Made by a program: the position numbers and the translations under genes | The notes under the pieces: model-generated | Seen by the model: only the letters and a program-made list of their open reading frames with translations | What the model was told of the DNA's origin: nothing | The model's database searches: none | In this document: positions 1-64,000 of the stretch, piece by piece | How positions within the stretch are numbered: position 1 is the stretch's first letter | How the letters are laid out: the number at the start of each line of letters is the position of its first letter | From: Callorhinchus milii | Lineage: Eukaryota | Assembly (NCBI RefSeq): GCF_018977255.1 | Contig: NW_024704742.1 | Span: 126,666,001-126,730,000 of the forward strand | Direction of reading: 5' to 3' | Length of the DNA: 64,000 bases

Positions 1-772
1 TTATAAAAACTTTTTATGTACAGGATTATCGCAACAAAAAATACCAATGAAGTTAATCACAATTTAATATAATAGCATATAACTACACATTGCTCAACTA
101 TTCATTGTTATTTAAACTTCAGTAGCTGCAGTTTGCGGCTGTTTTTTTCAAAGACACAGTGATTCTTAAAATTCCCTCTCTTTTGCATTTTGTTTGCAGA
201 CCTCTGGGCAATATTATTCTATACCTTGTCACAAAGATCACACAGGAACAGCCTGGAGTGACTTGACTCCTTTTCCCTGAGGTAAGGTCTCTGTGCACCC
301 ACATGAAGATCTACCTATTGATGCAATTGTAGCTGTGTGAACCTATGCCACAAGCAGCATAGACTTGTCTGCATAAGCTTACATTATCCAACTGTTTGAC
401 CTCACTATTATCATATTGTTAACCCTTAGAGAAATTAAAACAAGTAACAATTACTGCTCGAAGTGCCATCTACATCAAGTTCCTAAATAAGATTATGTCT
501 TCCTAATATTTAAAAATTTAATTTCTCGATTATTTTAAATTGCCTAGTTCCAAACATGTTATAAAACAGCGTCAATTTGCATATGGTAAACGTAACTGCT
601 TTCGGAAACTATTTGTTAAACAGAAGAATTAGTAAAGAGAAAGAAGAACAGAATATTAATATATTAAGCAAAGAAAAGCGTGCCTCGGTCAGCAGATCTA
701 AATACATTCAATTTTAACAACATCCACACACTATATTGTATAACGTTCTAAATGCATAAAAAAAAACTGCAC

Positions 773-964
773 CATATAACTTTGAACGTAAATGGTTAAC
801 ACCACTTAGGCCAGAGAATTCCAGATAGGCATTCTTCCTAGTCATCCCAGCACCTGACAGTTTAGGATCCAAATTATTGACAAATCCAGTCACACGACCA
901 TGAGTGAGAGGATTTCTTCTCCGATATTCCCTCCACTTTAATGTCTGAGGTGAAAGGTGGTTAG
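773..964 (-). CDS. RUSC2: RUSC2 (iporin) coding exon 3 in window; gene continues beyond position 1
   Basis: Translates ANHLSPQTLKWREYRRRNPLT...LEFSGLSGVNHLRSKLYG, resembling vertebrate RUSC2 HLSPQALKWREYRRKNPLG...HLNCRLNG (recalled). Acceptor ttccag| at 965-966, donor |gtgcag at 771-772 (weak); 192 nt, phase 1/1. Confidence 0.85.
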
Positions 965-1942
965 CTGGAACACACAGCAGATGAAAAAGATAGAAGAAGC
1001 AAGAGAGATTTAGTGAATTAAAGAGTAAATCTAGTAAACATTCCACTGAATATTTATCATCAGATGGTGAGAAATTCATACAGCCTTAACTTTGAAGCTG
1101 GGTTTGTGTAAATTCTTGTAAGTACTGCAGAAAACTGACTGAATTTAACAATTTGCGAAACTGTGGATGCTCAAAAATGCTACATAGAAGAATCTCGACC
1201 CAGGTAAAATTTCTCCCCAAGAGTGCTTAGCTAATGCTCACAATCGATGGTATTTAACACAAAGCTTTTGAGTATCACTCACTCAAAAGTAAGTTATCTA
1301 ACAGAATGAACAAATTATGAATGATTATAGAATATTAAATCTTCACATCAATTCAGAAACTTTGTGATTGAAATTATGCATAAAGTAACATTATTTTCTG
1401 AAAAAAATGTTTAACGTGCTGATTGTCACCCTCCTTTTGGGTAGTTTTGGTTGGTAAAGATCACCTTCAAATGTCTTTACAGATGCATTTCCAGTGATTT
1501 TGTGGTCAAATATGCAGATATTTAATAGGATTTGTAAAATTGAATGCTGAAGCCAATCAGATGAGCGTCACGTCAACTTAAGAGAGAATGCCTTTCCAAC
1601 ACTCTCCTACCAGTCTTCTTTGATCCAAATTCTTGGAGCCAAATTCTCACAGGCCTGCGTTGTTGACAGGATTTGATACACTGTTTTTCTGAACCTTTAA
1701 TCAATCCTATTACTCAGCTTGCATTTTTACTCTAACATTTTGGTAAAGAAAGCATTGCTGTCACCGTTTCAGTGAAGAAAGTAGCCTGGTTTCTTGTCAA
1801 ACCATTGACTTACACACTCTGGTACGAGTTACATAATAAGTTAATTTAACATGGTAATTGCAGCTACTACTCCGAATTGTGTTGTTATAAATTACAACTG
1901 GGATGCTATAATTATTTTGAAGAAAATAAATAAGACATATAC

Positions 1943-2734
1943 CAGCAATGGAGCTTGATGCCAAGCTGTTTATCTGCCCTGATTTTCCACCTTGACCTCG
2001 GTTATCTCTCTGGTAATCTAGAGGCCTCCTGACACTACTTGATGTTAAGCTAGTAGATGGTAGGAACACATTTTGATGTGGACAATAACTGGACATCTGT
2101 GCAGTCTGAAAGTATCCTTGTTCCTTCTTCTGCGTTTCCTTGGGACTCTTTCTTCCCTGCCTACCTACATCACTGGTCTGTCCAAGTTGACCTTTATGAG
2201 GTGAAGCAACACTTCGTGGTGGGGAAGACCGCCCTGGAAGAAGACTAGCAGATAAGGGGCAAGATTTGCTTCGTGGAGGGTGGCTAACATCATTTCTTTC
2301 TGGTGAGAGAATAGAAGAGGACGAATCTCCACTCTGTAAGACAACTGGATTGCTCCTGACTGGTGAGTAACTGCCCAGTGGTGATGGCCTAATTGCATCT
2401 GGAGCAGGTCTCCTCAAACCGTAATCATTTATCGGTAGAGAGCTTCCCTGTGTTTCATCTTCAAAGCCTTTTTGTGCCTGACCTGCAATATTCTCAAGCG
2501 ATGCCGTACCAGCAGAAGAACTAGAAGTGCAAGTTGAATGTTCATTTGTTGTCAGTTGACTATTTGGAATACTGTACATGTACGAGACAGAAGATGCACT
2601 GTGATTTTGGACTGGGCGAATCCTGGGAAGCTGCTTGCTCAACGGATGATGAAGGATGAAAGGTTGAATAGGCAAAGTAGTTGGCCGCTGCTCCTTACTG
2701 TAACGGATAACTCCCTTGGCTTCTGCTCCACCAC
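1943..2734 (-). CDS. RUSC2: RUSC2 coding exon 2 in window
   Basis: GGAEAKGVIRYSKEQRPTTLPIQPF, RPSPLGSYSPVRS and RSKSCP motifs typical of RUSC2. Acceptor ttgtag| at 2735-2736, donor |gtatat at 1941-1942; 792 nt, phase 1/1, joins both neighbouring exons in frame. Confidence 0.88.
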
Positions 2735-5700
2735 CTACAACAGCAAAGTAGACAAAGGACAGAGGAAAGAAAGAAATAAATAAGGCCAGAAGCAATAGAA
2801 AAAGGCAGCAAAGGACAGATTACTTTTCCCAAGCATTAAAACGTTATTTGACAGAAATTACAGATAGGAAAGTGAAACAGAAACATGGATGGAACAGTTT
2901 CATGACAAAATTGTTTCCAGTGATTAGTTTTAAAGTAAAGCTCAAAATGCTAAACAATAGCACCCTGATCTTTTGTTAATTTTATTGTTTAAGAAGCTAG
3001 TCATAATTTCCAATATGATGAATTTCCAAACTGAAATGTACCATCGGGGGAGGTAGCGAGTAAAGGCCAGGAACACCCACACAGGATTTGAGCCATTATC
3101 TGCAAAATTGGATAGTCAGAATATTCCCTGTAGTGTAAAACCACCTCCTTTACAAATACTGTAATTTATGTCAGCAATTTCAAGACGGAATTAGACAGCT
3201 AGTTGGTTAAAAATTCAAGAGAATTGTATGAAAGATAAAGTTGTATGGAATTTTTTTTAATATAAAAAGTTTTACTTTGGGACCATCCAGATTGATGGCA
3301 ATAGTCTTTTCTGGTCCATTAAATTCCTCTGTTCTACTCCTGACTTTGTAGTCACACATTTCACATTCTACAAAAATCCCACAGATCATGAGTCATACAT
3401 TCAGAAAACAACAAATTGTATTCATAAAGTGCCATTCACATCCCAAGGTGCTGGACAATTGAAGATTGTCACCCAAGCTGATGGATGGATTTGAGAGGGG
3501 TAAGAGCCAAGGGGGTGTGGACGACAGAAGGTGCAGTCAAAGAGGGCAGTCTTGAGACAGATCTTGAAGGAGGTAAGAGAAGGGGCGAGGTGAAGGGATT
3601 CTGGATTTTGAGCTCCAGAGAATGGAGCAGACAGGCTGAAAAATGTTTTGTGTCAAAACAGACGTAAACACCACTCCAAATAAATTGTTTTATTAGAACA
3701 ACTTATACTATATAGCCCCAATAATGTAGAAGCGCGACACAAAATGCCAAACAATGGAAGCTGTGGAACACAAGAGTTGTTGCATTTAGGAGGAAGCAAA
3801 ATATACACATGAGGGAGGAGGAAATAGAAGTTTATGGGAGGAAGTAAGCAAAGGGTGGAGACTCATGTGGAATATATGAATACTGTCACGGACGAATGGC
3901 CTCTGGGACTCTACTCTGCGTGAGGGATGTGATATACGTGCAAATTGTTGTTGTTGTTTCCTTGCTGTGCATTCTATGTAAGTCTATGGAAGAGTTCAAA
4001 GAAGATGTGGAATAGGAGAGGATTACACAGAGGGGGAGGAGTGAGACCATGCAGAGATTTGAAAATAAGGTTCTTGAAGTCAAACTTTGGGGAACAGTAA
4101 GCCAGTACAGCATGGTAAACACAGGATGATAGAAATGCAAGAAAATTTACAGGGCAGGACTTAGGGTGGACTGAAGTTAGTGAAGAGTGGAGCCTAGGAA
4201 GAGACCATTTACAGCATAGATTTCCGCTTTGTAATCAAAATTTTGTATGATAAATTCTAATTATTCCCACAAGTATAATACTTTGTTTCATATTATACAT
4301 TTTATGAAATAATCACCGTCTCTGAATGCTACATTTTGTTTACCATTTTGCCATTGCTGGCTGGCTGAAATCAACTGAAGTGTTGTAAAGTAAAAGAGAA
4401 TTTCCTACTCAAAACATTTTACTATCGTTGCAAAAGCAGTAGTTTCAGCTTTTGTCACTTGTGTCTGTCCGCTAGTACATGCCAGAGGCAAGTACGCACC
4501 TAAATGGAATTGCTGACAACTGTTGTCATTACTTTCCCTGCTGATATAAACGGCAGGGAATATTTGAGTAGAAATATTTGTATTATACATTTTGGCTTTG
4601 TAGCTTGTTGAAAATGGTTCATAGCACTACAGTTAAAAATAGACAATTGTTCAGGTTGTTAAAAATGTTTGCCACTTTTATCTTCAGTAGGATCAACATA
4701 GAAGGGTGGTGTCTCTGGCTGTGGATATGAACTTTCTGTATTTGTTTCATTACCCGGAAACAGAAAATGTTTTGGCAGTAAATGGAAGTTGGCAGATAAC
4801 ATTTGCTAGGTTGTGTGCTCTTTTCCCCACGCTATCTCTATTCAGAATTTATAGATCTGGAAAAACAGATATAGGACTTGCCCAGGTGAGGCCCTGTGTC
4901 AGCTGAAACTGAATACAAGGAATGTGGAAAAGTGATGGCTTTTGCGCAAGGAGGCACTGCTACAAACATACCTGAAGCTAAGTACAGCTTCAGATCTGAA
5001 ACTGGATAAAATTAAGATGTCTGATTGAAAGATAGAAGGTACATATCAGGGTTGTGAAGAGCAATTTTTGACAGGTCCCAAGAAGTAAAAATAATAATAA
5101 TAATCCTTGCATTTGATATAGCGCCTTATTACAATGTTGAGATGTCTCAAAGCACTTCACAGAATATATTGTAAAGCGAATTGACTGTGTATTTTGAGGG
5201 CGAAATGCGACAGCCAATTGCACACAGCAGTGTCCCAGGACATTCAAAAATTGGAAAGGGTTATCACAAAAGAGGTTTGGATGAAGAACGCTCATGAAGA
5301 ACACATCGTTCCACAAAAGAATAATGCTCATATCAGTGGTACAGCTATGAAATTGCTTTCTTCTGTGTTACAATTTCTATGCTTCTATGTTTATACTGAC
5401 TACAAAAGATGGTTAAAAGGTTTTCCCATGAAAGCATCAGGCTGTTACCTAAGAGCCCAGCATCCTGGCCTTAGCATTCCTTCTTGAAACCCCATTTAGT
5501 AGTTAATTACTCTCTATATATAAATTTGTTAAAAATGCACGACTGTTTGAGGGACACTGCTGTGCGCAATTGGTTGACGCGTTTTGCCCACAAAATATAC
5601 ATTCAATTCACTTTACAGTATATTCTGTGAAGCGCTTTGAGAAGTCTCAACGACATGATAAGGTGCTGCATCAAGTGCAAAGATTATTATTGTATAACTG

Positions 5701-6911
5701 GATAATTCTTTGTATCTGTCCTGAAATTGCCCTTCACAACTGTAAGCATATGCTCTCTTGTCCTGTGTAAATGGCATATCTGAAACTATTATAGTGATTT
5801 ACTTTATTAATCCTATTTAATATCCTATATTTTTCCAAAACCTACTCTCTGAGGTCTCCTTTTCCTGGCTGAAGAACCCTATCTTTTTTACAAGCTCACA
5901 ACTCATCCCTCTAATGGGGTTATCCTTGTTGTTCTCTGCACTGCCTCTAGGGAGTAGGCAACCAGAAATATAAGCAGTACTCTAAGCATTGCCGGAACAA
6001 AACATTGAACATATTTAGGATATGGCTTGAAGCTATAATGGGTAGATGACAGGGTTGCTCTTATGGAAGATGGAGATCAAATAACCCCAAAAGTCTTCAT
6101 CAAAACCTCTTTTTTGATCTTACTAAAGAGCTTCCATCTTGAATCATAAATTCTTTAATATATTGTGTAGCAAGAAACTAGTTTAATACTATGTAAGATA
6201 ACATATTCCTGTAATGACTTAGCTCAAGGATCCTGGAACGTTGCTTTGGAACATCTATATGAATCCTACCACTTTTAACATAAGAAAAATGGAGAATGAC
6301 ATAGCTATTTTGCCCCATTTCAGCTGCATCTTGGGAAACTAAAGCCTCTAAAATGTTAATAAGGTAAGAAAAGTGTGTTTGTTTTAGACGCTATCCCATG
6401 TGAAGATCGCTATATAAATACAAGTTGTTGTTTTACTTTAGAATACCAAACTGCCCCATTTAGAAACAATTGAATTAGCTCATTCATGTTAGAGTCAAAG
6501 TAAGAGTTTGTTAAGGTCATTAATATTGCTCGTCACCATTTTCTGTCTTGTTAATCTCGAGTTCTAATAAAACAATTAAGTCCTGCATGTAAAGTACAAA
6601 ATATCCACAAAGGATATTGCTGTTAAGGAACAAAAGTATACAGTTCTGTCTCCCTCAACTACCTGGGCACAAATCCAGCTAAGAGTGATGAGTTAGAAGT
6701 TTCTGGTGGCAACTACTGTAAAAGGATGCTTTGTGAAATACATTTGGGCAATCTCAAACCAATTTATAGTGGCATTGGTGCAAAGCATTGGTTATTACAA
6801 CATGAAATACTTTACCACAAGTGGCTATTGATGCTGAAGCCATTACAGCTTTTAAAAAGTACAGTAATTGGATAAATCTTTGGAAAGGAAAAATATAAAA
6901 GGATACAGGTA

Positions 6912-7165
6912 AAGAAATATAGGAACAGGAGTAGGCCATTCAGCCCTTCGAACTTGTTCTGCCATTCTATAGGATCATGGCTGATCTGTACCTCAAGTCT
7001 AATTATCCGCCCTTGTCCCTTATCCTTTAATACCCTAACAAATATCTATCCACCCCAGTCTTGAAAATGTGAATGGATCCAGGATCCACAGCCCTTTGGA
7101 GGAGAGAGTTCCAGATTTACACTACCTTTTGGGTAAAAAATTGCCTCCTAATTTCACTCCTAAAC
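6912..7165 (-). mobile_element. CR1 3' end fragment (similar decayed pieces at ~5700-6030, 14470-14700, 29325-29950, 53460-53790, 57600-58300, 61815-62220)
   Basis: gaaatataggaacaggagtaggccattcagccc...gagagagttccagatt, the reverse complement of a CR1-type 3' end. Confidence 0.7.
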
Positions 7166-7663
7166 GGATTGGTATAATAACTTGTTAAGAGCAGATATTA
7201 GTATCAGAGTTGTTAGCTCCAGTGGATAAGGTGGCATCAATTAGGCTTGATGAGCTGAATAGACTCTTGTATCTTCTATGATTCAAAGCACAAAGCTTTC
7301 TTTAAATGGACAACCTCAGATAAGTCACATGGAATCATGGTGTTGGAAATGCAAAAATTGCACTAGCATAGAAAGAGGTTTTACTCTCTGTCTATGAGGT
7401 CCTCCATATCTGAACAAAGTGTCTTGACACACACCCTACGAATGGCCATTCGGATGAGATACTGGAGTCTGCCAGCACCCCAATAAGAGGCTCAGAGCCT
7501 TTAGCAGAAAAGCAGACACAATTGGTTAAAATATAACACTTTTTTATTTTATAGGAAAAACTTTGCTGTAAAGAGGCTATGACGAGAAAACAAATGCACA
7601 ATAGCAGTTGCTTTTGACCATATTAAGAGAGAGACACACACACGTTTAGAAGATCTATCTTAC

Positions 7664-9611
7664 CTTCTGCTTTCACTCCACCATCAAAAGAAGCACCGTT
7701 TGCCATCTGGTTATGGAATGTATTTATTGGTTCCAGTTTCTGAGTGGCTTCTTCAGAATGTTGGGTTCTGCAGGACATCTTATTTTCCAGGTGATCTGTT
7801 TCATACACATTTTTGCTGCCCTTTTTGTTGAAACGATGAATAAAAGGTGCGCCACATGAGGCTGTCAAATCCACCCTTGTGGATGAGATCCCAGGCAGAC
7901 TGTGGTAATGGTCTTCGTCTAGATTAAGAAATACATGATTTTCTTTCTGATTTTCCAATATTGGAGAAAACTCCAGAGACGACTCTCCACTGGATTTCAA
8001 CGGTGGTGAGTTCCCGCTCCGCTTCCTGGTTCGAGCTATTTCAGCAAATGAAGTGACTCGTCTCGGTGGTGATCTCTGAGATGTCCCAGATTGACCATCA
8101 CTAAGCTTGCCCGGGCAGCTATACATGCGTTCCAACGATCCTAGCCGAGGAGAAGGGCTCTTATCTAGATTGCGATCGTAACTCCTTGATCTCTGCCTGC
8201 CAGCAGTGTTCGATGCAGCAACATTCACATACACTTGACCTTCAATGAGATCTTCAGTAGTTTCCACCATTGCTGTCTCCTCAACACACTCCTCAATTCT
8301 GTTATCCTTTTTCATATCTTCTGGTTTCTGGAAGAGATAATACTCTGTAGGTTGGCCAGGACTTGTACTTTTTGTGTGTTCCTCTGAGCAGCTTGTAATT
8401 GAAGACTCTACTGGGCTGGGGGTAGACTGAGAAGACAAGTCACAAGTCACTAATTTATAATAGTTTTGTGTTGCAACAACCAGTCTTGCGTGACTTTGAA
8501 AGCATGCAGTGAAATCAGAATTTTCTGAAGAACAGGGCATATTTTCACACGGTAGATGATATGAATTGCAGTTGGCATCAAGAGCTGGCGAACATCGCTG
8601 ATGGCATGAACAGGTTGTCATAACACTGTCTTCATTGTGAATCTCACATGAATTCTTTGGTTCATTGGGCGATGAATGTAGATCCAAGTAGAATGCTCCC
8701 ATCTCTGGATGACCACAATAAGAAGAGTCATGGGACACATTACCCAAGCTCAAGTTAGACTTTGACTGGCTTTTCATCTTATTGTAGATTGCAGTAAAGT
8801 TGACCAGCACACCATCAGAACTGTTACATGATGAATCACTGTTGTAAGTCATATGCTGATTGTCTATTATCTCAGATTGATCTGAAAAGATACCTCTGTT
8901 TTGTTGGATATCTAGGCTAGAACTGCTACATGTTCTACTCTCTAGTAAATCTTGCTTTCTGAATGATCCATCTGGGCTGCTGTCCAAGCCTTGATCACAA
9001 TCAAAGAATAAGGATGAACTGCTACCGTTATTATAATTGCACATTGGTAGCTCCAATTGATCATCTGAAGGTGGTCTTGACATGATGATTTGATTTGACG
9101 TCTTGCCGTCAGCTATACCATTCTGCTCTTCTTGACCCTCCGCAATCCCTTGTCTGCTGGCCAGGCTCCATTGCTTTGTGATGTTTTCAATGCCATGTAG
9201 GTGAAATGGTTGTTCATGCAGAGGAAATGGTGGTTTATTCATGTTCCTATTCTTCTGAAGATGGAAGGAACTGTGACTGGAGTTTTCTGGGCCAATGTAC
9301 TCATTGAGAATGAATGAATTGTGCTGTTCACCGCCTGTTCCTTTTAAGTCAGGATGCCGGACTTCAATTTCATCTGAAGCACCAAAGGGTAAACATGAGG
9401 CCTGAATTAAGCTGCTATAAACTAATGTCTCCTTCTGAAGTAGGTCTTTCTCTGGTAGAGAAGTAGTCCTTGTGATTCCTAGATCAGTATGGCAGAAAGG
9501 GTTTGATCGTTTGCCCATACTACAGCACTGTCTGTCTGGAATCTGGCAATGAACAAGGGGAATGTGATGTACAATCAGCGTTTCCCCTGTTAGTTTGGGC
9601 GGGCTGTCCAT
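7664..9611 (-). CDS. RUSC2: RUSC2 first coding exon (large N-terminal low-complexity region); exon begins at 9710 in the 5' UTR
   Basis: Starts MDSPPKLTGETLIVHHIPLVHCQ (RUSC2 N-terminus); also DSSCNSSDGVLVNF, ARLVVATQNYYKLVTCDLSSQS, RSRSYDR, RVTSFAEIA. Strong Kozak cagcATGG; acceptor tttttcag| at 9711-9712; donor AG|gtaaga at 7662-7663. Confidence 0.95.
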
Positions 9612-9625
9612 GCTGTCTTAGGTCA

Positions 9626-9694
9626 TCAGCCGAGCTGGACAGAATATACAGAACCTTTTGTGGTCATACAGACCGTCATTAACATACAATTCAT
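9626..9694 (-). other. Upstream ORF (22 aa, MNCMLMTVCMTTKGSVYSVQLG*) in the RUSC2 5' UTR, overlapped at its stop by a mini-uORF ATG ACC TAA (9626-9618)
   Basis: Read directly from the minus strand between the acceptor (9710) and the main ATG (9611). First ATG is in ACCATGA context; four ATGs share the frame. Confidence 0.7.
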
Positions 9695-12600
9695 GGTGTA
9701 GATTGGAAGCCTGAAAAAGGAATACACAAAACAGAAAAATGTGAGCCCTTGCATTACATGTAAATAGTATCTTATGGGTAGCAGCCAAAACAACAATACA
9801 CAATAACAACAACTTGCGTTTATATAGTGCCTTTCACACCGGAGGACATCCCAAGACCTCTCCTACCAATATAGGACAGGGTAAATCACGTCCACCTGTA
9901 GTCATTTGTCAATTGTCATTAGTTATCAACTGGTGCATTGACCACACAAATCCCATTACCCCACTTTTTCTCCCTGACCCTTAATATCATTACTTGAAGT
10001 ATTGCCCAATTGCCTTATTCACACCTTCGTCATCCTATGATTTTCACCCTACAGAAACTGAAGTAGGTCATTCAACTCCATAAGCCTATTCTACCATTTT
10101 ATTAGATCAAGGTGGATCTTTTAATCCTATTCACCCTATTCAAGAAAGTATAATTTTTTTCCAAGTATCAATTAATCTCCCACTCCTGATAATAATCCCT
10201 CAAGAAAAAATAAAATAAAATTGGTCACTTCAATCCACGACTGTTTGTGGGACACTGCTGTGCGCAATTGGCTGCCACGTTTCGCCCACAAATATACAGT
10301 CAATTCACTTTACAGTATATTCTGTGAAGCGCTTTGAGAGTCTAGAAGACGTGAAAAGCACTATATCAAATGCCAGGATTATTATTATTATTATTTAAAG
10401 TTTGCAATCGATTTGGCATCTACAGCCTGCTGGGGCAGTGCATTCAAATTAGTTTGTTTTTATTTTCTGTACAATATAAATAACGATTATTACTGGACAC
10501 CTACATAGCAGGGGCAATGATCGCGAAAGAGACTGTGGCTTTTTGTTTCCCCTCTTTTTTGTACAGATGGTATTTATCTGCCTGATCTAAGCTACATGCC
10601 TATCTGCAGCTGCCTAAGAGAAAGAAATTTCTTTGTTGTGCAATTGCAGCTTTTCCTGGCCCTTTTTGGTGCGACTTGCCTCATATAATTGATATCTGAT
10701 ATCATATAATTGATATCTGATCAATTATACATTACCAATAGGCACAATGGCAAATGTTTGGTTTTGCATAAAATAAAATAAATATTTTGGATATGTAAAC
10801 AGGCCCCATTGGGATTTATGTTTTTTAAAAAATGTGAATTCAGATACAAAGCAAATCAGGGTCTTCTTCAGATCAAAAATAAAAATGTTCAAAACATCGG
10901 GTTCAGTGGGGGTACAATAAGCAAATGAATGTGAAGAAACACACATAATGGCTTGTGATGTTATTGGGCATGAAATTCTAGAAATGATTTTAGTCCTAAG
11001 GGTCTCACACTCCCATTGTATTACCAACAATAACTTGCATTTATATAGCGCTGCTCATGCAGGCTAGCGTCCCAGAGCATTTGACAGTGGTGGAGCTCAA
11101 CGCCGAGCACTTTTGCTTCAGCACTGTACAGGTTCAAAGGTGCTGAAACCAATATCCAGCAAGAAGAGACTTCACAGTACTTTAGGAATTTTCATCGTCC
11201 TTTCTCATCTATTTTTGCTGCATATTTGCATTAGGGATTGTGGGCTTTTGTATGCAAATGTCAGCTGGCTCAAAGTGAAGGGCTTCTGTTAGCTTGTAGT
11301 TAAGTTTTTTTAATATTTTACTGTTTTTAAAAAATATTGCTACCTTTTCTGTCCATGCATCATTCTGTTTCATACACATTTGATACTGATTCTCAAACTG
11401 AGTGAATACTTCATGTTATCCCAACCTTTCAAAATAACACTTCTGCACATTCCTACTCAATTCTCTTAATTGTTTTTCATACAAATCATATTGAGATTGC
11501 CTGTCTGCATTCTTACTGGAGGATTTGCAGTGCATACATGCAGTGCAATATAGCACCTTCATCATAGGAAATAGCAGACAAATTACCATTGAACGCAGTA
11601 ACAGTAGTTTCAATTGAAACCATAAGGAGCAGTGTATTTCTGTTTAATCAGAATTACCACCAAAATGCAGGAACAATATCAGTGTTTTTCCATTTAGTTT
11701 AGTTGCGTCCCAATCTTGGAATTCAATTTTTTTTTGGGGGGAAAGGTCATTACATTTACTTCCAAATCAAAAGGTATAGACATAAATAAGATACCATAAT
11801 ATCACGCAGCATTTGTATGTGGGATACTTAATAATCCTTGCATATTGATGTCGTGCTTTATTATGTCTTCTCAATGTCTCAAAGCGCTTCACAAAATACA
11901 CTGTAAAGTGAATTGACTATGTTTTATGGGCGAAATTATAATTTGATTATAATGCTCACATCTCACCAAGCAATATTACTGACTCTGTGCAAATTAAAAA
12001 ACATACAAAGAGACACAGTAGTTCACACCTCCACTGTATACAAAAGCCTAATATTAAGATATTGAGATATAATATACTCCACGGTCATCTATCACTATGT
12101 TTAGATTGCAAATTGCAGCACTACAAATATTGGTTAACAAAACAGGTTTAACACAAGCAACATAAGAAAATAGTTAAAGACCATTTTGGAAAATGGATAA
12201 TACAGAATTGCTTGTACCCAGCAATACCATCACAAATTGCCACATCCCTTCAGCTTCCATATTACCCTTCAGCACAACGCCTTTGTTGTGCTCGGCACAT
12301 TTGCCACACACGAATAGGTAGGACAAAGCCTATTTTTAAATTTAAAAAGACTAGTCACATTACAAAGATAATTGACAGTAATTTAATCCCTGTGTTTTCC
12401 TTTGGCTTATAAAATGCTTGAGATTTATTCTTGGGAATTTAATGATGCAGTCAGTAAGGAGCTGACTGAATATTGTTTTAAAGCTCCACCCAGTGATACA
12501 GCATGGCAGCCTCACATGAGAAACATCCACAACACCAATGAAGGCAGTCAAATATCAGCCCACAACACTTTAACATCACCAGAGGGCACCTGCTATCCTC

Positions 12601-13917
12601 TGCACAGTAGATCTAAACATAACAGATCATTTCAGATCGCTCATTGTGAATGAAAATAATCAAAGCATCGTATTTTTGCATCTCCAGATTGTTATCATTG
12701 ACAGACCCTTCTGAAGGCACGGAGATTTAACATCAGGAATTGTAACAATCTCCAAAGCACAGTTTGAGTTGAGTCACTGAGCAAAAAAATATCCTGGGTG
12801 AACTAAAATCCCCATAATATCTTCTGACAATAAACAAACAATAGCCATGACAGAATGGTACTGTGGTGAACAGCACTGACACCCAGAGGTACAGCATGGC
12901 AGCTCCTGTACAAAACCGTTCTCCATCATGGAACGATGACAGCAACACATAAAGGAGTGGATCATATCATCTCAGTAATAAGGACACCATTTATTTATAC
13001 CATGGTTCATAAAATATTACAGAAATTTAATCTGTTGGATTCATTTAAATTGCTTCAGAGCATTCCTCTAATTGCCATAGGTTAACCTCTAGAAAATATT
13101 AGACAACGATTAAAACACTGGAAGGGGGAGGAAGTATGTCTCCACCCTGCCCTACCTTCTGCCCACGATCTCCTCTTCTTTCAAAATTTCTTCACAGATA
13201 AATTATCTTTCATCTTTCAATTATCTCCAGTAACGCTCGGCTTTCTTTTAAGCTGGCATTTCCATTTTCTGGTAGAGCAGCTTTTTGTTAGGCAGCAGCT
13301 TATTGCAATGCAGTAGACTGCGCAAACACACTGCTGCTGCTTGCTAGAAAGATCCGACGTCATCACTCAAGCAGGCAGGCCGGCCCACAGCCACTGAGGC
13401 TCGATAACTGCAATCAATGCCTCAGAGACCTTGGCATCCATATGTGCTGGGCGGTAAGGAAACAGGCCACGAATGTGAGAAAGGCAGCCTGAGAAATCAA
13501 ACCATTTCACCTGCCTTTGCTCCTCAACATTCAAATCCAGAATGTAAATCACACAACCATTTCAGACAAGCACAATTGAATGCAGATTTTAATCAGAAGC
13601 GTTGTTAATGCAAAACTTTGTAAATTTATCCCAAATCACCAAAACAAACCTTTACATTCAGGAGTCGAAAAAATTGGGGTATTCCTAAACATGTTGCGTT
13701 CCTTAATTAATGTACAAGGTTACATTCTGTTTTGAACCTCCGATTCCACACATTACGCTGAGGACAGGAGAGGGGAAGAATAAACCAGCTCCCAGGGTTA
13801 GTAAAAGGACGGTAGGGCCCGAAGATTTGATGCCTCCTGATTACAAAGTGGTGGTCATGTGCTAAAAATAGTATTCGAAACTAACTCAACTGGTATCCAG
13901 TAAAACAACACTCAAAT

Positions 13918-14245
13918 AACAATAATAATAAAAATCCTTGTATTTGATATAGAGCCTTATCCTATCTTCTGAGATGTCTCAAAGCGCTTCGCAGAACATA
14001 CTGTAAGGTGAGGTTTGTGGAAAAAATGCGGCAGCCAACTGCGCACAGCAGTATCCCACAAACAGTCATGGATTGAGTGATCAAATCATAATTTTTGAAG
14101 GGATTATTACCCCCGGAAAAGTGACCTGTCTATCGACAAACAACTGGGTTCCTTCCTACTGCTAGGTAAACAAACATGTGTGGAGTAAGGAAATTTGCCT
14201 AATATTTGCGAGGTGAGCGCTCCAATCAATACACTACAGGACTCC
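13918..14245 (-). mobile_element. tRNA-derived SINE (same family)
   Basis: Shared body and tail. Truncated copies also at ~5090-5235(-), 5540-5692(+), 10195-10395(+), 11830-11935(-), 32490-32810, 35550-35665(-), 37910-38072(+), 40650-40872(+), 63690-63830(+). Confidence 0.8.
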
Positions 14246-14804
14246 ACGATACACAATCCAGAAATAAGAGAAAATTGTCCAACCTTTGGCAACCTTTAAA
14301 TGACTATGTATTACTAAATAATCTGACTGCTTCTAGCCAAGGAGGTCATTACCTTATTTTCATTGACTGTGTAAATGCATTCTCATGATCCATGCAATTT
14401 GCTGCTGATATAAAATCTGTGTCGAAATTTGTGTAAGTTAAGCAACATGCATAGAAAATACCCAAGCTCTGGAAACCTTATAAAGGACAGACATGTGTCT
14501 GATCCTCAGTGTTAAAGGTATGAACTATAATGAAAGGCTAGATAAGATGTTAAATTAGATAAAGTATACTTTAAGAGGTACAATGTGACAGGACAAGAGG
14601 TCACATTTTTAGGATTGTGAATCACAATTTCAGGACAGACACCAGGAAGAATTTTTTATGCAAAGAATAATCAACAGTTGGAATGATTATGAGAAATGAA
14701 GACTGAGATAGGAGCACAGGAATAATTAATCAAAACCTTTCTCGTGAAATAGAAACTCCTGTTATGGACTAAAATAATCATTTTAGGGGCACTTGCGCTA
14801 TTTA

Positions 14805-15215
14805 GTCAGCCTGACTCAGTGGTAACACTCTCACCTCTGAGTCACAAGGTTGTGGGTTCAAGCCCCACGTCAGGACTTGAACTCACATAGTCTAAGCTGA
14901 GACTCCAATGCAGTGCTGGTGGGGGATGTTGTATTACCGGAGGTGCCATCCTTCTGATAAGACATTTAACTGAGGTCCCATCTATCTGATCAGGTGGATA
15001 TTAAAGATGCCATGACTACTGAAAAGAGAAGGGAGTTTCTCCCAATGTTCTGGCCAACAATCCTCCATATAAAACTTAGCATTCTTTTCATCGCTGTTCG
15101 TGGGACACTGCTGCGTGCAACTGGACTGCCACATTAGCCTACAAATACAAGATCATTCCACTTCAAAGTCCGTCCTCCAGATGTGAAAAGCCCTGTACCA
15201 AATGCGAGGATTATT
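14805..15215 (+). mobile_element. Deu-domain SINE (SacSINE1/AmnSINE1-like)
   Basis: tRNA head ggttgtgggttcaagcccca then ggaggtgccatcctt...gaggtcccatct...caggtggatattaaagatgccatg...gaagggagtttctccc, matching the recalled Deu-domain consensus. Fragments also at ~45020-45160(-), 48170-48385(-), 59020-59225(+), 60740-61040(+), 62630-62790(+). Confidence 0.75.
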
Positions 15216-16179
15216 AGTCCATGGTATATTGGTGGTGCAGTAAAGTATACAGCAACAGTCCCTGCTAACTACCAGTACAGTGTATGCTGACTATCACTAA
15301 GGTTTACTGTACTGAGATTTACAAACCTACTTTCTAAGATTAGTTGTAGAAAGCCACGGAAAAACATAGATCATCTTCTGCAATGACTGTATTAAGAAGC
15401 CTAAGCATTTATTTTTGGCTACAGAAAGCTGATCCATTCCTTTAATGATTGCCGTCTCCAGTGCTGTCCTTAGCTCCAGATAAACTCTAACTCATCTAAA
15501 ACTCTTATTTTATTCTGCACAAAGCTTTATACCCATTGCTCCCACTCTCGTAGGCTCCACTGGCTCCTAATACCCCAGTATAGGAATATATTGGAAACGT
15601 TTACATGTTGCTTCCACTGTAAATTTCATTCTTTTTAATACTAATTATATGTATAAATTTATCCTTACATAAAATACTGTGCACTGAATAAATGTTTTAA
15701 AATAATTTACATTGAATAGATTATTCTGGCCTTCTGGCCTTAATTCTATAAGTAGTAAAGTTTTTTTTCTTCAATTCCTGTTTCCTGCATTTATCTAGTC
15801 TGTTGCCAGGAAAAGCCTGGTGGGAAAAGGCACAATCTGTTGTAGCACCAAGTTGTAAAAAATAAAGGTCACAGAATCATTCTGAGTTTGTTAATCTAAG
15901 CTAAGTCACAAGTTAGGAGCCCTCCAATTGGCTTCGGGGAATTCTACAAAGGGAAAATATCAAACCAAGATTCACCATTCCTCATCATTGTCCAGTGAAC
16001 CTTGCTGGAAACAGTGCATGCATGGACATCAGCTGAAGACTCTAAAGTGTTCAGTTTCAATGCACCCATGATTAAAAAGCTCAATGACACCATCTTTTAG
16101 GGTCACACATAAATAATGCTCACTTGGGCGAGTAACAGAGGGTGCCCGGGTTTCATGAAACCCAATCTCCTCAGAGAGT

Positions 16180-16616
16180 CGAGTTCAAGGTCCTCGTGCT
16201 CACTTTTAAAGCCATCGACAATCTTGTTGCAGCTTATCTCTGTGGCCCTCTAAAACCCGACTAACCCTCCCACTCCCTCCGCTCGGCGGGCACTAGTCTG
16301 CTTCACATTCCCTGCCCTGTCCACCCCATCATCGGTGGTTGGGCCTTCAGCCTTTCTGCCCCCACTCTTTGGAATTCCATCGCCTCATCCGAGTCCCTCC
16401 GCCCCACTCTTTCCTCACCGTTTTGAAGGTCCGCCTCAAGACCTTCCTGTTTGACTGCACCTGTGATCATTGCCCACTCCCATTGGCCGCACTCTGTCTA
16501 GCCCCATCCCTGCTGAATTCAAAGTCTAGCTAGGGTGCAAACCCTCGACTCTCCAGTGCCTTGGGACGTCCTCCTGCCGTGAAAGCCACACTATGAATAC
16601 GATTTATTGTTGTTGT
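16180..16616 (+). mobile_element. L2 3' fragment
   Basis: EFKVLVLTFKA...LWNSI...LKTFLF and tail gccttgggacgtcctcc...ttgttgttg. Confidence 0.8.
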
Positions 16617-17409
16617 CAAAACAGTAAACAGCTTCAGGAGATAATAGAAAATTTGCATTATTTTAAATAAATTAAATTGTTTTCTTAATATTTCTTAATA
16701 TTGGTCAATAGGAGATTCATTTAAAAAAAACAATCAAATCACTTGTATATGACAATATCACTCTACATGACTCTATCCCTCCTTCCCTTATCCCCAACAA
16801 GAAAGGCATACACAGTAAGTATACACAGTACTTGTGTGATATTTTTCCAGAGTTGACTGACTGGATTGGCTGCTAAACCAGTGAAAAGCATTATTCCGTT
16901 GAAATAAATGAGACACCTCAGGACTTACACTGCTACTCACTGTCAGTAACTTGATCAAAGCACTTACCACACAGTTTGCTAATATAATAGAAACTCAAAA
17001 GAAATCTGATAATATATTCACATTATTTTCTAATAAAAGAGAGTGTCCTGAACAGTAAGAAATTACTCCCTGATATTATTCTTCGTCTCTAGGTAAAATG
17101 GCTTGTTGCCATTCTAGAATTTGCTTCAGCTACCTAACAGTAATGTCCTAGAAATCAAATTGTCTCAGTAATCTGTGATTAACTGCAACAGCTAGTGCAA
17201 ATAACTTGAAAACTTGATTAACAGTGGTCATTGTGCAATGACCATTGACCATTGCACTAAAAAATGCTGGTGAATAAAACACCCCAAACTAGTGAAAACC
17301 AACAATCAGTACACCATCCTCAGGTGATTTTACTGTTGTAATCTTATCTTCAACCATAGGTAACATTTACAAACTGCTCTCATAGTTTATGACCCCTTCC
17401 AAACCATTA

Positions 17410-17500
17410 AATCTGATGAAAGGTTAAAACAGGAACATTAACCTACCTTTCTCTTTGTGATGCTGATGGTGCTGCTGTTGAGTCCCAGTATAATCTATTT
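17410..17500 (+). mobile_element. Degenerate Penelope-like terminal repeat fragment
   Basis: atCTGATGAaaggtt...aacattaacctacctttctct...gatgctga...ctgctg resembles the 30911-31008 terminal repeat; the GAAA box has decayed. Confidence 0.4.
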
Positions 17501-17579
17501 GAATCAGATTAGTGCCATGTAATCACTTCGGTGTATCCATTACTCGCTCTGAAATCTATCAGTACAGAAATGAACTTTG

Positions 17580-17870
17580 TCTCCCAGCAGCATAGGTGGT
17601 AAAGCCATTGATTGGCAAGTGCAAAACTCAGCCACATGGAAGTTAGTTGATCTCTAGCCTGTGCTGAATTAGTTGGATGGTACTAAGGTGCTACTGTTGT
17701 CCTGAGTGCCTTTGAGCTATGGAAGCAATAGGAAATCAATCAAGGGCCTTGCTTCTGATCACTATTGAACATCTGCTCAAGAATGTTTATGTGAGTGGAC
17801 CTCACCAAGGACAGGATTAGGAACAGTTGTGAAGCCTTCCATGATGCAGCAGCTTGTCAAAATTCTTCAG
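17580..17870 (+). mobile_element. Ancient SINE, AmnSINE2-like (other copies ~15880-16165(+), ~33880-34030(-))
   Basis: ctgtgctgaattag...ggaaatcaatcaagggccttgcttctgatcactatt...gtggacctcaccaaggacaggattagg resembles the recalled AmnSINE2 consensus; family name from memory. Confidence 0.55.
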
Positions 17871-19189
17871 GGCAATCCTCTGGCTATTGGTACATTTACC
17901 AAGCTAAGCAGCAGGGTGCATTGAATTCTCTGAATTATAAGGTCGCACCACCAAGGTTAGTAAATAAACTGACTTGACATACTGCTGCCACCAAAGTCAT
18001 TAAATCTAGTGGCAATCGGAAAAATCATAGCTATTGACTGAACTTGCACATAAACAGTGACCACTTAAACAAGATACCCAGCCATGGATATTCAGTACCT
18101 TTGGCATCCTATACCAGCAAGCGGCAATAAAAATGGGGCAAAAAAGGAAAAAGGAGCAAATATATAAGACCACAGGACACGGTCTAATTTTCCCAAACAA
18201 CCCAACAAACCAAAATCAAAAACAAACAAAAATTATATCCGGAAAGTACAGACTTCCAGAACATGTAACGGCTACTTGTGTTGTGCAAATTCTAAACATA
18301 AAGAGACTTTTCAGCTCAGTACAGTGTGCTCCAGTTATGTGTGTTATCAGTATTGTGCTCTAGTTAATAAATTTCACAAATATGTCCGTGCACAGCTAAA
18401 ATAACTTTAGCAAAAAATAACAAATGAGAGTATAACATGAAATCAAATGATACATATAACATTAAATTTGAATAAAAATTAAAATGAATTGCTGAGTGAT
18501 GCAGAAGGTTATTATTGGGTAAGCCCAAATAAACAATTGTTCTACACACAGAACTGGATAACCCCCAAAGTATTTTCATTCATCCAAACAGATACTGGTC
18601 ACATGGATTATATAAATCCCTAGACATATGTATTACAGATGAGTGACTCTTAAACCCAAAGGCCTTCCACTTTGTTCTCAGAAGCTTACCAAAATAGATT
18701 GTGGTTTAAAGCAATCCCAATGAGTCAGAACATAATATTCAAAAAATGCAAAGAAAAATGTTTATGTAATGTCTACCTACGTCACCATAACTTTAACATG
18801 TGTGACTCTGCCAGCACACAAACACTAGTAGAATTTACTAGTAACATATAATATTTAAAGAAGCTGATGGTGGACTATCACCAAGATAGGGTTAGTACAG
18901 AATGACAAGAGAAATAGGGGGGAATGCATGATGGAAAGAAAATTTCCACTTCACTTCAATATTTTTATTTCATGCTTTTTACATAACCATACTTATAGGT
19001 AATCCACTAAAATGCATACCCTAACATTTCAAAACAAGATTTTAAACGGGGTCTTCTTGGAGCTGAACTGGCTCCAAGATGAAATGCCTGGCCACGGAAT
19101 GTCGGAATCAAGCCAACCTCTGTGGCGGACTCGGTCGTCTGTTTTCTGAGTCAGGCAGGTCCGCAGTATTCCAGGGCACTGCTAATGTG

Positions 19190-19563
19190 GAATCCTGTAG
19201 CTTAGTGGTTTGCGCACTTGCCTCGCAAGCGAGAGGATCTGGGTTTGCTTCCCAGTCAGGGTGAAACATGGGCAAGTTTCCTTATTCCACATGCCTTTAT
19301 CTAGCAGTAAATAGGAACCCGGTTGTTAGTCGATTGTCATATTGTTTCTCTGGGAGTTATAATCCCTTAAAAAAAATTATTTGGTCACTCAATCCACAAT
19401 TGTTTTTGGGACACTGCTGTGGACAATTGGCTGCCGTGTTTCTCTCACAAAATATACAGTCAACTCATTTTACAGTATATTCTGTGAAGCGGTCTGAGAC
19501 GTCTCAGGAAGATGTCATAAGGTACTACATCAAATGCAAGGGTTACTATTATTATTATTATTA
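19190..19563 (+). mobile_element. Full-length tRNA-derived SINE (same family)
   Basis: Head cctgtagcttagtggtt..., shared body, (ATT)n tail. Confidence 0.85.
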
Positions 19564-21299
19564 TGTCAACACAACCACAGGACTTGAAAGGTCAGGCCAG
19601 TCTCTGGGGCTCTGAGATGCTACCCTGCTTGAAGGATGCTATGTAAGTGCAAATTGTTGTTGCTGTTGGGAACAAGGAATCATCCCACTCAGCTCCTGTT
19701 AAACCTGCAAGCCAAAGCTCTAACAAGTAGAGTGGTCCTTGCAGGACAAGCAGTGGGAAAGCTTGCCAGACAGTGATATCTGGCAAGATATTTGGCTATG
19801 CGGTTTTAGCTGGTTAGACTCCAGCAGTACCTCACGCTGGGGTCCCCAAGCCTTGGCTCTTGCCAAACTGCACCTAATACTTTCCGGAATTAGGTAAGCA
19901 GAATGCGTCCCTTCAGGGAGAGTGCACTTTCCATTCTAACAACCTATCTCTGGAATTTCCATGTGTAGGTGGGATGCATGGAATTCTCAGCTTGGTTTTC
20001 TATGGGGGTGGCTTGTCACATATATCAGAAACCTGTCTGACCAAAAAAAAACAAGATTTTGGTAAAGTCTTAAATTGCCTTATTAATCTTGTAATACAGC
20101 AATCATCATTCCTGACCATTATAACAATTCATCACAGAGAGCATTGTTATGATGAAATTCCCTGTGACAACAGCAAGATAAAAGTTTGAAACTATAACTA
20201 ACTTGATCAATTCAGCTTCAAATATTAGCTTCAAGACAATGTTGAGAAACAGTTACAGCACTCATGCATTTGCAGATAAAATACATTATATAGGTTCATT
20301 ATTTAAAAATACCTCTTCACAAAAAAAACTGGCCCACATGAAAACTTTCCCAAGGGTCCTTTATGTCACTCATTCTGTACTACTCCTGCCTGAAATCTAG
20401 AGATTGGCATAAATGTGATGCAAGGTACTAAAAAAGTAACATCATTGCTTTAAAATTATAAAGTTATAAAAGTTGCCAGAGAACTAACATCTCAAGAATT
20501 GAAACAAGTATTTATCTGTTTCCAGAAACACAATATTGAAGCATTGAAATCACTTATAAGTAGCATTACGTTTTCATAATGTTTCCAATGTAAACTCTAT
20601 GAATGGAAATCTGCCAAAAGCTATCAAAAGTCAACAAGTTGAACAGCTGATTTTGGCCTTGGCAAAAGTGGCTAAACGTACATGATAGATTATAATTGGA
20701 TTTGTTATCATTAAATCAATCAGCTTACCAAGTGTCATTTCAGATGAGATGTGGATAATCAGTCTTACTTCACACCACTGTGAGTACAGCTGATCATATG
20801 TAAATCCTCAATCCATGTGTGAGAAGGTTTGTAAATTTTCAGCTCTGACACAGCACTTGTCTCAGACTTACTCACCATTTATGGTTCCTAGGTCCAGATG
20901 AGAATGGAGTGAATCTTAAAGCAGTTCTGTGTCTTTTATAAATTCACAGCTCAACAACAGCAATATACAGTAAGCTAGAAGATGTGATTTATGTCTCTTG
21001 ATTGGCATCCGGGTATGAAAACTATGCTTAAAATATATCAGACACACACATACAGACTGCAATGGAGCTTCAAAACTTCTAAATTATCAGCTACAACTTC
21101 TACAAAAACAACAACTTACATTTATGCAGCACCCCTCACGCAGGGTAGCATCTCAGAGTGCTTGACACAAGACTATTCTTCCTAAGAAATGTTAATTCAA
21201 AAGAAGTAATGGGATGGAGAAAAGCATTAAGTACATGTTCATCCACAGGCCCTACTTTCAGTACAATGATTCAGCACAGAGTCTTTTCATCTCAAGAAT

Positions 21300-21830
21300 T
21301 AGGATTTGAATGCTGGACTCGCTCCAAGGTGACATGGCTAGCAATGGAATGTCAGAATCGAGCCCACCCTCGGTTGCCCTCTCGGTGAGAGAAGCGGGAG
21401 AGGATGAACGTGGGCCGACAGGATAAAGAGCTGCGAGGTTTCGGAAAAACAAACCACCCAATAAAAATGTTGGGGGGGTGGTATGTTTACACCCGCTTCC
21501 AATGAGAAAGCTTCCACCACCACCATTGATGGTGAGAATGGACTTGTGGTTCCAGCTGGAGAAACAGTGGTAAAGTTTGCCAAACAGTGCTTTTAATGGC
21601 AAGCTATGCGGTTTTAGCCTGTTAGACTTCAGCAGTATCACAACACACACTCTGGGTCCCCCAAGCCTTGGCTCTTGCCAACCTGCACCTAATGCTCTCC
21701 AGAATTAGATAAGCAGGATGTGCCCCTCCACGGAGAGAGTGCTCATTCCATTCCAATAAATATCTTGGGAATTTCAAGTATAGGTGGAATGCACGGAGCT
21801 CTATTTGATTTGGATACTCTTAAGCATGGT
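21300..21830. repeat. Unclassified dispersed repeat (other copies ~19058-20000 interrupted, ~62830-62940 partial)
   Basis: Shared blocks gctatgcggttttagc, ccccaagccttggctcttgccaa, ctgcacctaat, gaattag.taagcag.atg. Confidence 0.75.
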
Positions 21831-24069
21831 GATGGTTTTTTGCATGTGTCAAGACATCTGACTGACCAAAAAAAGAGGCCCAGAACAAGGATGCTTCACT
21901 CTACATCTGACAAGAAAATGCTCAATAATGATAATACCTGCCGACAAAATATGTGATGGGGGTTCTGCTGGAGTTTAACCAGCTAAGGGACACAGAGAAA
22001 CTTTGGCACCTAGGTGCATAGGGTACAAAACACTGACTGTTCAGCGCCTTGGGACATCCTCCCAACGTGAAAGATGCTATACAAATGTAATTTTGTTGCT
22101 GTTGTTGCATACATGTGTGGAGCTCGGAATATGATTTATACTCATAATCCTTGCATTTGATATAGAATCTTATGATGCATATGATATAACATCTTATCAA
22201 TGAGATGTCTCAAAAGCACTTCACAGGCAGGGTTTTACTATCAAGTGTAGCAACTGTCTATTTGTAGGTGAATGCAGCAGTGAATTTGAATACATCATCG
22301 TTTTATTAACTGCCGTGAAGTGAATGACAACAACGATTTGCATTCTATAGCGCCCTTCAGGCCGGATAGCGTCTTGGAGCTACGGAGTTTGACATCAAGC
22401 CCGGAGAAGGAAGGATATCGTAGGCACAGTCAAAGAGGAAGGTTTTCAGGTACGATCTGAAGACAGGCAAGGAAGAAGCAACTCGGAGAGATTGAGGAAG
22501 GGGATTCCACAATTTTGGGAAGTAGTGGCTGAAATCACAGCCACGATAGTGGAGTGGTGGGGATGAAGCTAAAGATAAACAAGCTAAAGTTAAAAGATTA
22601 TCCATAAATTCAAGCATAGATACCTTCTACATGCAGTTTTGTCTTATACAATCATGAATTGTTGATTAATAATTAAGTCATGCGGCAAAAGTACACAATA
22701 ATATTTGCACTGTGTGCTCCCATATTAACAGTCTTCCGTGTCATCCAATAGGCTTTGTTCCAATACAGAAATAAATAATTTGTCTTCAGGTTATCAGCAA
22801 TTTTAGTAAAACCGTATCTGTGCTATGTATCTCACATCAATTTGCTGTTGTCACAATGGACCAAACAAACACCAGCTAAGATGTGTTATTTTTTAAAAAA
22901 TGTATCAGCATATGATAAGAATTCAAAATGACAATTTTAAAACGAAGATGCTCAAGCACAATGTCATATATTCCTTCACAGCAATTGAGGCAGATGCTCA
23001 ACTTCTGAGAAAATACAAAGTACAGTTAACCAGTTGCTGCAGGACTGTGCAGTAACAACACAGCAGGCACCAGATTCCTCCACTCAGCAAATTCCCCAAC
23101 TCAGCAAATTCCTAACCTCATTCTCAATTAAACTGGTTGAGGGAGGAACTGATCAGAGGCAGACACCTCACAAAAGGGTAGGTAACAAAATAAAAATGGC
23201 ACCTAATTGTTATGTTAGTTTTTGGACTTCAGGGTGAAAGCAAAATACTTGAGTCAGCTTTAGCACAACTCACACTCAAAATTAATAGTCATTAACACAA
23301 GCACATCCAGGTTCACAAAAAAGTCGTTCAATTGTTGTATTTTAGAATATAATACAAAGTTAAAGGTAACTAATGCACTGAAGAAAAGAGTTTCTTCTGA
23401 ATGGAAGATACAGTGAACAGATCATTGGTAATCCCAACTCTGAACCCTAAATATCAGAACCATAGGCCAAGCATTGATTATTCGATCATGAACCAAATCA
23501 GTTATCAGGATCATAGTCTGAGCTCCGATTTCAGGCCCAAATTTGAGTTATCAGGATTACATTCAGAGCCAAAGTTATCAGGTTTGCAGTCCAAACACTA
23601 TCTCCATGTGTTTTTTTTTATTTCAGACTGGTTGTATATTGTAAGTCAATTGGATCTAGTGAATTGGATAAAATAAAAAACTCCCATCACCACTCTCCAT
23701 TAACCTCTCATATCCCAGTTACCTTAAAAGATATTTAGGGGCTTGTTCAAATAGGAACTGTAGCAACACAGGGAAAAAACTTGCAAACGCACAGGCTCAT
23801 AATTGCACAGCAATTTACAAGTCTCAAGTTTAATCATCTGGGCAAACCCTCACCCTAATCCTAGATAGTTTGCAATACAAATAACGCATTGGTTAACACA
23901 TCACAGGCAAAGAGGATTATTACTGGTGTCCTATATTGTAGGCTCGCTGAACTGCCTAAATACTGTTATTTCAAGAGCCAAGATGAAAATGCATCTTGGT
24001 AGACAGCGGCAGTTGCTTCCAAATTGATTTAAATGTTCATGCTTCCAAATGTATATACTCCCTCTCAGT

Positions 24070-25075
24070 GAAATCATCCGCAGACATGGGTTCAACTTCC
24101 ACATGTACATGGATGACACCTAACTCTATCTCTCTGCCTCCACCCTCGACCACAGGACCACCGCTGTCCTGACAGACTGCCTGTCAGACATCAAGTCCTG
24201 GATGGGAGCCAACTTTCTACAGTTGAACGTCAGCAAAACAGAGGCTCTCCTGACTGGCCCACTTCAGTGCCTCTGCACCTCAGGCACTGGTAGCATCAGC
24301 ATCCACGGATTCACACTCCAATTCACCAAGGCAGTCAGGAACCTAGGCATCTTGTTCGACCCTCAACTGTCCTTTCTCCTTCACATCCATGCCATGACCC
24401 GCTCTGCCTTACGCCACCTCCGCAACATTGCCACGCTCTGCCACTGCCTCACTCCTCAGGCTGCTGAAACCCAAATACATGCCTTCATTACAACGAGGCT
24501 CGACTGTGCCAACGTCTTGCTTGTTGGTCTTCCCAACTCTTCCCTCCACGCTGAAGATCATCCTGAACTCTGCAGCTCGTGTCCTCTCCCGCACCAGGCT
24601 CCATAACCCCATCACACCCACCCTCGACCGGCTCCACTGGCTTCCCATCCCTCAGAGCATCGAGTTCAAAATTCTCGTCCTCACCTTCAACGCCCTCCAT
24701 GGCCTTCCACCTCCTACCTCTCCAACCTGCTAACCCCTTATCAACCTGTCTGCTCAGCAGGCTCCGGCCTGCTCCATGTCCCCTGCCCATCCTGCCCCAC
24801 CATTGGCTGTCGGGCCTACAGCCTCTCTGCCCCCACTCTCAGGAATTCCATCCCACATTCCCTTCGCCTTGTTCCTTGCCTCCTTCAAGGCACTCCTTAA
24901 GACCCTCCTCTTCAACCGTGCCTTCTGCCATCCTCCTACACCCACCCTCCCCGCCTTCCACCCTCCCTGATCCCAACCGGCCCACCCCACCAGCTCGGAT
25001 CCTAATCCCTGACTGCTCAGCACCTTGGGACATCCTCCCGACGTGAAAGGCGCTTTACAAATGTAATTTTGTATT
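24070..25075 (+). mobile_element. L2-clade LINE 3' fragment
   Basis: YMDDT*LYLS, SWMGANFLQLNVSKTE, VRNLGILFDPQLSF, TRLDCAN, LHWLPI...FKIL; ends with the stem-loop tail gcaccttgggacatcctcccgacgtgaaaggcgc. Confidence 0.9.
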
Positions 25076-28000
25076 GGATTATATTCCTCATAAATGTACT
25101 TGCAAACATGTACATTTATAAGGAATCAATTTGAAAGGCCACTAATTCTTCAAATAAAATTGGCCATTCACTAAAAGGCTGTTGTTTGTTGGATGTTGCT
25201 ATGAGCAAATTGGCTGCCACGTTCACTCACAAAAAATATACATAGTCACACCACTGTGAAATGCTATGAGACGTCTCAAGACGCGATAAGGCACTATATC
25301 AAAAGAAAGAATTATTATAGCATCTATCCTCCTTCCTCGCAAACTTTCATCCCCTTCTGTGAGTCTGCACTCTCCGAGTTTTCTCTCCTAATCCCCTGAC
25401 TCGATGTCAGGCTCTGCCACTGCTACCCCTCATGAAGGGCGCTATATAAATGCAAATTGTAGTTTCAATCCTACTTGACGCATCACATCTATTCTGTTTC
25501 CTCCAATGGCTTCTCCCACTGTACCTCAGGGTTCCACCCTTGGTCCCCATCTTTTCCACATTTACATGCTCCCCCTTAATAACATCATCCACATTTACGC
25601 AGATGACGCATAAATTTACTTCTGCCTGTCAGACATCATGTCCTGAGCAATACTCTTGTTGGGCGCTGTATAAATTCAAGTTGTACATTTTATTATAGAT
25701 GCAGTTCTGAAAACTGTTTCCATTCTGGCTCTTACCTTCCAACCTACAAGAGCTAAATTTAAACGTTATGACTGCTAGTGGAAAGCCACAAAGAAGTCAC
25801 TGTTTTACACTGAGAACCATAATCAGCTTTGTTTTCCCTCTTGTATTGCTGAACAATCAACTGTATTTATTGTCAAACAGGCAGACATTGCAGTGACTGC
25901 AGTAGTGATTGCAGAAGAGGAACAGCCAAGAAAAAACATGTTATTAACCAATTATTATCTTGATGTTGGTGTAAATCCTAAAATTATTTTAAAAAGTAAT
26001 TTAATTTCAGTAGTGCAGTACTGTTTAAAAAATCAGAGATTTCTAATAGCATCCTTTAATAAACAACCAACCAAACAAACAAACTGCATTAATATAGTAC
26101 CTTTCACATCGGGAGGACATCCCAAGAAGCTGGGCAGCTGATGGCTTGCACCCAAGCTTCGAGGTGGATTCAAGAGTGGTGGCAATCAAGGAGGTTTGGT
26201 GGGGGTGGGAAAATGACCACACCCTAGGGTACAATCCCCAGCATGGGTACAAACGCTCAACCATGTGCATTATTAAAGCTCCCTTCCCTTGCCTCCTTCA
26301 AGGTCCATCTTAAGATCTTCCTCTTTGACCTTCTTGAAGGAGGCGAGGGAAGAGAGCTTTACTAAAGCAAATGGGGGCTCCTTTAGGTAACTGGTAGAAC
26401 ACCAACCCATAGGAACTCAGCTCTAAAACAATGTACTTTTGGATTGGTATGCTGATGTATTTCCAGTTACCAGAAGGACAGTAAGTAGCATTAAAACTAC
26501 TGATAGAAATATGCTACTTGTCAATAATTGTAAAAATCAACTCACATCAGATTCTAAGTTTCTGCTGCATTTCTTTGAGGTTCAGGGAAGTTGGCAAGCT
26601 GCCAAAATAGCATATGCTACATGATTCCCCACATATTTTCTGTTTCTGCTTACCATTCTCACTGCAGTAAGCAAAGATCATAGCCTGGAGCTGTGTTATC
26701 AGCATGTTGTAGTTTCTTAACTATGAAACTAAATAAGCAGGATTATGTGGTTAGCACCAAAAACACAATGTGTATTATGTGCCTTTGGAAACCCTGTGTA
26801 CAATGCTCTTATTTATGTGATTTACAAGGGCTTTTATTTATAAAATTAATAACCAGTGGAAATGATTTTTAATCTTTGGTTAAGTGTTATTATTTGATTG
26901 AGCCCACCTACAATTCCCTTTGTAAACATGAATTACACACAACGCATAATATACTCTATTAACCATTGTTTTAAAATTAAATGTACAGTCATTTTCACTT
27001 GGTTCCTGTCTTAATTACCATCTGCTTCACCTTGATCTATTTTCTTACCTCTCCCTCAGACCCTTGCCATCTTGTTTCAGTTCTAAACTCGGTTCTGAAT
27101 GTAGGAACTAATTCTGCTGCATTTCATTTGTAAAATAAATGTTATTGCTGCAGCACTTTACAAGAATTAAGTAAAACACACCATGATTATGGCCCTTTCT
27201 CCTGTATGCATCACCCTGAAGAGTCACATAAACAGCTGCAAAACAGAGATATTTGCTGTCCTCCTTCACTCTGATATGTATAGCTAACTCTTCAACAAAA
27301 TAGTTGACAGCTTTTCCTCAACTGTAAACACTTTGCCATTAAAATATTTTGAAGTGAAAGTAACCCCCACCTTCCTCCTCCCCACCCCGAAGCGTCAGCC
27401 CGTGAGCACTTTCTATGTGAAAGTAAACCATTAATATTTTTGCAGCATTGCCCAAACCCATATTAAGGTCATTAATGAGTGACACAGTATTGAGATTCAA
27501 CATTCAGACAAATTCTAACTTCCAACAACATTTCATATTCTATCACAGATTTAAACCAGTATTCTGTATCCACAGGTTTAATAACCTAATAACTCATTAG
27601 CAGCAATGGCAGAAAACTTGATACCATAATATACTTAATGTAGCACATCAGGGATCTAAAATGTGACGTATATTAAGAGGAAATCGTTTACGTAAAAGTA
27701 GACTCTTTCCAGTGACAGGAATGCATCACACTGACCTGCAATACTCCACTTCAATCTGCTTCCAGAGTGGGGTTCCCGCAAATTCTAAAATGATTCTTTT
27801 TTAAGGAACCCCTGTGGAGAAATATCCATAAATAGATACCCACATTCCAAAACTGCATTTACACTCATTACAGCCCCACTCATTTCACTATGTAGAGGGA
27901 GTATAGTTGTATGATTCACTCATTCCATTCATCTGTGCATGAGTCTGTTTTTCATTAAGAGCTTTTTCAAAATAAACTCATCTGATGTTTTTGTACTTTT

Positions 28001-30484
28001 TCCCCACACAGTGAGCTCGATTTTCCAATAAAGATTTTTTAAAAAAGGTTTTCATTTAAACTCCTTAATTAAGCACAAATCTCTTAGAAATGGAGGAAAG
28101 ATAACCAGGTGCAGGGTTTCAGGTCCAAATCCCTGACTTTGCAGCACCTTGAGACATCCTCCCGATGTGAAGGATGCTTTACAAATGTAAATTGTTGTTG
28201 TATCGAACATTCCTCTCGAAATATGCATTGGGAGATATGGAAAAAACAACCTGAGGTACCTCTCCACTTACTTGCTGCCATGCTTCCCATTTCACTTATT
28301 TTTATATCAACTGGACACAGGGTACTGGAATTCTGTTTTAAAAATAAATGTCCCATCCTTCCTAGGGTGTCCTTTTTTCCAGCCTTTCATCTTCCAGATC
28401 ACGAGAGGACAAGCAGGCAACACCAGCCATCTTCATGACTTTTACAAATTCTGCTTGTTGTATTCTAATGTCAAATCCTCAAGTATGACTCAAGTTGGAA
28501 CCCTGGATAACTTTCCATTCCCTCCCACTGACAAGGGACATGCCTTGACTCAGTGACTCTGAATGGCATGTCACCAGGGAATGAGAATTGAGAACGTAAG
28601 GTCAACCGGTTTTAAACCTGGCCTCCCAGTTCACACTGCGCTGAGAAATTTTTCTGATGTATAAATTGTATGTTTAATTGTATGATATGACCGGGATTGA
28701 CAAGACAACTGCATTGATTTAATGCTGGTATTTAGCACTCAGAAATTCAAAGTTCATAATGTTCACTTAACGTTCATCTCTTTAATGCAGAATTTTCTAG
28801 GTGAGTAAGTTGCTCTCAATTAGAACTTTCAGAACTAGAAAATAGCAACATAAACTTTTTCTATGCTGTAATATTCTATAATTCTCTATAAACTGCAAAC
28901 TATACTTATGTCCAACAAAGCTGAATGCTGCGACAGTGAGTCAGAATGGGTTTGACTATTTTGACTGCCCTGAAAATATATGTGCCAAGAATGTTAGGTC
29001 TGGATGACACTCCAGTTCTCAGATTTTCCTTAAGCCGTCGCAGCACAGCTGTTATATAAAAATATCCCCACTGGTTTTCCAAAGAGTTGTCTGCACAGGG
29101 CTTGAAATTAACAGGAGCTCAATTGTTAATTCAGCAGCAAACGCTCTTAGAAACCCCTCGTTTTGGAGAGCTAAATTGCGATGTGTATTTATTCCCTGCC
29201 AAAATTACTAGCATCTCCAATTACAGCTCATGTAGAACATTCTGCAGTGCCAAGTTTACAGCCAGTAAAAGACGTTTCAATTCACGTATTTTACAAAAGT
29301 GAATGTCTCCAGTATTGTTCTAGAATCATAGAATAGACAGGTAAAATGCTGCAGCAGAGACAGACCATTTGGCTCATTGAATCTCTTCTGGTATTTTTCT
29401 TTACGAGTCATTTCACTAGTCTAACCTCACTATGTTCATACTAATCAAGATATCTTAATCTTCTGAACTAGTTTAATATTTTTATAAATGATCTGGAACT
29501 AGGAGTCACAAGCGCTCTGGGACGCTACCCTGTGTGAGGGAGCACTACATACATGCAAATTGTTGTTGTTATGTTACTTGCTCCCCAAACTCTTCAATAG
29601 TCTTTTTTTCAAACATCAATCTAATTCCCTTTGAAAATAATTCATGGACTCTCCTCAAAACGACGATTTGAGGGCAGAGAATTCTAACCATCCAATGTGA
29701 AAAAGACAACCTCCCCTTTAATGTTTTTCTCACTGTCTTAAATGTGTGCCCTGTTTCTAACTTGATAACTAATTACTGTTTATCCTATTGTAATGTTCAT
29801 AATAATCAAGATGTCATCATGTAACACTTTAACCTTCTGAACTCTAGTGAAAAAGCCCAAAGCTCTCAAGGATCATATTTGAAATCCCCCCTTTCCCTGG
29901 TAACAGCACTGTATACCTAGGTTGCAAGATTTTCATTGCTTCCTATAATGTGTGGGTGGCCAAAGTTTTCTGTTGAAATTTTATATAAATTGGACCAATT
30001 ATATTTTCATTGTGCACTTAGCAGAAGAGCAGTTAGTAGCACTTCTGAGAGGTTTTAAAGAGATGATAAGGCGCTGTATCAAATGCAAGGATTATTATTA
30101 CTAATTTATCAGATTTAAAAATGTTAGATCTTTAAAAAGCATTTTGGCTGATAAATCATCTGCGATTACTCCTCCAACTGATGTGGGATTCATTCGTTGT
30201 ATTATGAAAACAAAGTCAAAGCAATCTAGTCTTATGAAAAATTAAATGTTTGGTGTGTACATGGTGGGAAGTCGTGCTCAGCACACAAAAAAGACACTTT
30301 TCTGACAAAAACCTAATCGATCCTCATCACATCAGTTACGGTAAGATGGTTGTAATGTCAAAATTAAATGTGAATCTACTTCCAAAAATATTCAGACTAC
30401 CTTCCGACAACAATCTTTTCAATAAATCAGAAGTCGCTGGGAACACTCAGCAGGTCAGGCAGCATCTATCGAGAAAGGAAAGTG

Positions 30485-30521
30485 AGTCAACGTTTCAGGT
30501 CCACAACCATTCGTCAGAACT
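30485..30521 (-). ncRNA. Minimal type-I hammerhead ribozyme motif (core intact)
   Basis: AGTT-CTGACGA-atggttgtggacct-GAAAC-GTT-GACT: helix I AGTT/GACT, CUGANGA and GAAA boxes, imperfect helix II, palindromic AACGTT helix III, GUU cleavage triplet. Confidence 0.65.
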
Positions 30522-30912
30522 GGGGCATGTTGGGAGGGAGAGGCTTTTAGGGGCTAACAGAGAGGGGGGAGACAGGGCAAGGAAGACAAAGGAGAAAATG
30601 GGGTAGAAGACAGGGGGTGATGGGTTAAAGAGGCTTTAATGATGCAAAACAAAGCGGGGGGTTGCAACAAAGCAGGGGAATAGAGATGTTAATACTGCAG
30701 AACAAAAGGGGAGGAGAGAAAAGATTGCAAAAAAACAGGCAGACCAGAGAGAGAAAATGTGTGTTTGGGACCAAGATGATATGGTAATGGTCAGAGAAGA
30801 GGGAGAGGGGGGATGTGAGCTGTTATGGTCTGAAATTGTTGAAATCAATATTGAGGCCAGAGGGCTGTAAGTCACTAGCAGATAAATGAGGTGCTGTTCC
30901 TCGATCTTGCTC

Positions 30913-30949
30913 AGTTCTGACAAAGGGTTGTGGCCCTGAAACGTTGACT
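30913..30949 (+). ncRNA. Minimal type-I hammerhead ribozyme motif (core G8->A, probably inactive)
   Basis: AGTT-CTGACAA-agggt tgtg gccct-GAAAC-GTT-GACT; helix II pairs well but the core reads CUGACAA. Confidence 0.55.
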
Positions 30950-31112
30950 CACTTTCCTTTCTCCATAGATGCTGCCTGACCTGCTGAGTGTTCCCAGCGA
31001 CTTCTGTTTTTGTTTCAGATTTCCAGCACCTGCAGTATTTTGTGTTTTCTTTCAATGAATCATCTCACTCTGCAATGCTTTCAATCTATGCTACATGCTT
31101 TTTGGCCTAATC

Positions 31113-31507
31113 TACAACAACAACAACTTGTATTTCTATAGCATACAACCCGACCTCCTAACCCCCTACCACCCTGTTCGCTCCCTCCACTCTGCGGGCT
31201 CCGACTTGCTTCACGTCCCCCGCCTTTCTCACCCCACTATCGACGGGCGGGCCTTCCGCCACTTTGCACCCACCCTCTGGAACTCCATCCCGCAGTCCCT
31301 CCGCCTGGTCCCCTCCCTCGCCACCCTCAAGACCCACCTCAAGACCCTCCTCTTCGATCACGCTTTCGATCTCCCTGCTACCCCCCCCTACCCTCCACCC
31401 TCCCCCACCCCGACCCTCAGCTCGGGTCCATAACTCTGTCTGTCCAGCGCCTTGGGATGTCCTCCTGGCGTGAAAGGCGCTATATAAATGTAATTTTGTT
31501 GTTGTTA
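31113..31507 (+). mobile_element. L2 3' fragment
   Basis: GRAFRHFAPTLWNSIP...KTHLKTLLF, stem-loop tail and (TTG)n. Confidence 0.85.
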
Positions 31508-34349
31508 TAGCGCCCACACACAAAGTGCTAATCTACAGATATCACATGACACTGCATAATTTTCGGTTCAAATAGCCTTCCACTACTAGGATTTTTTTTA
31601 ATATTCAGGACACCTCTTCTTTATATTACAAATACTTTCACAAGAGCATATGACAATATAACATCAGCTTTCCTCTAGCATATAGGACCAGCTAAAGTAA
31701 TAAGGTAGGCATCATCTTAATTCAGATTAGAACGTTGTGCAACTTTGTTTCTATGGAACATTTTCGTATTAATTTGATCTAAACCTATGTTTTCATCTTT
31801 GGAAATACCTTACATTAACCATGTTTTAAATGCCAAATATTGAAAATGGTAAAACCACCAAAAGCTTAAATCAAGTTTGTTTTTAAGAATCAATCATTCC
31901 TAAATGCAGCCAACAAGCTGGTAAATCATTATTTCCATTACTGTACTATAAAAACAAAAGGACGCTACATTGTAATTAATTCAGTGCCAGTTTGCCAGAT
32001 ACACCACAATCAATGAACATCAATCTTTCCTTTGTGACTGTTGCCTTTAGTTAAGCGGACATTTTATCTGCTTGGAAACTGTACACTTAAGCAAACTAAG
32101 TACAATATAGTACTTTCTTTGTATGCTAAATTGCTCTCAGAAAGAACCAGTTTTCCAACAAATTGTTTTCACCAATATTTTTGTTCAACTAAGATAATTT
32201 GATCCAGCTCTTTTTAAAAGACTTTTTAAATTATTTTATCCCATATTTGTAAACAGATGACTCTTTAAATTCTATTTTATTTTGTAATAATCCCTCTTTT
32301 TTGCCCAACAACAATGAACTACTGTATTTCAGGATGATAGCTGCAGTCTCGATTAACCTATCTCTTTGGGCACCACCAATGCTTCCAGTTCTGGACCTAT
32401 CCGGGTGACAAAGTTAATTTTGCTTCAATCACTGGGACTCAGTAGAACATTTTCCTCCCTTGAACGTTTCTGAATAAAAATAATAATAATCATCCATGCA
32501 TTTGATATAGCGCCTCATAACGTCTTCATGACATCGCAAAGCACTTTGCAGAATATACTGTAAAGCATTTGTTTACCTTGCAGTAAATAGGAACCCAGTT
32601 GTTAGTTGTTTCGCGGATTGCTTTTCCGGGGGTAATAATTCCTTTAAAAATAATAGGTCACTCAATCCACGACTGTTTGTGGGAAACTGCTGTGCGCAAT
32701 TGGCTGTTGCGTTTCGTCCCTAAAATATACAGTATATTCTGAGAAGCGCTTTGAGACGTCTCGTGAGTGTGATAAGACGCTGCATCAAATGCAAGGATTA
32801 CTACAATTATTAATGAGGTAGCTGCTCTCTGATAGAACGGTACTAGGGGCAGCAGCCCCTTCGCATGGATTGGGAAAATAGAAGTAACGTCAGTGAAGAT
32901 CCAATTCCAGATCACTATTTACACAGACAGAATTAGTAGAAGAGAGTAGAAGAATTGCAAAAGGTTACAAAACATCACAGGATGTAGGAAGGGGTTAAAA
33001 AAGTACTGGGAGTGGAGACCAAAAGAGAAACTTGCAAGGACCCACAATTACAGGTTTGTCAAATGCAAAGCTGGAAAAAACCTCAATCTGGCAAGTAGAG
33101 TTTCCTAATCTTGGTCGCATCCTTCCCATTATTGCAATGTTTATAAAGGAACCACTAGTGAGTATTTGGGGTAAATTATTAACCCTTAAAATTAAATATT
33201 TTACAACTGTGTCTTAGAAATACCTAACTTTGGAGATGCTCATATATATTCTCATGAATGCCGCAGACATCTAATCAGATTGCAATTCAAGCATACCTAC
33301 CTTATATTTCATATAAATGCAATCTGAGTTTTAATGGGATTTATGGCATAAAACCTCGCTCTTTCACATGTTTTATAAGTTTTTCTCAATTTCTATATAC
33401 AAGCGATATTTTACTACAAAAACAAGATTTCTTAGATATAAAATAACATAAATGGTATAATTAGAGCTGGCTTGTCATCCACAAAAACTTTGCATAAGAT
33501 GCCTTTGACAAATTTGCAAAAACAAGAGTCATTTCTTGGCTCTCAGCACTTCATGTTTGGTTGTACATTGCTTTCATGGTTTCAATTTTGCTTCCTTCTG
33601 AAGAGCACGGCAATTTGGTCAACAGCTGTCTGTAATTCCAACTAAATTCTAAACAAGCCTCCAGACGGCTGTCTACTTTGCAAGACAAAAATAGCAGGTG
33701 CCTGCCACCACAAGTGAGTTTAGGCTATTATAAATTATGAAATGATGATGAAGTCAATAGAGCTATGGAATGCAGTTAGTATTACAGATCTGTTTTGCCC
33801 TGCATTCATGTTGTTTTTGCCAAATGTTCTACCTTCCTCTGCTGAAGGCCTTGCCTTTTGTTGGGAAGCTATTCCACTGGTTCCACCGGCAGTCAGTCCT
33901 CTGCTACCTCGCCTCAGTGGCTCCTCTTCACATCCAACCCTGGACAGTGAGGGTCAGCAGGCAATCACAGCTCTGAGCCCAAACCTGCCTTTTGGCACAC
34001 ATACACTTTCCAGGAGGGGCTGTTAAGGAAACAAACAGAAGAGGGAACTGGACAATTTTCCCTTCCTCAGGTAGGACATGGAGGTCAATTAAAGGGATTT
34101 TTTTGTCAGCCGGGTATCTGCATGACACACGTGGAAACCCTTGACCACACTTAAGAGTATAGAAACCAGACTGAAAGTTAAAATATATATTTATATACTG
34201 TATATATATTATATATATATTATACAAATTCTGGAGAGCATTAGGCACAAGTTAGCAATAGGCTTCAGCTTGAGACCTCAGAGTGTATGTGGGAACTGTT
34301 TGAATTTAACCAGCTAACACCACATGGATTGTCAGGCAAGCTTCCCGCT

Positions 34350-35290
34350 GTTTGTCTACCTCTATCTCTCTGCCTCTATCCTCATTTACAGGACAACTGC
34401 TGGTCTGATCGATAGCCTGTCAGACATCAAGTCCTGGATGATTTCTAACTTTCTCCAGCTAAAATGTCAGCAAGACAAAGGCACTACAGCTTGGCTCCCA
34501 TTAGCAACTTGGCACTTCAAGAGCTGCCGAATCGATCTGCGTGGATGCACACTCAATCTCACAGAGCCAATGTGAAGCCTTGATGTCCCGTTCTGCTTTA
34601 AACTGGCCTTTAAAGAACTACATCTGGATTCTTATTCCTTTGGCTTTATCTCGCCATCGTAACAGTGTTCGCTTCCTCCACTACCTCACCTTCCCTACCC
34701 TCGAATGAGTTGTTCAGCCCTTATTCATTCCTTCATCATACCTTGCTCACAAGCCACCAAGCTCCTGCCTACACAAACTGTAGACCATCTAGAGTTACTG
34801 CAGCTCATACACTAGCTCCCTATCCCACGGCAACAACAAAAAATACATTTATAGAGCGCCTTTCACATCGGGAGGACGTCCCATAGCCACTCACAGTAAT
34901 GAATCCTTCCATTCAGATTTTTCCATGGCCTCACACCCCCACCTTCACAAACTCCTGCCACCCTGGCCCCCTCCCGCTGCTTGCTCTACTCCACAAACAC
35001 CAGCCTGCTTCATGTTATCTATCCGACCCACTCCACCATCGGTAGGAGAGCCATCGCTCATTCTCCTCCCACTTCCTGGCACTCCATCCCAAAGTCCCAC
35101 CACCTCACCCTCTCCATCCCCACCTTTACAATCCACTTAAGACCTATCTTTTCAACTGTGCTTTTGGTCACCTTTCCCCATTGCTTCCTCAGCTCCCCCC
35201 CACCAACTGCTTGGGCTTCCAGTCAGTGTGTGAAGCACTTTGAGACAGCCTTCTGACATGAACACACTGTATAAGTGTGAAAGTGTTGCT
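34350..35290 (+). mobile_element. Decayed L2 fragments with an antisense short tail insertion (~34830-34885)
   Basis: LSDIKSWMISNFLQL, TIGRRAIAHSPPTSWHSIP; tail-like end. Confidence 0.7.
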
Positions 35291-35943
35291 TTCGTTATAT
35301 TTTGTATAACTTTTCCCAGGTTTTGAGTGGAAAGAATCGCTTCCAGTAAGTGGTCCGTCCCTCCTAGTCTTGCAGCACAGACAGGACAGGCTGGCTGCTC
35401 AGTCTGGCATCAGCAGTGCCCTGAACCACTGCAGACCTCTGGAACCAGACTACTGAGATCACCACAGAGGACTGACTCAATTCCAATATTCTGCTGCCAA
35501 ACGTATCACTTTGGAGCCAACTCAGTTCCACGAAGACCCTGCTTACCTCTGTAATAATAATAATAATCCTTGCATTTGATATAGCGCTTTTCACATCTTC
35601 TAGACGCTTCAAAGCACTTCACAGGATAGACTGTAAAGTGAATTGACTGTATATTTGTGGGCAAATACCCAAGGAAGACAGAAAGTATTCAAACTGCTGA
35701 AGGATTCAAACCTGCAACACTCCAGTCTCTATAAACTTGGTGCTCCATCACGCATTGCATTTACCCACTGGTCAGTATGAATCTTATTGATCGCTTGTTT
35801 TCTGCATCACTCCAGTGCTATGGTATCTTGATTCGTACGGTTAAGATGCAATACAATGCTCCATGTTTACAGCATTGTTAAACAACACATTTACTAGAAT
35901 ATAATTCAGCAAAAAATTAGAAACAAACTTCAATTATTTTGTA

Positions 35944-36132
35944 CAGTAAACTCCTGATAACTCATCACTCCAAGGTAAAAGGGCGCAGTGATGAGCTATC
36001 AGGAGTAGCGAGTAAGTATACATATTTATATATGTATAAATACATAAATAAATATGGTCGGGATATTGACAGCACAATGACTTTAGTGGTAGTGACAAGT
36101 CAAGCCAGGGTCGAGTTATCAGGAGTTTAGTG
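35944..36132. mobile_element. Tc1/mariner-pogo (Tigger-like) MITE
   Basis: TA|CAGTAAACTCCTGATAACTC...GAGTTATCAGGAGTTTAGTG|TA: 20 bp TIRs (1 mismatch) and TA target duplication; extra internal inverted copy at ~35987-36005. Confidence 0.85.
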
Positions 36133-36281
36133 TATTTTTACAGAAATATTATGTTATGTTTAACAACAATAAGTCTGTCTATTCATGAGCTGATCGAACA
36201 GTGAACCCAGTGGATCTGGATTGCTGCGCTTGGCATTTTCTTCAAAAGGAACATATAGAAATTCTGTGTATTTTCCTTAGC

Positions 36282-36478
36282 AAATAATAGGATCAGTATT
36301 TTGCCATTATGCACGATTTTACGGTAAAAGAATAACACAATCAAACCAAGCAAAATTCTGTAAAAACTCAAACTCAAAACATTAAATAATGGGATCAGTA
36401 TTTTGCCATTATGCACAATTTTACGGTAAAATAACACAATTAGACCACGCAAAATTCTGTAAAAACTCAAATTTCAAA
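36282..36478. repeat. Direct tandem duplication, unit ~100 bp x2
   Basis: aaataat(a/g)ggatcagtattttgccattatgcac...aaaattctgtaaaaactcaaa at 36282 and 36384. Confidence 0.9.
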
Positions 36479-37499
36479 TACCTTGTTGATATAATTACAG
36501 CTCTTCACTATAATATAGCGCACAATGATCAAAAGGATACTATAATGGACACCATGTGTAACATTCATTAAAATGAATACTTATTGTAATTGATGCAGAG
36601 GATGGTGAAAAGAGCTTCACAGTTGCATCACTGGACGAGTCTGCAATCCATTTATTACTGCAGTTTGCATCTATTTTTTATTTTAATGCATTATGAATAA
36701 TATATTATTTAGCATGTGATAAAAACATAAAACACAATCCACATCGGCTGACATAATTGTCAAACGAACAAGTAAATTACAGCCAATGCCCAAAGAGGAT
36801 GCAAATAGCTCTTTTTCTCCGCTTATTAACATTTTAAATGAGACGTAATTTAAGTACGTATTAGAGTAATTAGAAAAGAGCATTTATGGCACAGGATACC
36901 CAGTAGAAAATAGAAAAATATTTATTTTTAATTAAAAATGGCACAATATTCCTTGCTTCCCACAGGCATATTTAAATAAAGCTGCTAAATGTTCTCATAA
37001 AGTCTTTGATATAACATCTTTACTTCTTTCAGACACCTGATTTTATTTTGTTTGTTGGTGTTATAAACTATTTAATTGTCATAATGCCTGAAGTTATTTA
37101 AAATTCTCATCTATTGCTACCTTTTGTAAAATTCAGTGCATCATTCTACCCAATGTTTGTTATCTTAAAGTGACAAACATCACGGGGAAAAATAAAAGAT
37201 ACATAAAATCATGGGAACCTTTTTTATCACATACTTAACCGGCCGAAAAACCCATCCCTTCCACTCGCGCCTAGTGTCACTCCCCGTTCTCTCTTGCTCA
37301 GCATCCAATCCAGTCTTTATGTAGCACTACAAAACGTTATCCTACCCAAACAGTTGCTTTATAAATGCAAGTTATTGTTTCTGTTTTGGGAACCTCCAAC
37401 AATATTCATTTCAAATGGTGGAGGAGTGGGGGGTGTGAGCAAGATCTGCGTCTATACAGACATCCCAAAAGAAATGAATAGGATGCAACATTACAGTTG

Positions 37500-37808
37500 T
37501 TTATAATCCTTGCATTTGATATAGCGCTTTTCACGTCTTCTCGACGTCTCAAAGCGCTTCACAGAATAGACTGTAAAGTGAATGTACTGTATATTTGTGG
37601 GCGAAACGCAGCAGCGAATTGTACACAGCAGTGTCCCACAAACAGTCGTGGATTGGAAATGACCAATGTATTATTGTTTTTTTCTTGAGGAATTATTATT
37701 ATTATTATTGGAGTGAGGAAATTTGCCCAAGGTTTCGCTCTGCCGGGAATCGAATTCAGGTCTCTCACTTGGGAGGCGAGTGCTCTAACCACTGAGCTAC
37801 AGGACTCC
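37500..37808 (-). mobile_element. tRNA-derived SINE (same family, internal deletion)
   Basis: Reverse complement of head and tail. Confidence 0.85.
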
Positions 37809-38334
37809 TGTTTACGTAGAAATAGATGATCATTTCAAGTAACTTCAGGCCAATTAAATATCTGAACACAGCAGCAAACAAAATGAAACCAGGTTGCTGA
37901 TGCTCTCGGATGGGATTCTGCTGCGCGCAACTAATTGGCTGTTGCGTTTCGCTCACAAAATACAGTCAATTCACTCTGCAGTATATTCTTACAAAGCACT
38001 TTGAGACGTCGCCACAACGTGATAAAGCGCTATATCAAATGCAAGGATTATTATATTATTATTATTATTATTATGAGGGTGGGGGGGGGGGGGCTGTGGA
38101 GCACAGTAAAGGAACCTAGAATTAATGGGGAGAAGATCAATGACAGGTGATCAGGGAGAGATCAGCAGTGGGAGGTTAGAAATGGTCCAATGGCGCTTTC
38201 CTGGTTCTATCTTTTTCTTCTTCTTCCTCTTATTATTATTATAATTATTATTATAATTATTATTATGTTGGGATGAAACGCGATCTCGGTTGGAAATCCA
38301 ACAGGGATCCTTCTAGAAATCACATCATTTTCAC

Positions 38335-38450
38335 CGCCCCCTCCCACACCCCCACATCCCCCCTCCCCTCCCACACCCCCACATCCCCCTCCCCTCCCAC
38401 ACCCCCACATCCCCCCTCCCCTCCCACACCCCCACATCCCCCTCCCCTCC
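38335..38450. repeat. C-rich minisatellite, ~26-27 bp unit x4
   Basis: (cccctcccacacccccacatccccc[c]t)n; G-rich on the minus (sense) strand. Confidence 0.85.
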
Positions 38451-38499
38451 CCCCCTTCCACCCCCCCCACCCCTCCCCTCCCTTTCTCTGCGTCTCCTC

Positions 38500-39200
38500 C
38501 TCGGGGGCTTCAGACAGAGACACTGAGACCCAGAGAGGAGGAGGAGGAGGAGGAATGGCTGCCGGGGGGGGGGGAGGGGGGGGGTCTGCACTGCACCTCA
38601 GACAGACGTGAGCGGTGATGGAGCCGAGAGATCACTGACAGGACAGGACAGGGCGGGAGCTGAGGCCACGGATTAGTGATTTAATGCGTAACAACAACAA
38701 TAACAACAACAACAATAAGGATCTCCGGTCCCAGACACACAGTCACAGAGAGAGACGGAGAGACAGAGGGGGACACCGTTTCACACCCAATCCCCGGCCC
38801 CGGTGTTTGACAGCCGCCGCTCCGCTCCCCCCAAACATTCACACCCAATACAGCGACCTGTCCGCTGACCCCTCCCTCCCGGGCCTGACACCCCCCCACA
38901 CCCCCCACACCCCCCCCCTCCGCCCACACTCACCGCGCGGACCCCCTCCGCCGCCGCCGCCGCCGTCTCCACTGGTTACCGAGACCCCGCTGTCCGCTGT
39001 CTGTCAGTCAGTCACACGTGACTCTCCCTCTCTCTCTCCCTCTCTCTCTCGCTCTCTCCCGCCCAACGGTGCCGGGTTTGGGCGGGTTCACGCCCAACTG
39101 GGCTGGTTTTTTTTGCTTTGGGGAGGGTTTTGGTGGGGGGATGGGGGAGGGAGGGGAGGAGCAGGGTGGGGGGGGGGAACTCATCTTTAATTTAAAACTG
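38500..39200 (-). promoter_or_regulatory. CpG/GC-rich promoter region of RUSC2 with GC boxes and an E-box/CLEAR-like GTCACGTG
   Basis: GC/CpG-rich island in an AT-rich background; CCGCCC/GGGCGG near 39059-39087; CACGTGAC at 39015-39022; (CT)n tract at ~39023-39058. Confidence 0.6.
38934..39020 (-). other. RUSC2: Probable non-coding first exon of RUSC2 (5' end approximate)
   Basis: Lies in the only strongly CpG-rich segment of the window, contains (GGC)n, and ends at a canonical donor CGCG|GTGAGT (38933-38928) oriented toward the RUSC2 coding exons. Confidence 0.6.
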
Positions 39201-39274
39201 CAAAGCGTCTTTATCTGAAGACCCCTTTTCCCACATGGTTTCAAAAGTGCGAGCCTCAGCTCCGCTACCCCAAT

Positions 39275-39606
39275 AATAATATTATAATAATAATAATAAT
39301 CCTTGCATTTGATATCGCGCCTTTCACGTCGGGAGGACGTCCCAAAGCGCTTCACAGAACACACTGTAAAGTGAATTGACTGTATATTTGTGGGCGAACG
39401 CGGCAGCCAATTGCGCACAGCAATGTCCCACAAACAGTCGTAGATTGAAAATGACCAATTTATTATTGTTTTGGGGTTTTGGAGGGATTATTATTAGGCT
39501 CTGTGTGGAGTAAGGAAACTTGCCCAAGGTTTCGCCCTCTGCCTGGAATTGAACTCAGGTCTCTCACTTGCAAAGCGAGTGCTCTAACCACTGAGAAACA
39601 GGACTC
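39275..39606 (-). mobile_element. tRNA-derived SINE (same family) just upstream of the RUSC2 promoter
   Basis: Reverse complement of head (39530-39606) and tail with (AAT)n. Confidence 0.85.
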
Positions 39607-40958
39607 CACAATAGGTGTTGGGCTACTTTTGGGCGAGTTTTTGGTTGACATTGGGCTACAAACGGGCTTTTATTCCCTGCTCAGTGCCCACCCAACACAT
39701 CACATCACTGCACAGCACAGCCCCGGGTGCTGTCAGGTCACAATAACTATTACAATAATCCTGGCATTTACAATAGCGAGACTATAAGACGTCAAAGTGC
39801 TTTTGGGGAGACTTCTGCAGAACTGGAGACTGACTCCAGACCCGTGAAGGGTGTTATATAAATGCAAGTTGTTGCTGCTGCTGCACAGGTGGCAACCCCT
39901 CCACCCACAGCAGTGACCCAGTGTCAGCCACAACAACAGCTTCACATTGATATAGCGCCCTTCACAAAGGATAACATCTCAGAGCGCTTCGCAAAAACAG
40001 AGGCAAACTCTTGAGTAAAGGCAGAGACGGAATGGAAGGTACAATCGAAGGGGTAAGGTTTTGCGCAGGATTTAACAAAAGGTGCGGTTGCTGGTAGACA
40101 GAGTAAAACAACAACTTGCATTGGTGTAGCGCCGCTCATACAGGGTAGTGTCCCAGAGCGCTTGACAGTGGCGGAGCACGACCCCGAGCTGGGGGCGGTG
40201 ACTGAAGAGAACAACAACTTACCCTTATATAGTGCCCTCCACGCAGGGCAGTGTCTCAGAGCGCTTAAACATGGTCGAAAACAAATTACATTTGTATAGC
40301 GGTTTTCACGTCTATAGGACGTCCCAAGACCCTGAAAGTGGGTTTGCTGGGTTGGCACTGAAAGGAAGGTCTTCAGGCACAACCTGAAGGGTAAGGAGGG
40401 TTCAAGGCGGAAGACCTAAGGGAGTTTTCTAGAGTTTTGGAGCATATATCAAATGCAAGGATTATTATTATTATTATTATTATTATAGTGGCTGAAAGTG
40501 CGGCCATCAATGGTGGCACAGAGGGCACTTGAGACAAGCAGGAGGCCGCAGCCAGTCAAGCAGAGGCAATGGGTAGTGGGTTCAGAAGTAATAAGGTTGG
40601 AGAAGTAGGGAGGTGCCTGGGCATGAAGGACTTGAAGTTAAGATTTCAAGGCTGAAATCTTGGGCAAGTTTCCTTACTTCACGTGCTTGATAATCCCTCA
40701 ACAATAAGCAATAATAAAATTTGTCACTTTAATCCACGACTGTTTGAGGGACACTTCTGTGCGTAATTGGCTGCTGCGTTTCGCCCGCAAATATAGTCAA
40801 TTCACTTTACAGTATATTCTGTGAAGCGCTTTGAGACATCTAGAAGACGTGCAAGAATTATTATTATTATTATCTAGAATGATGAAATCAATTGGTTTAG
40901 ATCACTCGTGATCTGGAACAGATTGTGAATTATAATACTGAATAAATTAAAATCATCT

Positions 40959-40964
40959 TTTATT
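40959..40964 (-). terminator. Candidate distal polyadenylation signal (AATAAA) of the ATP8B gene, implying a 3' UTR of up to ~3.7 kb
   Basis: TTTATT on the plus strand at the edge of an AT-rich, nearly repeat-free stretch running from the stop codon; other AATAAA candidates exist (e.g. ~41668). Confidence 0.4.
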
Positions 40965-43900
40965 TTGATTATAAGAGATTTGATATAACAGATTCAAAAT
41001 ATACATTTAGAAATATTTACAATCATCAGTATTCATATGTAAAATGTTAAAATAATTTTCCATACATATATTCAATGATACACATTTGTTTTCGTTTGAA
41101 GCAGTAGTCTTTATGAAACAAATTTATTTGGTTTGGAGAAGGAAAACAAGCCTGACAAAGTGTGTCATTTTCAGCATGATAACATGTGTAAGTGACACAA
41201 TGATGTGCTTCAATGTGATCTGTGTCAATGCATCATTTAATTGTTTGCCAAAACACTTTGTAATGAATATGGTGCCCTTTAAATAATAAAGAACTAATGC
41301 AATTGCTGCTGCATTTTTCTGTATCACCTATTCTTGCAGTACAGTGAAATAGTTAATTGAAAACCAAAAATCTACATTGATTAATGATGGCAGAACTAAA
41401 ATTACGATAACCTTTGGTTTCCTTAAACTATTTTTCAAAATAATCAATATGTAGAATCCTTGGAATATATTCAAAATATGCTAAATTAAAAAGCAATACC
41501 ATATATCATCAGTGTATACAATACAAAATTATATTTGTAAAGCGCCTTTCACGTCACGACGTCCCAAGACACTGGACAGTCAGGGATTAGGACCTGAGCT
41601 GGTGTATACCAAAAAATGTTCATACAAAAGGTTTAAATTTGCACTTTTAAGACTTGCTAAAAACAGCTTTATTGCAATGAGTGCAACAAATACATTTCCA
41701 TGACTACCTTTGATTATACTCTTCAATTCCATCTTAAGGAGGTTTGGGAAGTTAGAATGATTATGGTGCATTCTACAATGTTATTATAATTATATTGACT
41801 TTCAAAACCTCTTTGAACCACCATCTGACTTAATTTTAGTTTAGTTTTTCTTCTCAATTTTGATGTAATTTCTGTTTCCCATCCATTCTTTGACCAAGGT
41901 AATAGGAAGGTCATCTTTTTTCAGAAGATGCTTTATTTAATCCTAGATTGAATCACTCTGTCCTTGCTATTGTCTTCCCAAACAACCTTGTTGAAATTGG
42001 GAACTTAATATTTGAGGTATTATGTATTTATATTGATGATACACCTGAGAATTTTGAGAAGTGTAAAAGAAGTACACACGCACATAAACTGTTGACAATT
42101 TCAAAGAAAGATTCTGTTGGATCCCAACCCTATTGAATTCCCCATCATTGGGGATTCAAGTCCTATGACTGTGTCTTAGTTAAATATTTCACTAGAGTAT
42201 GCTGTGGTTACAGATGAAGCATCTTGCAACAACAAAGCATTACACTTGGAGGGAAAGTAATATGAAAGTAAGAACGAATCACATAAACAAACTTCTGAAG
42301 AAAATTATCAGTGGTAATAAAATAGTCTACCACGTAGATCACTTTTTTTTACAGAAATTATTGATCAAAACATAACAACCAAATTCACCACTGATTGTTT
42401 GCCACTCAGACATTTATGCACTACAAAATGCAAAACATACAAGGGTTCTGTAAGTAGCTGAACAATGTCTGAATTAAAGAACTGGATGAAATTCAATGTC
42501 TGAATGAAAACCCCTCCATTTTACATTTCAATACATGCTTTTTGTATTTCTACTTGGGATTTAGAAACTTACAACAAATAAATATCTTCGGGTATGTTAA
42601 CATTGTCGTTTAAACATGTTTATGTTAAAAAAAATTATGTAATAGTATAAAAGGTATTCCATTTTTCTAAATAACAGCAAAAAAAGTTACATTTTCCTTT
42701 AAAAATATTTAAAATTGTAAATCTATCTACGTAGGCAGTGGATCATTTTACCCTATTGATAGTGCAATAATTACACAAAATTAACTGTCTTATGATCATG
42801 GTTTGAGAGATTTTCCGCCTTATACCTCATTTTATTTCAGTTAATTCCAAGAGACTACTATTACAGGAGCGCAAATAGGATTTTGTTCCATTTTAATATG
42901 CATAACTGCTAATTGGAAATAAAGGCATTTCCAGATACTGAGAAACTATGATATTTGAGCATGAATGCAAACACACCCACTGCAATTATAGTTTTTTTTG
43001 CGTTACTGGGTTTAGGTTTACACAAATCATTAATATGCAAAGTGCCATTTCAATGGTCATACATATTTTAAAAAATTCCCTTTTTTATTTATCTTTAGGA
43101 AATCAATCCGAGGATCTTATACATTCCCTAGAATTCTAAGTGTAATAACTCCTTAATGCATGCAGAAAATTATAAATCTCATGTAAAAGTATTGTAAAAA
43201 TAGCCTTTGGTATTCAATGTCTATTTAGACAGCAGACTATTTCCTCTATTGTGCTCTATGTCTTTTCCAGTTATATTATTGGCAACACTGCTTCTGAGAA
43301 AAAGGTTACAACTGTTTAATTAGCATGCCTGTGCTTACCATTTCATTTCCCCATCTATCATTAATAACTACTCTCTTCCCAAGTCAGAATACTGCCTGGG
43401 AGCACCACAGGTAGAACACACAGTTTACTGGAGGTCACACCTCAAAGGCAATCTGAATATAGATAAAACTGTTTATATTCTGCTTCTGCTGAATCTGAAC
43501 AAAGATGAACTGGCAAAGTTGAATATTCAAAGTTGAATAAGTCTAATGCCCATTTGTAATCTGGAACACTTTAAATTCACAAAGCAATACGATTAGCAGC
43601 AATTTACATATAACCAGTATAAGTAACTCTGAAGCCACTGATTGTATTCAACACACAACAGTGTTCTGTTTAGCATATTGTTTTGCTGACAAGACTGTTT
43701 GCTAACATGAGATAGCACATTTCCTACTATTGAATTTTGTCTCTTCAACACTGCAAGTGGTTAAACCCCAGCAGAGACAGTGTTTTGTAGAATGTATGAC
43801 CACCAACATGTATAACTTACATCACAAAGATTCAGAAATTCCAAATATGAAAGATGTACTACACTCCGAACAAATAAATTCCCAAATATTCTGAGTGAAA

Positions 43901-44644
43901 AGGGGTAAATGTAAAAATTCTAATGAAATCTTTGCTACCATCTACAGCATTGCTGTATTTTGAAAAATGTGGAATACACTCAGTTAGATCCCTTCACCAG
44001 CACACCGCGGGGGGCGGGGTGGCATTTTGTCTCCAGCAATAGTGCCACCACTGCATGTCTGATAAATGTATACTTTGAGCAGCCAACACACATACTGCTC
44101 CTTTTTCTCCCACTATGTAGTCATGCCTTATGTGTCATATGTATATGGTAATGTCATTGCATATTTGGTGTGATGAATGCTGCAAGGAACTAGGAAAAAC
44201 GCTCAATAAATGTGGCAGGGATGGGGTAGCGAGAGCACAGGTCAATTGTCAGGTAACTGCACTTTCACTTCAAGCTCAAGCTGAACATAGCATGAGAAAA
44301 GGTGTTTTTACAGAATATTCACTATCTGTTTAATGCCTCTAACATAAACATATAATATCCAAACATAAACACTTTAAATTAGGAGTGTTTCCTAAAAGAA
44401 AATTAAAATCAAGTGCTGGCTGCTTTGGATCACTGTCCTTTTATAACAAAGTTTCTTGTTTGTGTTGTTTACATCCAGGACGAATTATGCAGCAGACACA
44501 TAAAATCTTGCACTGTTCACAAATAGAGGAATTTGTGCAGCCAGTATCTCATTATGGACAAACCCTAATCGTCTTCACCAAGAGTTATTTATCATACTTC
44601 TCATATAAAGCCAGTTTTACTCTCTTCAAGGTCTCAATGTTCAC

Positions 44645-44863
44645 TTATCCTGATGACTTTTCAGTTTTAATTCCAGCAGAACTCCTAAAAGTTGGAGAAC
44701 GGAGAGCTTGTGGTCGCATATTCAATCCAGTCGTAATAAGGGCACCAAAGCCCCGCTGATGGGAGAAAGCATAGCCAGAACGACGTGCACTGACCCGTCT
44801 GATGGGTTGAGATTTTCGTTTAGGAAGGACTATTTTCTTTCTCTGGCTAAGTTTGTGTCGCAG
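44645..44863 (-). CDS. ATP8B5: ATP8B-type P4-ATPase last coding exon with C-terminal regulatory GYAFS motif
   Basis: LRHKL...RRVSARRSGYAFSHQRGFGALITTG...SSG*; tttttcag| acceptor; TAA at 44647-44645. Confidence 0.9.
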   Translation of the reverse strand: MRHKLSQRKKIVLPKRKSQPIRRVSARRSGYAFSHQRGFGALITTGLNMRPQALRSPTFRSSAGIKTEKSSG

Positions 44864-45248
44864 CTGAAAAAAACAATTTGAGGTTGTTCCGTGAGTGTTC
44901 ATTAACTAGAGATTTAGCACATATAGATAGCTAATTACACACGTGAGGGGAGGTATTCCACCATTGTCTAGACATAATCTATCTTTCAGAATCGAGAGGT
45001 TAGTAAATTCTTATTTCTCGACTTAACTTTTCATCCAAAAGATGGCACTCCCAGCACTGCACTGAAATGCCAGACTATGCAAGTTCAACATGTCGACATA
45101 GAGCTTGAACCCACAATTTTCTGACTCAGAAGCGAGAGTTCTACCACTGAGCCCAAATGACAACAATAAAAGCTAATGTAAATAGTAATAACATTTAAAA
45201 ATTTCTCCAGTTGACATCCTTTCTCTGTGGCATGCAGTGACTACCTAC

Positions 45249-45379
45249 TTTATCACTGAAGGTTGGTTTTGTTTCGATTGCGATACATCGTAAGATAATG
45301 GTTGGCAGAGAACATAGTACTGTTGTTAGGAAAATGGTTAACCATACATGTGGCTGGTTCAGGATGTTCCGAGCAGCAC
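45249..45379 (-). CDS. ATP8B5: ATP8B-type P4-ATPase exon (TM10)
   Basis: GAARNILNQPHVWLTIFLTTVLCSLP...PTFSDK; 131 nt. Confidence 0.92.
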
Positions 45380-46207
45380 CTGAAAAAAAAACCCAAAAGA
45401 ATTTACAAAAACTAAAATATTCCAAAGGTGAATTCTTTGGCTATTTACATAGAATGTATGGCACATAAACAGCCCATTAGAGATTTTCCAAGATGTGTTT
45501 AGTGACATTTGTGCTTTGCTTTTTTAATGTGATCTGAATCAATTAATTAATTTCTAATAATGCCCAACTATTTATCTTATATGGACACACAATGAAAACC
45601 AAAACAATATGTAGTTTATTCCTTCATTGCTAGCTACCTTGACTAAGTCACAAGTGTGTTATGAGGTAATTGGCAGAACAATCTAGTATTATCTTTATCA
45701 TCATTCTTCCTGTCATATGATACAGAACAGCAATTCGGGAAAATTCAGCATTTGCAATGATGGTACCTGAAATAATACTCTTAATGGTAATGTGAATAAA
45801 CTGTTTAGGAGCACATCTAAGGATGTAACATCCTTATGTAGAGATCAAAGATGAGCTTTTTTGGTTCTAGTCAATTGTTACATTATAATCTCATTTTGAC
45901 TACACAATGTAAAATTTGCTACATCCAACAAAGAGTGCATATTAGACCTGTGTCAGATAATGATCCAAATCCCTTGAAGAGTTAGTCTTGCAAACAGGCA
46001 TATTTGTAACACACTCTCACTTACTTATTTTGCTTTCCATTAAATATATATGCAGGAATATCAGAATTATTTTTTNCAGTACACTTGCTTGCTACAATTT
46101 TACTGCCTTTATCTTATAAATCTCTCCAAGATAATCAAGTTATCAGCCTTATAGTGAAACATTGAGATAATATTATTTAAAACATATTTGTAATAAAAAA
46201 TACATAC

Positions 46208-46346
46208 CTATAAAAGAAAATGCACCAGGAATTATCGCAAACAAGCCATTGCTGTACATTGTAAAGCTTATGGCAAAGTAAACAACAAGACTGCCCCAAA
46301 TAAAAAGGTGATTGAAAGCCGTCCAATATACAGTGTCAATTGCAAT
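46208..46346 (-). CDS. ATP8B5: ATP8B-type P4-ATPase exon
   Basis: IAIDTVYWTAFNHLFIWGSLVVYF...FSFIG; 139 nt. Confidence 0.92.
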
Positions 46347-46759
46347 CTGTTGACAAATAGCAAGATCCATAAAATCAGAATCAGACAATGTACATTATTT
46401 GTTAATAAATAATATATTTATATGTTAGTAAATATATATTTATAAATATAGTTTTAAAACATTTAGAACTATTGTGGATTTGGGGGCATTAAAGCACTTG
46501 AGGCTATATTACTAGGTTAAGACACCCAGTCACTGACTCAGAAACTTTTGGTTTCAAGTGCAACTATAGGAAGACCAAACCAAATTTAAGTAGAGTGGAA
46601 GCCGCTTAAGTCAGACACACTGAGGCCCGTTTTATCAGACAATGGTGTCCAAGGCTAACCAAAGTTGTCTTCCCTCCGAGTAGAGAGGTAATAGTGTCGC
46701 CTCCCTCCCACCGCCATTCCCATTGGACTGGAGCGGACCAAATAGCGGCAGCTCCCAGG

Positions 46760-46945
46760 TGATTGACAGCCTGAAGTTGAATGGATGGGCACTCCATTCA
46801 TTCACAAGTGGCTCAGCTGTCAATCAATCCCAATTTGACTCCGCCATTCCCCCCCTTTCGCCCCTGTTCCTCCGCCCTCTCGCTGATTGATAGCCTTAAA
46901 CCACTTGTGAATAGCTGGAGTGCGCAGCCAATCAATCAAAATTTG
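46760..46945. repeat. Nested inverted-repeat (fold-back) segment in an ATP8B intron
   Basis: gcactccattcattcacaagtggctcagctgtcaatca pairs with tgattgatagccttaaaccacttgtgaatagctggagtgc; additional stems tgattgacagc/gctgtcaatca and tgaatgga/tccattca. Confidence 0.7.
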
Positions 46946-47057
46946 ACTCCTCCCATCTCCATCCCGAAGCTGTTCATGGCTGTATGGACCCACTTGAATT
47001 GACCAAAATTTTAAGTATTCATAAAATCAAAAAAAAGCATTACATAACGATAATTAC

Positions 47058-47303
47058 CTCCATTGTAACAGTCAGAAGCAAACAGGTCTGAGCAATTAGA
47101 GCAAAAGACTGATAATCTGATGTAGTTTTTCCATCATCCCTGACTGTTTCATACAAAGCACCATAAGGAATATAGAAGAGAACCAGAGAACTGTAAATTC
47201 CATGGATAACACATTTAACAAACTCTAGTTTGTTGAAAAAAAGATCCAATTGGCCAGGTTCATAAAGTTGTGGATATGCAAGACTCCAGTAGTCATTCAC
47301 ATC
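47058..47303 (-). CDS. ATP8B5: ATP8B-type P4-ATPase exon
   Basis: DVNDYWSLAYPQLYEPGQLDLFFN...SDYQSFALIAQTCLLLTVTME; 246 nt. Confidence 0.93.
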
Positions 47304-47403
47304 CTGCAGAAGACAACACTTATGGTTACTATAGAAAGTCAGGACAAAGATACATAAAAAGATTTACCATGTAACAGTTATGAATATGTTGTCAACATGT
47401 AGT

Positions 47404-48030
47404 TGAAATTCTGTAGCTCAGTGGTTAGAGCACTCGCCTCGCAAGCGAGAGACCTGGGTTTGATTCCCGGCAGGGCACAATGTTGGGCAAGTTTCCTTAC
47501 TCCACACATCTCTGTTTACCTAGCAGTAAGTAGGAACCCAGTTGTTTGTCGATTGGCGAATCGCTTTTCCGGGGATAATAATCCCTCAAAAAAAAGTAAT
47601 AATTTGGTCACTCAAACCACGATTATTTGTGGAACACTGCTGTGCGAAATTGGCTGCCAAGTTTCGCCCACCCACAAATATACAGTCAATTCACATGGCT
47701 CTGGAACTCTATCCCCCAGTGCCTTCGCCTTGCCTCCTCCCTTTCCTCCTTCAAGGCCGGTCTCAAGACCTTTCTCTTTGACCGTGCCTTCAGCTCCCCT
47801 CTCGACTCTCTACCCCCTGCTCGCTCCCTCCCTTCTCTCCCCTCACCCTGACCATTTCCCCCTTGCTCGGGTCCTGACCCAACTGTACAGCGCCTTGGGA
47901 CGTCCTCCCGACGTGAAAAGCACTCAATAAATGGAATCTTGTTGTTGTTGTTACAGTATATTCTGTGAAGCGCTTTGAGACGGCTGGAAGACTTGAAAAG
48001 CGCTATATCAAATGAAAGGATTATTATTTA
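47404..48030 (+). mobile_element. tRNA-derived SINE with (ATT)n tail, interrupted by an L2 3' fragment (47696-47952)
   Basis: Head tgtagctcagtggttagagcactcgcctcgcaagcgagagacctgggtttgattccc (A/B boxes); body matches other copies; ends aaatgaaaggattattatt. Confidence 0.88.
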
Positions 48031-48419
48031 TATCTTATTATAACACCATATCTCCAACAATATAAAGAAAACATCACTGGTTGCTACTGTATACTGGCAG
48101 TGAGCTTTGGTATGTTGAGCTTTGAATCCATCGATAAGCAGTGTGACACCAGGAGAAATGCCTTACTTGTTTTGAATAGTGGCATAAGATCCTTAATATC
48201 CATCTGAACAGGTAGATGGGATCTTAGTTTACAATCTCATCTGAAGGCTGCAACTCCACAATGGAGTGAGTGCTCCTCCAGCATGGCATTAATTTCAATC
48301 TAAATTATGAGCTAAAAGTCCTGATATGGTGCTTGAATCTACAACCTTCTGACCCAGAGGTGAGAGTGTTCCTAACTGAGCAACGGAAAAGCAACAAGTT
48401 ATAAACTTGACAAACATAC

Positions 48420-48503
48420 CTGATTAAACAGACTCATTGCCAATATAGGAAGAGCTGTATATACTAAATTGTAAAGAGTAATGAACCATTCATCATACAC
48501 AGT
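48420..48503 (-). CDS. ATP8B5: ATP8B-type P4-ATPase exon
   Basis: TVYDEWFITLYNLVYTALPILAMSLFNQ; 84 nt, GT-AG; translated by hand. Confidence 0.92.
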
Positions 48504-48689
48504 CTGTGGAAAAAAAATGAAAACTATGAAGTCTAGCAATATAAGAAAGCTTCAAAAAAAAAAGCATAACAATTTAAAATAAAATTGAAATAAAATATCT
48601 AATCAGGTTTCATTGTGATTTCTTAGCACTTCTGCATTACTTTTCTATTTAATAGTTTTAACAATAAAAAATAATTTCATAATCATACA

Positions 48690-50910
48690 CAAAAGCGGAA
48701 AGGGTAAATAGGGCTGTGGCAAAGGGCTTAAACTAGTAAAAGGGGGGGAGGGATCAGAAGGAAATGACTCAAGCCAGACAAAAGTAAGAAATAAGGAGAA
48801 TATAAATGGTCAGCGAATTAATACAATTATAGAACAGAAGTGCGAAAAGACTGTCAAAAATAAAATGAGAGGAACAATTAATAATAATGGATTAAACTGT
48901 CTGTACAGCAATGTACAGCACCCAAAATAAAACAGGAAAACTGGAGGCAATAATTCGTAGTGAGGAACTAGATATAATTGGGATTACTGAAACGTGGCGT
49001 CAATAAACATTGCAGGGTATAACGTACTTAGAAAGGATAGAGATGGGAAAAAAGGCGGTGGAGCAGCTGTACTCGTTAGGGATAACATCATGAAAAAAGG
49101 GACATAGCCATCAGTAAGATAGAAATAGAATCTGTGTGGATAGAGATAAAAGATAAGAAGGGATCAATCACACAAATAGGGGTAGTCTACAGACCATCTA
49201 ACAGTGGAAGAGAGGTAGAGGAAGAAATATGCAAGCAAATTAGGGAAATAAGTAAAAGACATAGAGTAATAATCATGGGGGATTTCAACTACCCCCAATT
49301 GGGGATAAGGGAATGGAGTTCCTTCAATGTGTACAGGACTCCTTTCTTACCTAGTATGTAAGAGGCCCATCAAAGGAGGAATCCCTACTGGATTTAGAAA
49401 TGGGAAATGAACCAGAGCAAATAAGAGAAGTACGAGTAGGAGAACATCCAGACAATAGCGATCATAACTTAATAAGGTTTAAGATAAAGATTGAGAAGGA
49501 CAAAGACTAGGGTAATAAATTGGAAAAAGCTGATTTTGAGGGGATGAGAATGGAACTTGGGAAAATAAATTGGAAAACAATACTGGCAAACAAAGAGATA
49601 GAGCAGTAGTGGGAAACATTTAAAACAGTAATCAATAGAGTCCAGGAGAAATATATTCCGCTATAAAGCAAGACAAAGCTAAATAATGATGAGACACCAT
49701 GGATGAATAAAGACATAAGGGCAAAGTTGAGACTCAGGAAAGAGACGTTCACTAAGTACATAAACAACAAGGTAGAGCATGACAAAAAAGAATACGAAAA
49801 GGTCAGGAAAATAGTCAAAAAAAAATTAGGAAGGCAAAGAGGAATTATGAAAGTAAATTATCAAGGAATATAAAACGAAATAGTAAAATATTCTGTAGAC
49901 ATAAATATCAAAAGAAAATTCAAAATAGTAATCGGGCCACGAAGGGATGGACAAGAGATGCTCACAGGCCGTGAGTATTCATCAGGGAGACGGATCAGGT
50001 GGACATGATAGTAGAAGAGATTGAAAACAATATAAATACATTTAAGATACAAAGAGGAGATATAATCAAAAAACTAATAACTCAGAGAGGATAAACCCCT
50101 GGTCCAGATGGATTGCATCCGCGTATATTAGAAGAATCGAGGGAAGAGATAGCAGAGGCACTATTACACATATATAATACCTCATTACAAAAGGGAGTAG
50201 TACTAGAGGACTGGAGGATAGCTAATGTTATACCTATGTTTAAAAAGGGAGATAAAACAAGCCCAGGGAACTATAGACCTCTCAGATTAACATCGGTGGT
50301 AGGAAAGTTAATGGAATACCTACTGAAGGAGGTAATAGAGAAATATCTAGAAACAAAAACATAATAGTCAGCAAGGATTTCAAAAAGGAAGGTCATGCTT
50401 GACCAACCTCATTGAATTCTTTGAAGGGGTAACAGAAAGAGTAGACAAGGATAATGCAGTAGATGAAATATATTTAGATTTCCAAAGGTGCTTGATAAGG
50501 TACCACATAATAGACTAATGAATAAGGTCAGAGCATGTGGAGTCAGGGGAAAAATAGCAGAATGGATAGCAAGCTGGCTACGAAACAAAAAACAGAAAAA
50601 TAGGAATAGGGCCACGAAGGGATGGATAAGCGAAATGGCAGAAATATTAAGTAATTACTTTGCCTCAGTATTCACCATGGAGCAGATTAGGTGGACATGT
50701 CAGTAGAAGAAGAGGTTGAAGATAATATAAGTACATTTAAGATACAAAGGGGAGATATAATATAATGAGGGAAAAAGGAATAGAAGGTTATGCTTGAAGG
50801 CTTAGTTGAGGAAGGGCAGGAGGAGGCTCATGTGGAGCATAAACACCGGCATAGACCAGTTGGGCCGAATGGCATGTTTCTGTACTGTATATTCTAATGT
50901 ATTCTAATAT
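48690..50910 (+). mobile_element. CR1-clade LINE, decayed and internally rearranged
   Basis: APE motifs IIGITETW, GVVYRPSNS, IIMGDFNYP; RT-region motifs PGPDGLHPRIL, NYRPLRLTSVVGKLME, CLTNLIEFFE, DKVPH; CR1-type 3' tail gaccagttgggccgaatggc...ttcta; frameshifts and stops. Confidence 0.9.
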
Positions 50911-51377
50911 AAAATAGTTTTATAGTCATCTGCTCTTTACCATTCCAGTAATAATCCTACATTATGTCCCTTAGCTACCAATTTACAAAGCAGGAGAAAT
51001 AATCTTTCATAGCGTTGAAGTTAGAATTAAATGCAGATATTCTTACTCCAACACATTCTTTCAACATTGGAAATTCTTGCCTCCACTCTGTTCCTTTGTT
51101 CCATCAATGTAGATTGGTGCAGCAAAGGAAGAGTGTGAAGGGTAGGATGTTCCAACCTTCCAATTGCTGCTTGATTTATCGTTTTTTTATCCTGCTTTCT
51201 TTTCAACCTTGGTGGCAACCTACACTGTAGGCTTTGCCCCTATTACTTGTTTTCTCAATATCAATAAAAAGAATAATTAACTTTTTCTGATGATTTAAGA
51301 TATTAAGAGATGGAGATCTTAGTGTTTTGGTGGACTGGTCGCTAAAATCATCACAGTGTTTAGAAAGGATCTGCTGC

Positions 51378-53075
51378 TACAACAACAACAACAAAATTAC
51401 ATTTGTACAGCACCTTTCACGTCAGGAGGACATCCCAAGGCGCTGGACAGACAGAGTTTTGGACGCGAGCTGGGGGTCAGGAACAGGGAGGGTGGAGGGC
51501 AGGAGGGGAAGCTGGGAGATCAAAAGCACGGTTGAAGAGGAAGGTCTTGAGATCGGTCTTGAAGGAGGCAAGAAAGGGGGCAAGGCAGAGGGACTGCGGG
51601 ATGAAGTTCCAGAGGGTGGGGGCAGAGTGGCAGAAGGCCCGTCCGCAAATAGTGGGGCGAGCAAGGCAGGGGACGTGAAGCAGGCCGGAGCCCACTGAGT
51701 GGCGCGAGCGAGCAGGATGGTAGGGGGTTAGGAGGTCACAGAGGTAGTGGAGAGCAAGACCATGGAGGGGTTTGAAGGTGAGAACAAGGATCTTGAACTG
51801 TATCCTCTGTGTGATGGGAAGTCAGTGGAGTCGGGCGAGGATGAGGACACGGGCTGCAGAGTTCTGGATGATCTGCAGCCTACGGACGGAGGAGTTCAGG
51901 AGGGCGACAAGCAGGGAGTTTGCATAGTCAAGCTTGGATGTTATAAATGTGTGTATGTGGGTTTTGGTGGCCTGTGTTATGAGACAGTGGTGGAGCCGGG
52001 CGATGATGCAGAGGTGGGGGAAGGCAGAGTGGGTCGTGGCGCAGATGTGGGGTAGAAAGGATAGTTGAGGGTCAAACAAGACGCCAAGATTCTGGACTGG
52101 CTTAGTAATGTGGAGAGTGCATCGATGGATGGTGATGCTGTCAGCGCCTGATGTGTGGAGGTGCCGACGGGAGCCAATCAGGAGAGCCTCGGTCTTGTTG
52201 ACGATCAACTGAAGAAAGTTAGCTCTCATCCAGGACTTGATGTCTGACAGACATTCTGTCAGGACAGCAGTAGTCCTGGAGTCGAGCATGGAGGCAGAGA
52301 GGTACAGTTGGGTGTCATCTGCATACATGTCTTCGGATGATGTCACTAAGAAGGAGCATTTGGATATTGAAAAGGAGGGAATCAAGGACAGAGGCCTGAG
52401 GAATGCCACACGAGACGGTGCGGGGGCTAGAGGAGAAACCATTTGTGGAGATGAAGTGCAGGCGGTGTGAGAGGTACGACCTGAACCAGTCAAGGACAGC
52501 GCCGTGTAGGTTGAGGTGAGAGGAGAGGCGGTGGATGAGGACAGAGTGGTCGATGGTGTCGAAGGCAGCAGAGAGTCAAGAACAACAACAACAACAAGAT
52601 TCCATTTATAAAGCGCCTTTCACGTCAGGAGGACGTCCCAAGGCGCTGAAAGAAGGATGAGGAGGCAGCAGGAGCCCTGGTCACAGGTGGACAGAATGTC
52701 ATTTGTCACTTTGACCAGGGCAGCACGGAAACCCAATTGGAGGGGTCCGTGAAGGGAGTGGCGGGAGAGGAAGGAGCGAAGCTGGGAAGCAACAACTCGT
52801 TCCAGGACCTTGGAGAGAAAAGGGAGGTTGGAAATGGGGCCATAGTTTGAGAGTAGAGATGGGTCCAAGGAAGGCTTTTATAAGGATAGGAGTGATGACG
52901 ACCGTTTTTAATGGGGTGGGAATGGACAGGGAGAGGATATTGATGTCTGTGAGTAGAAGGGCAAGGAGTTGGAACTGGGAGGTAAGGAGAGGTGTAGGGA
53001 TGAGGTCGAGGGAGCAGGTGGTCGGTTTCATGTGGGTTATAGTGGCGGTGAGAGTGGGGAGAATTTTTTTCCAGG
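51378..53075 (-). mobile_element. L2-clade LINE 3' portion with a nested short tail insertion
   Basis: TTCSLDLIPT, NYGPISNLPFLSKVLERVV, YADDTQLYLS, LDYANSLL; 3' tail with (TTG)n at ~51378-51445. Confidence 0.9.
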
Positions 53076-53950
53076 GTCGATAACAGAAGAAGGAAATCCT
53101 AAAAGCATGGTCCAGTGATTTTTCTCTCACAGAAACACCAGCCAGTGTTTTATACAGGGGAATATCATTATAATGGTCCTCTGGATCTAATAGCTCAGAA
53201 GCTGCAATAAAGTAGAGCATGACATCACTTCCTCTGCAGTGAGAGCCAGGATAGGTCCTATAAGCAAGGTATCTGGGGGCACTATATTTAGGTTTACCCC
53301 AAGCTCAGTGATGGATGGAGCTTTATAAATGAAGAATTAGGCTTTATATGCAACAAGATAAAATGGATGAATAGTTGAGGAAAAATAATATTAAAAGCTA
53401 CAGGGAAAGATTAGGGGACATACATTTAGAACGCATAGCTCCAGTGGGAAGTTAATAGCAGACTTGAGACTGGATAAAGAAGGCCCTTCTAGCCCTTGAT
53501 CTCATCCTTCCAGAATACCCACACTATTGTTATCCAATCACACAGTGAGACATTTTTTAAAATAAGTCCAGTCTACTGGCCTGAATCCCCTCCCAGGTAA
53601 TCTGTTCCAATCATTAATTACCCTCCAGATAAAGAAATATTTTCTGGTGTCTGACCTGAAATTGCGCTTTGCAACCATAAACTTGTGCCCTCTTGTTCTG
53701 CTGTCTCAGCGCATCTGAAAGTATTGTTCTGGGTTCAATGTCTCAATCCCATTTAAAATATTGTATAACTCAAAAAGGTCTTCTCTGAATGGACTGTATG
53801 CTGTAAACTTTTAATTCGCTAATTCTAATAAGGAAAGATTACTTCCCCAGTTAGGCACAAATTATTTAAGGAGATAATGTGCTGCATCATTTTCTCCACT
53901 TATAACTGAAGGCTGACAAATAAGAAATAATTATTTGGAAATGTTCTTAC

Positions 53951-54174
53951 CTGTGCTGAAAATCCACAGAAGAATCCATACCAAAAGTGAACAAGGGTAA
54001 AGGTAAAATTTTTGTAGAAGAAATAACGGAGAAAATTGCACATCCGAATATATGACCATCTTCCATGGACTAACAACAGGCGTTGGAGATAGCGAAACTG
54101 GGCAAAAGCAAAATCACTTGACAGGACAGCTTGCATTCCTTCTTGACCACTAACACCCACTCCAATATTAGCAG
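53951..54174 (-). CDS. ATP8B5: ATP8B-type P4-ATPase exon (TM5-6 region)
   Basis: [56 protein letters not shown]...GFSAQ; 224 nt. Confidence 0.95.
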
Positions 54175-55513
54175 CTGTAGGAATATGAATTAAATATTAC
54201 TTCTTTAAAACTGATGGTGCACAGTGGTGTGATACCTGAAACAGTGAAAGTGAAATGCTAACCAGTGGGTCAGTTGTTTGAATCCTTGTCATGGCTCAAA
54301 TTACATCTTTCTTTTTATTATTCAGCATGTTTTGTCCAAATTTACCTCAACCCCTAGATGAAGAGTTAAGAGGAACTCTATTTAAGAAGTTTCCTTTTGC
54401 ACTGCTACATCACATGAATTCTGGACAGAAATCCAGTCATGACCAGCGGTTATTCATGTTTGAAGAGAAGCACCTGAGCTATGGAGGGAAGGCATGGAAT
54501 AGAACAGCTTATAAAAAAAAACTTTATTTTTAATTAAAAATACACATGAACTGTTCAGATTAGTAAATCATGTTGGTAGAAATCAATACAAATTGATAAA
54601 CATCAATAATTGTCAGTTTTGCAATATTCTGCAAACGTCAAAATAATTTCACTGATTTCTAATTTTTTTNACATTCCACAATTAACCAAACATTTGGGTC
54701 ACCGGGTCGTAACGGACGTGCCTTCCTGACGTGTTGAAGACTTGGTTGAAAAATAACTGGGCATTAGGAATTCAACATAATCTTTGCCATAAGACTAACC
54801 TCTTAAAAATTAAGAGCGAGGAAACTTGGTCTTATATTCCGCCTTAATTTCGGAGCCAATTTTCCACAATTCTTTTGTATCCAAGAACATTAGGTATTTT
54901 ACGTTCCTGCAGATGTTATGATGGGAAAATGATAGCATTGTAGGTCTGAAAGAATTATATAAACTGAGCCCCAAACCTTTCTTTATCCAAACCTCTCTTG
55001 TGATTTGCTGATGTCTTGCATAGGTAAAGGATGGAAATAGTGAAAATGAAGATTATCTATGAAGTTTTTATTTAATTTCTTTTCACACAGCAATGGAGCT
55101 TCATGATAAATGATAATGTGGGGTTTGAAATCCATAAAATCTCAACCAAAGCTAAAGTGTAGCATGACAGCAGGTTTGACCACACATGCACAGCAGATTA
55201 ACTTGCTTTCTGTTGTTCTCACACTAAAAAGGACAACTTCTGGGTCATCAGCCAACATTACTTCTTGTTTTGGATATGTGCAGCGAAGCAGGAAGTGAAG
55301 TCAACTGTGACTTAAACACCCAGATATTGGCCATTTAAAAGTTGGATGACACATGGGAAGCACATGGCTGCATGCATGCACAGTGAATGAGGTCCACAGT
55401 GCAACTATGTTATAAGCAAATTTGCACCATTGTAAAGGCCATTATAATGGGCCTGCGCTGCGGTTTGATCTACCCTTGTCACACCACAATCCCAGTCAAG
55501 TATTTTCATTTAC

Positions 55514-55697
55514 CTTTAATCATGCTTACATCATTTGCACCATCTCCAATTGCAAGAGTTATTGCTTTTGTGTGCTTTTTCACCAGTTCCACAACATGAG
55601 CTTTCTGAAGGGGTGTTACGCGACAACAGATGACTGCCTCACATGAACAAGCTATGGTCAGGAAATCCAATTTTAATTTTTTTTCTAGAGCAAATGC
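55514..55697 (-). CDS. ATP8B5: ATP8B-type P4-ATPase exon (hinge)
   Basis: AFALEKKLK...[41 protein letters not shown] (GDGAND hinge); 184 nt; translated by hand. Confidence 0.95.
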
Positions 55698-56144
55698 CTA
55701 TAGATGGGACAATAAGATACATATTATCAAGTTTATTTGAAAATAAGATACCATTTTTTAAGAACTGTAGCAAAGTGATTATTACAACCCTGCACTCGTC
55801 TCCACCTCAAGACCTTCCTCTTTGACCACATTTTCAACCGTTCTTCCCCTCCCATCCAGCCCCACTTCTCTCAGCCAGCAGCCCCAGCCCGGGTACAACC
55901 CCTCAACTGTGCAGCTCCTTTGCACATTCACCCAATGTGAAAGGACCTATACAAATTTGTATTGTATTTTATTATTACCATATTAAATATATTAAAGAAA
56001 ACAGTTCAATACTGTGATGGGCGGGTGGATAGAAGGATAAGATCAAATGGGCTGAAGGACCTTTTTCATCTGAACTCATCTTATAACGTTTGGTCGTTTA
56101 GGAAAATTAACTCATGTAAAGTATTATATGGAAATGCTTCTTAC

Positions 56145-56283
56145 CAGACTGGTTCCACTGATCACTAGACCATATTTCCCTTTAATAGTTTCAGGCTTGA
56201 CAAATGGTGTCTTTGACTTTTTTGAGAACTCTACATCGTAAGTGGATGGCTCAACTTGTCCTGTCATTTGTTCTCTGGCAGCC
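56145..56283 (-). CDS. ATP8B5: ATP8B-type P4-ATPase exon
   Basis: AAREQMTG...KYGLVISGTSL; 139 nt, phase 2/0, GT-AG. Confidence 0.85.
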
Positions 56284-57132
56284 CTGCATGGAAATGCTAC
56301 TGTTACTATACAAAATACATATACGATAAACAAATAGCACGTTTGACAATTAGTAAAAAAAATGGTAATTTGATATTACCTTTCTTGCTATTTTAAGTAA
56401 TTTCCTTAAAAAGTATTACCCATAACAGATCACAGTGAAGATATAAAGTCCTTACTTCTTTTGCAGCAGTATATTTGGTAACTAGTAAAGTGGCTCATCC
56501 CAGGATTGGCAATTGGGAGAAGGGCTTACAAATTACGAATCATTCACTTTATGAATGATTCTGTCTTGTTTGCTCCATGTATTTTTGTGGTTTTCTCTCC
56601 CTTATTTTGTGTCTGTCTCCCTCTCTATTCGTCTCCGTGTGGGATTGTTCTGTGTGTGTTTGTTTGTGCATGTCACTGTCTTTTTCTTGTCAGTGTTCAT
56701 CCTTGTTTCTTTCTCGTTTACAATTCAACAGTGTCTGTCCATTCACTTGTTTTTTCCAATCTGATCAACTTGGATTTAGATAATGTCCTTCAGGGAGAGT
56801 AACATGTCATAATGTTCTATAGAGATTTGCTGGACCGAGTAGGGAGACTGGGGAGTGTGGTTACATTCGCTCACACTTGTTTCCCTCCTCCCTTTCACCG
56901 AGTGACTCTTTTGTTCTATCTCACACGGTAATGATTCACTCTAACTATTCACCTTCACACGCTAACTCTTTCAACAATAGCTTGGATTTATATAGGTCAT
57001 TTGGGTAGGGTAATATCTTCAAGTGCTTCACAGGGTCAGGGTTGGTCACAGTGCCACTGTGCCTGAACCATATTGATGACTCAAGTTACAGATGAAGGAC
57101 ATTTGATCTCGTCTTTCCTGATCAGCCAGTCT

Positions 57133-57575
57133 ACAACAACAACAACAAGATTCCATTTATTGAGCGCCTTTCACGTCGGGAGGACGTCCCAAGGCGCTGT
57201 ACAGTTGGGTTAGGACCCGAGCAAGGGGGAAATGGTCAGAGTAAGGGGAGGGAAGGGAGGGAGCGAGGAGGGGGTAGAGAGTTGAGAGGGGAGCTGAAGG
57301 CTCGGTCAAAGAGAAAGGTCTTGAGACCGGCCTTGAAGGAAGAAAGGGAGGAGGCAAGGCGAAGGCACTGGGGGATGGAGTTCCAGAGCCTAGGGGCTGA
57401 GAGGCTGAAGGCCCGTCCACCGATGGTAGGGCGGTTGGGGCGGGCATGTGCAGCAGACCGGAGCCAGAGGAACGGAGGGTACGGGCAGGTAGGTAGGGGG
57501 ATAGTAGGTCGGAGAGGTAGGAGGGAGCAAGGCCGTGAATGGCCTTGTAGGTGAGGATGAGGATCTTGAATTCGG
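57133..57575 (-). mobile_element. L2 3' fragment (young)
   Basis: EFKILILTYKAIHGLAPSYLSDLL; intact tail and (TTG)n; highly similar to 47696-47952. Confidence 0.88.
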
Positions 57576-58461
57576 GAAGTCTACTGTCTTCCCATTGCAG
57601 CATCTATCCGTTCTTGAAATAAGAAGTGTCCTGAACTCTACCACCCTTCCTAGTGATATTTTCCAGCTATTAAATAAACATTTCCATTAGGTAAATAAGT
57701 ATTTCCTAAATTTGCCCTTCAATAAATACTGTCTTGGCATACCTGAAAGTATTGTTTTGGATTCATTTTTCTTAATCCCATTTAGCAATTTATACATATC
57801 TATAATGTTCTGTTATGTCTTTTGAAGGTTTAAGAGCCATAGCTCATCTAGTCATTCCTCATAACTAAATCCTCAATACTGGGGTCCATTCTCCTTAGCT
57901 TGCCTTGCACTATTTCCGAGTCTTGGGCAGCCGCCTTATGTTGCTATGACCAGAACTGTATCCGTTATTCCAGGTGCAGCCTAACCAGAACACACACATC
58001 TTGAGCAATGGCTCCTGGGGATGTGAACTCAACAGATCTAGCATTATAGCCCAGCATCCTATCGACCTTGATTATTGCTGTCTCATATTTGAGTCATCTC
58101 TCAAGTGGTGGGGGTGCATTAGAAGTCGGTGCTGGGATGCCTTGTATATATTAATAATCCCGATTGACAGACTCACTGCAAGGTAGCAGTGGCATTTACA
58201 AATGCCAAGTCAGAACTGTAGAATCAGGGAAAGCATTCAAAGGGATTAAATGGTCAACAGGCAACCAGTTCACATGTCTCTGCCAGTATCTATCTGAAAA
58301 TTGCTAACAGTAGCACAAGGGAAGCCTTGAGTTGTGTTGGACTTTAGTGGAACATTCCTTAAATAGAACAATTTCTTGGGATAATATTGCTGTGAATAAA
58401 ACTTTTGTGCAAACATTTTTGCACACTGTATGTGAAAAATAGTCACATTTAGGTTCTATAC

Positions 58462-58567
58462 CATAGTTCATCATGTACAGCATCCGGAGTGTCAGCTTCA
58501 ATAATGAATACTTCATTCATTTCATCCTGCAGTAAATTACATGCATACCCAATATTTACTGCTGTTT
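58462..58567 (-). CDS. ATP8B5: ATP8B-type P4-ATPase exon
   Basis: ETAVNIGYACNLLQDEMNEVFIIEADTPDAVHDEL; ttacag| acceptor, |gtatag donor; 106 nt, phase 1/2. Confidence 0.88.
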
Positions 58568-59658
58568 CTGTAAATATAAAAAAACATATTCTATTTCATT
58601 GCTTTTACAAAGTGCAGACTGTTCCAAAAATATTGAAGAAAGATAATTGGTCTTTCTCTTAAAAAAGGACATTAGGATTTCCTAATGTGTGTAAAAAAGA
58701 CATTAGGGTTTCCAACAAATTAAAAGTGTAGTTAGAAGCTTCAGAGAATGAGGAAAATGGATTCTAGACAGATGCAAAATACCCAGTCAAGGCACTTTTG
58801 TTAACCCCATTATATTCAGTTTTGGGCATCCCTGCTGAAGAAAGATGTCCTGGCCTGGAATATGATACCCAAATCTATCTCTCTGTCTCCATCCTCAACT
58901 TCAGGACCGACCACTGCTATTCTGACTGTCAGACATCAAGTCCTAGATGATTCTTATGTTCTTATAGATAATTCATATGTTCTTATAAATAGATTTAAAA
59001 GCGACTACCAAGGTGGTGGAAAGGTTAGAAGTTTGTGGGATCAAGCCCCACATTGGGAATTTGAACTTATATTGTCTAGCCTGACACTGGACTGCAGTGA
59101 TGCTTTGTTCTGCATTGTTGGATCCATCCTTTAGACGAGACATTCAATCAAAGTCTTGTCTCCTTATTCAGGAGGATGTTAAAGATCCCATGGCACTATT
59201 TCAAAAGAGGAGGGAGCCCTGGCCAACATCCCCAAAATAAAACAAATTACAACAACAAGATTACATTTGTATAGCACCTTTCGCGTCGGGAGGACATCCC
59301 AAGGCACTGGATAGTTTTCAGAATTATTCACTTTATGGCTGTTCATGGAACATTGCTGTGCGCAAATTGTTTGCTGTGTTCGCTTACAAAATAGTCACTA
59401 CACTTTACAGTATATCCTGTGGAGTGCTTTGAGAAGTCCTCCCAACATGAAAGGAGCTATTATCAAATGTAAAGGTTATTATTATAAACATAATGCAGGA
59501 GTGGGTTCAATGAGCTCAATGATTTTCACCTGTCCCTAGCTTCTTTTGTTACTTTTCCTATTGTGTCACAGGCTGAAACAATGAAAACATAACATTTCAA
59601 TTTTATTACATACATCAATTATTTATAATCTATAAAACAAAACTGACAATTTCTTTAC

Positions 59659-59770
59659 CTAGTTTGTCACCTGTAAGAACCCATATCTTAATATTTGCCT
59701 CTGAGAGCTTTTCTATTGTCAGAGGAACACCTCTTTGGAGTTTGTCTTCAACTGCAGTGCCACCTATCAA
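59659..59770 (-). CDS. ATP8B5: ATP8B-type P4-ATPase exon (P domain)
   Basis: [37 protein letters not shown]; 112 nt; translated by hand (absent from ORF track). Confidence 0.92.
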
Positions 59771-60422
59771 CTACAAACAAATACATTAAATTAAGCAAAT
59801 TATAATTATTTACACATAAGCAGGCTCCAAAAATCTTGTTCCATATGAAATTTTAATTTGGTTTAAATAATAAATGAATTCAGTATTTATCAAACAGCAT
59901 GCCAATTCAGACACTAAACTTAGAATAAACTACAATATCTATATTGGTTATGAAATGAAGCATGACAAAACATACATATTTCTATAACCAACAAATAGTC
60001 ATCTAAGTAACTTATTTAAAAATAAATGTATGCAGATGTTACCAATTTGTTAAAGAATAAGGAACATATTTAATGGGAGTAGTTTCTGTTCATAGTAATT
60101 GCCCCTAGCTCTGTTGGAGAATGAAAATATATCTCAACCCGAAGTCCCGTCACCTCAATCCTTCCTTCATCTCATTCAAGGACCATCTCAAGACCTTTCT
60201 TTAACCGCGCCTTCGGTCAGCTTTTCCCCCACCACCCCAAATCCGAGCCCCAGCTCTGGTGCAAACCCTCATTTGTCCAGTGCCTTAGGAAGTCCTTCTG
60301 AGGTGAAAGGCGCTATAAAATTGAAATTTGTTTATAGTTGTCCAAAAAGCAACTATTACCTTTTGTTAAACAAAGTAGTCTCCATTAAAGACAAAACAGT
60401 TGAAATTAAAAAAAATCCTTAC

Positions 60423-60587
60423 ATGCAAGTCACGTTCAATCTCTTCATATAACAATTGCAGTTTTTCTTCTCGATTCTGTACTGAAGTACTTGCTTCAAG
60501 ATGACGTTTTTGCCAAGAATTAAATGCTCGTTCATTTAACTCTTTGGATGCCAGAAGTAATGTGCGTAAACCTATTCCTGCAAATTC
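60423..60587 (-). CDS. ATP8B5: ATP8B-type P4-ATPase exon
   Basis: EFAGIGLRTLLLASKEL...LYEEIERDLH; 165 nt, GT-AG. Confidence 0.92.
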
Positions 60588-61231
60588 CTGTATGTAAAAT
60601 TGATATATTTTAAACATATTTATTACAAAATTATATATTCTTATTTATACATGAGGGCTAGGAATGGAACATTGTTCCACTATATCTATTGCCAAGATAA
60701 TAGCTATCAATCATTCAAGTGTTAGATAAATGCATCAGATATTGTGCACTCCAATACAGTGCTGGGGAGCTCGGTATTGATGGAAGTGCCATCCTTTGGA
60801 TGAATGAGATGTTTGGATGACCAAGGTCTCGTTTGCCTAATCAGGTGAACATTAAAGATATCATGGTACTATTCGAAAAGAGAAGGGAATTTCTCCCACG
60901 GCATGGCCAACAATCCTCCAGATGATATTACTCATCCACTTCATGGGTATTTGTGTGCAAATTGGCTGCCACTCGCCTACAAATACATTCACTGTCATTG
61001 CACTTCACAATAAATTCTGTGAAGTACTTTGAGATGCTTTGCTCAGTGCGAATTCAAGAAGACAGCATCCAGGCCCTTTTATACAGATCTGGATACTATT
61101 CAAAAGTATTTCAACACATTTTAACTTCATTCCTTTAAATAAGAAATGAAAATCAGTTTAGGAACATGAGAATATTGACCACTATATTTTAACAATGCAA
61201 ACTTACAGAACAGAGCCCTTGATTTACTTAC

Positions 61232-61347
61232 ATTGAGGTGTTCAACGGTTTTGGGCAATATAGTCTGAGATGAAGGACTAAGTTTGGCGAACAAAACTGT
61301 GTCAGCCCCCTTACAGTACAAGTGCAGCTTTCCCGCTGGGGACCTTA
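61232..61347 (-). CDS. ATP8B5: ATP8B-type P4-ATPase exon
   Basis: VRSPAGKLHLYCKGADTVLF (KGAD motif); 116 nt, GT-AG. Confidence 0.92.
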
Positions 61348-61469
61348 CTGTTCAGGAAAATAAATTAAATATTTGGAAAAAATATTATTTTTTGAATGCT
61401 GTGATATGACTTTCAATCTCACTAAAAATAAAAATGATTTACTCATTTTTTAAAGTACACAAAACCCAC

Positions 61470-61658
61470 CTATGACAGACATTCTTTTTCGTATGTTGTC
61501 AAAGTCCAGAATAGCAAGCATTTTATATACTGTTGGTTTACCCATTTCAATTATGGTTATTGTTTCAGGGGTACGGGACTTCAAAACAAAGCCAAAGTTT
61601 CTTGCTGCAGTTACAAGTGCACCTTCATCTGGAGACTGAGCCTGATACACCAGTTTAC
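61470..61658 (-). CDS. ATP8B5: ATP8B-type P4-ATPase exon (N domain)
   Basis: [22 protein letters not shown]...[16 protein letters not shown]; 189 nt, GT-AG, phase 1/1. Confidence 0.92.
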
Positions 61659-63115
61659 CTTGAAGAAAAATATAGATTGCTATTAGTAAGGATATCTCAG
61701 ATTTGATTACTTTTGTATCTTTGAACTTTCAGTATCAACGAAGATGTGTCCTATTGTTTATTTAAATGGTTTAATAAATTCACTGCAAAATTATGATGCC
61801 ATTTGGAATCCTTGGACATTATAGCACACAAGTGTGCCATTTGGCCCGCAATTGTTGTGATGGCTCTTTTAAACACCTATGCATTTAGACCTATATTCCT
61901 ACTTCAAACCCTTTCGGATATTTTCTTATCAAGTATTTTTTAAAATTCCCTTGTAAAACAAGGATGTACCCCGCTCACCTAATTCCAGAAAGTACTGCTC
62001 AACCACTATTTTTGCTAAGGCATTCCAGGGTATAAATTCCATGTAATTCTTTCTTAAAGAAATCAAAGATGCATTCAAGAAGAAGCTAGTCCTTCACAAG
62101 GGAGAGGAGAATAGAAGGGTATGGAATGCAGTAAGAAATGGATGAATACTCATGTGGAGTATAAATGCCGGCACAGACCGATTGGGTCACGTGCCCCGTT
62201 TCCATACTGTACATTCTTTCTAAATCTTTGCAAGAAGACATTTGAAAGGAACAGAATTTGGTGGAAAACGCCAACTCTCTGCTCAGGGGACTACCCAGCT
62301 CCTGCATTTACAGGTTGGTGACTATCCAGAACTCTGCAGCTCATGTCCTTTCCCGCTCTGAGACAACAACAACATTACATTACATTAGCGTCTTTCACGT
62401 TGGGAGGACGTCCCAAGGCGCTGGACAGTGTACAGCATATCAGACCCGAGCTGGGGTCAGGAGGGAAGAAGGGAAGGGAGGGGAAGGGGAGTGGTCGATG
62501 ACATGGTCGAAGATGAGGGTCTTGAGGCGGGACTTGAAGGAGGCTAAGGAGGGGGCGAGACATCCTCCTGACGTGAAATGTGCTATACAAATATTAATAG
62601 TATTGTATTGAAAACCAATCTACTGATCTTGTGAGGGGCCATCCTTCAGATGAGACATTAAACCAAGTACCCGTCTACCTCTTCGGTGGACGCATTGTTC
62701 GAAAAGAGAAGGGAATTTCCAATCACCCAGATAAAATTAGTCATTCACTTCATGTTTGTTTGTGGGACAAATTGACTACCACATCCACCTACAAAAATGT
62801 ACTGACCCTATCATTTATAATCACTCACACTCACACTCTTGGGTCTCCTAACGTTGGCTCCGGTCAATCTTCCCTCAATACTTTCTGGAATTAGGCGAGC
62901 AGGATACATTCCTCTGAACAGAGTGCACACTTCATTCTCGACAAAACTGAAAGCTCCAGGTATATTTGAACAAACTAACTCTCAATTGTTTGGTTTGAAT
63001 ACTCTTAGGCAGGATGCTGGGTTTCTGAATGTGTCAGCTGACCAAATAAACAAAAACAAAATCCAAACCTCTTTTCATCTTTAATAGCAGATATCTTCTT
63101 TGGCACATTTCTTAC

Positions 63116-63281
63116 CTTGTTGCTTTTCGTCAGGCATCACAGTGTTGCACAGTGAAAGAAGACGGAAGAATTCATGGACTTCATGTTTTTTTGTATTCAC
63201 AGCTTCCACTAGACTTTTGTCGTAGAAAACAAAGTTACTGTCTGCCATGGGATTAAATGAGAAATCTAGTTTTGGTGTTTT
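63116..63281 (-). CDS. ATP8B5: ATP8B-type P4-ATPase exon (N domain; gene starts beyond window)
   Basis: KTPKLDFSFNPMADSNFVFYDKSLVEAV...HEFFRLLSLCNTVMP; ccacag| acceptor, |gtaaga donor; 166 nt. Symbol inferred from adjacency to RUSC2. Confidence 0.85.
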
Positions 63282-64000
63282 CTGTGGAGATGATAAAATA
63301 GTTTTCAAATACTGTATATTCTAATTATTCCTAGTTACCCAATGAAAAGGAAATTGATATATTGCTCTTTTGTTAAAATAGTTGTTTGTCTATTTATAGT
63401 AACAATAATACAATTCTCAATGTTTGTAAGAATTTACATTTATTTTTAATTTCTATTGAACAAACGTTCCACAATTAGGTCTTACATATTTTGGATTTAA
63501 TAAGATTATTTACCTGGATTATGAACACAGAAAATTGGGATCATGAGCACAAAACTAATAAATCTTAATAGAGATTAGACATTTTTTAACCGCAGATTAG
63601 CAGATATATAGAGCAAATCTAACTCATTACAAATCTGGAGAACATATTTTCTTGAGGATAGTATTAATAATAATTTGGACATTTCATCCACAACATTTTG
63701 TGGGACACTGCTGTGGGCAATTGGCTGCGCGTTTCACCCACAAAATAGTCAATTCACTTCACAGTGAAGTGCTTTGAGACGTCTCGAAGACATGATAAGG
63801 AGCTATACCAAATGCAAGGATTATTATTATAAATTACAGGGACGGCCAGCAAAAGCATAATGCTTTATCAAACAACTTAAAAATATCATATATAATAAGA
63901 AAATTCTAGGAACAGGGTTGGATGTTGTAAAGATGACGAAAGATAGAGAATACTATGATTGATTCTAGGTCTACTGAAGATCTGTCCACTTGACTGTCAG

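Follow-up and report, generated by a model that had tools for sequence, protein, structure and literature searches.

Does an intron of RUSC2 in Callorhinchus milii harbor a ribozyme that could cut the host pre-mRNA? The window that we analyzed, a 64,000-nt stretch of forward-strand DNA, contains a palindromic unit with a hammerhead-like motif in each arm. The original prediction described it as a remnant of a Penelope-like element (PLE) and proposed that one of the motifs makes the RUSC2 transcript potentially self-cleaving. Our best explanation, to which we assign a probability of about 0.9, is that the unit is a 5'-truncated, likely Neptune-clade PLE copy with an inverted partial pLTR, and that its hammerheads are, by prediction, passive passengers that do not cleave.

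Anatomy of the insert and its probable position in RUSC2

Comparison of the window with itself resolved a unit of 624 bases, in which two mirror-image arms surround a core (Table 1). The arms are 99 nt each, 95% complementary and spaced by 389 nt, and the repeats of about 100 bp around a core of about 390 bp that had been described are therefore real. Five positions differ between the arms: 30512G/30922A, 30509T/30925G, 30500A/30934C, 30470G/30964C, and 30427A/31007T (left arm read as minus strand, right arm as plus strand). A blastn search of the element against the window returned the arm match at E 3e-40 and no third copy. The unit is bracketed by a likely target-site duplication of 9–10 bp that is near-exact, with one T indel. 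Of the limits initially given for the element, 30420 to 31035, the insert itself stood; its right end lies at 31047, beyond a 37-nt tail, and the duplication lies outside.

On the minus strand, the core begins with 86 nt of an ORF end (30908->30823), continues into a 300-nt pyrimidine-rich UTR and leads to the left hammerhead motif. The ORF remnant, which is the frameshifted C-terminal peptide noted before, reads KIEEQHLIYLLVT, a one-base gap, QPSGLNIDFNNFRP, and a stop. The hammerhead (30521-30485) sits 3' of the ORF stop (30823) on the same strand, the pLTR layout of an endonuclease-bearing PLE, and the 99-nt inverted arm together with the 37-nt tail at one end, up to 31047, makes up a PLE-type inverted partial pLTR. 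Passages of two reports describe PLE insertions with an inverted pLTR, a one-sided tail of 30–40 bp and a target-site duplication of 8–10 bp (PMC3846280, PMC8557442). This anatomy and the published hammerhead consensus support the assignment to a Penelope-like remnant with minimal hammerheads.

Table 1. Features of the insert and of its host gene (window coordinates).
Feature	Position	Strand	Evidence and remarks
RUSC2 first coding exon region	7623..9710	-	acceptor 9710, ATG 9611
Left target-site duplication copy, likely	30414..30423	+	TCTTTTCAAT; organism B contig alignment ends at 30415
Left arm: 3' end of sense pLTR, hammerhead plus 60 nt downstream, without tail	30424..30522	-	self-comparison; high family depth
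Minimal type-I hammerhead string, RUSC2-sense	30485..30521	-	CUGACGA core intact, G10.1->U; predicted cut 30489/30488
Pyrimidine-rich 3' UTR portion of pLTR	30523..30822	-	C or T at 229/300 bases; family depth 3,000-37,000
GIY-YIG endonuclease ORF end, 28 codons plus stop, one-base frameshift	30823..30908	-	Neptune-type E-x13-GLN spacing, by-eye alignment
5' truncation / inversion junction	30909..30911	.	arm match stops at 30912; ORF remnant begins 30908
Right arm: inverted partial pLTR, start one base ahead of hammerhead helix I	30912..31010	+	self-comparison
Minimal hammerhead string, RUSC2-antisense	30913..30949	+	G8->A; A->C in helix II
Optional 37-nt tail, right arm only	31011..31047	+	arm comparison; family contig exits at 31048
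Right target-site duplication copy, likely	31048..31056	+	TCTTTCAAT, one T fewer than left copy
RUSC2 candidate non-coding exon 1	38980..39100	-	CpG-rich bin, GT donor at 38979

Protein matches confirm that RUSC2 lies on the minus strand. The ORF at 7623-9617 encodes RUSC2/iporin, and its best matches are bird RUSC2 and iporin-like proteins (54–55% identity, E about 1e-180). Since its ATG lies 99 nt past a strong acceptor, there should be another exon further upstream. The 500-nt bin richest in CpG from 9.6 to 41 kb is 38600-39100, with 63% GC and 37 CpG. From the acceptor and the candidate exon 1 that would end at 38980, the insert likely resides in intron 1, where the original prediction placed it. 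A literature search for the RUSC2 exon structure yielded nothing relevant. The bin at 38600-39100 also contains a GC-box and a CACGTG and is a candidate for the RUSC2 promoter and non-coding exon 1.

The window contains other repeats. An abundant SINE family has tRNA-like heads with Rfam tRNA matches at 37735-37806 (minus) and 47411-47473 (plus), and a third similar head was found at 39502-39601 by self-comparison. Fragments of a LINE-like family, 72–96% alike, occupy 24101-25072, 31150-31506, 47697-47952, 51384-52330, and 57135-57574; the one at 31150-31506 begins 100 nt beyond the right end of the element.

Abundance, ends and probable clade of the family

To place this copy within its family, we used contigs matching 29850-31135 at 80% likeness in four public runs: X1 and X5 (organism A), X8 (organism B), and X17 (organism C), with X1 being a same-species run. 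Summed contig depth, which reports abundance rather than copy number and in its contig total takes in an unrelated repeat tail at 30064-30100, is 3,000–550,000 over 30409-31053 as compared to 5–18 in most X1 flank bins. The contrasts in the other runs are similar, with the family 3 to 5 orders of magnitude above the flanks in 4/4 runs. The insert belongs to a very abundant dispersed family present in three organisms. The arm motif gave 0 metagenome and 0 viral matches in public DNA collections. Matches to short motifs at 87 metagenome and 3 genome loci were dropped as chance, the top ones (best 40) being only 19–34 nt long.

Family contigs exit the stretch at 31048 (587 in X8 and 433 in X17). 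Joints to the tail of a neighboring repeat are found at 31014 in 6, 0, 15, and 3 contigs and at 31048 in 12, 0, 36, and 9 contigs of X1, X5, X8, and X17, respectively. These two preferred 3' ends lie 34 nt apart and represent the optional 30–40-bp PLE tail at one insertion end. In the Anolis element PAc, passages of PMC11167929 equate tail length with the spacing of two RT start sites, report a preference for cleavage at ATT, and identify the unprocessed RNA as the insertion substrate. The joints to 31014 and 31048 also give the impression that the family is often inserted into (TTA)n repeat tails.

The palindromic shape of the unit raises the alternative that all 624 nt were copied together and form a non-autonomous MITE-like or retrozyme-like element. 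Long terminal inverted repeats with a target-site duplication are what such an element would have, and the arms are far deeper than the core in all four runs. However, one arm is longer than the other, a truncated ORF lies at the end of the core, and the unit is not tandem. Moreover, other family contigs have different inversion junctions (30495->30912, 30524->30914, and others, among 12 of 586 contig rows), and none of the 32 listed contigs crosses the 30909-30911 junction. We consider copying of the whole unit improbable, with a slim chance at best. Among its specific forms, a DNA-transposon MITE was rejected on the unequal arms, the ORF end, the hammerhead and the tail, and a tandem retrozyme on the presence of two copies only, head to head; non-LTR retrozymes are described, in the part of the preprint used here, as head-to-tail tandem units with a hammerhead in each (bioRxiv 10.64898/2026.07.22.740005). 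In at least two of the 12 listed rows, head-to-head arms meet near the 5' edge of helix I (30495-30524 to 30912-30914), as they do at the locus, and this edge is a possible truncation hot spot.

Insertion of a truncated PLE copy, the reading that we prefer, could have proceeded as follows. The GIY-YIG endonuclease of the element would nick an AT-rich site with a stagger of 9–10 nt, and uncleaved element RNA would be the template for two cDNAs, primed at its two alternative 3' start points. The first cDNA would give the 485-nt piece with the hammerhead, the UTR and the last 28 codons; the second would give a 136-nt inverted piece carrying the tail. Joining of the two pieces head to head at 30909-30911, followed by neutral decay with three changes in the left arm and two in the right, would produce the present copy. 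Fold-back self-priming, proposed for rotifer PLEs in a passage of PMC3846280, would be another route to the same product. A passage of PMC4209133 describes a 5'-truncated PLE copy whose 5' end bears a second minimal hammerhead, which lies on the opposite strand.

Flanking contigs bear on the age of the insertion. A 1,587-nt contig of organism B, at a depth of 25, aligns with 30079-30415 with 31 other letters and 16 gap letters, and a piece of organism B that starts at 31048, at the same depth of 25, has variants at 31085-31091. A piece from organism C has the identical 31048 start and the same three variants. The matching depth and the piece ends suggest that organism B, a relative with ~90% identity, likely has an empty orthologous site; the insertion would then be lineage-specific, and an empty site fits the 5% divergence between the arms. 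In X1, the left-flank contig stops at 30414 and 31085-31091 is without cover; X5, probably an RNA run, does not cover the unique flanks, which says nothing about expression of the stretch.

One class of joints coincides with the predicted site of cleavage. The (TTA)n tail of the neighboring repeat is joined to the family at 30100->30947 in 1, 0, 1, and 5 contigs of X1, X5, X8, and X17 (among the best 15 of 1,291 joints), and a start at 30947 matches the predicted hammerhead cut, whose window equivalent is 30946/30947. A subset of copies may start there because RT ran off the 5' end of self-cleaved RNA, which would make these ends a record of cleavage in vivo. We judge this unlikely, and the joint is accounted for equally well by microhomology of 3 nt (TTA) to the (TTA)n target. 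In Anolis, the RNA-seq passages of PMC11167929 did not show hammerhead cutting during retrotransposition. If the run-off reading were true, and if a genome-wide peak outlived a control for microhomology, the peak would speak for cutting by minimal PLE hammerheads in the course of retrotransposition.

The ORF remnant points to the clade. By eye, the distance between E and GLN is 13 residues, as in the Neptune-1_Ac, DrerioNep1, Neptune1_Nv, and Penelope1_XT rows of the published GIY-YIG alignment, where the PoseidonFr and Nematis rows have nine residues (Fig. S2, PMC8557442). Our first guess, the Poseidon clade, was dropped for Neptune on this spacing. Identity, also counted by eye, is 8/17 residues to Neptune-1_Ac and 8/17 to Neptune1_Nv. 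At position 30874, where this copy encodes V, most family contigs (75–100% of depth in 4/4 runs) encode G, the residue of Neptune1_Nv. Naiads share the spacing, but passages of PMC8557442 describe their endonuclease as N-terminal and the elements as lacking canonical hammerheads. The insert is likely a fragment of a Neptune-clade PLE, a call made from a by-eye match of 17 residues, with the RT, the CxxC linker and the CCHH finger lost by 5' truncation. The PLE/GIY-YIG match expected for the core holds in this alignment but not in database searches: single reading frames, in pieces of 13 and 14 residues, recovered no PLE endonuclease from protein databases, and two of the searches gave no match at E<=10. 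What single-frame searching did return was a weak zinc-finger Pfam match in the arm-derived part, an unrelated PDB peptide at E 1, and one repeat-rich unrelated protein; an Atlas search with a single reading frame gave no match.

The hammerhead motifs and their fate in a transcript

The string AGUU-CUGAC(G/A)A-A-helix II-GAAA-C-G-U-U-GACU that had been reported in each repeat is present in both arms. The minimal hammerhead consensus, as given in a passage of PMC4209133, reads CUGANGAH G..C GAAAN-palindrome-NUH; a single base between A9 and G10.1 stays unpaired. Because this base precedes G10.1, the register of helix II shifts relative to a fold without a bulge. The left copy, which has the intact CUGACGA and runs on the RUSC2 sense strand from 30521 to 30485 as proposed, matches CUGANGAH (CUGACGAA) and GAAAN-palindrome-NUH (GAAACGUU) and pairs 4/4 positions of helix I. 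The cut position previously placed between 30489 and 30488 agrees with its GUU at 30491-30489. In the consensus register, its helix II opens with U.U at 10.1-11.1, followed by G-C, G-C, U-A, and U-G; without the bulge, 3/5 positions pair. The left copy fails the conserved G10.1-11.1 closing pair, and the description of its helix II as weakened is correct for the U.U, with four pairs still in place.

The right copy has the G8->A change noted in the original prediction and fails the C3-G8 (or U3-A8) core pair, with C3 opposite A8. In the consensus register, its helix II reads G.U, G-C, G-C, U.C (an internal mismatch), and U-G; the good helix II credited to it exists only in the shifted register, where five pairs form. 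Neither copy fits the full consensus, with U at 10.1 on the left and A at 8 on the right. In the PAc hammerhead, single C3 or G8 mutants abolish cleavage (PMC11167929, in a passage on mutants). Two family snippets of organism C (among 12 of 586 contig rows) are the only two that span helix II. Their reverse complements, made by hand, carry the unpaired A as well as G8 and G10.1; G12->A is present in both, and in one of them helix II pairs 5/5 with a different loop. Since both snippets carry G8, G10.1, and the helix II A, each arm probably bears derived lesions of its own.

When both strands of the window were scanned with relaxed motif criteria, three strings emerged: one in each arm and a third at 29312 (minus). 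As the latter has A6->G, no intact partner on the same strand is nearby. This string (29270-29316 minus) consists of CUGGAGAC, a 6-bp stem, and GAAACGUC; it is RUSC2-sense, lies 1.2 kb downstream of the insert, and may be due to chance or a relic of another family. The suggested Rfam hammerhead search returned none at gathering level in the 64 kb and none at E<=10 in 30300-31150, possibly because Rfam models expect a closed helix III. Cleavage by dimers reportedly was studied by Lunse et al. in 2017. In a passage of PMC4209133, single minimal hammerheads show no detectable cleavage in vitro and dimers show low cleavage. Judged by their bases, both motifs are damaged and likely inert at this locus.

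In a predicted fold of the minus strand over 30300-31200, the 37 bases of the motif pair with the antisense arm at an average probability of 0.94, and the predicted energies are -183.6 kcal/mol for the arm duplex vs -5.2 for the isolated motif. A near-perfect 99-bp duplex is predicted on either strand. With the arms in a head-to-head layout, transcription from either side reaches the antisense arm before the motif, and any transcript would trap the motif in a duplex of ~99 bp. The model supports the sequestration proposed in the original prediction, with the hairpin probably a by-product of the geometry of insertion.

These results bear on whether the RUSC2-sense hammerhead has been exapted as a regulatory ribozyme that cuts the pre-mRNA once the hairpin is opened. 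CUGACGA, GAAA, GUU, and the 4-bp helix I are intact on that strand, four helix II pairs are left, intronic ribozymes are known in vertebrate genes (passages of PMC6765202), and an Anolis PLE hammerhead does cut in the presence of its protein (a passage of PMC11167929). Against this stand the U.U at 10.1-11.1, a helix III that needs a partner when none of the three motif strings in the window offers an intact one on the same strand, and the 94% predicted pairing to an arm made earlier. The site is not conserved in the expected way, as the insertion is likely absent from organism B, and the concentration of changes in the motif (3/5 arm differences within the 27-nt core) does not exceed chance (P 0.13). 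We consider such an exaptation highly improbable. The claim of a potential self-cleaving motif in the RUSC2 pre-mRNA is not upheld, given the lost G10.1 pair, the missing partner, a class that is weak in vitro, and a relative in which the insertion is apparently absent.

Catalysis would be irrelevant if the intronic hairpin acted merely as double-stranded RNA, a substrate for A-to-I editing like inverted Alu pairs. Editing of such duplexes is established, and the predicted 99-bp duplex would suit it on either strand. The nearest candidate splice sites are about 8 kb and 21 kb away, however, which makes an effect on the mRNA unlikely. We hold this reading to be possible, though somewhat less probable than not; it is compatible with a passive PLE remnant and does not exclude it.

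Relation to known ribozymes and elements

An opposite-strand pair of hammerheads is a published, routine outcome of Penelope-like insertion. Pairs 100–700 bp apart are described in a passage of the 2014 report (PMC4209133), and one supplement file of the same report has no entry for shark, Callorhinchus, Leucoraja, Squalus, or skate; the element family may already be in print. The locus itself carries little weight: its copy is damaged, very many others exist, and the arrangement has been in print since 2014. It is a teaching example of Penelope-like anatomy, with a truncated ORF end, pLTR, inverted arm, one-sided tail, duplication, and a probable empty site in a relative. More generally, hammerheads of this kind in host introns would be silenced by default, since transcription from either side meets the antisense arm ahead of the motif. 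Real interest lies only at the level of the family, in a possible concentration of copy 5' ends at the cut site.

With the minimal hammerheads of metazoan PLEs (Cervera and De la Pena 2014, PMC4209133, in part), the motifs share type I architecture, a 4-bp helix I, CUGANGAH, GAAAN-palindrome-NUH, and a location in a pLTR downstream of the ORF. With the Neptune clade (Craig et al. 2021, PMC8557442, Fig. 2 and Fig. S2), the insert shares a C-terminal endonuclease ending in E-x13-GLN and an inverted 5'-truncated copy beside a pLTR with a 30–40-bp tail at one end; here only the last 28 codons are left of the protein. PAc, a Poseidon element of Anolis carolinensis (Frangieh et al. 2024, PMC11167929, in part), likewise has an optional tail set by two RT start sites and an ATT target preference (the duplication here reads ATTGAAA on the minus strand), and its cDNA spans the uncleaved hammerhead. 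The two differ in clade, by endonuclease spacing, and PAc is active whereas the insert is a relic.

The CPEB3 HDV-like ribozyme and the amniote intronic hammerheads, HH9 and HH10, are conserved across species and fold as monomers. The RUSC2-sense motif has in common with these conserved vertebrate ribozymes a sense-strand location in an intron of a host gene (PMC6765202, in part). In contrast to them, it is probably lineage-specific, requires a dimer, and is damaged.
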